Shown in pieces: positions 1 to 64,000 of a DNA stretch of 64,000 nt. Below the pieces are notes generated by a model. The model was not told where the DNA came from and ran no database searches. It worked only from the letters and a program-made list of their open reading frames with translations. The position numbers and the translations under genes were made by a program. The DNA lies in the NCBI GenBank assembly GCA_965247095.1, contig OZ251997.1:608001-672000 (forward strand). Reading direction: 5' to 3'. The DNA is from Candidatus Multivorans sp. (GTDB lineage: Bacteria > Acidobacteriota > Thermoanaerobaculia > Multivoradales > Multivoraceae). Each line of letters starts with the position of its first letter. The first letter of the stretch is position 1.

Positions 1-423
1 GAGTTCTCCGACTGGCCGACGATCCCCCAGCTCTACGTCGGCGGCGAGTTCATGGGGGGCTGCGACATCGTCAAGGAGATGTACGACAGCGGCGAGCTCC
101 ACGATGCACTGGGAATGGAGCGTCCCGCGCTGACGGCCGATCAGGTCAAGATCAAGCTAGGCGCCGATGCGGAACAGATCCTGCGCGACGCTCAGCAGCA
201 GCAGCAGGCGGAGCTCCACTTCGGCATCGACGCGAAGTTCCAGCCCTTCCTCGGCTTCGGCCCGCCGACGGGATCGGAGCTCCGGGTTCCGGTCGGGGAT
301 CTGTACTTCCTGCTCGATCAGGACAGCGCGGCGCGGGCCCAGGGCGCCTCGATCACCGTCGTAGACAGCGAGCACGGCCAGCGCCTCGATGTCGACATCC
401 CGGCTGCCCGCACCGCCGGCTGA
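1..423 (+). CDS. grxD: Monothiol glutaredoxin (Grx4/GrxD family) with a C-terminal degenerate HesB/IscA-like domain; 5' truncated by the window
   Basis: Frame 1 reads [27 protein letters not shown], containing the WPTIPQL and GGCD Grx4 signatures. It is followed by a roughly 95-aa extension, and bolA lies directly downstream. Confidence 0.85.
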
Positions 424-456
424 TCGTTTCGGCGTCTGAACGGAACGTCGACTGGA

Positions 457-708
457 ATGGAGATCCCACAGGAGACGGCGGAACGCATTCGGGAGGCGGT
501 GGCGGCGGCGCTGCCGGGCGCCCGGATCGAGGTGATGGGCGAGGGCAGCCACTTCAGCCTGCGGGTGGAGTCCGCCGCTTTCGCCGGCCAGGGCCGGCTG
601 GCCCGTCAGCGGCTTGTATTGCGGGCTGTCGCCCCGCTGATGAAGGGCGACGGCGCGCCCGTCCATGCGATCGACCGGCTCGAGACGGTGCTGCCGGCCG
701 CGGAGTAG
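457..708 (+). CDS. bolA: BolA/IbaG family protein
   Basis: 83 aa with GEGSHFSLRVESAAFAG..RLARQRLV..VHAI BolA motifs; adjacent to Grx4. Confidence 0.9.
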   Translation: MEIPQETAERIREAVAAALPGARIEVMGEGSHFSLRVESAAFAGQGRLARQRLVLRAVAPLMKGDGAPVHAIDRLETVLPAAE

Positions 709-725
709 CGCGGCAGAAAGATCTG

Positions 726-772
726 ACCTGGGAACGCGGGCATCCTGCCCGCATCCGGCGCGAAGCGCCGGC
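726..772 (+). repeat. REP-like palindromic repeat, family A copy 1
   Basis: ACCTGGGAAC-GCGGGCATCCTGCCCGC-ATCCGGCGCGAAGCGCCGGC; 46/47 identical to the reverse complement of 8480-8526. Confidence 0.9.
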
Positions 773-887
773 CTCCGGTCGTCCAGCCGCGGCAGCCGTC
801 CCGATTTGAACCGGCTCGGCCCGGCGTGGTACATTCGCGGAAGATTCTGAACCGCCAACCAGCAACCCTGGACCCGGGAGGACGCTC

Positions 888-2240
888 GTGATCTCTAACC
901 TCGTGATTCCCAACCGTTGGCGCTTCTGCGCTCTTGTCGCCGTGCTGCTTGTCGCTGCCGCTCCGGCTTTCGCCGCCGGCCTCAACGAGGTCGACCGCGC
1001 GAAGGACGAGGTCACGTTCCATGAGGATGTCGAGCCGATCCTGCAGCGGTCCTGCCAGGGCTGCCACCGGCCCGAGGGCGTTGCCTACGGCGGCATGATC
1101 GCGCCGATGGCGCTGACCACCTTCGAGGAGGCCCGGCCCTGGGCCCGGAGCATCGCCCGCCAGGTGGAGGCGAAGCGGATGCCGCCCTGGTTCGCGAGCG
1201 AGGAGACCCACGGCCAGTTCACGAACGAGCGCGTCCTGAGCGAGGAAGAGGTCGACACCATCGTCCGCTGGGCCAGCACCGGCGCCCGCCGCGGCGATCC
1301 GGCGAAGGCGCCGGCGCCGGTCGAGTGGCCGACCGGATGGCTGATCGGCGAACCGGACCTGGTGCTCGATCTGGCCGAGCCGTTCTGGGTCGACGACAAC
1401 GTGAAGGATGTGAACATCAGCCTCAAGGCCGAGATGATCACCAAGGAGATGCTGCCCGAGCCGCGCTGGATCAAGGCGATCGAGTTTCGCGCCGGCAGCG
1501 ACGTGGTTCACCACGTCGTCGGTTCCCGGATTGCCGTCGAGACCGAGACGCCCGGCGCCTCGGGCCTGATCGGGGGCATCGCACCCGGCACCGAGCCCTT
1601 CCAGCTTCCCGACGGGGCCGGCCGCCTGCTGATGCCGGGCACGCAGCTCTACTTCTCGATGCACTACAACAAGGAGCCGGGTGTGGACACCGGCGTCTGG
1701 GATCGCTCTCAGATGGCTTTCAAGTTCCACCCCAAGGACGCCAAGATCGACCGCGTCGCCAAGTGGGAAGGCGTCGGCAACAGCGACTTCGAGATCCCGC
1801 CGGGCCACGAGAACTGGGTGATCGGCGCCTCCAAGGTCTTCGAGTACCCGACCACGATCTACGGCTACCTGCCGCACTCCCATCTGCGTGGTCTGGACGC
1901 GAAGTACACCGCCTACTATCCCGACGGCACTGAGGAGGCCCTGCTCGATGTTCCGGCCTACGACTGGAACTGGCAGGCGAACTACACCTACAAGGAGCCC
2001 AAGCAGATTCCGGCCGGCACCCGCATCGACGTGCTGATGACCTACGTCAACACCGAGGAGCGGAACGAGGCCACTGTCCTGGAGCTCGACACCACCCGCG
2101 CCATCCGCTTCGGCGGCCCGACCACCGACGAGATGATGATCGGTTTCATCGACTACTCGGAGGATCGAGGCGACCAGCAGGTCACCGAGGCTGAGGACGC
2201 CCCGGCCACTGCGACGCCGGCTGCCGGCGCCGGCCAGTAG
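888..2240 (+). CDS. Secreted c-type cytochrome fused to a copper type II (PHM/DBH-like) monooxygenase-like domain
   Basis: GGAGG RBS, signal peptide, CQGCH heme motif and RMPPW; then HHVV, MHY, PHSHLRG and DEMM, matching the order of PHM copper ligands. Confidence 0.75.
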   Translation: MISNLVIPNRWRFCALVAVLLVAAAPAFAAGLNEVDRAKDEVTFHEDVEPILQRSCQGCHRPEGVAYGGMIAPMALTTFEEARPWARSIARQVEAKRMPPWFASEETHGQFTNERVLSEEEVDTIVRWASTGARRGDPAKAPAPVEWPTGWLIGEPDLVLDLAEPFWVDDNVKDVNISLKAEMITKEMLPEPRWIKAIEFRAGSDVVHHVVGSRIAVETETPGASGLIGGIAPGTEPFQLPDGAGRLLMPGTQLYFSMHYNKEPGVDTGVWDRSQMAFKFHPKDAKIDRVAKWEGVGNSDFEIPPGHENWVIGASKVFEYPTTIYGYLPHSHLRGLDAKYTAYYPDGTEEALLDVPAYDWNWQANYTYKEPKQIPAGTRIDVLMTYVNTEERNEATVLELDTTRAIRFGGPTTDEMMIGFIDYSEDRGDQQVTEAEDAPATATPAAGAGQ

Positions 2241-2245
2241 CGCGC

Positions 2246-2269
2246 GCGGGCGTCTCGCCCGCATCCGAG
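2246..2269 (+). repeat. REP-like repeat, family A variant
   Basis: GCGGGCGTCTCGCCCGC hairpin plus ATCCGAG; 2247-2269 is identical (23/23) to the reverse complement of 17836-17858. Confidence 0.8.
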
Positions 2270-2275
2270 GACTTG

Positions 2276-3268
2276 ATGGCACTCCGGTCCGCGATGACCA
2301 CTGAAGGACTCTGCGGCACCGTCGATCTTGGGGGTTCCCACATCGGGCTGGCGCTGGGGTCCGTCGACCTGGCGGCGGGCGAGTACCACTTGGTCGCGCG
2401 GAGGAACCTCGAAGGCGGCGGCTATGACGGGTGGCGCCCGGTGCTTGACCGGATCGCCGAAGGCCTCCTCGAACTGGAGCGCGAGGTGGGCGAACGCCCT
2501 TCCGCGGTCGGCGTCGGTTGCCCGGGCTGGGTCGACGTGGAGGCGGGCGAGACGCGATTCCTGCCCAACCTGCCGACCCAATGGCGGAACGTGCCGGTCG
2601 CGCGGATTCTCGGCGACCGGCTGGGGACGCGCGTCCATCTGCTCAACGATGTGCGCGCGGCAACGCTGGGCGAGTTCACGCTCGGCGCCGGTCGCGGCGC
2701 CTCGACGATGGCGCTGTTTGCGCTCGGCACCGGAATCGGCGGCGGCGTCGTGGTCGACGGCCGGTTGCGGCTGGGGCCTCTCGGTTCAGCCGGAGAACTC
2801 GGTCACCAGACCGTCGACCCCAACGGACCGCTGTGCGGCTGTGGCAACCGGGGTTGCCTGGAAGCGGTGGCGAGCGGTCCGGCGATCGCCGCGGCGGGTG
2901 TCCGGCTCCTGCGCTCCGGTCAGGCGCCGCTGCTGTTCGAAGGGACCGAAGGCGACGCCGGGCGCGTGACGGCCGAAACGATGGGCGAGGCGGCAAGGGC
3001 CGGCGACGAGGCAGTGCTGCGGGAGCTGGAGCGGATCGCCGGCCTGATCGGCGTCGCCGCCGCCAATGTCGTCGTGGCGCTCCATCCGGAACTCGTGCTG
3101 CTCGGCGGCGGCGTTGCCGGCCTCGGCGACGTGCTGTTCGACGGCGTCCGCCGGGAGCTAGCCGAGCGCGTGCGCGTGTTTCCGATCGACGACGTACGCG
3201 TCGAGCCCACGGCGCTCGGCGCCGACTCGGGTCTCGCCGGCGCGCTGGTGTGGGCCGCCTCTGCTTGA
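2276..3268 (+). CDS. ROK family sugar kinase (glucokinase-like)
   Basis: VDLGGS, LNDVRAATLGE, LGTGIGGG and GELGH..CGCGNRGCLE motifs; start uncertain (2273, 2276 or 2294). Confidence 0.88.
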   Translation: MALRSAMTTEGLCGTVDLGGSHIGLALGSVDLAAGEYHLVARRNLEGGGYDGWRPVLDRIAEGLLELEREVGERPSAVGVGCPGWVDVEAGETRFLPNLPTQWRNVPVARILGDRLGTRVHLLNDVRAATLGEFTLGAGRGASTMALFALGTGIGGGVVVDGRLRLGPLGSAGELGHQTVDPNGPLCGCGNRGCLEAVASGPAIAAAGVRLLRSGQAPLLFEGTEGDAGRVTAETMGEAARAGDEAVLRELERIAGLIGVAAANVVVALHPELVLLGGGVAGLGDVLFDGVRRELAERVRVFPIDDVRVEPTALGADSGLAGALVWAASA

Positions 3269-3325
3269 GGAAGCCGGTAGCCCTGCGCCCCGGTCAGCCA
3301 TCGTCCTGGCCTTTGCGCTCGGTGG

Positions 3326-3618
3326 TCAGACGCGCCGGCGCCATGTCCTCGGATCCCGGGATTGGTGCAGAACGGCGTTTCGATCCAGTGGGGAAGGACC
3401 CGGTAGAAGACCGAGAACGGGAACTTCCGCACCGGTGCGCGACGAACCGTTGGCTCCACGGCCTGGTACAGGTCAGGTCGCTCCGAAATGCGGCCAAAGG
3501 CGGTGTCGACCTCTTCTTCGAACGACGCCAACACGTGCGGAGCCTCGTCGAGATACCAGCGTTCGGCGAGCGCCAGATCCTGCACTGCGGCAGACGTCAG
3601 GCGGACAGCAAGGTTCAC
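3326..3618 (-). pseudogene. RelE/ParE family toxin, frameshifted
   Basis: GTG overlaps the antitoxin stop. The frame reads VNLAVRLTSAAVQDL..RRAPVRKFPFSVFYRV, but the typical C-terminus AVLHQSRDPRTWRRRV* lies in another frame after about 3377. The 293-nt span is not a multiple of 3. Confidence 0.8.
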
Positions 3619-3845
3619 GCCCTGTCGGCGAAGATTCGCCGGCGGACCGCTTCCCAAGGCACCGAACGCTCCTCCGGCGGGATGTCCTCCAGAGCCGCCA
3701 GGCGGTTACGAATCAGGTCCCGCTGCCACTCGGGGACCGGAATCTCGCCGGGCGTCAGACTGTCCCAGAGCTCGACCACGAGTTCGATGCGCTCCCGCGC
3801 CGGAAGGTTGAGCGCCTCTTTCTGGATCTGGGACTTGGCCAGCAT
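3615..3845 (-). CDS. Addiction-module antitoxin (TIGR02574-like)
   Basis: 76 aa, EALNLPARERIELVVELWDSL..VPEWQ..VPWEAV; directly upstream of the ParE-like gene. Confidence 0.85.
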   Translation of the reverse strand: MLAKSQIQKEALNLPARERIELVVELWDSLTPGEIPVPEWQRDLIRNRLAALEDIPPEERSVPWEAVRRRIFADRA

Positions 3846-3878
3846 GGCTTGAGCATATCGGTTTGGAGTTGCCCCGGT

Positions 3879-3997
3879 TTCCCCTTCGGACATACCCGCC
3901 GCCAGGTAGTCCAGCACGTCGGACACCGTCACCCGCAGTCGCACCACACAGGATCCCGCACCTCGCCGCCGAGCCAGGGGGCGATCACGTTGTAGTC
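3879..3997 (-). pseudogene. DUF433 family (antitoxin-like) remnant
   Basis: RRGAGSCVVRLRVTVSDVLDYLAAGMSEGE resembles the DUF433 core. There is no clean start or C-terminus. Confidence 0.6.
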
Positions 3998-4012
3998 GGG
4001 ACCCGCACTCGT

Positions 4013-6646
4013 TCATGCGGCTGGCCGGTTCTCGGTTCGGGCTGCAGTGGCGGTAGCGGTGGCCACATGTCGTCGTCGACGTCGCAGGAGGAGCTCGGCC
4101 AGGAACAGTAGCGTGGCCGCGGTGGCAAGGGCGGACCAAAGCTCGAAGCGGCGGGTCGCGCTGGAGGCGCCGGGGGCGGCAATCGCGGCGACGGCGCCGC
4201 CTACGGTCTCGTGGAACAGGCCGCCGGTGGCGGTGGCGAGTTCGGCGAGGGCGGCAAGGTCGGGGGCGCCGGGGCGCAGCTCGTCGCGGGCGGGGAAGAA
4301 GATGGTGCGGCCGGGTCCGACGCTCGCCTCGGCGCCCGGTGCTCCGGTGTGGACCTCGACGCGGTAGGGCTCGATGCTTGGCGCGAGTTGCAGGCCCTCT
4401 TCGGGCGACAGACGGTAGAGACCGGGACCGGTGCGCTGCATCGGCGCTTCGAGGCGGCGCTCGCCGCGGAGCACGACGAGCCGGGGGGAGAGGTCGCTGG
4501 CGAAGCGCCCGCCGTCCTCGATCACGCTGAGTTCCGCTTCGAGGACCTCATCCCGGCGGTCGAGGCGCATTTCCCACTCGGCGCTGGCGCGCCGGTCGGC
4601 GGCGTCGCGGACGACCTGGGCGACGAGGCGGGGCAGCTCGGGCCAGCGCAGCCAGTCGCTCGCCCAGCGGGGCTGGAGGTCGGAGGTGAACATCCAGGTC
4701 TTGCCCAGGCCGACGTAGCGGCTGGCCAGGATCGGGTCGCCTCCGTCACGGGTCTCCGCGCCGGCGCCGAGGATGACCTCCGCGCTGTCCTTGGCCACCG
4801 CGGCAATGCGGCCGTAGAGCTGAGGCGCTGTGGCAATGTCGACACCGCTAAGCGCTTCGGACTGGCCGCGCTGCTCGACCCGGATCTCCTCTTCCCGGGT
4901 CGAGTCGGGGAGTTGACTCATCGTCTCGTCGATCAGGATGCTCTGCACGGACGAGGGATCCTCGATCGTGTAGGCGTTGCCGTCGCCCCAGTCGGCGATG
5001 TCCGCGAGCAGCTCGCGGTCGGACTCAACGCCGATGGCGACGGTGGAGACGGTGATCTCTTCCTGCCGCATGCGGCGCACCAGGCGCTCGTACTCGTCCG
5101 GGTAGGTGCGGCCGTCCGAGACCAGGATCACGTGTTTGACCTCGGACTGAACCTCCGAGAGCTGATCCAGGCAGGCCTCGAGCGCGGGATAAAAATTGGT
5201 CTGGGCGCTGGCCTCGATGCGGTCGACGCGGTCCGCGAGCCGCCCCTGTTCGCGCACGAACTGTAGGGGGACGATCTCGTGGGTGTGCCAGTCGAAGGCG
5301 ACCAGACCGAAGCGGTGTTGCTCGTTCAGCATGCCGAGAGCGGCCTTGGCGGCCTCCTTGGCCAGCTTCATCTTCGGACCCTTCATGCTGTAGGACTTGT
5401 CGAGCGCGATCATCAGTGCGACCTCGCTGCGCTCCTCCTCGATCTCGAAGTCGAGCGGCAGCACGCGTTCGAGCGGTGAGTCCCGGTATCCCTCCTCGCC
5501 GAAGGTCGCCTCGCCGGCCACGAACACCAGGCCGCCGCCCTCGTCCTCGACCCACTCGCCGAGCGCCTGTTGGGCCGGTCCGGGAAGGCTGTCGGCCGCG
5601 ACGTTGCTCAACAGGACTGTGTCGTACCGAAGAAGGGCGCCCGGGTTCAGCGAGGTGCGGTTCGGCGCCCTTCGGGTCACCTGCAGTCCCTGAGCCTCGA
5701 GCAGTCGCTCCAGATCGCCCGAGTGGTCGGCTGGCGCCAGTAGCAGGGTGCGGTGCTTGGGCTCTACGCGGAGACTGCCGCGCCAGACGGCGCCCTGGCT
5801 CGTAGCTTCACCTCCGCCGCTCCCCAGCACGGCCTCGAACGTCTGGAGTCCCGGCTCGGCGAAGGTCCACTCCAGCTCGATCTGCGTGACCCCGGGGGCG
5901 AGCGGGACGGTGTGCAGCTCTTCGGCGCCGCCACCGCGCAGGGTCAGAGGGGCCTCGGGCAGGGACGCGCGGCTGCCGAGGCGGAAGATCCAGTTGTGGG
6001 GCTCCCCGGCGCGCAACGGGCGCTCGTCGTCGTCTGTTTCGACCGACTCGATCCACACCGGTGGCGCCACCCGGTCGAGAACCGCGGTGTCGATGCGGAG
6101 CTCCGGATACTGGGCCGCGGTCCGGGCAGCGATGCCGCCCGCGTTCTGGCCGTCCGAAAGGAGCAGAATGCGGCGGACGCGATCGGCGCGGAGCGCGGCC
6201 GCGGTCTGGCGAAGAGCGGCCTCCGGCCGCGTGCTGCCGCGGTCGAGGGCGGCGTTGCCGGCCGAAGCGGTGCTGGAGTCGGCGACTTCCAGGCGCCGCA
6301 GGTCCTCCGCGCCGCTGGCGGCCGCTGCGCGGTCGGCGAACGCGAACAGCCGCACCGGACCGTCCGGACCCACGCCGCGGTCGATCGCCTGAAGCGCGCG
6401 GTTCAGGCTCGCCGGCGCCACGCTGGCGGAGACATCCACCAGCACGGCGACATCGAGATCACGGCTCCTCCACGTAGCGACCGGTTCCGCGAGCGCCAGC
6501 ACGACCAGCGCCAGCAGCGATCCACGCACCCAGAGCAGTCGCCGTCGCTGACGGTCGGGCCGATCGCTGCGCTGCGACCACAGCAGCACCGCGAGCGGCA
6601 ACGCCGCGAGCAACCAGAACGGCTCGAGCAAGGTCACACCATTCAC
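4013..6646 (-). CDS. Membrane-anchored dual vWA-domain protein with a GATase1-like domain
   Basis: GTG start overlapping the upstream stop; N-terminal LLEPFWLLA TM segment; MIDAS motifs DVSAS and DKSYS, LLSDG and VSDG; GGGLVFVAGE..GY..SPLERVLP. Confidence 0.82.
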   Translation of the reverse strand: MNGVTLLEPFWLLAALPLAVLLWSQRSDRPDRQRRRLLWVRGSLLALVVLALAEPVATWRSRDLDVAVLVDVSASVAPASLNRALQAIDRGVGPDGPVRLFAFADRAAAASGAEDLRRLEVADSSTASAGNAALDRGSTRPEAALRQTAAALRADRVRRILLLSDGQNAGGIAARTAAQYPELRIDTAVLDRVAPPVWIESVETDDDERPLRAGEPHNWIFRLGSRASLPEAPLTLRGGGAEELHTVPLAPGVTQIELEWTFAEPGLQTFEAVLGSGGGEATSQGAVWRGSLRVEPKHRTLLLAPADHSGDLERLLEAQGLQVTRRAPNRTSLNPGALLRYDTVLLSNVAADSLPGPAQQALGEWVEDEGGGLVFVAGEATFGEEGYRDSPLERVLPLDFEIEEERSEVALMIALDKSYSMKGPKMKLAKEAAKAALGMLNEQHRFGLVAFDWHTHEIVPLQFVREQGRLADRVDRIEASAQTNFYPALEACLDQLSEVQSEVKHVILVSDGRTYPDEYERLVRRMRQEEITVSTVAIGVESDRELLADIADWGDGNAYTIEDPSSVQSILIDETMSQLPDSTREEEIRVEQRGQSEALSGVDIATAPQLYGRIAAVAKDSAEVILGAGAETRDGGDPILASRYVGLGKTWMFTSDLQPRWASDWLRWPELPRLVAQVVRDAADRRASAEWEMRLDRRDEVLEAELSVIEDGGRFASDLSPRLVVLRGERRLEAPMQRTGPGLYRLSPEEGLQLAPSIEPYRVEVHTGAPGAEASVGPGRTIFFPARDELRPGAPDLAALAELATATGGLFHETVGGAVAAIAAPGASSATRRFELWSALATAATLLFLAELLLRRRRRHVATATATAARTENRPAA

Positions 6647-8463
6647 ACCGTGAGTCCTCGGAAGAAGGTGACCGCCTCGATGGAGGCGAGGAGGAGGCCG
6701 GCCAGAGCGAGGGTGCGCCAGGACCAGGGCCGGTGGGTGTCTTCGGTGAGTTCGACAAGACGATCGGGGGCGACGGGGTCGAGGTCGGAGTCGTTGATCC
6801 GGGTAGCCCATTCTTCCTGGAGATTGATGGCGTCCTGGAGGCCGGTGGTGGACGGTTCGTCGGCGCTGATGTCGCCGAGGGCGAGCCACTCGGTGGTGTT
6901 CTGGAGCAGTGCGGCGAGGTCGGGGCGTTGCGACAGGGGGGAGAGGTCGAGATCGAAGGCGATGACGACGGAGCGGGCGGTGAGGTCCGGCAGCGCGGGA
7001 TCGGATACGGAGGAGATGGGCAACGCGGCAGGGTCGGCCGGATCGCAGACGGCGATTGCGGTCAGGTTGCCGGCCGCGGCGAGGAGTATGCAGCGGGGGT
7101 CGAGTTCGCGCGCCGGGATCATGGCCGGCAGGCCGAGCAGCGAGACGCCGGCCAGGATCGGGTGGTCGACTGCGACGCGGTCGATCAGGCGCAGGGCTCG
7201 GGGTAGGGCCTCGGCGGGCGAGAGTCCGCCGGCCGCCGAGGCTTCCGGTGGGTCGAGGAACAGAAGGGGCAGGGCCGGGAGGCTCGCCGGCGCGGTGCGG
7301 TGGAAGACGGCGATGTCGGCGGCAACCGGTGTGCTCGCGGCGTCCTCCTCGACGGATGTGGCTGCAGGTGACTGCGCGTCGGCTTCGCCGGCCGTCTCGT
7401 CGGTTTCTGCCTGTACGGCGACCACCTCGACCGAAGGGTCCGCCTCGAAAGCTCGTGCCGCGGCCGAATCGCCGAAGGAGGCTCGACTGCGGGTGTGAAC
7501 GAACAGGCGCCGTTCGCTGTCGAGCCGCCTATGGCGTTGCTCGGCAGTCCGCACCGCCTCGGCGGCCGCGGTGCTGCGTGCGTCGATCAGGGTCGCCCGG
7601 TCGTCCAGCGGGAAGACGTCGCCGGGGGTCTGGAGGCGCGCCGTCACCGGGCCGGGGGCGAAGCCGCTGATGTCGATCAGGGCGGTGAAGCGGTTGCCGG
7701 GAGGCAGTTCGAGTTGCCGCCGGATGCGAATCGTCTGGGCATCGGCGATCGTCAGTTCGACCGGCACGGGACCTATGGCGTCGGCGGAGTCCGTCGCCAG
7801 CACTTCGAGCAGTGCCTCCGGCTTCGCTTCGTGGCTGGGCGCCGGGCGGGTCACGAAGAGGACGATGCCGGCGTTCCTTGCCGGGGCGAGGACGGACACT
7901 GTGTGGATCGCGGTGGCGGGGTCCGTGATCGGCCTCCAGTCAGAGACACCGTCGGTGAAGAGGTAGACCATGTCCGCGGCGGGGATCGCCGGTTCGGGGT
8001 CGCCTTCCTCGCCCTCGGGCTCGAAGGACCCGGACAGGGCGAGCAGGGCCTCCGCGGGCGTGAGCGGAGTCGGGTCGGCGCCCAGCGTGAAGCGGCTGCC
8101 GGTGTCGGCTTCGGCTATGACCCGGCGCGCTTCGGCCACGGCCAGTTCCATCCGGGTCCCCGTCCCGCCCGGCAGGGCGGCGCGCATGGTGGGCGAGGAG
8201 TCGAAGGCGAGGGCAATCAGATCGCCGCCGCCGGGTTGCAGCCAGGGGGTCTGGCCCGCGGCCAGCGCCAGGCAGCCGGCCACGGTCATCGCCAGAAGCA
8301 GCGAGATCAGCCAGCGCAGGCGGTCGCGCCGTCGCCGCCGGGCCGCCAGCAGCCGCCGCCAAAGCAACGTGGAGGCGACCGAGAGGCTCTGTGCCGTGGG
8401 CCGGATCAGGTAGATCGCGAGCACCGCCAGAGCGGCGAGCAGAAGTGGAAGCCAGACAGGCAT
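6643..8463 (-). CDS. BatA-like (aerotolerance regulator N-terminal)/vWA membrane protein
   Basis: YLIRP..VASTLLW N-terminal motif, DSSPTM and FTDG MIDAS-like motifs, C-terminal TM helix. Confidence 0.75.
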   Translation of the reverse strand: MPVWLPLLLAALAVLAIYLIRPTAQSLSVASTLLWRRLLAARRRRRDRLRWLISLLLAMTVAGCLALAAGQTPWLQPGGGDLIALAFDSSPTMRAALPGGTGTRMELAVAEARRVIAEADTGSRFTLGADPTPLTPAEALLALSGSFEPEGEEGDPEPAIPAADMVYLFTDGVSDWRPITDPATAIHTVSVLAPARNAGIVLFVTRPAPSHEAKPEALLEVLATDSADAIGPVPVELTIADAQTIRIRRQLELPPGNRFTALIDISGFAPGPVTARLQTPGDVFPLDDRATLIDARSTAAAEAVRTAEQRHRRLDSERRLFVHTRSRASFGDSAAARAFEADPSVEVVAVQAETDETAGEADAQSPAATSVEEDAASTPVAADIAVFHRTAPASLPALPLLFLDPPEASAAGGLSPAEALPRALRLIDRVAVDHPILAGVSLLGLPAMIPARELDPRCILLAAAGNLTAIAVCDPADPAALPISSVSDPALPDLTARSVVIAFDLDLSPLSQRPDLAALLQNTTEWLALGDISADEPSTTGLQDAINLQEEWATRINDSDLDPVAPDRLVELTEDTHRPWSWRTLALAGLLLASIEAVTFFRGLTV

Positions 8464-8479
8464 GGCTAGGGCCCACCGA

Positions 8480-8526
8480 GCCGGCGCTGCGCGCCGGATG
8501 CGGGCAGGATGCCCGCGTTCCCAGGT
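8480..8526 (-). repeat. REP-like palindromic repeat, family A copy 2
   Basis: Near-identical to 726-772; lies inside the MoxR operon between DUF58 and the BatA-like gene. Confidence 0.9.
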
Positions 8527-8559
8527 TCGGAGTTGTGAGTCGTTGGGCCGAGCAAGACT

Positions 8560-9465
8560 CTAGCGGCCCCGGCTGAGCAGACCCTGGCGTAGGGCGCCGA
8601 GGGCCAGCTCCTCGAAGCGCATCTCGACCGGCGCCTGGATGAAGGACCAGCCACGGGCAGTGCAGCGGGCGCGGATCTCCTCCCGGTGGGCGTCGGCCTC
8701 GTTCTCCAGCCGGCGGAGGAGGGTGGGGGCGCCATGGACGCGGATGGTGTCGCCGGTCTCGCTGTCGACCAGCGTCGTGTCGCGGTCGAGCGGCGCTTCC
8801 AGGTCCTGGTGATCGGTGATCTGGAGGACCGCGACATCGTGGCGCAGCGGCAGCAGCAGGTCGAGACCGCCCTCGGTCGTGTCCGAGAGCAGGTCCGAGA
8901 TCAGGATCACCAGGCCGCGCCGGCGGCCGGCGCCGAACACCTGTCGCACGGCGTGGTCGAGCCGGGTGTCGCCGCCGGTGTCGAGATTGGCGAGGAAGTC
9001 GAGCGCGCGCCATACCTGTCGCGAGCCGTGCAGCGGCCCGAGAACCTGGTGTGCGTGGCTCGAGTAGGGCGCCAGCGTGACCCGATCGAGGGTGGCGAGG
9101 GCGATGTAGGTCAGGGCGGCGGCGATTCGGCGCGCGGCATCGAACTTGCGGCGGCCGGCGGCGCCCGGCGTCGGCGCCATGGAGCGGCTGCAGTCGAGCA
9201 GGATGTAGACCGCGAGATCGCCGTGCTCCTCGAACATCCGCAGCAGCAGGCGATCGAACCGGAGGTACGCGCGCCAGTCGAGGTGGCGCACGTCGTCGCC
9301 CTCGACGTAGGGGCGGTAGTCCGCGAACTCGATTCCGGCGCCGAGGTGGGTGGCGCGGTGCTCTCCCTTGAAGCCGCCGGCGGGTACGCGGCGCGTCAGC
9401 AGCCGCAGGCGCTCCAGCCGGGCGAGGAAGGCCGGCTCGAAGGCGAAGGCGGAATGGTCGGCCAC
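8560..9465 (-). CDS. DUF58 family protein
   Basis: GAGIEFADYRPYVEGDDVRHLDW, LLDCSRSM and VILISD motifs; follows moxR. Confidence 0.9.
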   Translation of the reverse strand: MADHSAFAFEPAFLARLERLRLLTRRVPAGGFKGEHRATHLGAGIEFADYRPYVEGDDVRHLDWRAYLRFDRLLLRMFEEHGDLAVYILLDCSRSMAPTPGAAGRRKFDAARRIAAALTYIALATLDRVTLAPYSSHAHQVLGPLHGSRQVWRALDFLANLDTGGDTRLDHAVRQVFGAGRRRGLVILISDLLSDTTEGGLDLLLPLRHDVAVLQITDHQDLEAPLDRDTTLVDSETGDTIRVHGAPTLLRRLENEADAHREEIRARCTARGWSFIQAPVEMRFEELALGALRQGLLSRGR

Positions 9466-9485
9466 GGCGGGCGGGTAGAGCCTTC

Positions 9486-10499
9486 TCAGCCCTCGGGCAC
9501 GTTGTCGACCAGATCCTGGAGCAGATCGTCCAGGTCGATGCGCTCCGCCTCGCCCTCGAAGTTCAGCAGGACCCGGTGGCGCAGAGCGGACAGGGCAACG
9601 GCGCGGATGTCCTCCCGGGCGACGTGGGCGCGGCCGCGGATCAGGGCGTGGACCTTGGCGCCGAGGACCATCGCCTGGACGCCGCGCGGGCTGGCGCCGA
9701 TCCGCACGTAGCGGCGAACCGCCTCCGCGGGACGGTCCCCTTCGGGCCGGGTCGCCATGCCGAGCCGGATCGCGTATTCCTGGACCGGACGCGCGATCGG
9801 GGCGAGGCGGACGACACGCCGCATCGCCATCACCTGTTCGGCCGTCCACAGCGCTGCCGCGGTCGGCGTGTGCCCTGATGTCGTGCGGTCGAGAATCGTG
9901 TGCAGTTCCTCGATCCCCGGATACGTCATCCGCAGCTTGAACAGGAAGCGGTCGAGCTGCGCCTCGGGCAGCGGGTACGTCCCCTCCATTTCCAGCGGGT
10001 TCTGGGTGGCGAGGACGAAGAAGGGCGGCCCCAGGAGGTTCGTTACGCCGCCGACGGTGACCGTCGTCTCCTGCATCGCCTCAAGCAGGGCCGACTGGGT
10101 CTTCGGCGTGGCGCGGTTGATCTCGTCCGCGAGCAAGAGATTCGCGAAGATCGGTCCGGGCTCGAAAACGAGCCGCCGGCCTCCCGTCTCGTCTTCGCGC
10201 AGGACGTGGGTGCCGACGATGTCGGCGGGCATCAGGTCCGGTGTGAACTGGATGCGGGAGAACTCGACATGAAGAGCGTCGGCCAGGGTGCGCACCAGCA
10301 GCGTCTTGCCGAGGCCGGGAATGCCCTCGAGCAGGACGTGGCCGTCGGCGAGCAGACCGATGATCACGCCGTCGACCACCTCCTCCTGGCCGACGATCAC
10401 ATTGCCGATCTCGCGGCGCAGTTGGCTGCATTGTTCGGCGAACTCGGTCAACTGCAGCGCCAGGTCGGCCGCGGTCCGGGATTCGGCGGTGTCGTTCAC
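9486..10499 (-). CDS. moxR: MoxR family AAA+ ATPase
   Basis: HVLLEGIPGLGKT, RIQFTPDLMPAD, DEINRA, ATQNPLEMEGTYPLPEAQLDRF. Confidence 0.95.
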   Translation of the reverse strand: MNDTAESRTAADLALQLTEFAEQCSQLRREIGNVIVGQEEVVDGVIIGLLADGHVLLEGIPGLGKTLLVRTLADALHVEFSRIQFTPDLMPADIVGTHVLREDETGGRRLVFEPGPIFANLLLADEINRATPKTQSALLEAMQETTVTVGGVTNLLGPPFFVLATQNPLEMEGTYPLPEAQLDRFLFKLRMTYPGIEELHTILDRTTSGHTPTAAALWTAEQVMAMRRVVRLAPIARPVQEYAIRLGMATRPEGDRPAEAVRRYVRIGASPRGVQAMVLGAKVHALIRGRAHVAREDIRAVALSALRHRVLLNFEGEAERIDLDDLLQDLVDNVPEG

Positions 10500-11974
10500 T
10501 CCGGGTCCTCCCTGGAATCGTCGTCTAGCGATTCGAGGTAGCGCCGCACGGAAACGCGGTGGCGCCAGGCGATCGGATGCCGAGGCGGCGGCAGATCGCC
10601 GCTTGCGGCGGTGGGGCTGGCGCCGTTGCCGGCGTTGGAGCCGCGCATTGCCACCTCCGCGGCCCGGAACTGGGTTGCGCTGGTTGTGGTCAGGGGCCGG
10701 CGGAAGGCCTCCTCGGGCGACTCGAGCAGGGCGGTCTCCAGCGCCTGTTCGAGGCTGAGGGCAGGGGCCAGGAGGTCGCCGAAGGGATCGACCATCTCGT
10801 CCTGCGGTCCGGTACCGACACCGGCCGTACCGCCGTCGGCCTCGGCGCTGCTGGCGCCGGGTTCTTCGCTGACCGCCGCCGCCGTGCCGCTCTCGTTTCC
10901 GGCGCCTTCGCCGTCTTCCGTGGGCTGGCCGCCGGCGCCCTCGCCGGCTGCCGTTTCGGCGCCGGCCTCGGCGCCTTCACCTTCGCCCGGCGTGCTGGGC
11001 GCGCTCAGCTCGTCCTCTCCGGCGCCCTCGCCGGTGTCCAGTTCGCGCATGAGATCGGCGCCGGTCTCGGAGTTCAGTTCGCCGGCGAGGTCGCCTGACG
11101 CGGCCTCGCCGCCCTCGGCGTTGCCGTCGGCGGCCTCGGCCTCCGCGTCGTCGCCGAGACTTCCCTCGGCGCCGTCGGAGGCGTCTCCAGCGGCGCCGCG
11201 CGCATCGTCAGACGAATCCGGCTCGCGGACCCGGAGGGTCAGGAAGGGCAGGTCGCTGAGTCGCACATCGAATTCCGGGACGCCGGGCCGGCGACCGGGT
11301 TCCTCCTCCAGCAACGCTGCAGCTTCGAGGCCTCGAAGGGCTGATTCCGCGCGGTCGCCGCTCATCGCGGCGGCCAGGGCCTCGCCGACGAAGGAAGTCG
11401 GCAGGGCGATCGGCGCCAGCAGGACCGCGCTCAGGATGGCCGAGGCCGCGGCGCCCCGGGGGACGAGGCGGGGCGCCGCCTGCGGCGCGCCGGTACGGTC
11501 CAGGCCCGCGACTCCGCGTTCCAAGACGAGCGCGATCCACGGTAGCGGCCAGACGGCCTCGGCGTCGTTCTTCGCGCGGCGCGGGTCGACGGCGCCGGCA
11601 TCGAGCCGCTTCTGCATCTCCAGGGCGGTGGCGACCGTGTCGTGCAGATCGCCCGCCTGGTCCACGGCGCGGGCCGCGGCGGGAAGATTTCGGCCGAGCG
11701 AGGCGGCCTCGCGGACCAGCAGTGCGAGGAGGACGATGCCGCCCGCCCACGACGGCCACAGCGCCGCGACGTTGCCGTCGCCGCCGGCTGCCAGGCGCAG
11801 CAGCCAGGTCGAGAGCAGCCAGAGGCAGGACGCGGGCGCCAACCAAACCAGCGCCGCGAGGGCCCGCCGCAAACGGAGCCGCCGGTCGACGGCGGCGAGG
11901 CGACGCAGGAAGTCGCGGCGCAGGCCGGCCGCGGCTTGACCGGCGACCGGGAAATCGGCTTCAGGCGGGGTCAA
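10496..11974 (-). CDS. Hypothetical membrane protein with an acidic Gly/Glu/Ala-rich region (MoxR-operon associated)
   Basis: Start and stop overlap neighbouring genes by 4 nt at both ends; three hydrophobic segments; AARAVD..LHDTVATALE; ends ..VRRYLESL. Confidence 0.65.
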   Translation of the reverse strand: MTPPEADFPVAGQAAAGLRRDFLRRLAAVDRRLRLRRALAALVWLAPASCLWLLSTWLLRLAAGGDGNVAALWPSWAGGIVLLALLVREAASLGRNLPAAARAVDQAGDLHDTVATALEMQKRLDAGAVDPRRAKNDAEAVWPLPWIALVLERGVAGLDRTGAPQAAPRLVPRGAAASAILSAVLLAPIALPTSFVGEALAAAMSGDRAESALRGLEAAALLEEEPGRRPGVPEFDVRLSDLPFLTLRVREPDSSDDARGAAGDASDGAEGSLGDDAEAEAADGNAEGGEAASGDLAGELNSETGADLMRELDTGEGAGEDELSAPSTPGEGEGAEAGAETAAGEGAGGQPTEDGEGAGNESGTAAAVSEEPGASSAEADGGTAGVGTGPQDEMVDPFGDLLAPALSLEQALETALLESPEEAFRRPLTTTSATQFRAAEVAMRGSNAGNGASPTAASGDLPPPRHPIAWRHRVSVRRYLESLDDDSREDPE

Positions 11975-13098
11975 TTCGATTCCCAGAGGGCGATGCCGGC
12001 GGCCTGCTTGCCGATGTCGATCTGGGCGACGCGCCGGAACGCGCCGTTGTCGTAGACCTCGACGACTCCCGGTTCGCCGCCGATGCCCTCGACCGTGACC
12101 AGGCTGAAGCGGCCGTCCGAGGTGATGGCCACGCCGTGCGGGATGCGTCGGGTGGTGTCGAGGCGAGCCACTTCGCTGCCCGTTTCCAGATCCCAGAAGC
12201 CGATCGAATCGCTCTTCTTGTAGGTCACGACCAGCAGGCGTTCGTCGGGTGTGACGGCCGCGTTGTACGGGCCGGCCACCGGAGTGTCCAGGCGTCGCGA
12301 GACACTCCACTTGGCGGTGTCGACCTCGTAGATCGCGTTGCCCGAAAGAGCGGTGATGTAGACGAGGCCGCCGGCCGTCGGCGGCGTGACCCAGGAAGGC
12401 TCGATCTTTGCGCCGGCGTGCGCGTCGTGGTCTCCGTGGGCGGCGCTCATGTCGGCCGAAGTACCCAGCTTCAGGCGCCGGCCGACCTCGAAGCGGAGCG
12501 CGTCGACCTCGACGAGCTCGTCGTCCATCATGTTCACGCTGTAGAGCTTCCGGCCGTCGCGGCTGAGCCGGGCCCCGTGCGGCATGGTGCCGCTCTCAAA
12601 CTGCGCGATCTCGGTCATGGTCGACGTCTCGACGACGGAGATCGTGCTCGGTACGTGGTCGCCGTAGAAGTCCGAGTTGACGACGAACAGCAGCCCCGTC
12701 GTCGCGGCGATGTCGAGGGTGGCGGGGAACATGCCGACTTTCGTGTCGCTCAGCCACTCGTCGGTACCGGTGGCGTACTTGTGGATGGAACCGAACGGGT
12801 TGCCGTGGGCGATCGAGACGTACCAGTAGCGGCCGCCGGCCGAGATGTTGATGCCGTGGGGACCTTCGATTTCAGCCGGGAAGCTGCCGACGGCGATCGT
12901 CTTGACGATCCCGATTCCGGAGGGTCCGAACCGGATCAGGGCCACTTCGTCCTCGGATTCGGCGCAGACGTAGGCGTAGTAGTTGCGGGACGGCGGGACC
13001 GGATCGGACTCGGCGCGGACCGGGTCCGGGGTCACCGTGGCGGCGGCCAGGACAAGGGCCGCCGGCGCTGCCCAACGAATCGGCAAGGAAGTCAACAC
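11971..13098 (-). CDS. Secreted YncE/YVTN-type beta-propeller protein
   Basis: Signal peptide; repeated PHG(I/A/V)..S.DG blade motifs. Confidence 0.8.
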   Translation of the reverse strand: MLTSLPIRWAAPAALVLAAATVTPDPVRAESDPVPPSRNYYAYVCAESEDEVALIRFGPSGIGIVKTIAVGSFPAEIEGPHGINISAGGRYWYVSIAHGNPFGSIHKYATGTDEWLSDTKVGMFPATLDIAATTGLLFVVNSDFYGDHVPSTISVVETSTMTEIAQFESGTMPHGARLSRDGRKLYSVNMMDDELVEVDALRFEVGRRLKLGTSADMSAAHGDHDAHAGAKIEPSWVTPPTAGGLVYITALSGNAIYEVDTAKWSVSRRLDTPVAGPYNAAVTPDERLLVVTYKKSDSIGFWDLETGSEVARLDTTRRIPHGVAITSDGRFSLVTVEGIGGEPGVVEVYDNGAFRRVAQIDIGKQAAGIALWESN

Positions 13099-13121
13099 GC
13101 GGTGGAGGGCCGCCAGTGCCG

Positions 13122-15266
13122 CTAACGCGGCTCCCCGATGATGCGGTTCGGATCTTCGGGATCCTTCAGCTTGACCGCCCACAACCCGGAATGCCAGTCC
13201 GAGAAGAAGATGTGGTCCTTGTAGGGCTGCGGGCCCCAGACGAAGGGCGCGTTGGGCACGACTGCGTCGGGATCGAAGGGCATGAACATGCCGATCTCGC
13301 GGCCCTGCTGGTAGAGATCGCCGCGCAACTCGCCCGAGACGTCGACGACCCGGAGGCCGCCGTTGTAGTAGGCGACGTAGAGGACGTCGTCCTCGATCCA
13401 GAGGTTGTGGGTCCCGGCCTCGGGCACCTGGTAGCGGGCGACCTCGCGGGGGTTCTCCCAGTCGTCCCACGAGATGACGTGGATCCAGCCGGCCGCGCGG
13501 GGCGGCGCGGCGCGCGGGTCGCGTCCGAGCTCGCCGTAGGGGAAGGCCTCGTCGCCGGCGAAGACGTAGAACTTGCCCGTCGATTCGCTGCGGTAGGGGT
13601 AGGCGGCATGGTTCCAGCCGCTGGGATAGGCGTAGCTGCCGAGCTGTACGGGATTGTTCGGGGCGCCGCCCATGCCGGCGCCGCCGACATCGATCGCGAC
13701 CACGCCGTCGTCCCAGTTCGAAGTGAATGCGACGCCAGAGGCGACCCAGACGTCGTGGATCGAGTGGCCCGGCGTGTCGAGCTCGAAGCGGCCGACGCGG
13801 TACGGCTGGGACGGATCCTCGATGCTGATCACGTCGAAACGCCGGCCGTTCGAGAGGGCGTAGACGTGCTCGTCGTGGATGTACACGTTGTGGACGCCGC
13901 CGCGCAACTGATCGTCGAACCGGGACAGGATGCGCACCCCGACCTGGGGCTCCGAAACGTCGAGGACGACGAAGCCGTTCTTGCGGTTCGAGGCGCCCTC
14001 GCGGCTGATCACCGCGACCCGGCCGTCCTCGGAGACCTTGACGTCGTTCACGGTACGGGCGTCCACGCGGACCGCGTCGATGAGCACGATGCTCTCCGGG
14101 TTCGTCACGTCCCAGACGTAGGCGTGGCCTTCGGCGCCCCAGGTGCCGGTGATCGCGTAGTCCCGGCCGTCGGCGCCCTCCCAAACCCAGAGGTCCGATG
14201 TGCGGCGGTCGCTGACCTTGCCCTGGCCGATGAACTCGATGTCCTTGTTCACGCGCCGCGGCGTGACGCGAACCGGCAGGCTCGCGGAGTGATTGCCCGC
14301 GAGAGCTGTCACCGTGTAGATGCCCGACCGTTCGGCCACGAAGGCGCCGTCCTGCTCGATCTGCGCCGCCGCGCCGGGCGCCAGAATCTGCGCCGACGGT
14401 GTGCCCGAGACCAGGAAGCGAACGGGCAGGTCCTCGACCGCGTCGCCGTCCCCGTCGAGGCCGACCGCCTCGAACCAGACCACATCGCCGGTGCGGGCGT
14501 CGTCGGCGGAGGCGGTCAGTTCGAGCCGCTCGGTGGGGTTCCGGACGACGGTGATCTCGACTTCGTGGGAAGCGTCCTCGGCGGTTGCCACGAGAGTCGC
14601 CCTCCCGGGCGCCACCAGACGCAGGCCTCCGAAACCGTCGGGCGCCGCGACACCGGTGTCGGAACTCGAGTAGCTGACCTCGACGTCATCGCGTTCGACC
14701 GCGGTGATGTCGACGACGCGGGCCCGAAGGGCCAAGTCGGTACCGGCGTAGAAGGCGCCGGGCAGGCCCACGATCTCGACGCTCTCCACCGGCGGGTTCG
14801 GGATCGTCACTTCGACTTCAACCTGGAGCACCGCTTCTGCCCGCCTCGGTTCGTCCTCGGCCTGCTTCGGCACCAGGGCGATGACGGTGACCTTGCCGGG
14901 ACCGTGCGCTTCGACCTCGCCGGCCGGGTTGACCCCGAGCCGCCGGCGGTTGCGGGAGAAGAAGACCACATCGACGCCTTCGATCGGCTCGCCGTCCTCG
15001 TCCACGACGGTCGCGGTCAAGGAGGCCTTGTCGCCGACTTCGAGGGTCAGTTCGGTCGGCGACACCTGGAGTTCGGCGCCGGGCGGGACCGGCGGCTTTT
15101 CCTCGTCCTCGGCGCTGCCCTCCTCGGTGCCCTCGGCCTGGTCGGCGGCTTCCGCATCCGCCTCCTGATCGGCGGGTTCCTGGGCGGTCGCCGGTAGCGC
15201 GGCGAGCAGGATCATGGCGGCGAACGTCCCCAGCCAGATCGGCGGACTGGTGCGAAAAAGGGTCAC
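13122..15266 (-). CDS. Secreted Ig-like domain + LVIVD-repeat beta-propeller protein
   Basis: Signal peptide; Ig-like strands (SYSSSDTGVA); repeated VWDVTNP, VLDVSEP, VISIEDP and VVDVS blades; HN motifs. Start 15266 or 15215. Confidence 0.78.
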   Translation of the reverse strand: MTLFRTSPPIWLGTFAAMILLAALPATAQEPADQEADAEAADQAEGTEEGSAEDEEKPPVPPGAELQVSPTELTLEVGDKASLTATVVDEDGEPIEGVDVVFFSRNRRRLGVNPAGEVEAHGPGKVTVIALVPKQAEDEPRRAEAVLQVEVEVTIPNPPVESVEIVGLPGAFYAGTDLALRARVVDITAVERDDVEVSYSSSDTGVAAPDGFGGLRLVAPGRATLVATAEDASHEVEITVVRNPTERLELTASADDARTGDVVWFEAVGLDGDGDAVEDLPVRFLVSGTPSAQILAPGAAAQIEQDGAFVAERSGIYTVTALAGNHSASLPVRVTPRRVNKDIEFIGQGKVSDRRTSDLWVWEGADGRDYAITGTWGAEGHAYVWDVTNPESIVLIDAVRVDARTVNDVKVSEDGRVAVISREGASNRKNGFVVLDVSEPQVGVRILSRFDDQLRGGVHNVYIHDEHVYALSNGRRFDVISIEDPSQPYRVGRFELDTPGHSIHDVWVASGVAFTSNWDDGVVAIDVGGAGMGGAPNNPVQLGSYAYPSGWNHAAYPYRSESTGKFYVFAGDEAFPYGELGRDPRAAPPRAAGWIHVISWDDWENPREVARYQVPEAGTHNLWIEDDVLYVAYYNGGLRVVDVSGELRGDLYQQGREIGMFMPFDPDAVVPNAPFVWGPQPYKDHIFFSDWHSGLWAVKLKDPEDPNRIIGEPR

Positions 15267-15407
15267 GGCGCTCGGCCTCCAGGAAGTGCGGGTAGGTGGC
15301 GAATGCGGGGTGGATTGCGAAGAATCGGCGCAGTCTATCAGCGCCGCATGAAGCCGCATCGTTGCCGCACGTTGCGAATCGTGGGCCCTGAAGGCGGGCC
15401 CCGCCGG

Positions 15408-16823
15408 CTACATGTGGATGGGCCGGCCGTGCACCGCCAGGGCGGCTTCCTTCACCGCTTCGGCGAGCGTCGGGTGGGCGTGGCTGGTGCGGAAGAGGTC
15501 CTCGGCGGAGGCGCCGAAGGTGATCGCCGCCACCGCCTCGGCGATGAGATCGCCGGCGTGGCTGCCCAGGATGTGGACGCCCAAGACCTCGTCCGTCTCG
15601 GCGCCGGCCAGGATCTTGACGAACCCCTCCAGGCTGCCGGTGGCGCGCGCGCGTCCGATGGCGCGGAAGGGGAACGTGCCCTTCCGGTAGGCGATGCCGG
15701 TCGCTTGGAGCTGCTCCTCCGTCTTGCCCACGGACGCGACCTCGGGTTCGGTGTAGACGATCCCGGGGATCGCGCCGTAGTCGATGTGGACGTAGCCGCC
15801 GGCGATGCCCTCGACGCAGGCCATCCCCTCCTCCTCGGCCTTGTGGGCCAGTTGGGGTGCGCCGATCACGTCGCCGATCGCGAAGACGCCGGGCGTGGAA
15901 GTGGCGAAGCGCTCGTTCACCTGGATGAAGCCGAGGTCGTCAACCGACACGCCGGCCTCCTCGAGGCCCAGGCCGTCGCTGATCGGTTCGCGGCCGACCG
16001 CGACCAGGACGCGCTCGCACTCGATGGGGCCTTTGCCGTCGACGTCGACGACGCAGTGATCGCCGTCCTTGCCGGTCTGGACCGAGGCGCCCAGGACCCG
16101 GCTGCCGAGCCGGATGTCGAGACCCTGGCGGCGGGAGATCTTCTCGGCCGCGGAGGCGACCTCCGCGTCGGCCCCGGGCAGGATGCGGTCGAGGTACTCG
16201 AGCACGATGACCTGCGAGCCGAGCCGGTTCCACACCGCGCCGAGTTCCAGCCCGATGTACCCGGCGCCGATCACGACCAGGCGCTCGGGCACGTGGTCGT
16301 ACGCCAGCGCCTCCGTGCTGGTTCCGATCCGGTCGCCGTCGAGTTCGATCCCGGGCAGGCTGGCGGGGCGGGAACCCGTGGCGACGATCACGTTCTTGGC
16401 CTGGATCGTCCGTTCGCCGTCCGCGGTCGCCACCTCGACGCTCCGCATCTCGCCGTCCGGGACGCCGAGTTTCGCCCGACCCTGGATGTGCTCGATCTTG
16501 TTCTTCTTGAGCAGCGAGGAGACGCCGCGGGTCAGGGTGGTGACGACGCGGTCCTTGCGCTTCATCATCGTCGCAAGGTCGAGCCCGATTTCGCCCGCCA
16601 CGCCGCCGTGCACCGCGAGTTCGCTGCGCGCCGCAAGCAGCCGCTGGCTCGACTCGAGCAGCGCCTTGCTCGGAATGCAACCCACCCGCAGGCAGACGCC
16701 CCCGGCCGCCGGGTGCTCGTCGACCACGGCGGTGCTGAAGCCGAGCTGCGCCGCGCGGATCGCGGCCACGTAGCCGCCCGGTCCGGCGCCGATGACGGCT
16801 ATATCGAAGACGTTCGGGGTCAT
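15408..16823 (-). CDS. lpdA: Dihydrolipoamide dehydrogenase (E3)
   Basis: GAGPGG, GGVCLRVGCIPSK, HAHPTLAE. Confidence 0.96.
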   Translation of the reverse strand: MTPNVFDIAVIGAGPGGYVAAIRAAQLGFSTAVVDEHPAAGGVCLRVGCIPSKALLESSQRLLAARSELAVHGGVAGEIGLDLATMMKRKDRVVTTLTRGVSSLLKKNKIEHIQGRAKLGVPDGEMRSVEVATADGERTIQAKNVIVATGSRPASLPGIELDGDRIGTSTEALAYDHVPERLVVIGAGYIGLELGAVWNRLGSQVIVLEYLDRILPGADAEVASAAEKISRRQGLDIRLGSRVLGASVQTGKDGDHCVVDVDGKGPIECERVLVAVGREPISDGLGLEEAGVSVDDLGFIQVNERFATSTPGVFAIGDVIGAPQLAHKAEEEGMACVEGIAGGYVHIDYGAIPGIVYTEPEVASVGKTEEQLQATGIAYRKGTFPFRAIGRARATGSLEGFVKILAGAETDEVLGVHILGSHAGDLIAEAVAAITFGASAEDLFRTSHAHPTLAEAVKEAALAVHGRPIHM

Positions 16824-16827
16824 CCCG

Positions 16828-18255
16828 CTACACCTCGATCAGCATCCTCGCCGGATCCTGGATCGCTTCCTTGATCCGGACCAGGAAGGTCACCGCCTCC
16901 CGGCCGTCGACGATGCGGTGATCGTAAGTCAGAGCGACGTACATCATGGGCCGCACGACGATCTCTTTGTCCTCGACCACGGGGCGGTCCTGGATCGCGT
17001 GCAGGCCGAGGACGCCGCTCTGCGGCGGGTTGATGATCGGCGTTGACAGCAGGGAACCGAAGATGCCGCCGTTGGTGATCGTGAAGGTGCCGCCCTGGAG
17101 TTCGTCGATCCGGATGCGCCCGGTGCGCGCTCGCCCCGCGAAGTCGGCGATCTGGGACTCGATCTCGGCGAAGGACAAGCGCTCCGCGCTGCGCAGGACC
17201 GGCACCATCAGGCCGCGGTCGGTGCTGACGGCGATGCCGATGTCGTAGTAGTTCCGGTAGATGATGTCCGTGCCCGAGATCTCGGCGTTGAGACGCGGGC
17301 AGCGGCGCAAGGCGTCGACCGCCGCCTTGACGAAGAAGGAGAGGAAGCCGAGCCGTACGTCGTGGCGCTTCTCGAAAGCGTCGCGGTACTGGCGCCGGAA
17401 GTTCATCACGGCGGCCATGTCGATCTCGTTGAAGGTCGTCAGCAGCGCGGCCTGCTGCTGGGACTCGACCAGCCGTTCGGCGATCCGGCGGCGGATCGGC
17501 GTCATCGTCACCCGTTCCTCGGCGCGGCCGCCGGCTGGGGCGGGCGGGGCAGGGGGCGCCGGTGGCGGTTGGGCGGGCGCCGCGGGAGGCGCCGGAGCGG
17601 CCTGGGGCGCCGGCGCGGGAGCGACGGGGACCGGATCGGCGGCCGGGCTCGGCTCGTCAGGCGCTGGCTCTTGCGCCTCGCGCGAGGCGAGGTAGGCGAT
17701 CACGTCGCTCTTCAGCAGCCGGCCGCCCTTGCCCGTCGCGGGAACGATGGCGGCGTCGAGGTCGTGCTCGGCGATCAGGCGCTGCGCTGCGGGCAGGATG
17801 CGGAGTGGTTCTTCGGTTGGCGGGGCGGCCGGAGGCTCGGATGCGGGCGAGACGCCCGGGTGCCATCCCGTGCGCCCGTCCTCGGGCGCACGGGATGGTT
17901 CGCGGGTGGCGCCGATCGCGCCACCCGGGTTCCCAGGGGCGGAGCCGGATGCGGCCTGGATCCCTGCGAGCAGATCCGTCTGTGCGCCTGCGCCGGCTGC
18001 CGCCACAGTGGCGGTCGCGCCTTCCTCGATGCGGGCGATCACGCCGCCCACCGGAACGGTCTCGCCTTCCGCGCACACGATCTCGGAGAGGACACCGGCC
18101 ACCGGCGAGGGCATCTCGACGGTGACCTTGTCCGTCTCGAGTTCGACGAGTGGCTCGTCGCGGCCGACGGCATCGCCGGCCTGCTTGATCCAGCGCAGGA
18201 TGAGCGCCTCGGTGATCGATTCGCCGATCTCGGGAATCGTGACTTCGTATGTCAT
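16828..18255 (-). CDS. sucB: 2-oxoglutarate dehydrogenase E2 (succinyltransferase)
   Basis: Lipoyl motif ETDKV, E3-binding TGKGGRLLKSD and catalytic YDHRIVDG; lies between sucA and lpdA. Confidence 0.95.
   Translation of the reverse strand: MTYEVTIPEIGESITEALILRWIKQAGDAVGRDEPLVELETDKVTVEMPSPVAGVLSEIVCAEGETVPVGGVIARIEEGATATVAAAGAGAQTDLLAGIQAASGSAPGNPGGAIGATREPSRAPEDGRTGWHPGVSPASEPPAAPPTEEPLRILPAAQRLIAEHDLDAAIVPATGKGGRLLKSDVIAYLASREAQEPAPDEPSPAADPVPVAPAPAPQAAPAPPAAPAQPPPAPPAPPAPAGGRAEERVTMTPIRRRIAERLVESQQQAALLTTFNEIDMAAVMNFRRQYRDAFEKRHDVRLGFLSFFVKAAVDALRRCPRLNAEISGTDIIYRNYYDIGIAVSTDRGLMVPVLRSAERLSFAEIESQIADFAGRARTGRIRIDELQGGTFTITNGGIFGSLLSTPIINPPQSGVLGLHAIQDRPVVEDKEIVVRPMMYVALTYDHRIVDGREAVTFLVRIKEAIQDPARMLIEV
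17836..17967 (-). repeat. Intragenic repeat mosaic in sucB: degenerate family A (17945-17967), family B (17860-17933) and family A (17836-17858)
   Basis: Matches to 726-772 (19/23), to 47714-47787 and 49754-49826, and to 2247-2269 (23/23). Confidence 0.85.
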
Positions 18256-18277
18256 CTGGGGTGCCTTCGAGGGATTC

Positions 18278-21184
<2,907 letters not shown>

Positions 21185-21217
21185 CGCTGCCCACCTCCGT
21201 GATCGAACGCTAGCAGG

Positions 21218-22285
21218 CTAGCCTCGGTCCGCTTGGAGCCGCGGGTCGATCACGTCTCTCAGCGTATCGCCGACGAGGTTGAAACTCAGCACGGCGAGGA
21301 AGATCGCGACGCAGGCGGGCGGAATCATGTGGCCGGCCGTGAACAGGTTCTCGTAGCCGGAGCGCAGGATCGTGCCCCAGGACGGGTCCGGCGGCTGGAC
21401 GCCGAAGCCGAGCCAGGAAAGGCCGGCCTCGATCAGGATCGACACGGCGATACCGAAGGTGACGCTGACCAGCACCGGCGCCAGGGCGTTGGGCAGCAGG
21501 TGGCGGAGCACGAGTTGCGCCGGCCGGACGCCCAGCGAGCGAGCTGCGAGCGCGTAGTCCGTCTCGCGGATGCGCAGGATCTCGCCGCGGGCGAAGCGCG
21601 CGATGCCGACCCAGCGGGTCAACCCGATCACGATCATCACGTTCTCGATGCTGGGCGGGAACCAGGCCAGGACCGCGAGGATCAGGAAGAACGGCGGGAA
21701 GCACATGACGACCTCGATGAAGCGCGAGATCACGAGGTCGGCGATGCCGCCGGCATAGCCTGCGATGCAGCCCAGCACCAGGCCGAGGATGACCGCGATG
21801 CCCATCGACAGGAAACCGACCTTCATCGACACCACGGTGCCGTGGACCATGCGCGACAACACGTCGCGCCCGGACTGATCGGTGCCCAGCCAGTGGCGCC
21901 GGGACGGCCCGGCCAGGGGCTCGGCGGCGATCTCGCGCGGGCCGTAGCGCGTCGGCGTCCACAGCGCCCAGTCGCCGCGTTCCGGGTTGAACTCGCGCTT
22001 GAAGTCGAAGGTCGCGAGGCGGTAGGGCCGTTGCTTCTGGATGATCAGTTTGCTTCCCGGCACCTGGTGGATCAGATCGATCACCGCCGGGTAGTAGAAG
22101 CTGCCGTCGAAGCGGCACAGGATCGGTTGGTCGTTGGCCAGCATCGGCGACAGGAAGGAGACCAGGAACAGCGCCGCCACCACGCACAGCCCGACCATCC
22201 CGAGTCGGTGGCTGCGGAAGCGCCGCCAGGTGATGTGCCAGTAGGAGCGCGCCACGGGCGGGTTGTTCGTCGCTTCGGCCGTCAT
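21218..22285 (-). CDS. Peptide ABC transporter permease (OppC/DppC type)
   Basis: HWLGTD..GRDVLSR, EAA-like loop ..RHLLPN, GFGVQPPDPSWG. Confidence 0.92.
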   Translation of the reverse strand: MTAEATNNPPVARSYWHITWRRFRSHRLGMVGLCVVAALFLVSFLSPMLANDQPILCRFDGSFYYPAVIDLIHQVPGSKLIIQKQRPYRLATFDFKREFNPERGDWALWTPTRYGPREIAAEPLAGPSRRHWLGTDQSGRDVLSRMVHGTVVSMKVGFLSMGIAVILGLVLGCIAGYAGGIADLVISRFIEVVMCFPPFFLILAVLAWFPPSIENVMIVIGLTRWVGIARFARGEILRIRETDYALAARSLGVRPAQLVLRHLLPNALAPVLVSVTFGIAVSILIEAGLSWLGFGVQPPDPSWGTILRSGYENLFTAGHMIPPACVAIFLAVLSFNLVGDTLRDVIDPRLQADRG

Positions 22286-22286
22286 T

Positions 22287-23267
22287 TCACTTGTCGTAGC
22301 TGATCCGGGGGTCGACCAGACCGTAGGTGAGGTCGGCGATGAAGGTGATGCCCAGCACGAGCAGGGCGGTGATGAAGTTGAGCGCCATGATCGTGGGATA
22401 GTCGCGCTGCAGCACGGACTCGAAGTACAGGCGGCCCAGCCCCGGCCAGTTGAACATGTACTCGAGGATCACGCTGCCGCTGAGCACGAACGGGAAGGTC
22501 AGGCCGATCAGGGAGATCAGGGGGATGAGGCTGTTCGTGAAGGCGTGCTTGAGCACGACGGTGCGCTCCCCGAGCCCCTTGGCGCGCGCGGTGCGGACGT
22601 AGTCCTGACGCACCACCTCGAGCAGGTTCTGGCGGATGAAACGGGAGTAGTAGGCGAGATTGCCGAAGGTGAAGCAGAAGGTGATCAGGACGTAGTGCTG
22701 CGCCAGGTCCCACATCTGGCCGAGCATCGTCATGTCGTCGTAGCCGTCGGACCGCATGCCGCGGAAGGGGAGCAGGTCCCATTTCACGCCCAGGTACAGG
22801 ATCAGCAGCATGCCGGCGACGTAGTTCGGCACCGAATAGAGCATGTAGAGGCCGGTGCTGACGGATCGGTCGAAGCCGCCGCCCTGTTTGAGCGCGCTGT
22901 AGATGCCGATCGGCGTGGAGATGATCAGGGTCAGCATGAAGGAGAGGAGCGCGACCGACAGGGTCGGCCACAGCGCCTCGCCGATCTTGGCGGACACCCT
23001 CCTTCCGTCGTGGAAGGACGACCCGAGGTCAAAGGCGGCCAGCTTGCTGACCCAGTTCCAGTACTGGACAGGAATCGGCTTGTCGAGCCCGTAGAGTTCC
23101 CGCAACTGCTGGTAGACGCGCTCCGAGACCGCGGCGTCGGCGATCTGGGAGGTCTGGAGCTGCGCCGGGTCGCCCGGAACGAGCTGGATGATGAAGAACG
23201 AGATGACCGAGATGCCGAAGAGGGTGATCAGTCCAGTTGCAAGCCTGCGGAGGATGTAGCTGAGCAA
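22287..23267 (-). CDS. Peptide ABC transporter permease (OppB/DppB type)
   Basis: YILRRL, PGDPA, QDYVRTARAKGL, FNWPGLG, RDYP, VDPRI. Confidence 0.93.
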   Translation of the reverse strand: MLSYILRRLATGLITLFGISVISFFIIQLVPGDPAQLQTSQIADAAVSERVYQQLRELYGLDKPIPVQYWNWVSKLAAFDLGSSFHDGRRVSAKIGEALWPTLSVALLSFMLTLIISTPIGIYSALKQGGGFDRSVSTGLYMLYSVPNYVAGMLLILYLGVKWDLLPFRGMRSDGYDDMTMLGQMWDLAQHYVLITFCFTFGNLAYYSRFIRQNLLEVVRQDYVRTARAKGLGERTVVLKHAFTNSLIPLISLIGLTFPFVLSGSVILEYMFNWPGLGRLYFESVLQRDYPTIMALNFITALLVLGITFIADLTYGLVDPRISYDK

Positions 23268-23308
23268 GGTCGATCTCGAAGTGTGAACGGTGCCTACAAT
23301 ACCGTCCC

Positions 23309-24700
23309 TTGAAGAGCGCGATCCCAGTCAGTGACGGCCGGCCGGTTCGGCGGGAGTTAGGTGCGGTATTGCGTCTGGCGACGCCGGTCATTGTGGTGCA
23401 GGTCGGCATGGTGTTCATGGGCGCTGTGGACACCATGATGCTCGGCCGGGTTTCCGAGACCGACCTGGCGGCCGGCTCGATCGGCAACGCGCTCAGCATT
23501 GCCGTGATCTGGTCCTTCATCGGCATTCTGCTGGCGATCGACCCGATGGCGGCGCAGGCGTTCGGCGCCGGCGACCACCGGCGAATCAGCCGCGTGCTCT
23601 GCCGGGGCGTGGGAATGGCGGTCCTGCTGTCGGCGCCGGCCACCCTGATCGTGTTGGAACTAGATCGGGTCCTGCCGCTCACGGATCAACCGCAGGCCAT
23701 CATCGAACCGGCCACCGCCTACCTTCACGGCATCGGCCCCGGCGTGATCGCCTTTCTGCTCTTCATGTGTCTGCGGCAGACGCTGCAGGCGATGAGTATC
23801 GTGCGGCCGGCCCTGATCTCGATCGCCGTCGCCAACGTGTTCAACGCGCTCGCGAACTGGGCGCTGATCTTCGGCAACCTCGGCTTCCCGGCACTCGGTG
23901 TACGGGGCTCCGCCTACGCCACGTCGGGATCCCGCTGGGTGATGCTGATTGTGATCGCGGTGTTCGGCTGGCGTCACCTGCGCCCGTACGTCGGCGGATG
24001 GCGGCTGTCCTGGTTGCGCCCGGCCGCCCTGCGGCCCTTCCTGTGGGTGGGCGTGCCGATCGCGGTTCAGGTTTCACTCGAGGTCAGTGTATTCAGTTTC
24101 GCGGCCGTCCTGATCGGCCGGTTGGGCGAGGCCGAACTGAGCGGTCACCAGGTGGCGATCAGCCTCGCCTCGATCTCCTTCATGGTTCCGCTGGGTTTCG
24201 CGGGCGCCGCCACGACCCGTGTCGGCAACGCGATCGGGCGCCGGGATCAGGTGGCCGCCCGTCGCTCGGCCCTGGTCTGCCTCTGCCTCGGCGCCGGTGT
24301 GATGACCGCCTTCGGCCTCGTCTTCTTCTCGCTGCCGCAGCTCCTGGCGCGCTTGTTCAGCGATGTCCCAGGCGTGGTCGCGGCGGCCGCCGCGCTGATC
24401 CCGATCGCCGGCCTGTTCCAGGTCGCCGATGGCCTCCAGGTGGCCGCCGCCGGTGTGCTCCGGGGAGCTGCCGACACGCGCTTTCCCGCGTTCGTCGCTC
24501 TCGTGGGCTACTGGGTGGTAGGCATGCCGGTCGGCGCCTGGCTGACCTTCGAGAGAGGGCTTGGCCCGAGCGGAGTGTGGTGGGGCCTGACCTTCGGCCT
24601 GGTCTTCGTGGCGATCTTCCTCGCGTTTCGCGTGCGCTGGCGTCTGTGGCGGTGCAGCTTGGTCCCCCTGCTGCCGGCCGACTCCGTGGACGACGAGTGA
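23309..24700 (+). CDS. MATE family efflux transporter (NorM-like)
   Basis: About 12 TM segments; VDTMMLGR, FGNLGFPALG and FQVADGLQ..GVLRG..DT. Confidence 0.9.
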   Translation: MKSAIPVSDGRPVRRELGAVLRLATPVIVVQVGMVFMGAVDTMMLGRVSETDLAAGSIGNALSIAVIWSFIGILLAIDPMAAQAFGAGDHRRISRVLCRGVGMAVLLSAPATLIVLELDRVLPLTDQPQAIIEPATAYLHGIGPGVIAFLLFMCLRQTLQAMSIVRPALISIAVANVFNALANWALIFGNLGFPALGVRGSAYATSGSRWVMLIVIAVFGWRHLRPYVGGWRLSWLRPAALRPFLWVGVPIAVQVSLEVSVFSFAAVLIGRLGEAELSGHQVAISLASISFMVPLGFAGAATTRVGNAIGRRDQVAARRSALVCLCLGAGVMTAFGLVFFSLPQLLARLFSDVPGVVAAAAALIPIAGLFQVADGLQVAAAGVLRGAADTRFPAFVALVGYWVVGMPVGAWLTFERGLGPSGVWWGLTFGLVFVAIFLAFRVRWRLWRCSLVPLLPADSVDDE

Positions 24701-24841
24701 CTGCGGCGACGCCGGACATCTCCACCTTGATCAGTGGCAAGGCGGTGGCCGCCGGTGGCCAAGCTTCACCGCGGGCCGCAGCCCGGATAGTCTCCCGCCG
24801 GCCCGGCGCGATCCTCGGGCCCCAGAGAGGTCCACTGATCC

Positions 24842-26104
<1,263 letters not shown>

Positions 26105-26125
26105 AGGCCCCGTCTGACAAGCGAT

Positions 26126-26155
26126 AGCGTCCCGGAGTGGAGATAACCGGACGCT
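26126..26155. terminator. Hairpin between convergent argG and etfA
   Basis: AGCGTCC(C)GG..CCGGACGCT stem; no U-tract. Confidence 0.35.
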
Positions 26156-26172
26156 GAACGTCCCGGATTGCC

Positions 26173-27144
26173 TCAGCCGGACAGCGCCGCCAGCTTCTCG
26201 GTCAGCAGCGGGACGACCTGCTTGTAGTCCTCGACGATGCCGAAGCTGCAGTGCTTGAAGATCGGCGCGTCGGCGTCGGTGTTGATCGCGGCGACGACCT
26301 TGCTGTCGCCCATGCCGAGGAGGTGCTGGCTGGCGCCGGAGATGGCGATCGCCAGGTAGAGCTGGGGAGCGACCTTCTTGCCGGTCTGCCCCACCTGCCA
26401 GTTCGGGGGCACCCAGCCGGCGTCGCAGGCTGCGCGTGACGCGCCCTGCTCGGCGCCGATGGTGTCGGCGAGCTTCTTGAGTTCCTGGAAGGGCTCGGGA
26501 CCGCCGAGGCCACGGCCGCCGGAGACGATGACCTGGGCGTCCTCGAGCCGGACGCCTTCCTGGGCGGCCTCTTCGCGGTCGACGATGCGGATTCGCGACG
26601 GGTCGAGGCTGAGATCGACCGAAGTCACCTCGCCTGATGACGGCTGTTCGGGCGCCGGTTCGAAGCCCCGCGCCCGCAGCCACACGACGGCCGGGCTCTT
26701 CTTGAGCCGGTAGATCGAGATCGCCTTGCCGCCGTAGGCGGTGCGCTGGGCCAGCAGGTGGTCGCCGTCCATGCGGATCGCGGCCGCGTCGGCCATCGAG
26801 CTGCCGCCCAGGCGGTGGGCGAGCCGCGGCGCGATCTCCTGGCTGTACGTGTCGTTGCTCATCAGCACGGCGACGTAGTCCCCGCCTCCGGCCTCATGGA
26901 GCTGCTGTGCTGCCTGCAACGCCTGCTCGGGCTGGTGGTCGCGCAATTCCTCGGCGTCGCCGATCAGGACGCGGTCAGCAACGGCCGCCAACGACGCAAC
27001 CGCGTCGTCCGCTGCGGGGCCGATCACCAGCACATGGAGTTCGCCGCCGACGCTTGCGGCCAGCGCGCGTCCGGCGCCGATCGCACCCTGCGCGGCGCGG
27101 TCGTAGCCGAAACTGCCAAGAACACAGACTGCAACGTTCGCCAT
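26173..27144 (-). CDS. etfA: Electron transfer flavoprotein alpha subunit
   Basis: [31 protein letters not shown]. Confidence 0.95.
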
Positions 27145-27188
27145 CGTTCTCTCCTTCTACCCGTCTCTACCTAAGATCCCGGTCCGCG

Positions 27189-28010
27189 TCAGCCGATCGA
27201 GGCCACGACTTCGTGGATCTTCCGCGCGAGTTGACCAACCCGCTCTTCCAGGGTGTCGCCCTCGGCCAGTTCGCACTCGATTTCGTCCGCCGGCACGAAG
27301 ATCTCCTCGACCTCGAAGTTGGAGGAGCCGTTCCGGATCTCGTCGCTGTCGAGTCCGAGGTCGGCCAAGCTCAGCTTCTGGAGCGGCTTGCGGTAGGACA
27401 TCATCACGTCCCGCGTCTTCGGGATGCGCGGCACGTTGTCCTCGTTGTTCGTGATCGTGGCCACGAACGGAGGTTCGGCTTCCGCGACCTCGATGCCGAC
27501 ATCGGTCTGGCGGCGGAGCGTGACGCTGCCGTCGCCGGGACTCAGGCTCTCGACGAAGCCGAGCGCCGGCCGTCCCAGTTCCTCCGCCAGTGCGCCGCCG
27601 GTCTGCCCCGTGCCCCAGTCGCCCGATTCCCGGCCGACCAGCACCGCATCGAACGGCCCGCCGTCCTGCTCGAGGTGCAGGGTAGCGGCCGCCAGCACCT
27701 GGCCCACGGCCGCGGCGTCGGGGTTCGTGGCGCCGTCACGCACCACCAGGCACGCCTCGTCGACGGTCATCGCCATCGCCTTGCGGAGGCAGTCCTCGGC
27801 CGAGGACTCTCCGTAGCAGAGGGCGGTGATCTTGACGTCGCCTGCCGCCTCCCGGAACTGGAGCGCGGTTTCGATCGCGTTCTCGCAGAAGATGTTCGTG
27901 ACCAGGTTCGCGCCGCCGCGCTTCGCGGCCTTGGCTGCCGGGTCGATCTGGAAGTCGCGGGCCGGGAGGTCCGGGTCGAGGATCTGTTTCAGGCAGACGA
28001 GCACTCTCAT
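27189..28010 (-). CDS. etfB: Electron transfer flavoprotein beta subunit
   Basis: MRVLVCLKQILD start with GGAG RBS; G.ESGDWGTGQ; PRIP. Confidence 0.92.
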   Translation of the reverse strand: MRVLVCLKQILDPDLPARDFQIDPAAKAAKRGGANLVTNIFCENAIETALQFREAAGDVKITALCYGESSAEDCLRKAMAMTVDEACLVVRDGATNPDAAAVGQVLAAATLHLEQDGGPFDAVLVGRESGDWGTGQTGGALAEELGRPALGFVESLSPGDGSVTLRRQTDVGIEVAEAEPPFVATITNNEDNVPRIPKTRDVMMSYRKPLQKLSLADLGLDSDEIRNGSSNFEVEEIFVPADEIECELAEGDTLEERVGQLARKIHEVVASIG

Positions 28011-28063
28011 TCTCGGTTCTCCTTCGCTGTGGGCGTGGCGCCGTTGCCCATTGCCGCGTACCC

Positions 28064-28720
28064 CTATTGGTCGGGATCCTTGGCCTGCTCGGCGTTTCGA
28101 TTCAACACGGCCGAGACCGCCATCCGGGTCACTTCCGCCACCACTTCGTCCCCGTCGAGCCGCCCGTCCGCCCGGTACCAGCGCGAGATCCACAGCACCA
28201 TGCCGACCAGGCTGAAGGCGCCAACGGTGGGGTCGAGGCCCAGGACCTTGCCCTCGTCGCGCAGGGCGGCGAGCGTGTCGGCGATGAAGTCGACGTAGTC
28301 CCGCTGCCTGCCGATGATGTCGATGCGGTCGTTGGGCAGCAGCCCTTCGAGTTCGTTGACGAGGATGGTCAGCGCCGACGAGTCCTGCGTGATCAGGCGG
28401 GCGTGGCAGGCGACGATCGCGTGCAGCCGCGTTTCCGGGTCCTCGTGCCGGCGGGCCGGTTCGATGACCTGCTCGTCGAGCTGGTCCATGGCGAAGCTCA
28501 TGATCGCGAACAGCAGGTCCTGCTTGCCCTTGATGTAGTAGTAGAGCCCGGCCTTGGTCAGCCCCACGGCGGCCGCGATGTCGTTGATCGAGGTGGCGTG
28601 GTACCCCTTGCGGTGGAAGATGCGCGCCGCGTTGCGGTAGATCTCGGCCCGGCGGTCCGGGTCGCTTTCGCCGGTCGTCGTGCGACCGGTCGCGTGCAGG
28701 GGGTTGTCCAGAGCAGTCAT
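28064..28720 (-). CDS. TetR/AcrR family regulator (KstR2/PaaR-like)
   Basis: HTH region AARIFHRKGYHATSINDIAAAVGLTKAGLYYY; WISRWYRADG C-terminus. Confidence 0.92.
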   Translation of the reverse strand: MTALDNPLHATGRTTTGESDPDRRAEIYRNAARIFHRKGYHATSINDIAAAVGLTKAGLYYYIKGKQDLLFAIMSFAMDQLDEQVIEPARRHEDPETRLHAIVACHARLITQDSSALTILVNELEGLLPNDRIDIIGRQRDYVDFIADTLAALRDEGKVLGLDPTVGAFSLVGMVLWISRWYRADGRLDGDEVVAEVTRMAVSAVLNRNAEQAKDPDQ

Positions 28721-28751
28721 CGGATCTACGTTGCGAACAAGGCTACGGTGG

Positions 28752-28780
28752 AGTCTACCGACCGCCCGGTAGGTACGCAA
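28752..28780 (-). promoter_or_regulatory. Sigma70-type promoter with an overlapping TetR-type operator
   Basis: TTGCGT-N17-TAGACT on the minus strand; palindrome CTACCG-N6-CGGTAG at 28755-28772 covers the spacer. Confidence 0.7.
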
Positions 28781-28805
28781 CGGGTTGTCGTAGCGGAGTC
28801 CGTTC

Positions 28806-30875
28806 CTACGGAGCTGGTTCGGAGGTCTCGCCGACAGCGTCCCAGAGCAGTTCCGCCACGTCCTTGACCTTGACGTCGCGGTCGCCGCGCCGGGCGTTCA
28901 CGCCGTCGTCGAGCATCGTTGCGCAGAACGGGCAGCCCACCGCGACGACATCCGCTCCGGTGTCGACCGCTTCCTGGGCGCGCTCCTGGTTGACGCGCTG
29001 ATCGGACGGCTCGTCGACGAATGCCATGCCGCCGCCGCCGCCGCAGCAGAAGCTCTGGTTGCGGCTGCGCTTCATCTCGACCTGCCGGGCGCCGCCGACC
29101 TTCGCCAGCAGGTTGCGGGGCGCGTCGTACTCCCCGTTGTGGCGGCCGAGGTAGCAGGGATCGTGGAACGTGATCGTCTCGCCCGCGTTTGCCCCACCGG
29201 TTGCCGCATCGGCCCCGTTCAATCGGCCGGAGGCCAGGAGCTGATCGAGGAACTGGGTGTGGTGGTAGACCTCGTAGCTGCCGCCGAACTGCGGGTACTC
29301 GTTCTTGAACGAGTTGAAGCAGTGCGGGCAGGAGGTCACGACCTTGCGCACGCCGTAGCGATCCAGGGTCTCGACGTTGCCCTTGGCCAGCATCTCGAAC
29401 AGGAACTCGTTGCCGACGCGGCGGGCCGGGTCGCCGCTGCACGATTCCTCGCGGCCGAGGATCGCGAACTTGACGCCCGCCTGTTTCAAGAGCTTCGCGG
29501 TGGCGCGGACGGTGTTCCGGTTGCGCTCCACGAGGGCGCCGCCGCAACCGACCCACATCAGGACCTCGGCCTGGTTCGGATCGTCCATGTCGGCCATCAC
29601 GTCGATGTCGAGGCCCTCGGTCCAGTCGACCCGGCTGAACTGGGTGCCCGCGAACGGATGCTTCCGCTGTTCGAGCGAGTTCATCATGTCCATCATCCCT
29701 TCCGGGAAGTCGGCCTCTTCCATGACCAGGTGGCGCCGGGCGTCGACGATCTTGGGCAGATGCTCGATGTGGACGGGGCAGGCCTCCATGCAGGCGGCGC
29801 AGGTGGTGCAGGAGAACAGCGCCTCGGGGGAGACGGCGGTCTTCTGGTCGATGATCGGCAGCAGTTCGGCGTCGCCGTTTCCATTGCCATTGCCGCTGGC
29901 CAGAAGGCTGTCGCCGCGCTTGTGCATCAGGGCCTGCAGGTCGAGGATGATGTCGCGTGGCGACAGGCTCTTGCCGACCGCGTTCGCGGGGCAGACGTCG
30001 GTGCAGCGGCCGCACTCGGTGCAGGCGTCGAAGTCGAGCAGGTCCTTCCAGGTGAAGTCGCCGAGGTGGTTGATGCCGAACCGCTCGGCGGTCTCGAAGT
30101 CGATCGCCTTCAGGCTGCCGCCGTAGCCGTCGAGGTTGGCGGTGAAGATGTTGAGCGGCGCCGTTACGACGTGCGACATCTTGCTGAAGGGCACCCAGGC
30201 GATGAAGCCGAACGCGACAGCCAAATGAAACCACCAGATGACGACGTGACCGGTCTGCATCGCGGCGTCGCTCATGAACGGGTCCGAGGCGCGTGCGAAC
30301 AGATTGCCGACGGGCGACCAGGCGGCCCAGACATCGTCGGTGACCGCGATCCGCCAGCCCTCGACCATGAAGCCGGTGAAGGCCATGACGAAGATCGCGA
30401 CCAGGATCCGGCTCGCCTCGTCGGTGTAGACCAGCTCCGCCGGCTTCGAGACCCAGCGGCGCACCGCGGCCAGGGCGACGCCGACCAGCACGAACAGACC
30501 GAAGACATCGACAATCAGCGACTGGAAGATCAGGTAGAAGTGCCCCTTCATGAGGTGCAGGGGCGTGTCGTGGTGGATCGCCACCACGGTGGTCGCCAGG
30601 AACAGGACGATGAAGCCGGTGTAGACGAGGCTGTGGAAGAGGCCGGCGTAACGGCTGCGCAGTGTGCGGCCCTGGCCGACGGCGTTCCTGAGGAAGAGCT
30701 GGAGCCGCTCGCCCAGCCGGTCGAACCGCACCGCCGGCTGGCCGGCGCGCCAGCGGCGGATCTTGAGCCAGAAGCCCCACGCGAAGACGGCCAGGGTGGG
30801 GACCATCAGGACGTAGACCAACCACGAGTACTGGATGTTCCAGAAGACCTCGCGTGTGGCCTGGGTGGGATCCAT
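28806..30875 (-). CDS. Membrane Fe-S oxidoreductase (FadF/HdrD-like, ETF-associated)
   Basis: N-terminal TM domain; CTECGRCTDVCP and CTTCAACMEACP; CCG domains (SCPHC, HDPC, CCGGGGG, CPFC). Confidence 0.88.
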   Translation of the reverse strand: MDPTQATREVFWNIQYSWLVYVLMVPTLAVFAWGFWLKIRRWRAGQPAVRFDRLGERLQLFLRNAVGQGRTLRSRYAGLFHSLVYTGFIVLFLATTVVAIHHDTPLHLMKGHFYLIFQSLIVDVFGLFVLVGVALAAVRRWVSKPAELVYTDEASRILVAIFVMAFTGFMVEGWRIAVTDDVWAAWSPVGNLFARASDPFMSDAAMQTGHVVIWWFHLAVAFGFIAWVPFSKMSHVVTAPLNIFTANLDGYGGSLKAIDFETAERFGINHLGDFTWKDLLDFDACTECGRCTDVCPANAVGKSLSPRDIILDLQALMHKRGDSLLASGNGNGNGDAELLPIIDQKTAVSPEALFSCTTCAACMEACPVHIEHLPKIVDARRHLVMEEADFPEGMMDMMNSLEQRKHPFAGTQFSRVDWTEGLDIDVMADMDDPNQAEVLMWVGCGGALVERNRNTVRATAKLLKQAGVKFAILGREESCSGDPARRVGNEFLFEMLAKGNVETLDRYGVRKVVTSCPHCFNSFKNEYPQFGGSYEVYHHTQFLDQLLASGRLNGADAATGGANAGETITFHDPCYLGRHNGEYDAPRNLLAKVGGARQVEMKRSRNQSFCCGGGGGMAFVDEPSDQRVNQERAQEAVDTGADVVAVGCPFCATMLDDGVNARRGDRDVKVKDVAELLWDAVGETSEPAP

Positions 30876-31121
30876 GGGTGGGACTGTACCGCCGAGTCGA
30901 AGTATCCGGCAATTCCGGTCAGCGCTTTCCTCGTCTTAACCTCTTGCTCATGAATGACTTACGCCGGTCGCGGCGGGCGCACCGGATCCGGTGCGGAGGG
31001 GACGTAAACCTCTGAAACCAAAGAACTTACAAGGTCTTAGTATGGTGCTTCTCCGCAGAGTTTTCCGCAGATTCTGCGGACTTCGGTGGGGATGCGGGAC
31101 CGTTTCGGCCCCGGGTCTCAG

Positions 31122-33035
31122 CTATCCGTGTCTCGGGTAGCCGAGGTCGGCCAGGGTTTGCGCGATTTCGTCCAGGGTCGAGGGGTCGTCGATCGTGGCC
31201 GGCACCGTGTAGGGCTCGCCGTCCGCGATTCGCCGCATCGTGCCTCGGAGGACCTTGCCGGAACGGGTCTTGGGCAGCCGGTCGACCACCGCCGCGATCT
31301 TGAACGAGGCGACTGGTCCGAGCTGGTCCCGCACGGTCTGGACGAGCTCCGGCACGATTTCGGCCTCGGTGCGGTCGGAGCCCGCGTAGAGGACAGCGAG
31401 TCCCAAGGGCACCTGCCCCTTGAGCGAGTCGGCGATCCCGATCACGGCGCACTCGGCGACGTCCGGGTGAGACGAAAGGATCTCCTCCATGGCGCCGGTG
31501 GACAGGCGGTGGCCGGCGACGTTGATCAGGTCGTCGGTGCGGCTCATGATGTACAGGTAGCCGTCCTGGTCGACGAACCCGGCGTCGCCGGTCTGGTAGT
31601 AGCCCTCGAACTCCGAGAGATAGGAATCGACGTAGCCGGCGTCGTTCTTCCACAAGGTCGGCAGGCAGCCCGGCGGTAGGGGAAGACGCAGGGCGATGGC
31701 GCCCGTCTCGCTGGGTGGCAGTTCGCGGCTGCCGCCGGCGTCGCCTTCGTGCTCGAGGATGCGCACGTCGTACCCGGGGACGACCTTGGTGGGGGATCCG
31801 TGCTTGACCGGCAGCGCCCCGAGACCGACGCAGTTTGCTGCGATCGGCCAGCCCGTCTCCGTCTGCCACCAGTGGTCGATCACGGGTACGTCGAGCTTCT
31901 CCTCGGCCCAGCGCACCGTGTCCGGATCGGCGCGCTCGCCGGCCAGGAACAGAGTCCGGAGGGAACTCAGATCGAATTTCCCTATCAGTTTGCCCTGGGG
32001 ATCTTCACGCTTGATCGCGCGGAACGCGGTCGGCGCCGTGAACAGCACCGAGACACCGTGCTCGGCGATCACGCGCCAGAAGGCGCCGGCGTTCGGCGTT
32101 CCGACCGGCTTGCCTTCGTAGAGCACCGTGGTGCAGCCGTGGATCAGCGGCGCGTAGACGATGTAGGAATGGCCCACCACCCAGCCGATGTCCGACGCGG
32201 CCCAGTAGACCTCTCCGGGCTCAACGCCGTAGACGTTGCTCATGCTCCAGTCGAGCGCGACGAGGTGGCCGCCGTTGTCGCGGACGACGCCCTTGGGCAC
32301 GCCCGTCGTCCCCGATGTGTACAGGATGTACAGGGGATCGGTGGCCTGCACCGGGACGCAGTCGGCTGGTTGGGCGGCGGCCGTCGCCTCCTGCCAGTCG
32401 TGGTCGCCCGCGCCGAGTGCGGCGTTGTGCTGCGGCCGTTGAAGCAGCACGGTGGCGGCCGGCTTGTGGGCCGACATGGCGATTGCTTCGTCGAGCAGCG
32501 GCTTGTACTCGATGATTCGCGCGATCTCGATACCGCACGAGGCCGTCAGTACGACCTGAGGCTTCGCGTCGTCGATCCGGGTGGCGAGTTCCTTCGCCGC
32601 GAAGCCGCCGAACACCACGGAGTGGACGGCGCCGATCCGGGCGCAGGCCAGCATGGCGACCGCGGCCTCCGGGATCATCGGCATGTAGATCAGCACCCGG
32701 TCGCCGGTCTGTACGCCGAGGTTTCTGAGGACGCCGGCGAGGCGCGCCGTCTGCTCCTGCAGATCCGCGTAGGTCAGCGTCGCCGCCGTACCGGTGACCG
32801 GACTGTCGTAGATCAGCGCCGGCTGCTGTCCGCGGCCGGCCTCGACGTGGCGGTCGACCGCGTTGTAGCAGGTGTTCACCTGCGCGCCCGTGAACCAGCG
32901 GTAGAACGGCGGGTTCGAGTCGTCCAGCACGCGATCCCAGCGCCTGACCCAGGAGATGGATTCCGCGGCCTCGGCCCAGAATCCCTCGGGGTCATCGCCG
33001 GCCCGGCGCAGCGTCTGTTCGTAGAGAGTGCTCAC
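31122..33035 (-). CDS. prpE: Propionyl-CoA synthetase
   Basis: YILYTSGTTGVPKGVVRDNGG, DHWWQTETG, LPKTRSGK, VPATIDDP. Start GTG 33035 (alternative 33059). Confidence 0.88.
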   Translation of the reverse strand: MSTLYEQTLRRAGDDPEGFWAEAAESISWVRRWDRVLDDSNPPFYRWFTGAQVNTCYNAVDRHVEAGRGQQPALIYDSPVTGTAATLTYADLQEQTARLAGVLRNLGVQTGDRVLIYMPMIPEAAVAMLACARIGAVHSVVFGGFAAKELATRIDDAKPQVVLTASCGIEIARIIEYKPLLDEAIAMSAHKPAATVLLQRPQHNAALGAGDHDWQEATAAAQPADCVPVQATDPLYILYTSGTTGVPKGVVRDNGGHLVALDWSMSNVYGVEPGEVYWAASDIGWVVGHSYIVYAPLIHGCTTVLYEGKPVGTPNAGAFWRVIAEHGVSVLFTAPTAFRAIKREDPQGKLIGKFDLSSLRTLFLAGERADPDTVRWAEEKLDVPVIDHWWQTETGWPIAANCVGLGALPVKHGSPTKVVPGYDVRILEHEGDAGGSRELPPSETGAIALRLPLPPGCLPTLWKNDAGYVDSYLSEFEGYYQTGDAGFVDQDGYLYIMSRTDDLINVAGHRLSTGAMEEILSSHPDVAECAVIGIADSLKGQVPLGLAVLYAGSDRTEAEIVPELVQTVRDQLGPVASFKIAAVVDRLPKTRSGKVLRGTMRRIADGEPYTVPATIDDPSTLDEIAQTLADLGYPRHG

Positions 33036-33083
33036 GGCCGGCGATGATAGCCGCCGCATCCAGCTCCCCGAGGCGCCTGCGGG

Positions 33084-34250
33084 CTACTGCGCGGCGTCGC
33101 CGTCGGGTTGTCCGGGCTCCGTCTGCCGGCTCTGGACTTCGTCCCAGATGCCGACATCGAAGCGGCCCAGCGAGTTGGCCGCGCCCCGGAACATGGCGTT
33201 CGTGTTGAACTCCATCGCGATCGTGCCGTCCGGGCTGACCGCGATCAGACCGCCGTCGCCCGGCTGGAGCTTCTCCCGGATCACCTGCCGGACGGCCTCG
33301 TCCAGCGAGAGGCCGCCGTACTCGATCTGCGCCGAAACGTCGTAGGCCACGGTGTGGCGAATGAACTCCTCGCCGCGGCCGGTGCAGGAGATGGCCGCGG
33401 TGGCGTTGTTGGCGTAGGTACCGGCGCCGATCACCGGTACGTCGCCGATGCGGCCGATCCGCTTCAGCATCGTGCCCCCGGTCGAGGTGGCGGCAGCCAG
33501 ATTGCCGTAGCGGTCCATGGCCACGGCGCCGACGGTGCCCAGGTGAGAGGCGCCGCCGAGGCTGCTCGGAGCGCCGGCGTTACCGGTGTAGTCGCCGACG
33601 GCGCTCGCGACGGCGTCTCCGCTGCCCTGTGCGGCGGCCCTTCGCTGGGCCCGGAGTTCGCGGTATCTCTGAAGCTGCAGCTCGGTGGTGAAGTAGGCCT
33701 GCGGTTGCCGGCGTACGCCGGCGATGACGCCGAAGTCGTCCGCCCCGGGGCCGCCGATCAGGACATGCGGCGTGTCCTCCATCACCCGGCGCGCCAGTGT
33801 GACCGGGTTGCGGATGTTCTTCACCCCGGCCACCGCGCCGCAGGCCAAGGTGCGTCCGTCCATGATCGCGGCATCCATCTCGTGGGTTCCGATGAACGTG
33901 AACACGGAACCGCGGCCGGCATTGAAGCGCGGGTCGTCTTCAAGCGCCGCGACCACGTTCTCGACCACCTGAACGCTCGCTTCGCCGCCGGCCAACTGCT
34001 CGGCGCCCAGGGAAAGGGCAGCCCGCAGGGCCTGGTAGTAGTCCTCCGCGTCGGTCGTGGCGCGATTCGCGCTGCCGGCGCCGCCGTGGATGGCCAGAGC
34101 CCAGTCCGGTGTCGGCACCTGTTCGGCCTCCTCGCCGTTTGTCTGATTCAAGTCCTGTTCCTGGTTCGTCTGTTTGGCTGTGCGGTCGGACGAAGTGCAT
34201 CCTCCGCTGGCGAGCGCCAGAACCGCGAGGGCGGCTGCCCAGAGAGTCAT
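33084..34250 (-). CDS. iaaA: Isoaspartyl peptidase/L-asparaginase (Ntn hydrolase), probable lipoprotein
   Basis: AIHGGAG, FNAGRGSV, GTVGAVA (catalytic Thr), ATSTGG, GAGTYA; hydrophobic leader ending ..ASGGC. Confidence 0.9.
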   Translation of the reverse strand: MTLWAAALAVLALASGGCTSSDRTAKQTNQEQDLNQTNGEEAEQVPTPDWALAIHGGAGSANRATTDAEDYYQALRAALSLGAEQLAGGEASVQVVENVVAALEDDPRFNAGRGSVFTFIGTHEMDAAIMDGRTLACGAVAGVKNIRNPVTLARRVMEDTPHVLIGGPGADDFGVIAGVRRQPQAYFTTELQLQRYRELRAQRRAAAQGSGDAVASAVGDYTGNAGAPSSLGGASHLGTVGAVAMDRYGNLAAATSTGGTMLKRIGRIGDVPVIGAGTYANNATAAISCTGRGEEFIRHTVAYDVSAQIEYGGLSLDEAVRQVIREKLQPGDGGLIAVSPDGTIAMEFNTNAMFRGAANSLGRFDVGIWDEVQSRQTEPGQPDGDAAQ

Positions 34251-34564
34251 TGTCGGTCGTCGAAGCACGCTCGGAGCGTTCGAACCCCCCGCGAGTCGTT
34301 GGCGGCTGCTTGTGAGAACCGGCTGAGCCATCCCGTTTTGCCCACTCCGCCCGGATACCCGCAGTCGGACCTCTCCAGCCGACCGCGGCGTCGCGCCTGA
34401 CGGCGGAGCGCGGTTGAACGGATCCAGGGGCTCGTTGGGAAGGCTTCAGAAGCGTAGCACGCCGAAGACCGACGGCGCGGGGCTCCAAAGTGGGATACGA
34501 CCGCTTCGCCCGAGAAATCGACTCTTCCGTCCGCCGGACGCCGGTGCGACATAATCCGGCCTCC

Positions 34565-34909
34565 GTGAGAGACGACGAGCGCCTATCGGACTACAGCGAC
34601 GAGCGGGATCCGGACGTTTTCTGGGCGGCCGTCCGGCCGGCGGACGAACCCCTGCGTCATCGTTGGTTCCTGCCCGCGGTCGTGGCGATCCTCATCGTCA
34701 GCGTGCCCTGGTACCTGCCGTCGTCGGTCGGCGATCGGCTCGCGCTCGGCCTGCCGGTCTGGACCTGGATCACGATCGTCTGTGGCTTGTTCCTGGCCAT
34801 GGTGACCGCCTTCGCGTCGTTGCGGCTGTGGCGCGACGGCGGGGACGTTGCCGACGGTAGCGAAGGGGAAGACCGGGAGCCCGGCGCCGGCGGGAAGGAC
34901 GGGGCGTGA
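34565..34909 (+). CDS. Small 2-TM protein, probable partner of the SSS transporter
   Basis: SVPWY..LGLPVW pattern; GTGA overlap with the symporter gene. Confidence 0.7.
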   Translation: MRDDERLSDYSDERDPDVFWAAVRPADEPLRHRWFLPAVVAILIVSVPWYLPSSVGDRLALGLPVWTWITIVCGLFLAMVTAFASLRLWRDGGDVADGSEGEDREPGAGGKDGA

Positions 34910-36408
34910 ACTCCTCCGTTCCCGAGGTGACGTTCGGTCCCGGCGCACTGGCGGTGCTCGGCGGGTACCTGGTCGTCATGCTCTGCATCGGTTTCCTCGG
35001 CCGCCTGCACCAGAAGGAGCGCTCGCTGCGCGACTTCTACCTGGGGGGGGCGAGCTTCGGCTTCGCGGTCCTGTTCCTGACCCTGTTCGCGACCCAGTAC
35101 AGCGGCAACACACTGCTCGGCTTCGCCGGCCGCTCCTACCAGCAGGGAACGACCTACATCGTCAGCGTCACGTTCATGATCCTGGTGATCACGGTGTTCA
35201 TGATCTACGCGCCGCGCCTGTTCCATCTGGCGCGAAGGTTCGGCTACATCACGCCCGCGGACTTCGTGTACCACCGCTTCGGGTCGCATCCGCTGCGCAT
35301 CCTGTGCGTGGCCCTCCTGTGCTGGGGACTGGCGAACTACGTACTCGAACAACTGGTCGCGATGGGGCACGGGGTCGAGGCGCTCAGCGGTGGCCGCATG
35401 AGTTTCATGCAGGGGGTACTGCTCCTGGTCGGCGTGATGCTGATCTACGAATCGCTTGGGGGCATGAGGGCGGTGGCCTGGACGGATGCCGTGCAGGGCT
35501 CTCTGCTGTTGTGCGGGTGCGCGGTGATTCTCTACACCCTGGTCACCGTGGACGGTGGTTTGCCGGCCGCGGCCGAAGGGATCCGCGCCACGACCCCGGC
35601 CAAGCTTGAGAGCCCGGACGCGGAGGGCCTCCGAACCTGGGTCAGTACGCTGCTGATGCTCGGTCTCGGCGTGGCCCTGTATCCGCACGCGATCCAGCGC
35701 ATCTTCGCGGCCCGTGACGAGACCAGCCTGCGAAGGTCGCTGGGGGCGATGGCCTTCATGCCTCTGGGCACGACCCTGCTCGCCTTCCTGATCGGGTTCA
35801 TTGCTCTCAGCCGCTTCCCCGGCTTGAGCGAACTGGAGAGCGACAAGGTCACGATCTACGTTCTCGGTGGCCTCATCGACCGCTCGCCGGTCATGTACTG
35901 GCTGATCGTGATGGTGTTCGCGGCGGTGGTCGCGGCGATCATGTCGACCGCCGACTCGGCGCTGCTCTCGATGGGCTCGATGTTCACCAAGGACATCTAC
36001 AAGAACTACCTGCACCGCGAGGCCAGTTCGCGCGAGATGCTGATGGTGGGCAAGACGTTCTCGTGGGGCGTCATGGCCATCCTGATCGCGATGGCCTGGG
36101 TGTCGCTGGAGACGGAGAGCTCGATCTGGCTGCTGATCAAGCTGAAACTCGAGTTCATGGTCCAGCTCTCGCCGCTCTTCATGCTCGGTATCTACTGGCG
36201 GCGGATGTCGTCCTCGGCCGCCCTCGCCGGCATGCTCCTGGGCACAGTGCTCACCCTGGTCATCTGGTGCGGCGTGATGGTCGACCTGTGGCCGACCCGA
36301 AGTCCCTGGGGCGTCGCGGCCGGCGTCTGGGGCCTGCTCCTGAACTACGGCGTCTGCGTCGGCTGGACGCTGCTCCGGCCCGTCCAAGCGCCGGCGGCCA
36401 AAGCGTGA
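34906..36408 (+). CDS. Sodium:solute symporter family protein
   Basis: DFYLGG, ATQYSG, GGMRAVAWTD.VQG, AAIMSTADS. Confidence 0.93.
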   Translation: MNSSVPEVTFGPGALAVLGGYLVVMLCIGFLGRLHQKERSLRDFYLGGASFGFAVLFLTLFATQYSGNTLLGFAGRSYQQGTTYIVSVTFMILVITVFMIYAPRLFHLARRFGYITPADFVYHRFGSHPLRILCVALLCWGLANYVLEQLVAMGHGVEALSGGRMSFMQGVLLLVGVMLIYESLGGMRAVAWTDAVQGSLLLCGCAVILYTLVTVDGGLPAAAEGIRATTPAKLESPDAEGLRTWVSTLLMLGLGVALYPHAIQRIFAARDETSLRRSLGAMAFMPLGTTLLAFLIGFIALSRFPGLSELESDKVTIYVLGGLIDRSPVMYWLIVMVFAAVVAAIMSTADSALLSMGSMFTKDIYKNYLHREASSREMLMVGKTFSWGVMAILIAMAWVSLETESSIWLLIKLKLEFMVQLSPLFMLGIYWRRMSSSAALAGMLLGTVLTLVIWCGVMVDLWPTRSPWGVAAGVWGLLLNYGVCVGWTLLRPVQAPAAKA

Positions 36409-37421
36409 GCGCAGAGACCGCCAGACGCCGGGTCTTCTCCGGCATCCAGCCGTCCGGCGTGCTGCATCTGGGGAACTACCTGGGGGCGGTGAAGCATTGG
36501 GCCGCCCGCCAGGACGTTTCCGAGAACTTCATCTGCGTCGTCGATCTGCATGCGATCACGGTGCGCCAGGACCCGGAAACCCTGCGCGCCGGCACCCGCG
36601 AGTTGACGGCGATGCTCTTCGCCTGCGGCATCGATCCGGAGCGCACGACCCTGTTCGTTCAGAGTCATGTTCGCGCGCACGCCGAGGCGGCGTGGATCCT
36701 GGGTTGTGCTGTGCCGATCGGCTGGCTCGAACGGATGACGCAGTACAAGTCGAAGTCGGAGCGCCAGGGCGGTAGGGAGCGCATCGGCGTCGGGCTGTTC
36801 ACCTATCCGATACTCCAGGCCGCCGACATCCTGCTGTACGACGCGGACGAGGTGCCGGTCGGAGAGGATCAGAAGCAGCACGTGGAACTGGCCCGCGACA
36901 TCGCCGGCCGTTTCAACCATCTCTACGGCGACACGTTCGTTTTGCCCGAGGCGGTGATTCCGGCCGCCGGAGCTCGGGTGATGGCGCTGGACGATCCGAC
37001 GGTGAAGATGTCCAAGAGCGAAACGGCGGGACGCGGCCACTCGGTACGACTGACGGACTCGGACGCCGAAATACGCCGGTCGCTCAAGCGTGCGGTCACC
37101 GACTCCGGGCGCGACATCGAGTTCAGCGACGACCCGGAGCGGGCCGGGGTGAACAACCTGCTCGTGATCTACCAGGCGATCACCGACCGCAGCCGCGAGG
37201 AGGTCCTCGCCGACTTCGTCGACGCCCGTGGCTACGGCGATCTGAAGGCGGCCGTCGCCGAAGCCGTGGTTGAGGTGGTGGCGCCGATCCGGCAGCGCTA
37301 CGAGGAGCTGATGTCCGCTCCGGAAGAGCTGGATCGGCTGCTGGCCGTAGGAGCGGAGCGGGCGCGGGCGGTCGCCGAGCCGAAGGCGGCGGCGATCCGG
37401 CGGCTGGTCGGCTTCGCCTAG
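36405..37421 (+). CDS. trpS: Tryptophan--tRNA ligase
   Basis: FSGIQPSG, HLGN (HIGH), VPVGEDQKQH, KMSKS. Confidence 0.96.
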   Translation: MSAETARRRVFSGIQPSGVLHLGNYLGAVKHWAARQDVSENFICVVDLHAITVRQDPETLRAGTRELTAMLFACGIDPERTTLFVQSHVRAHAEAAWILGCAVPIGWLERMTQYKSKSERQGGRERIGVGLFTYPILQAADILLYDADEVPVGEDQKQHVELARDIAGRFNHLYGDTFVLPEAVIPAAGARVMALDDPTVKMSKSETAGRGHSVRLTDSDAEIRRSLKRAVTDSGRDIEFSDDPERAGVNNLLVIYQAITDRSREEVLADFVDARGYGDLKAAVAEAVVEVVAPIRQRYEELMSAPEELDRLLAVGAERARAVAEPKAAAIRRLVGFA

Positions 37422-38527
37422 GAGTCGAGTCGCGGCGTCCGCGCCGCGCTGACGCACAGGAAACAGGGCTTGTTCCATGCAAGTGGGCGCGGATCAGCTT
37501 CTCGATCCGCTCGGTACCGCGTTCCAGGGTCTCCATCGCGGGGCCGAAGCTGAGCCGGCTGTAGCTGTGATAGCGGGCGTTGCGGCGCCGCTGGCCGGGA
37601 TTCACGTCGAAGAACACGCCGGGCACGGTGATCACCTGGACCTGGAGCAGCGCCTTGAAGAACTCGATGCCGTCGTTCAAGGGAGGCGGGAGGTTATCGA
37701 GGTTGCCCCAGACGTAGAAGGCGCCCTGCGGTTCGTGTTCGACCGCTATTCCCAGACCGCGTAGGCGGTCGATGAGAAAGCGGCGCTTGCGCGTGAACTC
37801 GGTCTGGATGGCCCACGTTTCCTGGAGGACGAGTTCCGGCTCCAGCAGGGGCACGGCGGCCTCCTGGAACGGGTGGTTGCCGCCTCCGTCGAGGAAGGAG
37901 CCGGCGCTGGTCACGCGGTCGATCACGGTCCGTGGACCGACGATCCACGACACGCGCCAGCCGGGGTAGCGCCAGTTCTTGGTCAGACCGTCGACCAGGA
38001 TGATCGGGTCGCTGTTCACGTCCTCGACGTGGGCCGCCGCGGAGACCATCCTGGCGGTGTCGGCGATCTCGCTGCAGTCGTCGGGCGCCGGCGTGTAGAC
38101 GTAGTGGCTGTAGAACTCGTCCAGGATGAGCGTGCAGGCGTTGTCGCGGGCGACCTCCGCCCACTCCGCCAGGGCCTCGCCCTCGACCAGTTGACCCGTC
38201 GGGTTGCACGGGTTGCTGCACCAGAGCGCGGACAGGCCGCGGCCGACGATCTCCTTCTGGAGCAGCCGCCGCGAGGCGGTGTAGCCATGGGCGGCGTCGA
38301 GCAGGATGGGAATCGGGATGAAGCCCTTGAACGCGGCCAGCAGTTCTTCGTAGGCGGTGTAGTCGGGGATGAAGTGCCCCAGGTTCATGTCGCCCATCGC
38401 GGCCGTGGCCGGCGGCGGCGGCCCGGTGCATCACGTAGATGACACCGGTCCGCGGCACGCGGCGGAAGCCGGGCGTCTCGGGTCCGGGGTCGACCCCGGC
38501 GGCGGCGGGCAGAAGTTCCTCTATCAT
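37180..38527 (-). pseudogene. Class I/II PLP-dependent aminotransferase, disrupted
   Basis: The core (SNPCNPTG, DEFY, GLTKNWRYPGWR) is intact. The N-terminal FRRVPRTGVIYV segment is in a different frame, joined at about 38405, and the C-terminus reads through into trpS. Confidence 0.72.
37431..37448. terminator. GC hairpin just after trpS
   Basis: CGCGGCG-TCCG-CGCCGCG, between convergent genes. Confidence 0.4.
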
Positions 38528-38590
38528 CCGGGCTGCTGTGGAGCCTATTCGAGTCTCGTCGGTGGCGGGAGCGGCCTTGGGGAGCGGTTC

Positions 38591-39637
38591 GTGACCCTCG
38601 ATCCGGTCCTGAGTCATATGCTGTCGGCGGACCCGGAACCGCTCGCCGCCGGCGACGATGCCGCCGGCTGGTACCGGGCTTTCAGCGATGGGGTGCTTGC
38701 CTCCTGGCAAGGCAAGGAGCGGGAGGGCGAGGCCGACGCCGGCAGGGTGCACTTCGCTCACGGTCTGCTCGGCGGCTTTGTGGCCGATCGGCCAGCCTGG
38801 GCCATGGTGTCGGGACACCAGGGAGCAATCCGCCGCCTGGCCTGGGAGTGCGGCGGACTGCATCTGATGCCGGAGGGCGGCATCGTCGCCTTCTGCGCCA
38901 GCGAGGAGGGCGGAGCGCATCCGCGGGCGGTCCAATCGTCCCTCGTTGCGATGCCGGGTGGCGACTTCCGCCTCAACGGCCAGAAGCGGTGGGCGACCCT
39001 GGCGCCGTCCGCGACCGCGCTTCTGCTCATCGCCTCGGCGGGCCGCGAGGGCGACCGCAACCGTCTGCGCGCGCTGTGCGTGCCGAGCGACCGGCGGGGC
39101 ATCGGGATCGCTCCGATGACAGTGAACTCTCCCACCGGAGGGGGCGGGCGGGCGAGCGCGAACCCCGAAGTGCATCATGCCGTGATCGAGTTGAACGAAG
39201 TGCCGGTGGCGGCGGGGGAGCTGCTCGGAGGCGACGGCTACACCGATGCCATCAAGCCCTTCCGGACCATCGAGGATCTCTACATCGGCGCCGCGATGAC
39301 GGCCTACAACCTGGCGCTGGCCCGCCGGTCGGGCTGGCCCGCGTCGGCGGTGGAGGACCTGCTGTTGCTGCTGGCCTGCGCAGAAGCTCTGGCCTTCGGT
39401 CCGTTGGACGAGCCGGCCGCCCACCTGGGCGTCGCGGCGCTTGGCCGCGCCACTGCGCGTGTGCGTGAGGCGCACACCGCCCACTGGGACCTCGTGGACG
39501 ACGGGGCGGCGGCGGCATGGCGGCGCGCCACGTCGGGCGCCGGCGTGGCGGCCCGGGCCAAGGAACTTCGCCGGCAGGCGGCATGGCGGCAGTTCGGGCG
39601 GGAAGACGCCTGGGCGGGACGCTCGAAACGTGCTTGA
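38591..39637 (+). CDS. Acyl-CoA dehydrogenase-like protein
   Basis: GGAG RBS; AFCASEEGG, LNGQKRWAT, GDGY..IKPFRTIED. Confidence 0.75.
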   Translation: MTLDPVLSHMLSADPEPLAAGDDAAGWYRAFSDGVLASWQGKEREGEADAGRVHFAHGLLGGFVADRPAWAMVSGHQGAIRRLAWECGGLHLMPEGGIVAFCASEEGGAHPRAVQSSLVAMPGGDFRLNGQKRWATLAPSATALLLIASAGREGDRNRLRALCVPSDRRGIGIAPMTVNSPTGGGGRASANPEVHHAVIELNEVPVAAGELLGGDGYTDAIKPFRTIEDLYIGAAMTAYNLALARRSGWPASAVEDLLLLLACAEALAFGPLDEPAAHLGVAALGRATARVREAHTAHWDLVDDGAAAAWRRATSGAGVAARAKELRRQAAWRQFGREDAWAGRSKRA

Positions 39638-40091
39638 CCGCATCCGCAGCTTCTTCGGCGAACGGATCGACCCGGAGCGGGCCGGGGACCCGGAGGCCCG
39701 CTTGCGGTTGGCGGCGGCGGCGCTGATGGTGGAGGTGATGCGGGCCGACTTCGACGCTGCCGCAGCGGAGAAGGCGGAAGTGCTCGCCGCGGTCCGGCGC
39801 CAACTGGGTCTCAGTGAAGGGGAGACGGCGGAACTCGTGGCGCTTGCCGAGGAGGAGACCGAAGGTGCGGTCTGCCTCTACGAGTTCACCCGCCTCATCC
39901 ACGAGTCTTTCGACGCGGAGCGCAAGGGCCGGTTGCTCGAGGAGCTGTGGCGCGTGGCCTTTGCCGATCGGGTGCTGGAGGCTCAGGAGGAGTTCCTGAT
40001 CCGCAAGATCGCCCGCCTCCTTCACGTCCCGCACGCGGACTTCATCGCCGCCAGACAGCGGGCGCAGAGCCACGCTCAGGAAGTGTCTTAG
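39630..40091 (+). CDS. TerB family protein
   Basis: LAAAALMVEVMRAD..LYEFT..LWRVAFAD..EE.LIRKIA.LL. Confidence 0.85.
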   Translation: MLDRIRSFFGERIDPERAGDPEARLRLAAAALMVEVMRADFDAAAAEKAEVLAAVRRQLGLSEGETAELVALAEEETEGAVCLYEFTRLIHESFDAERKGRLLEELWRVAFADRVLEAQEEFLIRKIARLLHVPHADFIAARQRAQSHAQEVS

Positions 40092-40922
40092 ATGACCGAA
40101 GCCCCTTCTTCGCTCCGATCCAGCAGATCGGCGTGCTCGCCGAGCACTCTGGAGCAGCCGCCGGCGGATCTCCACCCGATCGAGGCGAGTGCGCTGCACG
40201 CGCGCCGCGAACGGGTGTTCCTCATCCTCGCGGGCCTGTTCCTGGGCTCGATGACGATGCTCAACATCCTGGGCGTGACGCGTTTCCTGGACCTGAGCTT
40301 CACCGTCTTCGGCTTGCGCATTCCGATGCCCCTGGCGGTCGGCGTGCTGCCCTATCCCCTGACCTTCCTCTGTACCGACTTCATTTCCGAAATCTACGGG
40401 CGGAAGCGGGCCAACTCCCTGGTCTGGGTCGGCTTTCTCGTCAACATCTGGCTCGCCGTCGTGCTGTGGCTGGGCGGCGCTCTGCCGGGTTTCGATTCGC
40501 CGGTTCCGGGCCCCGATGGACGGCTGCCGATCTTCTTCGAGATCCGGACGATGACTCTGGGGCTGATCGCGGCGTCGATGATCGCCTACCTGAGCGCCCA
40601 GTTGTGCGACGTCTATGTGTTCCACTTCTGGAAACGGCTCACGAAGGGCCGTCATCTGTGGCTTCGCAACAACGGCTCGACGCTTGTCAGCCAGTTCGTC
40701 GACTCGTTCGCCGTCATCGTGATCACCCACTTCGCGGCGGCCGCCATCCCGGTCGAGAGCGGCGAGCCGATCTGGCCGCAGTTGTGGGTGTTCATCGGCA
40801 CGGCGTACGTGTTCAAGTTCGTGGCGGCGGCCGTGGATACGCTGCCGTTCTATCTCGGCACCCGCTGGTTGCGGCGCTACCTCGAGATTGAGGACGGCCA
40901 GGAGGCCGCGCCACTGGAGTAG
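40092..40922 (+). CDS. yhhQ: Queuosine precursor transporter (VUT/YhhQ family)
   Basis: YPLTFLCTDFISEIYG, ASMIAY..Q..DV, LWLRNNGST..SQFVD. Confidence 0.88.
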   Translation: MTEAPSSLRSSRSACSPSTLEQPPADLHPIEASALHARRERVFLILAGLFLGSMTMLNILGVTRFLDLSFTVFGLRIPMPLAVGVLPYPLTFLCTDFISEIYGRKRANSLVWVGFLVNIWLAVVLWLGGALPGFDSPVPGPDGRLPIFFEIRTMTLGLIAASMIAYLSAQLCDVYVFHFWKRLTKGRHLWLRNNGSTLVSQFVDSFAVIVITHFAAAAIPVESGEPIWPQLWVFIGTAYVFKFVAAAVDTLPFYLGTRWLRRYLEIEDGQEAAPLE

Positions 40923-40980
40923 GATCCGGCGCCCTTTGGCGGCAGCTTGCCGACCGGGTCGCACCGGCGGCCCTCAACCG

Positions 40981-42333
40981 ATGAGAGACGCAATGGACAA
41001 CTGGAGCCCGACTTCCTGGCAGAGCGCCGACGTGCGCCAGCAACCCACCTACGGCGACCCGGCGGCGGTGGAGTCGGTTGCGTCGCGGCTCGCCGCTCTG
41101 CCGCCGCTCGTGACCTCCTGGGAAGTCGAGACCCTGAGGGGGCAGTTGGCCTCAGCAGCGCGCGGCGAGCGCTTCGTCCTGCAGGGCGGCGATTGCGCTG
41201 AGAGCTTTGCCGAGTGCACGTCGGAATCGATTACCGCGAAGCTGAAGATCCTCCTCCAGATGAGTCTGGTGCTGACGCACAGCTTGAAGAAGCGGGTGAC
41301 GCGCATCGGCCGTTTTGCCGGTCAGTACGCCAAGCCGCGCTCGTCCGACACCGAGACGCGGAACGGCGAGACCCTGCCCTCGTACCGGGGTGACCTGGTG
41401 AACTCGCTCGACTTCAATGCCGAGGCGAGGGCGCCCGACCCCCTGAATCTCCTCCGCGGCTACCAGCGAGCCGCTCTGACCCTGAACTTCATCCGTGGAT
41501 TGATCGACGGCGGTTTCGCCGATCTCCACCATCCCGAGTACTGGAATCTGGACTTCGTCGACCACTCGCAGAACGCTGCCGAGTACCAGCGCCGGGTCGA
41601 GTCCATCGCCGATTCGCTCAAGTTCATGGAGACGCTTGCCGGCGTCGAAGTGGGGCAGATCGATCGCGTCGACTTCTACACCAGCCACGAAGCGCTGCAC
41701 CTGGTCTACGAGCAGGCGCAGACCCGGACCGTGCCGCGGCGGGAGGGCTGGTACAACCTCTCGACCCACCTGCCCTGGATCGGCCTTCGCACCGCGTTCC
41801 GGGGCTCGGCCCACATCGAGTACGCGCGGGGCATTCGCAACCCCCTGGGCGTCAAGGTGGGGCCCGGGATGAGCCCGGCCGACATCGCCCACCTGATCGA
41901 GGTGCTGAACCCCGACGGCGAGGAGGGCCGGCTGGCTCTCATCCACCGTTGCGGCGCGGACAGGATCGCCGAGGAGTTGCCTCCGATCCTGCAGGCGGTG
42001 TGTGCGACCCGCAAGCCGGTGCTCTGGATCTGCGATCCGATGCACGGCAACACGAAGGGCACTCGGGAGGGGGTGAAGACCAGGGCCTTCAGCGCCATCC
42101 TGTCGGAGCTGGAGCAGGCCTTCGACCTCCATGCCGCGAACGGCACGATCCTCGGCGGCGTGCATTTCGAGCTCACCGGCGAGGACGTGACGGAGTGCGT
42201 CGGCGGCGCTCGGGGTCTCGACGAGCAGGGGCTGCGGCGGGCCTACCGGTCGCAGGTCGACCCGAGGCTGAACTACGAGCAGTCCCTCGAGATGGCCCTG
42301 CTCGTGGCGCGCAAGGGGGCCTCGACCTCGTGA
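40981..42333 (+). CDS. Class II 3-deoxy-7-phosphoheptulonate (DAHP) synthase
   Basis: LQGGDCAE, GQYAKPRS, YTSHEAL, CDPMHGN, DPRLN. Confidence 0.95.
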   Translation: MRDAMDNWSPTSWQSADVRQQPTYGDPAAVESVASRLAALPPLVTSWEVETLRGQLASAARGERFVLQGGDCAESFAECTSESITAKLKILLQMSLVLTHSLKKRVTRIGRFAGQYAKPRSSDTETRNGETLPSYRGDLVNSLDFNAEARAPDPLNLLRGYQRAALTLNFIRGLIDGGFADLHHPEYWNLDFVDHSQNAAEYQRRVESIADSLKFMETLAGVEVGQIDRVDFYTSHEALHLVYEQAQTRTVPRREGWYNLSTHLPWIGLRTAFRGSAHIEYARGIRNPLGVKVGPGMSPADIAHLIEVLNPDGEEGRLALIHRCGADRIAEELPPILQAVCATRKPVLWICDPMHGNTKGTREGVKTRAFSAILSELEQAFDLHAANGTILGGVHFELTGEDVTECVGGARGLDEQGLRRAYRSQVDPRLNYEQSLEMALLVARKGASTS

Positions 42334-42377
42334 AGGGGTAGTATCAGCGTCTCACTGCCCCGCGAGGACCTTGAGCT

Positions 42378-43799
42378 ATGTCCCCGGCTAGTCAGAGTTT
42401 CCGCTTCCGCGAGTCGCGACGGCTGTTGCGCGAGACGGCCGTTCGTGTCTCAGTGCCCGGTGAGGACGGCGAACTCACCGCGTTGACACGCGACATCGCG
42501 ACCGGCGGCATGTTCGTGTCGACCCCGGCGCCGATGCCGGTCGGCACTGCGGTGCACTTCGTGCTCCAGCTCGGGTCGGGCGACGAGCCCGCCGACGTTG
42601 AGGGCGAGGCGACCGTGGTCTGGGTACGCCCCGAGGCCGGCGGCGCCGATCAGCCGGCCGGGATGGGGATGCAGTTCACCCGTGTCGAACCAGCGGGTGA
42701 AGAGCGTCTGGCGCTGCTGTTCTCGGAGCGGCAGGTGGAGGCCGATGTGATTCCGCCGGCGCCCGTGCCCGAAGTCGAGGAGGCCGAGGCCCAGGACGCC
42801 GAGGCCGAAGACGCTGAAGCCGAAGATGCTGAAGCCGAAGCGGCCCCGCCGGAGGCGCCCGCCGAATCGCCGCCGGCCGAACCGCCTGGTGACGACGTGC
42901 CGTCCATCGATCCACCCCTGGCAGCGGAAGACGCCGCCCGCGCCGACGAGGTCGAGGCCACGCACGCGGATCTGTTCGGTGAGCTGGCGGAAGACGGCGA
43001 CGACGACTGGATGAAGCCGGAGTCGAGTTCTCGCCCCTGGCTTTGGCCCGCGGTCGGCGCAGCGGTGCTCCTGGTTGCCCTGATCGTCTTCCGGGGACCA
43101 TTGCTGCAGTTGGTCGGAGTGGATGGCGCCCCCACCGAAGAGGGCGCGCCGGCCGACGCTCCAACTTTCGAGATTTCGACACCTCGGGCGGGAGATGACG
43201 TCCCACCGGAAGGCGCCGAGGAGTCGTCCACGACGAGCAGGCTGTTCTTACCCCTGGAGGAACAGGCTGCCGACGCGGAGTCGACAGCCGACGACGCGGC
43301 GGCCGAACCCGCCGGCGCCGCGGCGACGGAAGCCGCCGAGCCCGTCGCGGCCGAGCGGCCCGAGCCGGCCCCGCCGACTGCCGCGGTCGAGACGAGGACG
43401 GCGCCTGCCGCCGAGCCCGCCGCCGCACGGCCGCCGTCGGCGCGACCGTCAACCGCTGCTCCGGCGGCGCCGCCTGCCAATGCGACCGCTCTGCGTTCGA
43501 TTACCGTATCGACGGCAGGTGACCGCACGGTGATCGAGATCGTCGGCAACGCTCCCTTCCAGCGACACCACATCATGCCGCTCGAAGCGCCGCCGCGGTT
43601 GGTCTTGCGATTGATCGGCGTGCGTCAGGACTACGACGCGAGCGCGGTCAAGGGACCCAGACTGCGCGGCGTTCGGACCGGCGTTCACGGCCGGGGCGCG
43701 ACCCGGAACCTGCACGTCGTGCTCGATCTCAGCGCGTCCGACATCGCGGCGACGGTCGAGCGGCGGGGCGACCGGGTCGTCGTCAACCTCTCGGATTGA
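42378..43799 (+). CDS. PilZ (TIGR02266-like) - acidic linker - TM - AMIN domain protein
   Basis: RESRR and DIATGGMFV..VVWVR..GMGMQF PilZ motifs; single TM helix; C-terminal PPRLVL..VVLDL AMIN-like domain. Confidence 0.78.
   Translation: MSPASQSFRFRESRRLLRETAVRVSVPGEDGELTALTRDIATGGMFVSTPAPMPVGTAVHFVLQLGSGDEPADVEGEATVVWVRPEAGGADQPAGMGMQFTRVEPAGEERLALLFSERQVEADVIPPAPVPEVEEAEAQDAEAEDAEAEDAEAEAAPPEAPAESPPAEPPGDDVPSIDPPLAAEDAARADEVEATHADLFGELAEDGDDDWMKPESSSRPWLWPAVGAAVLLVALIVFRGPLLQLVGVDGAPTEEGAPADAPTFEISTPRAGDDVPPEGAEESSTTSRLFLPLEEQAADAESTADDAAAEPAGAAATEAAEPVAAERPEPAPPTAAVETRTAPAAEPAAARPPSARPSTAAPAAPPANATALRSITVSTAGDRTVIEIVGNAPFQRHHIMPLEAPPRLVLRLIGVRQDYDASAVKGPRLRGVRTGVHGRGATRNLHVVLDLSASDIAATVERRGDRVVVNLSD
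42780..42842 (+). repeat. 15-bp coding tandem repeat encoding (D/E)AEA(E/Q), about 4 copies
   Basis: gaggccgaggcccag gacgccgaggccgaa gacgctgaagccgaa gatgctgaagccgaa. Confidence 0.75.
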
Positions 43800-45502
43800 C
43801 GCAGGCGGGATCCGCCGGCAGAGGTAGCCCGCGCCCTTCGGGCGGCGCGGCGCGGGTCGGGCTGGGAATCCTGGCGAGTCGGATTCTCGGCCTCGTCCGG
43901 GATGCTGTGATCGGTGGCCTTCAGGGCCTCGGTGCGCTGCCGGACGTGCTGACCGTTGCGTTTCGGGCCCCGAACGCGCTACAGAACCTGCTCGGAGACC
44001 AGGCCCTCTCGGCTTCCTTCATCCCGGTCTACAGCCGGATGGTCGAGGAAGGGAGGCGTCGGGATGCCGGGGCCCTGGCCGGCGCCGTCTTTGGCCTGCT
44101 GTTCGTCGTAATGGCGACGCTGAGCCTGCTCGGGGTCATGCTGGCGCCGTGGCTGGTACGGCTGTTGGCCCCCGGCTTTGCGGCCGACGCGGCCGCGGTG
44201 GCCGCCGGCACCGCGCTGGTGGATCGGCTGGAACTGACGATCGCCGCGGTGCGGATCTGTTTCCCGATGGTGGCCGCGATCACCCTGTCGGCCTGGTGCC
44301 TCGGGGTCCTGAACAGTCACCGCCGCTTTCTGCTCCCGTACATCGCGCCGTGCTTCTGGAACGCGGGCATCATCGCTGGAGTCTGGTATGTCGCGACCCG
44401 GGCAACGGGAAGCGACGCCGACCGGATCGAGGCGTTGGCGCTGGCCGCCTGCTGGGGCGGGCTGGTTGGGGGCTTGCTGCAGTTCGCCGTTCAACTGCCT
44501 TCGGTCTTGCGGGTGACCGGCGGGCTGCGCCCCTCGCTCAGCTTGCGGGCGGCCGGCGTTCAGAAGACCCTGCGTGCGCTGGGCCCCGCGATTGCCGCTC
44601 GCGGCGTGGTGCAACTGGGCGGTTACGTCGACGTTTGCCTGGCCTCCCTCCTGGCTGTGGGCACGGCGTCGGCTCTCGGCTATGGGCAACGCCTCTATCT
44701 GTTGCCGATCTCCCTTTTCGGTGTTTCGGTAGCGGCCGCGGAACTTCCAGAGCTGGCTCGCCTGCAGGGCGACATCAGGGAGCGCACGGCGACCGCCGCG
44801 ACCCGCACGGGGAGGTCGCTGTCGGCGATGTCCTTCCTGGTGGTTCCGACGTTCGTCGGCTATCTGGCGCTTGGGTTCGGGATCGTCGGCGCGATCCACA
44901 TGCGCGGTGAATTCGGCATTGCCGACACCTGGCTGGTGTTCTTGGTTCTGGCCGCCTACACCCTGGGTCTGCTGGCGTCGAGTGCCTCGCGGCTGCTTCA
45001 GAGCGTGTTCTTCTCCCTCGGCGATACCCGGAGCCCAGCCCGGATTGCCGCGATGCGCCTCGTCGTCGCGGCCGGGGTCGGCGTCGTGCTGATGACGCTG
45101 CTCGATCGGCTAGCGGTTGATGACGTTCTGCCGTCGGCGTGGCTGGGGGAGATGGCGGGGACCGGGAAGACGCTGCGCCTGGGCGCTGTCGGGCTGGCCT
45201 TGGGGTCTGCGGTGGGTAGCTGGTTCGAGCTGACCCGGTTGCTTGGCCGCTTGCGGCACCGGGATGTGCAGGTGAGATCGCCCTGGCGAGCCTGGCGCAG
45301 GCACCTGCCGCTCGCGATCCTCTGTCTCGCTCCCTGGGCCGCGACTCAGGTCCTGGTTCCGGGCCCGCCGTGGATTGCGGGTACCGTCCCCGTGATCGGC
45401 TTCGCCGCCACCTACCTGGTGATGGCCTACCTGCTAGAGGTGCCGGAGGCGCGAGCTCTCTGGCGCTGGCTGGCCGAAACCCGGCGCCGCCGGGAGACGT
45501 AG
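43796..45502 (+). CDS. murJ: Lipid II flippase MurJ
   Basis: SRILGLVRD, AFRAPN, LSASFIPVY, RLYLLP..LFG, DTRSP. Confidence 0.92.
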   Translation: MTQAGSAGRGSPRPSGGAARVGLGILASRILGLVRDAVIGGLQGLGALPDVLTVAFRAPNALQNLLGDQALSASFIPVYSRMVEEGRRRDAGALAGAVFGLLFVVMATLSLLGVMLAPWLVRLLAPGFAADAAAVAAGTALVDRLELTIAAVRICFPMVAAITLSAWCLGVLNSHRRFLLPYIAPCFWNAGIIAGVWYVATRATGSDADRIEALALAACWGGLVGGLLQFAVQLPSVLRVTGGLRPSLSLRAAGVQKTLRALGPAIAARGVVQLGGYVDVCLASLLAVGTASALGYGQRLYLLPISLFGVSVAAAELPELARLQGDIRERTATAATRTGRSLSAMSFLVVPTFVGYLALGFGIVGAIHMRGEFGIADTWLVFLVLAAYTLGLLASSASRLLQSVFFSLGDTRSPARIAAMRLVVAAGVGVVLMTLLDRLAVDDVLPSAWLGEMAGTGKTLRLGAVGLALGSAVGSWFELTRLLGRLRHRDVQVRSPWRAWRRHLPLAILCLAPWAATQVLVPGPPWIAGTVPVIGFAATYLVMAYLLEVPEARALWRWLAETRRRRET

Positions 45503-45529
45503 TCTGGAGCAACGATAGGAGATTGCAAC

Positions 45530-46105
45530 GTGGAGATTCTGCTCAGTGTCGGTCTGGGGGTCGGTCTGGCGGCGGCGTGCGGTTTCCGTGTCTTCCTGCC
45601 CGTCCTGGTTATGGGTGTGGCGGCCAGGGCCGGCGCGCTCGATTTGTCCGAGGGATTCGAATGGATGGCGGGGACCCCGGCCCTGCTGGCTCTCGGCGTC
45701 GCGGCGGTCTGTGAAGTCGGCGCCTACTACATCCCCTGGCTCGACAACGTCCTCGACGTAGCCGCGATGCCGGCCGCTGTCACCGCCGGCATTGTCGTGG
45801 CGGCGGCGAACATCGAGACCGCGACGCCCCTACTGGGGTGGGCGCTGGCCGCGGTGGCCGGCGGCACGGCGGCAGCGGTGGTCCAGACGGGAACGACGCT
45901 GCTGCGGGGCGCCTCGACCATGATGACGGCCGGGATCGGCAATCCCGTGGTGTCGACCGGAGAAGCTGGATCGGCCGCCGGCCTGTCACTCGTAGCGATC
46001 ACGATGCCCGTGCTCGCTCTGGCCGCCGTGCTGCTGCTGGTGGCCGTGGTCAGCGCCGGGCTCCTGCGGCGGCGCGTGCTCAAGGCGCGACGCGCCGACT
46101 CGTGA
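45530..46105 (+). CDS. DUF4126 family membrane protein
   Basis: GLAAACGFRVFLP, YYIPWLDN, GNPVVSTGE; AGGAG RBS. Confidence 0.85.
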   Translation: MEILLSVGLGVGLAAACGFRVFLPVLVMGVAARAGALDLSEGFEWMAGTPALLALGVAAVCEVGAYYIPWLDNVLDVAAMPAAVTAGIVVAAANIETATPLLGWALAAVAGGTAAAVVQTGTTLLRGASTMMTAGIGNPVVSTGEAGSAAGLSLVAITMPVLALAAVLLLVAVVSAGLLRRRVLKARRADS

Positions 46106-46199
46106 AGCTCCGCTTGCGCCGACCGGATTTGGCGCGTAGGAGGAAGTCGGCGGCCGTTCGCCCATCCGGGAATCACGCAGTGACCGGGCGGGTTGAGAC

Positions 46200-47390
46200 A
46201 TGGACGGCGCTAGGATGGTCAGGGGACCGATGGAGGGGTTGACCGCTGTGACGACGGGGGACATCGAACCGCGGGTTGGGCGCCGCCGGCTGAATCGTCC
46301 GGCGGTGGCGGCTGTCCTGGCTGCGCTCGCTCTGGGATGCGCTTCGACCGCTGCGCGAGAAGCCGGCGAGAGTGCTCTTCAGAGAGAACTGGAGCGGCGT
46401 GGCGTCAGCCGTGTCGTGGTGCCGTTCGCGCTGAACGAGGAGATGGCGGCGTGGGCTCACGGCTCGGTCGCTGAGACGCTGCGAGAGGAGCGCCTCGACC
46501 GCCTGGTCGAAGTCGTGATGGACACCTCCCTGCTCGGCGTGGAGTACGAGGCCGGGCGCACGAGCTCGGCGGTCGAGGTGTTCGAGAACCGGACGGCGAA
46601 CTGCCTGGCCTTCACCCAGATGTTCGTGGGGCTCGCGCGGGAGTTGGAGCTGCCGGCGTACTTCGTCGAAGTGACCCACGTCGAGAGCTTCGAGCGCTCC
46701 GGGGACCTGATCGTCATATCGGACCATGTCGCCGTGGGGTTCGGACCGCGGCACATGATGCGAGTGATCGACTTCGGGCGCCGTCAGGAAGAGGACGCTT
46801 GGCGGGTGAATCCGATCAGTGACCTGACGGCCACGGCGCTCTTCTACTCGAACCGCGGCGCCGAGGCGCTCCGTGCGGAGCGGCTCGACGAAGCCGTGGC
46901 CTGGCTCGAAGACGCGGTCCGCATCGATTCCGAACTCGCCTCGGCCTGGGTCAACCTGGGCGTGGCTCAGCGGCGGAGTGGCCGCGCCGGCGCGGCCGAG
47001 GGGAGCTACCGGCGGGCGCTCGAGATCGATCCGCGCGCCAGTTCCGCGCTCGCCAACCTCGCGGTGCTGTTGCGGATGAACGGGCGCACCGCCGAGGCCG
47101 AGGAGTTGCTCCGGTTGACGGCGACGACACACAACCGCAACCCGTTCACGTACATCGCCCTGGGCGACCTGAGCCTGCGTTACGGCCGCCTGGACGAGGC
47201 GGAGCGCTTCTACAGCAGGGCGCGGCGGCTCGGGCCCGACGAGGCGGCGTCTGCGGCCGCGCTGGGCGAGGTGCTGCTGCGCCGGGGCGAGCGGCGGGCG
47301 GCCGAGAAGCTACTCCGCCGCGCGCAGCGGCTGCAGCCCGACGGCGGCCGGCGGATTGATCGTCTGGCCCGCCTGCTGGCGGGCGCCTGA
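46200..47390 (+). CDS. Lipoprotein with a transglutaminase-like domain and TPR repeats
   Basis: Lipobox ALALGC; ANCLAFT..GLARE, DHVAV and VIDF (Cys/His/Asp); AWVNLG, ALANLA and YIALG TPRs. Start uncertain. Confidence 0.75.
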   Translation: MDGARMVRGPMEGLTAVTTGDIEPRVGRRRLNRPAVAAVLAALALGCASTAAREAGESALQRELERRGVSRVVVPFALNEEMAAWAHGSVAETLREERLDRLVEVVMDTSLLGVEYEAGRTSSAVEVFENRTANCLAFTQMFVGLARELELPAYFVEVTHVESFERSGDLIVISDHVAVGFGPRHMMRVIDFGRRQEEDAWRVNPISDLTATALFYSNRGAEALRAERLDEAVAWLEDAVRIDSELASAWVNLGVAQRRSGRAGAAEGSYRRALEIDPRASSALANLAVLLRMNGRTAEAEELLRLTATTHNRNPFTYIALGDLSLRYGRLDEAERFYSRARRLGPDEAASAAALGEVLLRRGERRAAEKLLRRAQRLQPDGGRRIDRLARLLAGA

Positions 47391-47406
47391 GCGGCTGGCG
47401 GGCAGT

Positions 47407-49737
47407 TTGTCACCGGATTCCGACGTGCCGTGCCTCTGGCAGCTCTGGATCGACACCGGCGGTACGTTCACGGACTGCATAGCGCTCGACCCGGCCGGCG
47501 CCGTTCAGTGCATCAAGGTCCTGAGTTCCGGATCGGTGCGGGCGACGGTCGTTTCGGACGGCGCGGACGACCTGCGCCTGGAGACACCGTTCGATCTCCC
47601 GGACGGCTTCTTCGAGGGCTACGCACTGACCCCGCTTGCCGGCGGTACTCCGGTGCGCGTGGAGGAGTGGTCGGCTGACGGTTCCTGCCGGCTGGCGGAC
47701 GGTGCCGGCAGCGGGAACCCGGGTGGCGCGAACCCGCGCCACCCGCGAACCAGTCCGAGCGCTCGTCATCGAGCGCTCGGATGGAACGGGAGCGGTTTCG
47801 GGCGCGGTCTGGTCGTGGAACTCGTCTCGCCCGAGAACGCGCCCATCCTCGCGGCACGGATCGCCACCGGCAGGACGCTCCACGAGCCGTTGCCGGCCTG
47901 CGATCTCCGGCTCGCGACGACTCGGGGAACGAACGCCCTGCTCGAGCGGGCCGGCTCGCGGACGGTGCTGTTCGTCACCGAAGGGTTCGCCGATCTGCTC
48001 CTGATCGGAGACCAGGCGCGGCCGGACATCTTCGCGCTCAACATCGAGCGTCCGGCGCCTCTGTACGAACGCGCGGTCGAGGTCGGCGGCCGCCTTGACG
48101 CGGAGGGACGCGAGCTGTTGCCGCTCGACGAGAACGGGTTGCGGACGGCCGCGCGGGCACTGGTCGGCGAGGGCTTCCGGGCCGCGGCCGTGGCTCTGAT
48201 GCACAGTTACCGGAATCCGGCACACGAGGAGCGCGCCGAGCGCATCCTTAGCTGTGCCGGCTTCGAGACGGTTTCGTGTTCGGCCGAACTGGCGCCCCTG
48301 ATCAAGATCGTGCCGCGGGCGCACACGGCGGTGGTCGACGCCTACCTGGGCCGCGCCGTCGGCGGCTATCTTGAGACCACGGGCGCAGCGCTCGGGGGCG
48401 GACCGGCGGCGGAGGAGGGCCGCCTCGCGCCGCGAGTGATGACCAGCGCCGGCGGCCTGGCGAGCTTCGCCAGCTACCGGCCCAAGGACAGCCTGCTTTC
48501 GGGCCCGGCCGGCGGTGTCGTGGGAGCGGCGGCGGCGGGCCGCGCGAGCGGCATGGAGCGGATCATCGGCTTCGACATGGGCGGCACGAGCACCGATGTC
48601 TCCCGCTACGACGGCGACTTCGAGTACAACTTCGAGTTCCGCGTCGGCGACGCGACCGTGGTGGCGCCGGCGCTGGCGATCGAGACCGTGGCCGCGGGCG
48701 GCGGCTCGATCTGCGGTGTCGATCACGGCCAGCTCAAGGTCGGGCCCGAGAGCGCCGGAGCGCGGCCGGGGCCGGCCTGCTACGGCGCCGGCGGGCCGCT
48801 GACCATCACGGATGTGAACCTGTTGCTCGGCCGGATCGACCCGGCGGCCTTCGGCCTGCCCATCGATAGCGCCGCTGCCGAGCGCCGGTCGGCGGAGGTG
48901 CTGGGCGGCCTGACCGGCTCGGAGGAGCAGTTGCTGGGGGGCTTCCTGCAGGTCGCCAACGAGCGCATGGCGGACGCCATTCGGCGCATCTCCATTTCGC
49001 GCGGGTACGACCCGGCGGACTACGCCCTGGTCAGTTTCGGCGGCGCGGGAGGCCAGCACGCCTGCGCCATTGCGTCCGAGCTGGGAATGCGCACGGTGAT
49101 CGTGCCGGTCGATACGTCGCTCTTGAGCGCGGTCGGTCTGGGGCACGCGGTGCTGGAGCGTTTCGCGCACCGGCAGGTGCTGGCGCCTCTGGACGGCGTT
49201 GCGGTCGGACCGCTGGTCGAGGAGCTCGAGCAGGAGGCGTTGGCGGCGCTGGTGAGCGAACGCGGGGCGAACCTGGAAGGCGCCGCGGTGCGTCGGCGGA
49301 TCGTTCGGCTGCGGTTGCAGGGACAGGAAACGGCGCTGGAAGTCGAGCCGGCCTCGGCGGCGGAGGCGTGCTCGACCGGGGCCGTCGCGGCGCTCTTTGC
49401 CGACCGCTACCGGGCGGTCTACGGCTATCCGCCGCCCGAGCACCCGGTCGAGGTCGAGTCGATCCGGGTCCTGGCCTCGACCGCTCCGGCGGCTGGGCGA
49501 CTTGAGCGTGTCCCGGAGGAGCGAGCGGTGGAAGCGGGGACCAGGAACCGCCGGGCCTGGTTCGACGGCTGGAGGACGGCCGAGATCCTGTGGCGCGATA
49601 GCCTCGCTTCCGGTTTCGAGCGCGCCGGCCCCTGCCTGGTGCAGGAGCGCCACAGCATCACGGTGGTCGAGCCGGGCTGGAACCTGCGCGTCGACGACGC
49701 GCACGCTCTGGTTCTGAGCTGGTCCGCGGGCGTGTAG
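47407..49737 (+). CDS. Hydantoinase A/5-oxoprolinase ATP-binding half
   Basis: IDTGGTFTD, TTRGTNALLER, SGPAGG, DMGGTSTD, AAGGGS, FGGAGGQHA; no hydantoinase B domain. Confidence 0.88.
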   Translation: MSPDSDVPCLWQLWIDTGGTFTDCIALDPAGAVQCIKVLSSGSVRATVVSDGADDLRLETPFDLPDGFFEGYALTPLAGGTPVRVEEWSADGSCRLADGAGSGNPGGANPRHPRTSPSARHRALGWNGSGFGRGLVVELVSPENAPILAARIATGRTLHEPLPACDLRLATTRGTNALLERAGSRTVLFVTEGFADLLLIGDQARPDIFALNIERPAPLYERAVEVGGRLDAEGRELLPLDENGLRTAARALVGEGFRAAAVALMHSYRNPAHEERAERILSCAGFETVSCSAELAPLIKIVPRAHTAVVDAYLGRAVGGYLETTGAALGGGPAAEEGRLAPRVMTSAGGLASFASYRPKDSLLSGPAGGVVGAAAAGRASGMERIIGFDMGGTSTDVSRYDGDFEYNFEFRVGDATVVAPALAIETVAAGGGSICGVDHGQLKVGPESAGARPGPACYGAGGPLTITDVNLLLGRIDPAAFGLPIDSAAAERRSAEVLGGLTGSEEQLLGGFLQVANERMADAIRRISISRGYDPADYALVSFGGAGGQHACAIASELGMRTVIVPVDTSLLSAVGLGHAVLERFAHRQVLAPLDGVAVGPLVEELEQEALAALVSERGANLEGAAVRRRIVRLRLQGQETALEVEPASAAEACSTGAVAALFADRYRAVYGYPPPEHPVEVESIRVLASTAPAAGRLERVPEERAVEAGTRNRRAWFDGWRTAEILWRDSLASGFERAGPCLVQERHSITVVEPGWNLRVDDAHALVLSWSAGV
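47714..47787 (+). repeat. Family B double-hairpin repeat, in-frame inside the oxoprolinase gene
   Basis: GGAACC-CGGGTGGCGCG.aacc.CGCGCCACCCG-CGAACCAG-TCCGAGCGCTCG.tcat.CGAGCGCTCGGA-TGGAAC. Confidence 0.85.
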
Positions 49738-49753
49738 CCGGCTACGCCGCTTC

Positions 49754-49826
49754 GGAACCCAGGTGGGGCGGTCGGCGCCACCTGCGAACCACTCCGTACG
49801 CGAGTCATCGAGCGCACGGATGGAAC
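49754..49826 (+). repeat. Family B double-hairpin repeat, intergenic copy
   Basis: GGAACCCAGGTGG..CCACCTGCGAACCACTCCGT..ACGGATGGAAC; colinear with 47714-47787. Confidence 0.85.
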
Positions 49827-49891
49827 TTCCGGAGCGGGAGGACGTATCTGGATTGGCATAGAGTTGCCACTTTCCGCCCTTTTTGTCGCCC

Positions 49892-51400
49892 ATGCGTTGC
49901 CCACTCGATACGGCTGCCCGCGCCCAAGGCCCATCTTCTTGGGCGTACGGGACTTGTCTCGCAGTCGGCGTCCTGGCTGCGGTGGTGCTGGGCTGCGCGC
50001 ACACGAGCGTGCTCGAGCGCATTCCGGAGGTGGCGGAACCGCCCGCCGAGTTCGATCGGGGCGTCGACCTGGAGACCGCCGCGGAGGCGCCCGGCGCCTG
50101 CGGCGCCCTGGGCGACGAGACCCTGCGGGAGCTGCAGGACCGGCTGGCCGGTCAAAGCTTCGACCTTCAGGCCGCGTGGAGCCGGGTCGAGGCGGCCGAT
50201 GCCCGCGCCCGGGAGAGCGGCGCCTACCTGATGCCGCGCGTCGACGCCACCCTGACGGGGAATGAACTGACCTTCCCGAGCAGCGGGATCGTCAACCAGT
50301 TCCTGCTGCAGGGCGCGGCTTTCGACGCCAGTCTGGCGGCCGGCTTCGAGATCGATCTCTGGGGCCGGTTGCGGAATCGGGAAGTGGCGGCCCTGCTGGA
50401 TGCCGAGGCAAGCGTTCAGGATCTGCGCTCGCTCGCCATCACGATGTCATCGGTGCTGGCCGAAGTGTGGTTCGGCATCGTCGCCGAGCGCGAGCTGATC
50501 GCGCTCCTCGATAGTCAGCAACTGACTTCGGAGCGATTCCTGGAACTCACCCAACTCCGGTTCGGCCAGGGACTGGGTCCCGCCCAGGACATCGGCCGCC
50601 AGCGGGAGCAGTTGCTGAGCCTCCAGGGCCGGATCGAGCTGGCCCGCGGACGGTTGGAGTCACTGGAGTTCCAGCTCGCGGTGCTCCTGGGCAGCGGGGA
50701 GCGCCAGACGCCGGCCGACTCGCCTGGTCTCGGGCCGCTTCTGGAAGCAGCGGGGCAGCCGGGTCTCGGAGTACCGGCCGAGTTGCTGGAGCGGAGGCCC
50801 GATCTGCTGGCTGCGCGCCGCAGGGTCGAAGCGGCCGACCGGCGCGCGGCGGCGGCGGTGAAGGAATGGCTGCCGTCCCTGTCTCTGAACGCCCTCTTGA
50901 CCGGTCGCGCGCTGGAGATCGTCGACGTGCTGGACGACCTGGTGCGGCAGATCGGCGGCGGCGCGTCGCAGGCACTCTACGGCGGCGGGGGGCGGCGGGC
51001 GCGGATCGACCAGGCGTACGCGGCGGCCGAAGAGAGTCTTTACGCCTATGCGCAGTCCCTGGTCAATGCCGTCGGCGAGGTGCAGACGGCGCTTGCGGTG
51101 GGCCGGAGCACCCGCGAACTGGTCGCCAACCTCCAGGAGCGGCTCGGGGAGGCGCGCCGGGTGCTGCTCCTGACCAGCGAGTCCTACCGGGAGGGGGCGA
51201 CGGACTACCTGAACGTGCTGACCGCACTGCTCTCGCAGCAGGGACTTGAGCAGGCCCTGATCGATGCCCGGCGGCAGCAGCTCGGCAGCCGGCTGCAACT
51301 CTGCCGAGCGCTGGGCTTTGCACCGGGCACCTCGGTTGAGCGGCTGGCAGCTCGACTGGCGGCGGGTCCTCAGACGATCAGCACGGGAGGAGCATTCTGA
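49892..51400 (+). CDS. TolC/NodT family outer-membrane efflux lipoprotein
   Basis: Lipobox VVLGC; FEIDLWGRLR, PAELLERRPD, DYLNVL. Start uncertain. Confidence 0.9.
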   Translation: MRCPLDTAARAQGPSSWAYGTCLAVGVLAAVVLGCAHTSVLERIPEVAEPPAEFDRGVDLETAAEAPGACGALGDETLRELQDRLAGQSFDLQAAWSRVEAADARARESGAYLMPRVDATLTGNELTFPSSGIVNQFLLQGAAFDASLAAGFEIDLWGRLRNREVAALLDAEASVQDLRSLAITMSSVLAEVWFGIVAERELIALLDSQQLTSERFLELTQLRFGQGLGPAQDIGRQREQLLSLQGRIELARGRLESLEFQLAVLLGSGERQTPADSPGLGPLLEAAGQPGLGVPAELLERRPDLLAARRRVEAADRRAAAAVKEWLPSLSLNALLTGRALEIVDVLDDLVRQIGGGASQALYGGGGRRARIDQAYAAAEESLYAYAQSLVNAVGEVQTALAVGRSTRELVANLQERLGEARRVLLLTSESYREGATDYLNVLTALLSQQGLEQALIDARRQQLGSRLQLCRALGFAPGTSVERLAARLAAGPQTISTGGAF

Positions 51401-52667
51401 TGGCCACTCTGGCCCGGGTTGGACTTGTCGTGCTCGTGTTGGTGGTGGCTGTGGTGGTCGCGCTGGGGATCATCCGTTCTAGCCCGCAGGCAGTGCAGGT
51501 CCCGGCTGAGGATTTGGGCGTGTTGGTCGAAGTAGCCGAAGTGAGGCGTCTTCCACGGCGCATCGACGTCGAAGCGCAGGGCACGGTCGTGCCGGCCCAG
51601 CGGGTCGTCGTGCAGCCCCAGGTCAGTGGCCGCATCGATGCCGTAGCGGCGGACCTCGCTCCCGGGACCATCCTCCGGGAAGGCGACCTGATCTTCGCCA
51701 TCGAGGACGCCGACTTCAGGTTGGCGGTGGCCAGGGCGACCGCCGCGGTCTCCGAGGCGGCGGCTCAAATGGAACTCGAACAGGGCCGGGGCCGCGTCGC
51801 CGAGCGTGAATGGGAGCTGTTCCAGGACGAGCTGGACGCGGAGCAGAAGGCGGCTTCGCTCGCCCTGCGAGAGCCCCAACTGCGCTCGCGGCTCTCGGCT
51901 GTCCAGACGGCGCGCGCCAACCTCGCGCGCGCCAGACTGGACCTGGAGCGCACGGTCGTCCGCAGCCCCTTCAACGCAGTGGTTCTCTCCGAGTCGATCG
52001 AGGTCGGGCAGATCGTGACGCCGCAGAGTCAGGCAGTGACCTTGGCTGGCACGGATGCCTTCTGGGTGCGCGCCGCGGTCCGTACGGAGGAACTCGCTCA
52101 ACTGAGGGTGCCGGGTCTGCACGGGGCCGCCCATGGTTCGCGTGCCCTGGTGCGGCTCGATGCGGAGAACGGTGACGTTCTGCCGGGCCGCATCGTCCGT
52201 CTTCTCGGCGATCTCGACACCGCCGGCCGGATGGCCCGGGTGCTGGTCGAAGTCGCGGATCCGCTCGGACTCGGGAGTGGGGCCGGCAGAGGCGATCGCC
52301 GCGGGTTGCTGCTCCTCGACAGCTATGTCGATCTGATGCTCGAGGGCGCCACCGTCCGCGACCTGTTCGAGGTGCCCCGCGAGTGGCTGCACGAAGGGGG
52401 GAATCTGCGGATGTACAGCGACGGGCGCCTTGAGTTGCGCCCGGTCGAGGTCGCGTGGCGCTTCGAGGACAGTGTTTGCATCGACGGCGGCCTGAACGAG
52501 GGAGAAATGGTCGTGACCAGTCGCCTTGCGACCCCGATTGAAGGGATGAAGCTGCGCCGGGTCGACGATGCGCCGCCGAGGGTCGCGTCGGAGTTCCTGT
52601 CGGCGGCGAGTCTCTGGGATGTCTCGGCGTGGGGGAGCGGAGCGGAAGGTGCCGGTGAGGTGCCGCG

Positions 52668-52671
<4 letters not shown>
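51400..52671 (+). CDS. RND efflux periplasmic adaptor subunit
   Basis: N-terminal TM helix; PQVSGRI, LERTVVRSPF, GLNEGE.VV. Confidence 0.9.
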
Positions 52672-55931
<3,260 letters not shown>

Positions 55932-55966
55932 GGACGGGTTGGTCCCCCGGCAGCGCCGCCCCCGTC

Positions 55967-56695
55967 ATGGACGATCTGGTTCGGGCCTGCGAGCGGCTTT
56001 GGCCAATCGGCATCTCGATCTTCCTCTCCCACAATGCCCGGTTCCGCAATCCACTGGCGCCCGCCGACCGGGAGGCCCTGGCGGACTCGGAGGCGGCACG
56101 GGATCCGGCGGTCGTGGCGGTCGTCGCCGAGGAGTTGCCGAGCCGGCTGGACCGGCTTGAGCGGGGCACCTACTTCCCGGCGCCCCTGGCCCGCGCGGTG
56201 GCGGCGGGCCGACCCTTCGACGACGCCCTGATGTCGTTCCACTACCCGCCGATCACGGTGGACGCGGACCGGCGCTGGGTCTGGAAGGGCCGTCCGGTGG
56301 CCGACCGCATCCGCCGCTTCTTCATCCAGCACATCTGCTACGAGCCGTCGCTCGGCGTCTACTTCGTGGAGTACCGCGTCAACGACGGCTGGTGGGACAA
56401 GTGCTACCTCGACTGCGTCACCACGCCGCTCGTTGCCATTCAGGTACGGGAAGATGCCAAGGCTGGTACGGGCGAAGTCGTTGCCGACCTGAACAACGGC
56501 CGCACCGACGCCCTCGATCCCGATTCACTGCGCCTCGACGAGCAGGAACGGCTGTTCGCGTCGTCGGCGCAGCACGGGCTGGTCGAAATCGCGGACACAC
56601 CCCGCTTTGCGTTGCTGCGCACGGCGTCCGAGGACTGCCGGACCGTGGAGTTCGCCGGCGCCCGGCGAACCCTCCACTGGCCGGAAGACGGCTAG
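55967..56695 (+). CDS. Hypothetical protein with a DUF1285-like C-terminal region
   Basis: Coding-like codon usage; ITVDADRRWVWKG..TPLV..LNNG..LDPDSL recalls DUF1285. Confidence 0.55.
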   Translation: MDDLVRACERLWPIGISIFLSHNARFRNPLAPADREALADSEAARDPAVVAVVAEELPSRLDRLERGTYFPAPLARAVAAGRPFDDALMSFHYPPITVDADRRWVWKGRPVADRIRRFFIQHICYEPSLGVYFVEYRVNDGWWDKCYLDCVTTPLVAIQVREDAKAGTGEVVADLNNGRTDALDPDSLRLDEQERLFASSAQHGLVEIADTPRFALLRTASEDCRTVEFAGARRTLHWPEDG

Positions 56696-56703
56696 CTGCC
56701 TCC

Positions 56704-59466
56704 TCAGCCCTCCACCGGATTGCCGTCGGCGTCCAGGAACCGCATTTCGCCGAGGTTGAGGGCTCGGATCTTGTCCTCGATCACGACCCGGTCACCGACC
56801 ACGATCCAGACCAGGTTGTCCGGCTGCAGCGCGCGGTCGGCCTGGGCCTTGACGTCGGCCAGGGTGACGCCACGTACGGCATCGGCGAAGGTGTCCCAGT
56901 AGTCAGAGGGCAAGCCGAAGCGGGTCGTCTCGGCGATGCTGGCCATCACCGACGTGTTCGTCTCCCAGCGACCCGGCAGGGTCAGCGTGTTCTGGTCGGT
57001 GACCCGGCTGAGCTCCGCCTGGGTCGGCGGCGTGCCGCCGCCGCTGCGGATGCCGCGCAGTTCCTTGTCGATCTCGGCCATCGACTCCGCCGTCTTGTCG
57101 GTCTGGACCGGGGCGTAGGCGTAGTAGGGCCGCTGCCCTGCCGCGTCCAGCAGGATGGCGCGAGCGCCGTACGACCAGTGCTTGTCCTCGCGCAGGTTCA
57201 TGTTGATCCGCGAGGTGAAGCTGCCGCCAATGATGTCGTTCATCGATTCGATCTGGAGGTTCGCGGCGTCGTTCTTCGGTGGCGCGACCTGGCCGGCGAA
57301 GATGATCGACTGCGCCGAGTCCGGGCGGTCGATCATGTAGACGACTGTTTCAGGCTGCGGTTCGACCTCAGCCAGGTTCTTTTCCGGCACGTCGCCCGGC
57401 GCCCAGTCCGAGAACCGGGCTTCGATCGCGGGCTCGAGCTCCGCCATCGCGATGTCCCCGACGACGATCAGGGTCGCGTTGTTGGGACGGAACCAGGTGT
57501 CATGGAAGGCGCGCAGCGAGTCGAGCGTGAGTTCGTTCACCGAGGCCTCGGTTCCCGAGCCGGTCAGCGGGTTGCTGTAGGCGTGGCCGTCGCCGTAGAG
57601 GATGCGCGGCAGGACGCGCTGGGCCATCGACACCGGCTGGACCTTCTCGCGGCCGATGGCGGCGAGTTGCTGGCTGCGCCGGCGGTCGAACTCGTCCTCC
57701 GGGAACGCGGGATTCAGAATCACGTCGGCGAAGAGATCGAGCGACGCGTCGAGGTTCGAGGTGAGGGCACTCATCATGACCCGCGACGTGTCCAGGGTCG
57801 AAGCGGCGCCCAGCGTGGCGCCGAGGGTGGCGAGCTCTTCCGAGATCTCGAGCGCGTTCCGCGACGACGTGCCCTCGTCGAGCATGTCCATCGCCATCCG
57901 CGCGGTGCCGGCCAGCGAGAACTGGTCCGAGGCGTAGCCGGCATCGAGCTGCAGAGCCAGGTTGACGACCGGGACCGCGTCGCGCTGGGCGAGGATGACC
58001 TTCAATCCGTTCGACAGCTCCGTCGTCTCGCGCGCGGGGAAGGAGGCCGACGGGAACTCGGTGACCTCGGGCGGCCCGCTGGAACGGTCGACCGCGCTCT
58101 CGGTCGCCGTGTAGGTGGGGAAGGGTTGCACTTCGACGGTCAGGGCGCCGGCTGAGAGCCACTCGGCCGCTGCGTCGTGAACGTCGGCGACGGTTGCGTT
58201 CGCCAGGTTCTCCTGGGTTCGCACGTGGCCGTCCGGGCTGCCGAGATAGACCTCGCTCGCGGCCAGGACGTCCGACTTGCCGCCGAAACCGCCGATGCGC
58301 TCGACGCCGCGGATGAACACCGCCTTCTGGCTGGCCTGCGCGCGCTCGAGTTCGGCCTGGGTCGGGCCCGCTTCGAGGAAGGCGCCAAGCTCCTCATCGA
58401 GCACGGCTTCCACCTCGGCGAGATCCTGGTCCGGCTGAGCCGTCGCAATGACCAGGAACAGGCTGCCGAACTCGCGTGTCATCGCAAACGCCGAAACGTC
58501 CGTGGCGATCTGGTCGTCGTAGACCAGCCGCTTGTGGAGGCGCGAGCTCTTGCCGCCGGCCAGGATGTCGCTAGCGAGGCTGAGGTGGTCGACCGAGGCG
58601 TCCTTCACCGTAGGGACGTTCCAGGCCTTGTAGACGCGGGCCTGCGGCACCCGGTCCTGGAGCAGCATACGGCTCTCCTCACTGCGGCGCGCGAGGGAGA
58701 CATCGGGCTTGATCAACGGCGGCCCCGAGGGGATGTGGCCGAAGTACTTCTCGACCCGCGCCTTGACGTCCTCGGCCTCGACATCGCCGGCGACCACCAG
58801 CACCGCGTTGGCGGCGCCGTACCAGGTCTGGAACCACTCGTGCACGTCTTCGAGTGAGGCGGCGTTCAGATCCTCCAACGAACCGATCGTCGAATGGTCG
58901 TAGGGATGGCCGTCCGGATAGGTGTTCTCGAAGATCGTGAGGAAGACCTTGCCGTAGGGCTGGTTCTCGCCCTGGCGCTTCTCGTTCTGGACCACGCCGC
59001 GCTGCTCATCGAGCCGGGCCTGGGTCACGGCCGCCCGCATGTGTCCCATGCGGTCGGACTCCATCCACAGCGCCATGTCGAGCGCGGTCGTCGGTACGAC
59101 CTGGAAGTAGTTCGTGCGGTCCTGGTTCGTCGTCCCGTTCATGCCGGTGGCGCCGACGCGGTCGAAGGGCTTGAAGTAGTCATCGTTGAAGTGCTCGCTG
59201 CCGTTGAACATCAGGTGCTCGAACAGGTGCGCGAAGCCGGTCTTGCCCATCTTCTCGTCGCCGGCGCCGACGTCGTACCAGACGTTGACGGCGACGATCG
59301 GCGCCTTGTGGTCCTCGTGGACGATCAGCCGGAGGCCGTTGTCGAGCACGTACTTCGTGTACGGAATGTCGACCACATCGGCGCCCGCGGAGGACGCGTC
59401 ATTCGCGGGACCGCCGCAGGCGGCGAGGAGCGAGAGGGCAAGAGCGATTCCGAGCAGTCGTTTCAC
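56704..59466 (-). CDS. M16 family zinc protease (pitrilysin/PqqL-like) lipoprotein
   Basis: Lipobox LLAAC; GFAHLFEHLMF (HxxEH); two-half architecture; AGGAG RBS. Confidence 0.93.
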   Translation of the reverse strand: MKRLLGIALALSLLAACGGPANDASSAGADVVDIPYTKYVLDNGLRLIVHEDHKAPIVAVNVWYDVGAGDEKMGKTGFAHLFEHLMFNGSEHFNDDYFKPFDRVGATGMNGTTNQDRTNYFQVVPTTALDMALWMESDRMGHMRAAVTQARLDEQRGVVQNEKRQGENQPYGKVFLTIFENTYPDGHPYDHSTIGSLEDLNAASLEDVHEWFQTWYGAANAVLVVAGDVEAEDVKARVEKYFGHIPSGPPLIKPDVSLARRSEESRMLLQDRVPQARVYKAWNVPTVKDASVDHLSLASDILAGGKSSRLHKRLVYDDQIATDVSAFAMTREFGSLFLVIATAQPDQDLAEVEAVLDEELGAFLEAGPTQAELERAQASQKAVFIRGVERIGGFGGKSDVLAASEVYLGSPDGHVRTQENLANATVADVHDAAAEWLSAGALTVEVQPFPTYTATESAVDRSSGPPEVTEFPSASFPARETTELSNGLKVILAQRDAVPVVNLALQLDAGYASDQFSLAGTARMAMDMLDEGTSSRNALEISEELATLGATLGAASTLDTSRVMMSALTSNLDASLDLFADVILNPAFPEDEFDRRRSQQLAAIGREKVQPVSMAQRVLPRILYGDGHAYSNPLTGSGTEASVNELTLDSLRAFHDTWFRPNNATLIVVGDIAMAELEPAIEARFSDWAPGDVPEKNLAEVEPQPETVVYMIDRPDSAQSIIFAGQVAPPKNDAANLQIESMNDIIGGSFTSRINMNLREDKHWSYGARAILLDAAGQRPYYAYAPVQTDKTAESMAEIDKELRGIRSGGGTPPTQAELSRVTDQNTLTLPGRWETNTSVMASIAETTRFGLPSDYWDTFADAVRGVTLADVKAQADRALQPDNLVWIVVGDRVVIEDKIRALNLGEMRFLDADGNPVEG

Positions 59467-59532
59467 GGTGGTCTCCTGAGCTGGGATGAGGGCGAGGTGG
59501 AATCCTAGGCGGAGGCGGGATTCGCGGTTCGC

Positions 59533-61443
59533 CTACCAGGCGATGCCGTAGTCCTCGCCGAAGTCGCTGGCGCCGCCCCACATGGTGCCGTTGTCCCGGT
59601 CGAACCAGATGGCGGTGATCGGCCCCGAGGTGCGGTCGAGCGCGCGTACACGGTACCCCATGTTGCGGAGTTCTTCGCGCACCCACGGCGGCACGTCCTG
59701 GCGGACGTCGATGTCTCCCGGCCGGGACTCGTGGGCGCCGAAGGAACTCTGCATCTGGTGGCTGGTGATGTTCGCCGCCTCCACCGCCTGCTGGACGTTC
59801 ATGCCGAACTCGACCACGCCCAAGAAGAACTGGAGCAGATTCTGATCCTGGGTGTCGCCGCTCTGGACGGCGAAGGACAGGTACGGCGATCCGTCCAGAA
59901 GCGCCATGCCGGGAGTCAGGGTGGCGCGCGGGCGCTTGCCCGGCTCGGGCAGGTTGTACGGGTTGAGCCTCGGGTCGAGCACGAAGCTTTGCATCCGCTG
60001 ACTCATGCCGATGCCGGTACGGCCCGCGATCACGGCGGGAATCCAGGCGCCGCTGGGCGTGACCGAAACGACCCAGCCGTCGGCGTCGGCGGCCTGGATC
60101 GAGGTCGTACCGGCTGTAAACGCTTCATCGTAGGTCATCCGGGGCAGGGTGGTCGGGCCGGGGCCGGCTGCCGCCTGCTGGAACCCCCGCTCGCCTTCGG
60201 CGTCCGCCGCCGGCGGGATCGGAGTCCACTGTTCGAGCAGGTCGAGGAACGGGTTCTCCCCATCCTGGAAGTCGTAGGGGTTCCCCGGGTGCGCGTCCTC
60301 GTCGTTCTTCGCCCAGTCGATCGACTCGTAGCGGGCGCGGGCGTAGTCTTTCGAGAGCAGGCCTTCAAGCGGCTCTTCCGGCGGGTAGTAGGGGTCGCCG
60401 TAGTAGAAGTCGCGGTCCGCGAAGGCGAGGTTCATCGCCTGGTACAGGGTGTGGATGTAGCGGGCCGAGTTGTAGCCCATCGACACGAGATCGGCGTTCT
60501 CGAGGATGTTCAGCGTCTGGAGCATGACCGGCCCCTGCACCCAGGAGGTCAGCTTGTAGACGTCGACGCCGCGGTAGTTCGTGCGCACCGGCGCCTCGAT
60601 GTGGACCTGCCAGCGGTCGAGGTCGGCCATCGTGTGCAGCCCGCCGAGCTCCTGCGAGCCGCGAACGAACTCTTCGGCGATGTCGCCGCGGTAGAAGCGA
60701 TCGTAGGCGGCGGCCAATGCCTGCTCGCGCGTCTTGCCGTTCTTGAGCGCCGCGGCCTCGGCGTCGACCAGCTTGCGCAAGGTGTCCAGCAGGTCCGGCT
60801 GGCGGAAGATCTCGCCGGCGCGCGGCGCCGCGCGAACCTCGCCCCCCTTTGACGACGACAAGTGGGGCAGAAACACCCTGGCCGAGTCCGGCCACTGCTG
60901 CAGCATCTCCTTGCGGCGCTCCATGTTGTCCGCCTGGGCGCGCTCGATCGGATAGCCGTCGGCCATCTGCATCGCGGGTTCGAGCACCTCGGCGAGGCTC
61001 ATCGAGCCGTAGTGCGCGAGCATCACGATGAGTCCGCCCGGGGTGCCCGGCGTGACCGCGGCGAGCGGACCGTACTCCGGCGGATAGACGAAGCCTCGCT
61101 CGCGGAAGAGCTCGACCGTGGCGCCGGTGGGAGCGACACCGAGCGCGTTGATCCCGACGACTTCGCGAGTGCGCGGATCGAAGATCAGGGCCTGCGTTTC
61201 GCCACCCCAGCCGAGCGTGTCCCACATGGTCGAGGTCGCGGCCAGCATCGCGCAGGTGGCGTCGACCGCGTTGCCGCCGCGGGCGAACACCGTCGCACCG
61301 GCCGTCGCCGCCAGCGGTTTGCCGGTTACGGCGACCCAGTGGCGACCGTGCAGGACCGGCTTGACGGTGCGCTGGGCTTCGGCAGCCGTCACGGCGCAGG
61401 CGAGGGCCAGGGCGCTGATCGCCACAACAGGTCGTCTTGTCAT
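59533..61443 (-). CDS. ggt: Gamma-glutamyltransferase, secreted
   Basis: Signal peptide; GGNAVDA, FYRGDIA, AFADRD, GTTS (catalytic Thr), PGKRP. Confidence 0.9.
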   Translation of the reverse strand: MTRRPVVAISALALACAVTAAEAQRTVKPVLHGRHWVAVTGKPLAATAGATVFARGGNAVDATCAMLAATSTMWDTLGWGGETQALIFDPRTREVVGINALGVAPTGATVELFRERGFVYPPEYGPLAAVTPGTPGGLIVMLAHYGSMSLAEVLEPAMQMADGYPIERAQADNMERRKEMLQQWPDSARVFLPHLSSSKGGEVRAAPRAGEIFRQPDLLDTLRKLVDAEAAALKNGKTREQALAAAYDRFYRGDIAEEFVRGSQELGGLHTMADLDRWQVHIEAPVRTNYRGVDVYKLTSWVQGPVMLQTLNILENADLVSMGYNSARYIHTLYQAMNLAFADRDFYYGDPYYPPEEPLEGLLSKDYARARYESIDWAKNDEDAHPGNPYDFQDGENPFLDLLEQWTPIPPAADAEGERGFQQAAAGPGPTTLPRMTYDEAFTAGTTSIQAADADGWVVSVTPSGAWIPAVIAGRTGIGMSQRMQSFVLDPRLNPYNLPEPGKRPRATLTPGMALLDGSPYLSFAVQSGDTQDQNLLQFFLGVVEFGMNVQQAVEAANITSHQMQSSFGAHESRPGDIDVRQDVPPWVREELRNMGYRVRALDRTSGPITAIWFDRDNGTMWGGASDFGEDYGIAW

Positions 61444-61569
61444 CGCGGCAGCTTATCGCCGGTGAGGAGAAGGGCCGTTGGACCGCTGATAGCCTGCCGG
61501 TCCTTGTCGGGCCGGCGCGGCCAGTCGAAACGTCCCCGCGGTTTCCGGGGATTCAGGGGGGTTCCAAGG

Positions 61570-62673
61570 ATGAAAGCAGCCGTATTCCACGAGGTTGGTC
61601 AGCCGCTTGAGATCACCGACGTCTCGATCAGCAAGCCGGGACCGCACGAGATCCTGATCCGTTCGGCGGTGGTCGGTGTCTGCCACAGCGACCTGCACTT
61701 CGTGGACGGGCTGTGGCCGATCCGCACGCCCGCGATCCTCGGCCACGAGGCGTCCGGGATCGTCGAGCAGGTCGGCGCCGAAGTCCGCTACGTGAAGCCC
61801 GGCGACCACGTGATCACCTGCCTGTCGGTGTTCTGCGGTTACTGCGAGTACTGCATGAGCGGCGAACCGACGCTCTGCGACAAGCGGGCCACACGGCGGC
61901 CTAGGAGCGCCGAGCCGCGGCTGGCCCTTCCGCCCAGCAATGGCGGCGGTCCGCGGCCTGTCTCGCAGTTCGCCGATCTGGCGTCGTTCGCGGAGCAGAT
62001 GCTGGTGCATGAGAACGCGGTGGTGAAGATCCGCGAGGACATGCCGTTCGACCGCGCCGCGGTCATCGGTTGCGCGGTGACCACCGGCGTCGGCGCGGTC
62101 TTCCGCACGGCGCAGGTCGAACCGGGGTCGACGGTGGCTGTGATCGGATGCGGCGGCATCGGCCTGTCGACGATCAACGGTGCCGAACTCGCCGGCGCCG
62201 GGCGGGTCATCGCCATCGATCGGGTGGCCTCCAAGCTCGAACTGGCGCGGCAGTTCGGCGCCACGGACACGGTCGACGCGTCTGCCGGCGATCCGGTCGA
62301 ACAGGTGCGGGAGATGACCGGTGGCGGCGTCCACTACGCCTTCGAGGCGATCGGGCTCAAGGTCACCGCCGAGCAGGCGTGGGCGATGCTGCGGCCCGGC
62401 GGCACCGCGACCGTGATCGGCATGGTCCCGATGGGCGAGAAGATCGAGATTCCCGGCCATGAGATGCTCCAGGCGAAGGCGATCCAGGGCTGCGTCATGG
62501 GTTCGAACCGCTTCCGCATCGACATGCCGCGCCTGATCGACTTCTACCTGGCCGGCAAGCTGAAACTCGACGAGTTGATCTCGGACCGGGTCGATTTCTC
62601 CCAGGTCAACGAAGCGCTTCAGAACCTGAAGAACGGCGAGGTGGCGAGGCAGGTCATCGTGTTCGATGGCTAG
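61570..62673 (+). CDS. Zn-dependent alcohol dehydrogenase (class III-like MDR)
   Basis: GVCHSD, GHEASG, CGYCEYC..C, GCGGIG. Confidence 0.93.
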   Translation: MKAAVFHEVGQPLEITDVSISKPGPHEILIRSAVVGVCHSDLHFVDGLWPIRTPAILGHEASGIVEQVGAEVRYVKPGDHVITCLSVFCGYCEYCMSGEPTLCDKRATRRPRSAEPRLALPPSNGGGPRPVSQFADLASFAEQMLVHENAVVKIREDMPFDRAAVIGCAVTTGVGAVFRTAQVEPGSTVAVIGCGGIGLSTINGAELAGAGRVIAIDRVASKLELARQFGATDTVDASAGDPVEQVREMTGGGVHYAFEAIGLKVTAEQAWAMLRPGGTATVIGMVPMGEKIEIPGHEMLQAKAIQGCVMGSNRFRIDMPRLIDFYLAGKLKLDELISDRVDFSQVNEALQNLKNGEVARQVIVFDG

Positions 62674-64000
62674 CAGACGCACGGGGCTGGTCCGCGGCTC
62701 TCTGGTCGTCGCCCTTGGCCTGACGCTGATTCCGCTGGCGCCGGCCACGGCGGACGGGGTGGCGCAGAAGAGCGACCTCGAGACGGCGGTGGCGGAGCGG
62801 GCCGACCTGCTCTGGGACGCGGCGCGGAAGATCTGGGAGTGGGCCGAGCCGGGCTACCAGGAGACGAAGTCCTCGGCCTTGCTCGCCTCGCTGATCGAGG
62901 AGGAGGGCTTCGAGGTCGAGCGCGGCGTCGCCGGGATTCCGACGAGCTTCATCGCGTCGTACGGTGCTGGTCGGCCGGTGATCGCGATCCTGGCCGAGTT
63001 CGACGCTTTGCCCGGCCTGGCCCAGCAGGCGGTTCCCACCCGCGCGCCGCGCGAGGGCCCCGACTGGGGCCATGCCTGCGGTCACCATCTGTTCGGCGCC
63101 GGCTCGCTCGGAGCGGCGCTCGCGGTGGCCGATGGCATTCGCGGCGGCGCGATCCAGGGGACCGTGCGGCTCTATGGCACGCCGGCCGAGGAAGGGGGAG
63201 GCGCCAAGGCGTTCATGACCCGCGCCGGGCTGTTCGAGGACGTCGATGCGGTCCTGCACTGGCATCCGGGCGACGTGAACTCGGCCGGCGATCCGACCAA
63301 CCTGGCCCGGGTGGCGGCCAAGTTCCGCTATCGCGGTCGCAGCGCCCACGCCGCCGCGTCGCCCGAAGCGGGGCGCTCGGCGCTCGATGCGGTGGCGATC
63401 CTGAACTACGGCGCCGAACTGCTGCGCGAGCACACGCCCGACCGCACGCGCATCCACCACGTGATCACCGCCGGCGGCGACGCCCCGAACGTGGTGCCGG
63501 CGTTCGCCGAGGCGTACTACTACGTGCGGCACCCGGACATCGGTATCGCGCGCTCGATCTACGACCGGCTGGTGCTGGTGGCCGAAGGCGCCGCCCACGC
63601 CACGGAAACGGAACTGGAGATCGAGTTCCTGGGCGGCATCCACAACCTGTTGCCCAACGACACGCTGTCCAAGGTCTCGCTTCGGAACTTCAAAGACCTG
63701 ATCGACATGGACTACAGCGACGAGGAGCGTGGCTGGGCCGGCAAGCTGCAGGAATCGCTACTGCGGCCCCGGCCGCTTGCCTCGGTGTCCGAACTGCGCG
63801 ACGACACGGGCGACACCACCCTGGGCTCGACCGACGTCGGCGACGTCTCCTGGGTCGCGCCGACGACCGGTATCCGCACTGCCTGCTGGGTGCCGGGCAC
63901 GCCGGCCCACTCCTGGCAGGCGGTCGCCGCGGGCGGCACGACGATCGGCCGCCAGGGCATGTTGATGGCGGCCCGCGTGCTAGCGGCCACAGCCTGGGAC
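62666..64000 (+). CDS. M20 amidohydrolase (AbgB-like) with a signal peptide; 3' truncated by the window
   Basis: EPGYQETKSS, AEFDALPGL, GHACGHHL, GTPAEEGG, WHP, GSTDVGDVSW. Absent from the ORF track because it has no stop in the window. Confidence 0.88.
   Translation, partial: MASRRTGLVRGSLVVALGLTLIPLAPATADGVAQKSDLETAVAERADLLWDAARKIWEWAEPGYQETKSSALLASLIEEEGFEVERGVAGIPTSFIASYGAGRPVIAILAEFDALPGLAQQAVPTRAPREGPDWGHACGHHLFGAGSLGAALAVADGIRGGAIQGTVRLYGTPAEEGGGAKAFMTRAGLFEDVDAVLHWHPGDVNSAGDPTNLARVAAKFRYRGRSAHAAASPEAGRSALDAVAILNYGAELLREHTPDRTRIHHVITAGGDAPNVVPAFAEAYYYVRHPDIGIARSIYDRLVLVAEGAAHATETELEIEFLGGIHNLLPNDTLSKVSLRNFKDLIDMDYSDEERGWAGKLQESLLRPRPLASVSELRDDTGDTTLGSTDVGDVSWVAPTTGIRTACWVPGTPAHSWQAVAAGGTTIGRQGMLMAARVLAATAWD

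What the first reader, a model, noticed from the sequence alone, without database searches (positions are those of the whole stretch)
17836..17967. The SucB interdomain linker is built from a mosaic of palindromic repeats
Seen: about 44 codons between the lipoyl and E3-binding domains (..AGIQAASGSAPGNPGGAIGATREPSRAPEDGRTGWHPGVSPASE..) consist of a degenerate family A copy, a full family B double hairpin and a 23/23 exact family A copy, all in frame in a core TCA-cycle enzyme. Known: Rickettsia palindromic elements insert in frame into housekeeping proteins, and BIMEs are REP mosaics. Inference: this is an apparently undescribed repeat system that creates new protein sequence. The TGGCAC end of B occupies the place of the GGAAC leader of A, which suggests the two families share a mobilisation mechanism.
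Basis: partly seen in the sequence, partly recalled or inferred. Interest (0 to 1): 0.8.

Follow-up and report, generated by a model that had tools for sequence, protein, structure and literature searches.

The report
Repeat element inserted in SucB linker
A 108-base copy of a hairpin-rich genomic repeat sits in frame in the flexible linker of a core TCA-cycle enzyme, adding 36 amino acids that close relatives lack; this kind of event is already known from other bacteria.

Summary
sucB (window 16828-18255, minus strand) carries a 108-nt, 36-codon insertion (residues 104-139, window about 17838-17945). It lies between the lipoyl and E3-binding domains.

The insertion is one copy of a roughly 100-nt three-hairpin composite repeat, of which the genome holds 75 full-length copies. 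The composite is itself nested. It consists of a 39-nt short REP-like unit plus a 69-nt two-hairpin cassette.

None of 20 relatives' SucB orthologs has the long form. Two have only the 39-nt part at the same site. One further database SucB does share the long form.

The genome has a single REP-associated tyrosine transposase (RAYT). Inverted arrays of the same repeats flank it, and the same is true of its two orthologs in relatives.

Nine further genes with Pfam domains, among them gyrA, ychF and lhr, carry in-frame copies. All ten lie in one orientation. The cassette has the 3n-length variant in 10 of 11 intragenic units, against 31 of 138 elsewhere.

This is a new sequence family of a known kind. 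In-frame intragenic REPs are published for Rickettsia RPEs and by Di Nocera 2013. Mobilisation by the RAYT, expression of the peptide and neutrality are inferred, not shown.

The parts
16828..18255 (-). sucB, dihydrolipoyllysine-residue succinyltransferase (E2o), 475 aa; it lies between sucA (18278-21184, minus) and lpd (15408-16823, minus)
   Evidence: ORF list. Pfam: Biotin_lipoyl 4-76, E3_binding 155-185, 2-oxoacid_dh 245-472. NCBIfam sucB equivalogs score above cut-off.
17838..17945 (.). 108-nt insertion relative to the empty-site orthologs; one copy of the composite repeat. It encodes residues 104-139, whose codons occupy 17839-17946.
   Evidence: DNA alignment with G016 shows one 108-nt gap. 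Multi-species alignment. Coordinates. The codon-usage score of the insert is negative in all three frames (-0.16 per codon in the real frame), against +0.47 for the whole gene.
17843..17859 (+). H1: the short REP-like hairpin (6-7 bp stem, 3-nt loop), the core of the 39-nt short unit
   Evidence: The core 12-mer occurs 134 times in the genome. An H1 regex finds 210 copies. A compensatory G-C/A-T stem variant splits 31 versus 18 among 50 distinct copies.
17864..17932 (+). 69-nt H2-H3 cassette. It is absent from the G048 ortholog, which keeps only the 39-nt unit.
   Evidence: 69-nt gap in G048. nhmmer with a 72-position cassette model gives 216 hits, 149 of them full length. The same cassette (68 nt) is the only difference between the 92-nt and 160-nt MITE copies.
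17863..17898 (+). H2: 16-bp perfect hairpin with a 4-nt loop
   Evidence: Inverted repeat I1; folds. This copy has one extra base in the left arm compared with 57 of the 59 aligned copies.
17903..17927 (+). H3: 10-bp perfect hairpin with a 5-nt loop, followed by the GGTTCCCAGG tail (17928-17937)
   Evidence: Inverted repeat I6; folds. A compensatory variant splits G-C 31 versus T-A 14.
17946..17954 (+). CGGATGCGG: ancestral sucB sequence identical to the first 9 nt of the insert (17838-17846)
   Evidence: Present once in the empty-site orthologs G016 and G038; coordinates.

Best explanation
The SucB linker contains one copy of a non-autonomous, hairpin-rich REP-type repeat.

What is shown:
- A 39-nt short-hairpin unit and a 69-nt two-hairpin cassette, 108 nt together, interrupt sucB in frame. 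They lie between the lipoyl domain and the E3-binding domain.
- Relatives have an empty site, or only the 39-nt part.
- The same modules occur hundreds of times in the genome, mostly outside genes.
- The genome's single RAYT-type HUH tyrosine transposase is flanked by inverted arrays of these modules.

What is inferred:
- The RAYT, or a lost relative of it, moves the modules as single-stranded hairpin DNA. The cassette lands beside a short GTKC(C) motif such as the tail of the short unit.
- Copies that land in genes survive only if they keep the reading frame, lack stop codons and fall in tolerant segments.
- The Ala/Pro-rich swinging-arm linker of E2 is such a segment, so the enzyme most likely still works and carries 36 extra, probably disordered, residues.
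- The insert is most likely a tolerated selfish insertion rather than an adaptation.
For: Family membership. 59 near-full copies at 84-91% identity and 75 full-length nhmmer hits of 168.

Indel matches the repeat boundaries. There is a single 108-nt gap in G016. The long form is in 0 of 20 relatives' orthologs. A 39-nt remnant is present in 2 of 20, G048 and G036.

Nested structure. The 92-nt and 160-nt MITE paralogs differ by exactly the 68-nt cassette, beside GTTCC.

RAYT.
- There is one Y1_Tnp hit in the genome, scoring 33.7 bits in Pfam against a cut-off of 23.
- NCBIfam REP_Tyr_transpos gives E 1.9e-22.
- The only PDB match is E. coli TnpArep 4ER8, with the HUH and Y-x-x-NPV stretches aligned.
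- The gene is flanked on both sides by oppositely oriented repeat clusters.
- The same flanking holds for its orthologs in G016 and G051, 3 of 3. None of the 9 loci holding the roughly 50%-identity paralogs has H1 copies.

Selection on frame.
- 10 of 11 intragenic cassette units are the +1 (3n) length variant, against 31 of 138 elsewhere (Fisher p 9e-6).
- Counted per gene, it is 8 of 9 (p 1e-4).
- The SucB copy reaches 3n through an extra base in H2, whereas most other genic copies do so through an extra base in the H3 loop.

Other hosts. Nine more genes with Pfam domains carry in-frame copies. The GyrA insert is absent in 4 of 5 relatives. The YchF insert is absent in 2 of 5 and partly deleted in 2 of 5.

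The insert does not look selected for coding: its codon score is negative in every frame.
Against: - The RAYT scores 79.8 bits against the NCBIfam cut-off of 80, just below.
- An ortholog of this RAYT was not found (E <= 1e-10) in G036, G038 or G048, which are rich in the element. G039 and G047 have only about 50%-identity paralogs.
- No transposition, cleavage or binding was tested.
- The left junction of the 39-nt unit shows a 9-nt identity between the target and the element start. This fits homology-guided copying at least as well as transposase targeting.
- Only a weak orientation bias relative to replication was seen (87 versus 62, p 0.049).
- Expression of the inserted peptide is not shown. 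The one RNA library laid carries a relative's allele with a different linker, not this one.
- Function of the enzyme with the insert is inferred only from the intact frame and conserved domains.
- The structure model was too poor to say anything about disorder (mean pLDDT 41.6).
Confidence: 0.8

Rival explanations
1. The modules spread without the RAYT. Possible routes are homology- or microhomology-guided copying (template switching, gene conversion or recombination with other copies), or a DDE transposase acting on the TIR-bearing MITE forms. On this view the RAYT association is incidental.
For: - 9 nt are identical between the ancestral sucB site and the start of the insert.
- Several element-rich relatives lack a detectable ortholog of this RAYT.
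- About 16 composite copies and at least 12 short copies sit inside MITEs with 12-22-bp terminal inverted repeats and CTAG flanks.
- Indels in the GyrA and YchF copies show slippage-type changes.
Against: - The SucB copy has no terminal inverted repeats or CTAG flanks.
- No full-length IS with these TIRs was seen. In 205 TIR-like matches, the regular spacings were 73 and 141 nt only. I did not search for a DDE transposase gene.
- The cognate flanking of the RAYT by these repeats holds in 3 of 3 orthologs and in 0 of 9 paralog loci.
Confidence: 0.25
2. The insert has been co-opted. The longer, charged linker, or the -75 kcal/mol hairpin cluster in the sucA-sucB-lpd mRNA, tunes E2o swinging-arm reach, complex stoichiometry, mRNA decay or translation pausing, and is kept by selection.
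For: - The long form is also present in a second, diverged SucB, P0002, with 89% identity over the insert.
- Derivatives of the insert in G048 and G036 are still in frame.
- The mRNA-strand fold is very stable.
Against: - 18 of 20 relatives do without it, and linker length varies freely in the genus.
- Codon usage is non-coding-like.
- The same elements decorate unrelated proteins in all three reading frames, so no common peptide is conserved.
- Frame retention is expected under purifying selection on sucB alone.
Confidence: 0.1
3. Artefact or chance. Either the palindromes are a by-product of GC-rich Ala/Gly/Pro coding, or the insert is an assembly error at a repeat.
For: The linker is low-complexity and GC-rich. 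Short-read contigs break inside the repeat.
Against: - 0 of 200 dinucleotide shuffles fold as well.
- Hits to dozens of unlinked copies reach E 2e-30.
- Exact contigs of run X1 tile 17773-18037. One bridges the right junction with 32 and 92 letters on either side. The left junction has 65 and 30 letters, one short of the tool's 31-letter rule, and X1 may be the source sample.
- Orthologous remnants exist in G048 and G036, and an independent database SucB has the long form.
Confidence: 0.02

Closest known systems
Intragenic REPs of the GTAG/CGTC survey (Di Nocera et al. 2013, PMC3733652; passages read)
   Same: These are short palindromic high-copy repeats, mostly extragenic, with a minority lying entirely inside ORFs of known proteins. 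The inserts are often dimers or groups encoding 20-30 aa, up to 43-82 aa. They are inferred to be tolerated in modular proteins, and tyrosine transposase genes are flanked by the repeats ('REPtrons').
   Different: Neither GTAG nor CGTC stands at the hairpin foot here; the conserved flank is GTTCC (GGAAC on the other strand). The insert is a nested composite of two unit types. That paper stresses DNA replication and repair genes; here the hosts include SucB, GyrA, YchF, Lhr, a peptidase and others. I could not read its Additional file 3, the list of host ORFs.
Rickettsia palindromic elements (RPE) (as summarised in PMC10969869 and PMC3733652; passages read)
   Same: Palindromic repeats inserted in frame into unrelated housekeeping genes, adding peptide segments while the proteins apparently stay functional.
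   Different: RPE-1 is about 150 bp and is described as encoding a conserved peptide. Here the units are 39 and 68/69 nt, are read in all three frames, and lie in a 4.6-Mb, 68% GC genome, not a reduced intracellular one. No sequence relationship to RPEs was tested.
REPIN-RAYT systems (Bertels and Rainey 2011, PMC3116915; search listing and abstract only)
   Same: A single-copy RAYT with a large population of cognate short palindromic repeats, and the RAYT gene flanked by them.
   Different: REPINs are two REPs in inverted orientation forming one long hairpin. Here the short unit and H3 share the same orientation, and the cassette holds two different hairpins.
BIMEs of E. coli (recalled, from no call)
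   Same: Mosaic clusters built from several REP types joined by short conserved linkers.
   Different: As I recall, BIMEs alternate REP orientation and are extragenic. Here the modules are co-oriented and this copy is in a coding sequence. No IHF or gyrase site was examined.
Nested or composite bacterial MITEs (review PMC10969869; passages read)
   Same: The 92-nt and 160-nt forms have terminal inverted repeats and CTAG flanks, and one small element sits inside another.
   Different: The SucB copy itself has no TIRs or CTAG flanks.

Membership tests
REP / RAYT (REPtron) system | Short GC-rich imperfect palindromes in high copy number | tested here: met
   210 H1 cores, 149 full H2-H3 cassettes and 75 full composites. 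98.5% of stem cells are paired, and 4 of 22 pairs show two-sided changes.
REP / RAYT (REPtron) system | Predominantly extragenic location | tested here: inconclusive
   Only 12 of 168 composite-model hits had both flanks coding-like in one open frame, plus SucB, which the filter missed. However, genes were called with a home-made codon score, not an annotation. In the flank test on the 138 full cassette hits that are not the confirmed genic ones, 50 were 'unclear'.
REP / RAYT (REPtron) system | Single-copy Y1 HUH transposase of the RAYT type | tested here: met
   One Y1_Tnp match in the genome, with Pfam above cut-off. NCBIfam REP_Tyr_transpos scores 79.8 against a cut-off of 80, marginally below. 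The best and only PDB match is TnpArep 4ER8, with the HUH and Y motifs aligned.
REP / RAYT (REPtron) system | RAYT gene flanked by its cognate repeats in inverted orientation | tested here: met
   true for G000, G016 and G051 (3 of 3 orthologs). H1 is absent from 9 of 9 paralog loci.
REP / RAYT (REPtron) system | Conserved GTAG (or CGTC) tetranucleotide at the hairpin foot | tested here: not met
   The consensus of 59 copies shows GTTCC/GGAAC beside H1 and H3. No GTAG or CGTC stands at the stem foot.
REP / RAYT (REPtron) system | RAYT binds and cleaves the repeat | not testable with these tools
   Needs biochemistry.
REPIN | Two REPs in inverted orientation forming one long hairpin that is the replicating unit | tested here: not met
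   H1 and H3 are co-oriented, and H2 and H3 are different palindromes.
Rickettsia palindromic elements | In-frame insertion of a palindromic repeat in ORFs of functional proteins | tested here: met
   SucB plus nine other Pfam-supported genes. This is a resemblance in behaviour only.
Rickettsia palindromic elements | Sequence membership in an RPE family and occurrence in Rickettsia | not tested
   No RPE sequences were compared. Rfam gave only two sub-threshold chance matches.
MITE (TIR plus target duplication) | Terminal inverted repeats and flanking target duplication | tested here: not met
   The SucB copy lacks the TIRs and CTAG flanks that the 92-nt and 160-nt forms have.
SucB (E2o) | Lipoyl domain, E3-binding domain, catalytic acyltransferase domain and an equivalog-level score | tested here: met
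   PRK05704 scores 560 bits against a cut-off of 449; TIGR01347 scores 512.8 against 378.65.

The most novel reading that the evidence does not exclude
This lineage may have an RPE-like 'protein-decorating' repeat system driven by a RAYT. A 39-nt REP unit and a 68/69-nt two-hairpin cassette repeatedly land in housekeeping genes.
- Only the 3n-length variants, in one orientation, survive there.
- They supply 13-36-residue Gly/Pro/Ala/Arg-rich loops to at least ten proteins.
- These loops then evolve by in-frame indels.

The natural filled and empty site pairs (sucB, gyrA, ychF, 92- versus 160-nt MITEs) would then record the still unobserved insertion chemistry of REP-type elements at single-nucleotide resolution. 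That chemistry would be insertion beside GTKC(C) without a long target duplication.
Probability: 0.3. Interest if true: 0.6.

Novelty: new member of a known kind. Interest (0 to 1): 0.42.

Why it matters
- It shows that REP-type selfish repeats, usually treated as extragenic, add peptide segments to core enzymes in a large, GC-rich genome. This had been documented mainly in Rickettsia and in the few genomes surveyed in 2013.
- The length filter (68 versus 69 nt) is a clean signature of purifying selection on reading frame acting on a mobile-element population.
- The filled and empty sites in orthologs and paralogs give precise junctions. These could guide biochemical tests of how RAYTs move their repeats.
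- For annotation, such inserts inflate linker lengths and can be mistaken for lineage-specific protein features.

Tried and rejected
- Rfam scan of 17700-18100 gave two sub-threshold chance hits only.
- The AlphaFold2 model of SucB from 19 close orthologs was too poor to judge disorder of the insert. Mean pLDDT was 41.6, and even the lipoyl domain scored about 35.
- I looked for a larger IS around the copies with shared flanks. The shared block is only about 160 nt, a MITE.
- Replication-strand bias of the cassette is weak: 87 versus 62, p 0.049, using skew switches near 1.1 and 2.5 Mb. My first replichore assignment was wrong and is discarded.
- Orientation of intergenic cassettes between co-directional genes is 30 opposite versus 20 same, p 0.20.
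- Three of the 12 intragenic candidates were dropped. 447282 lies at residues 3-36 of a stop-to-stop frame whose first domain starts near residue 896. 3485621 and 4528985 lie in frames with no Pfam hit. Two of the three (447282, 3485621) have the opposite element orientation to the ten kept. If they were real genes, the orientation count would be 10 of 12, or 11 of 13 with the third.
- RNA evidence: the one metatranscriptome laid (X15) holds only small pieces and a relative's allele that joins 17802 to 18008 with 133 other letters. This says nothing about expression of this insert.
- The search for related loci with the RAYT returned only distant relatives, at most 66% identity, in many phyla. 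Records near the window's genome are left out there, so it did not help place the system.
- The peptide search for residues 100-142 found only 3 proteins, including the window's own. The word index limits its reach.
Full report
**What is in the sequence**

The minus-strand ORF at window 16828-18255 is sucB. It lies between sucA (18278-21184) and lpd (15408-16823). Pfam places the lipoyl domain at residues 4-76, the E3-binding domain at 155-185 and the catalytic domain at 245-472. NCBIfam sucB equivalogs score above their cut-offs.

**Is it repeat-derived and beyond chance?**

- 12-mers from 17838-17859 occur 101-136 times in the 4.617-Mb, 67.7% GC, single-contig genome. Those from 17896-17935 occur about 13-100 times. 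12-mers from the sucB sequence on either side mostly occur 1-20 times.
- blastn of 17836-17945 against the genome gave 236 HSPs. Of these, 59 cover nearly the whole query at 84-91% identity.
- The stretch folds into three hairpins. As single-stranded DNA it gives -50 kcal/mol, z -7.1, with 0 of 200 shuffles as stable. As the mRNA strand it gives -74.7 kcal/mol, z -6.2, with 0 of 200.
- Rfam has nothing for it.

**Anatomy of the family**

The 59 copies align over about 100 nt in a fixed order:
- H1, a short hairpin with a 6-7 bp stem;
- H2, a 12-16 bp hairpin;
- H3, a 10-bp hairpin;
- a GGTTCCCAGG tail.

Stems show compensatory variants. One H1 pair is G-C in 31 and A-T in 18 of 50 distinct copies. 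One H3 pair is G-C in 31 and T-A in 14.

A profile search finds 168 hits, 75 of them full length. The composite is modular.
- H1 followed directly by the tail (the short form) is the commonest state: 112 copies read GTTCCCAGG after H1, against 62 with a long-form junction.
- The H2-H3 pair also stands alone with unrelated flanks (74 aligned copies). In total it has 216 profile hits, 149 of them full.
- About 16 composites, and at least 12 short forms, sit inside MITEs with terminal inverted repeats and CTAG flanks. The 92-nt and 160-nt MITE forms differ by exactly the 68-nt H2-H3 cassette, inserted between the H1 stem and its GTTCC tail.

**The ortholog test**

SucB was found in all 31 genomes of the first draw and in all five further close relatives.
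- None of the 20 relatives whose whole linker I aligned has the long insert.
- Against G016, whose flanks are near-identical, the DNA alignment has one gap of 108 nt, or 36 codons.
- G016 and G038 show the empty site.
- G048 has a 39-nt in-frame insert at the same site: H1, tail and spacer. G000 differs from it by a further 69 nt, which is precisely the H2-H3 cassette.
- G036 has an H1 short form in a diverged linker.
- The insert's first 9 nt (CGGATGCGG, 17838-17846) are repeated at 17946-17954. They are present once in the empty sites, so the boundaries are ambiguous by 9 nt.
- A database SucB from another lineage (P0002) has the long form, with 89% identity over the insert.

The inserted residues are 104-139. 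Their codon usage is non-coding-like: -0.16 per codon in the real frame, against +0.47 for the whole gene.

Positions 17946-17967 are ancestral.

**Reality of the assembly**

Exact short-read contigs of run X1 tile 17773-18037.
- One bridges the right junction, with 32 and 92 letters on either side.
- The left junction has 65 and 30 letters, one short of the tool's 31-letter rule.
- X1 may be the source sample, so this is not independent support.
- Runs X4, X8 and the RNA run X15 show a relative's allele that replaces 17803-18007 with 133 other letters. This says nothing about expression of this allele.

**The likely mobiliser**

The genome has one Y1-transposase match, a 214-aa protein.
- It scores 33.7 bits for Pfam Y1_Tnp, against a cut-off of 23.
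- It scores 79.8 bits for NCBIfam REP-associated tyrosine transposase. This is just under the cut-off of 80, at E 1.9e-22.
- Its only PDB match is E. coli TnpArep 4ER8, with the HUH and tyrosine stretches aligned.
- The gene is flanked on both sides by clusters of the same modules in opposite orientation.
- Its orthologs in G016 (99% identity) and G051 (76%) are flanked in the same way. None of the nine loci holding the roughly 50%-identity paralogs in other species has H1 copies.

Against a simple story, no ortholog of this RAYT was found in G036, G038 or G048, although these are rich in the element. Activity is untested.

**Other genes**

A codon-score screen of the 168 hits flagged 12 with both flanks coding-like in one open frame. 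SucB itself was missed, because its Ala/Pro linker flank scores low.

Nine of the 12 lie in ORFs with Pfam domains:
- an Asp/Glu racemase (three tandem cassettes);
- an MmeI-like restriction-modification enzyme;
- hydantoinase A (in this window, 47713-47794);
- Lhr;
- an Amidase_3 protein;
- an NTP-transferase;
- a prolyl oligopeptidase;
- GyrA;
- YchF.

Three were dropped; see Tried and rejected.

Ortholog checks confirm that these are indels. The GyrA insert is absent in 4 of 5 relatives checked and present in G036. The YchF insert is absent in 2 of 5, partly deleted in frame in 2, and complete in G036. At the GyrA empty site (G047) a GGTTG stands where G000 has GGTTC on both sides of the insert. 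This fits insertion beside a short GTKC-like motif.

**Two regularities**

First, the ten kept genes all read the element on the same strand: 10 of 10. The chance expectation is 0.006 even allowing for the one stop-containing frame on the other strand. All three frames of that strand are used, so there is no common peptide.

Second, the cassette's modal measured length is 72. Given the 4 nt shared at the junctions, this corresponds to a 68-nt insert. Yet 10 of 11 intragenic units measure 73, a 69-nt insert of 3n length, against 31 of 138 elsewhere (Fisher p 9e-6). Per gene the count is 8 of 9 (p 1e-4). SucB reaches 69 nt through an extra base in the left arm of H2, matched in the right arm so that the stem is perfect. 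Most other genic copies have an extra base in the H3 loop. This is the expected footprint of selection against frameshifts in functional genes.

**Mechanism**

Shown: the insert is a family member, absent from orthologs, in frame, in a linker; and the family is tied to a RAYT locus.

Inferred:
- The modules move as hairpin DNA through the RAYT.
- The cassette targets GTKC(C).
- Genic copies are filtered by frame, stops and structural tolerance.
- The SucB protein works with a longer swinging arm, and the insert is neutral or slightly costly.

Which came first in sucB cannot be decided without a species tree. G048's junction reads GTGCCCAGG. That is rare among G000 short forms (2, against 112 with GTTCCCAGG) but typical of long-form left junctions (44 of 62). 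This favours a 69-nt in-frame deletion in G048 from a long-form ancestor. The presence of P0002 also argues that the long form is not recent.

**Comparison with what is known**

In-frame intragenic REPs in known proteins are described across several phyla, with RAYT genes flanked by their repeats (PMC3733652; abstract and passages read). Rickettsia RPEs are the classic case (PMC10969869, passages read; also cited in PMC3733652). REPIN-RAYT systems are known to me here from listings and abstracts only.

This family differs in three ways:
- its flank motif is neither GTAG nor CGTC;
- its units are co-oriented rather than REPIN-like doublets;
- it is nested in a short unit, a cassette and a MITE.

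Three motif strings from the family occur in none of the searchable papers. Supplementary file 3 of PMC3733652, which lists host ORFs, was not read.

**Verdict**

The system is a new sequence family of a known kind, and interest is moderate.

Noticed in passing
window 47713-47794 (gene 47173-49737, plus strand) and window 49751-49827: A second in-frame cassette copy lies in the N-terminal region of a hydantoinase/oxoprolinase A gene (Pfam Hydant_A_N and Hydantoinase_A). A further cassette lies just downstream of the same gene's stop codon.
   Followed up: partly
G000:C1, e.g. 563757-563841 (92-nt form) and 215023-215175 (160-nt form); a one-TIR match at window about 708: A MITE family with 12-22-bp terminal inverted repeats and CTAG on both sides carries the short hairpin unit. 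A subfamily of about 16 copies (93-98% identical) additionally carries the 68-nt cassette. No full-length parent IS was seen among 205 TIR-like matches.
   Followed up: partly
G000:C1 441581-442588 (L022): An Asp/Glu racemase gene holds three tandem cassette units in frame (period about 69 nt). They split the Pfam domain into two matched stretches.
   Followed up: partly
G000:C1 whole contig: GC skew changes sign near 1.1 Mb and 2.5 Mb, giving very unequal arms (about 1.4 and 3.2 Mb). This means either strongly asymmetric replichores or a large rearrangement or assembly issue.
   Followed up: no
L134 (G047) and L135 (G051), ychF: The ychF cassette insert is partly deleted in these relatives. 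G047 is 19 codons shorter than G000, so the remnant is still in frame. The repeat-derived segment is evolving by in-frame indels.
   Followed up: partly
P0003 (695 aa, Pfam PF01663 phosphodiesterase), from another genome: The protein ends in a composite-repeat-encoded tail (77% identical to the SucB insert peptide). This looks like a gene reading into a downstream repeat, giving a C-terminal extension.
   Followed up: no
L119-L127 (nine genus relatives): A second RAYT lineage (about 50% identity to the one in G000) is widespread in the genus. It is not flanked by the H1 repeat, and G000 itself lacks it.
   Followed up: partly
G000:C1 447273-453545 (L138): A composite copy lies at the extreme 5' end of the open frame of a UvrD/PD-(D/E)XK helicase-nuclease gene, probably just upstream of its true start.
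   Followed up: partly
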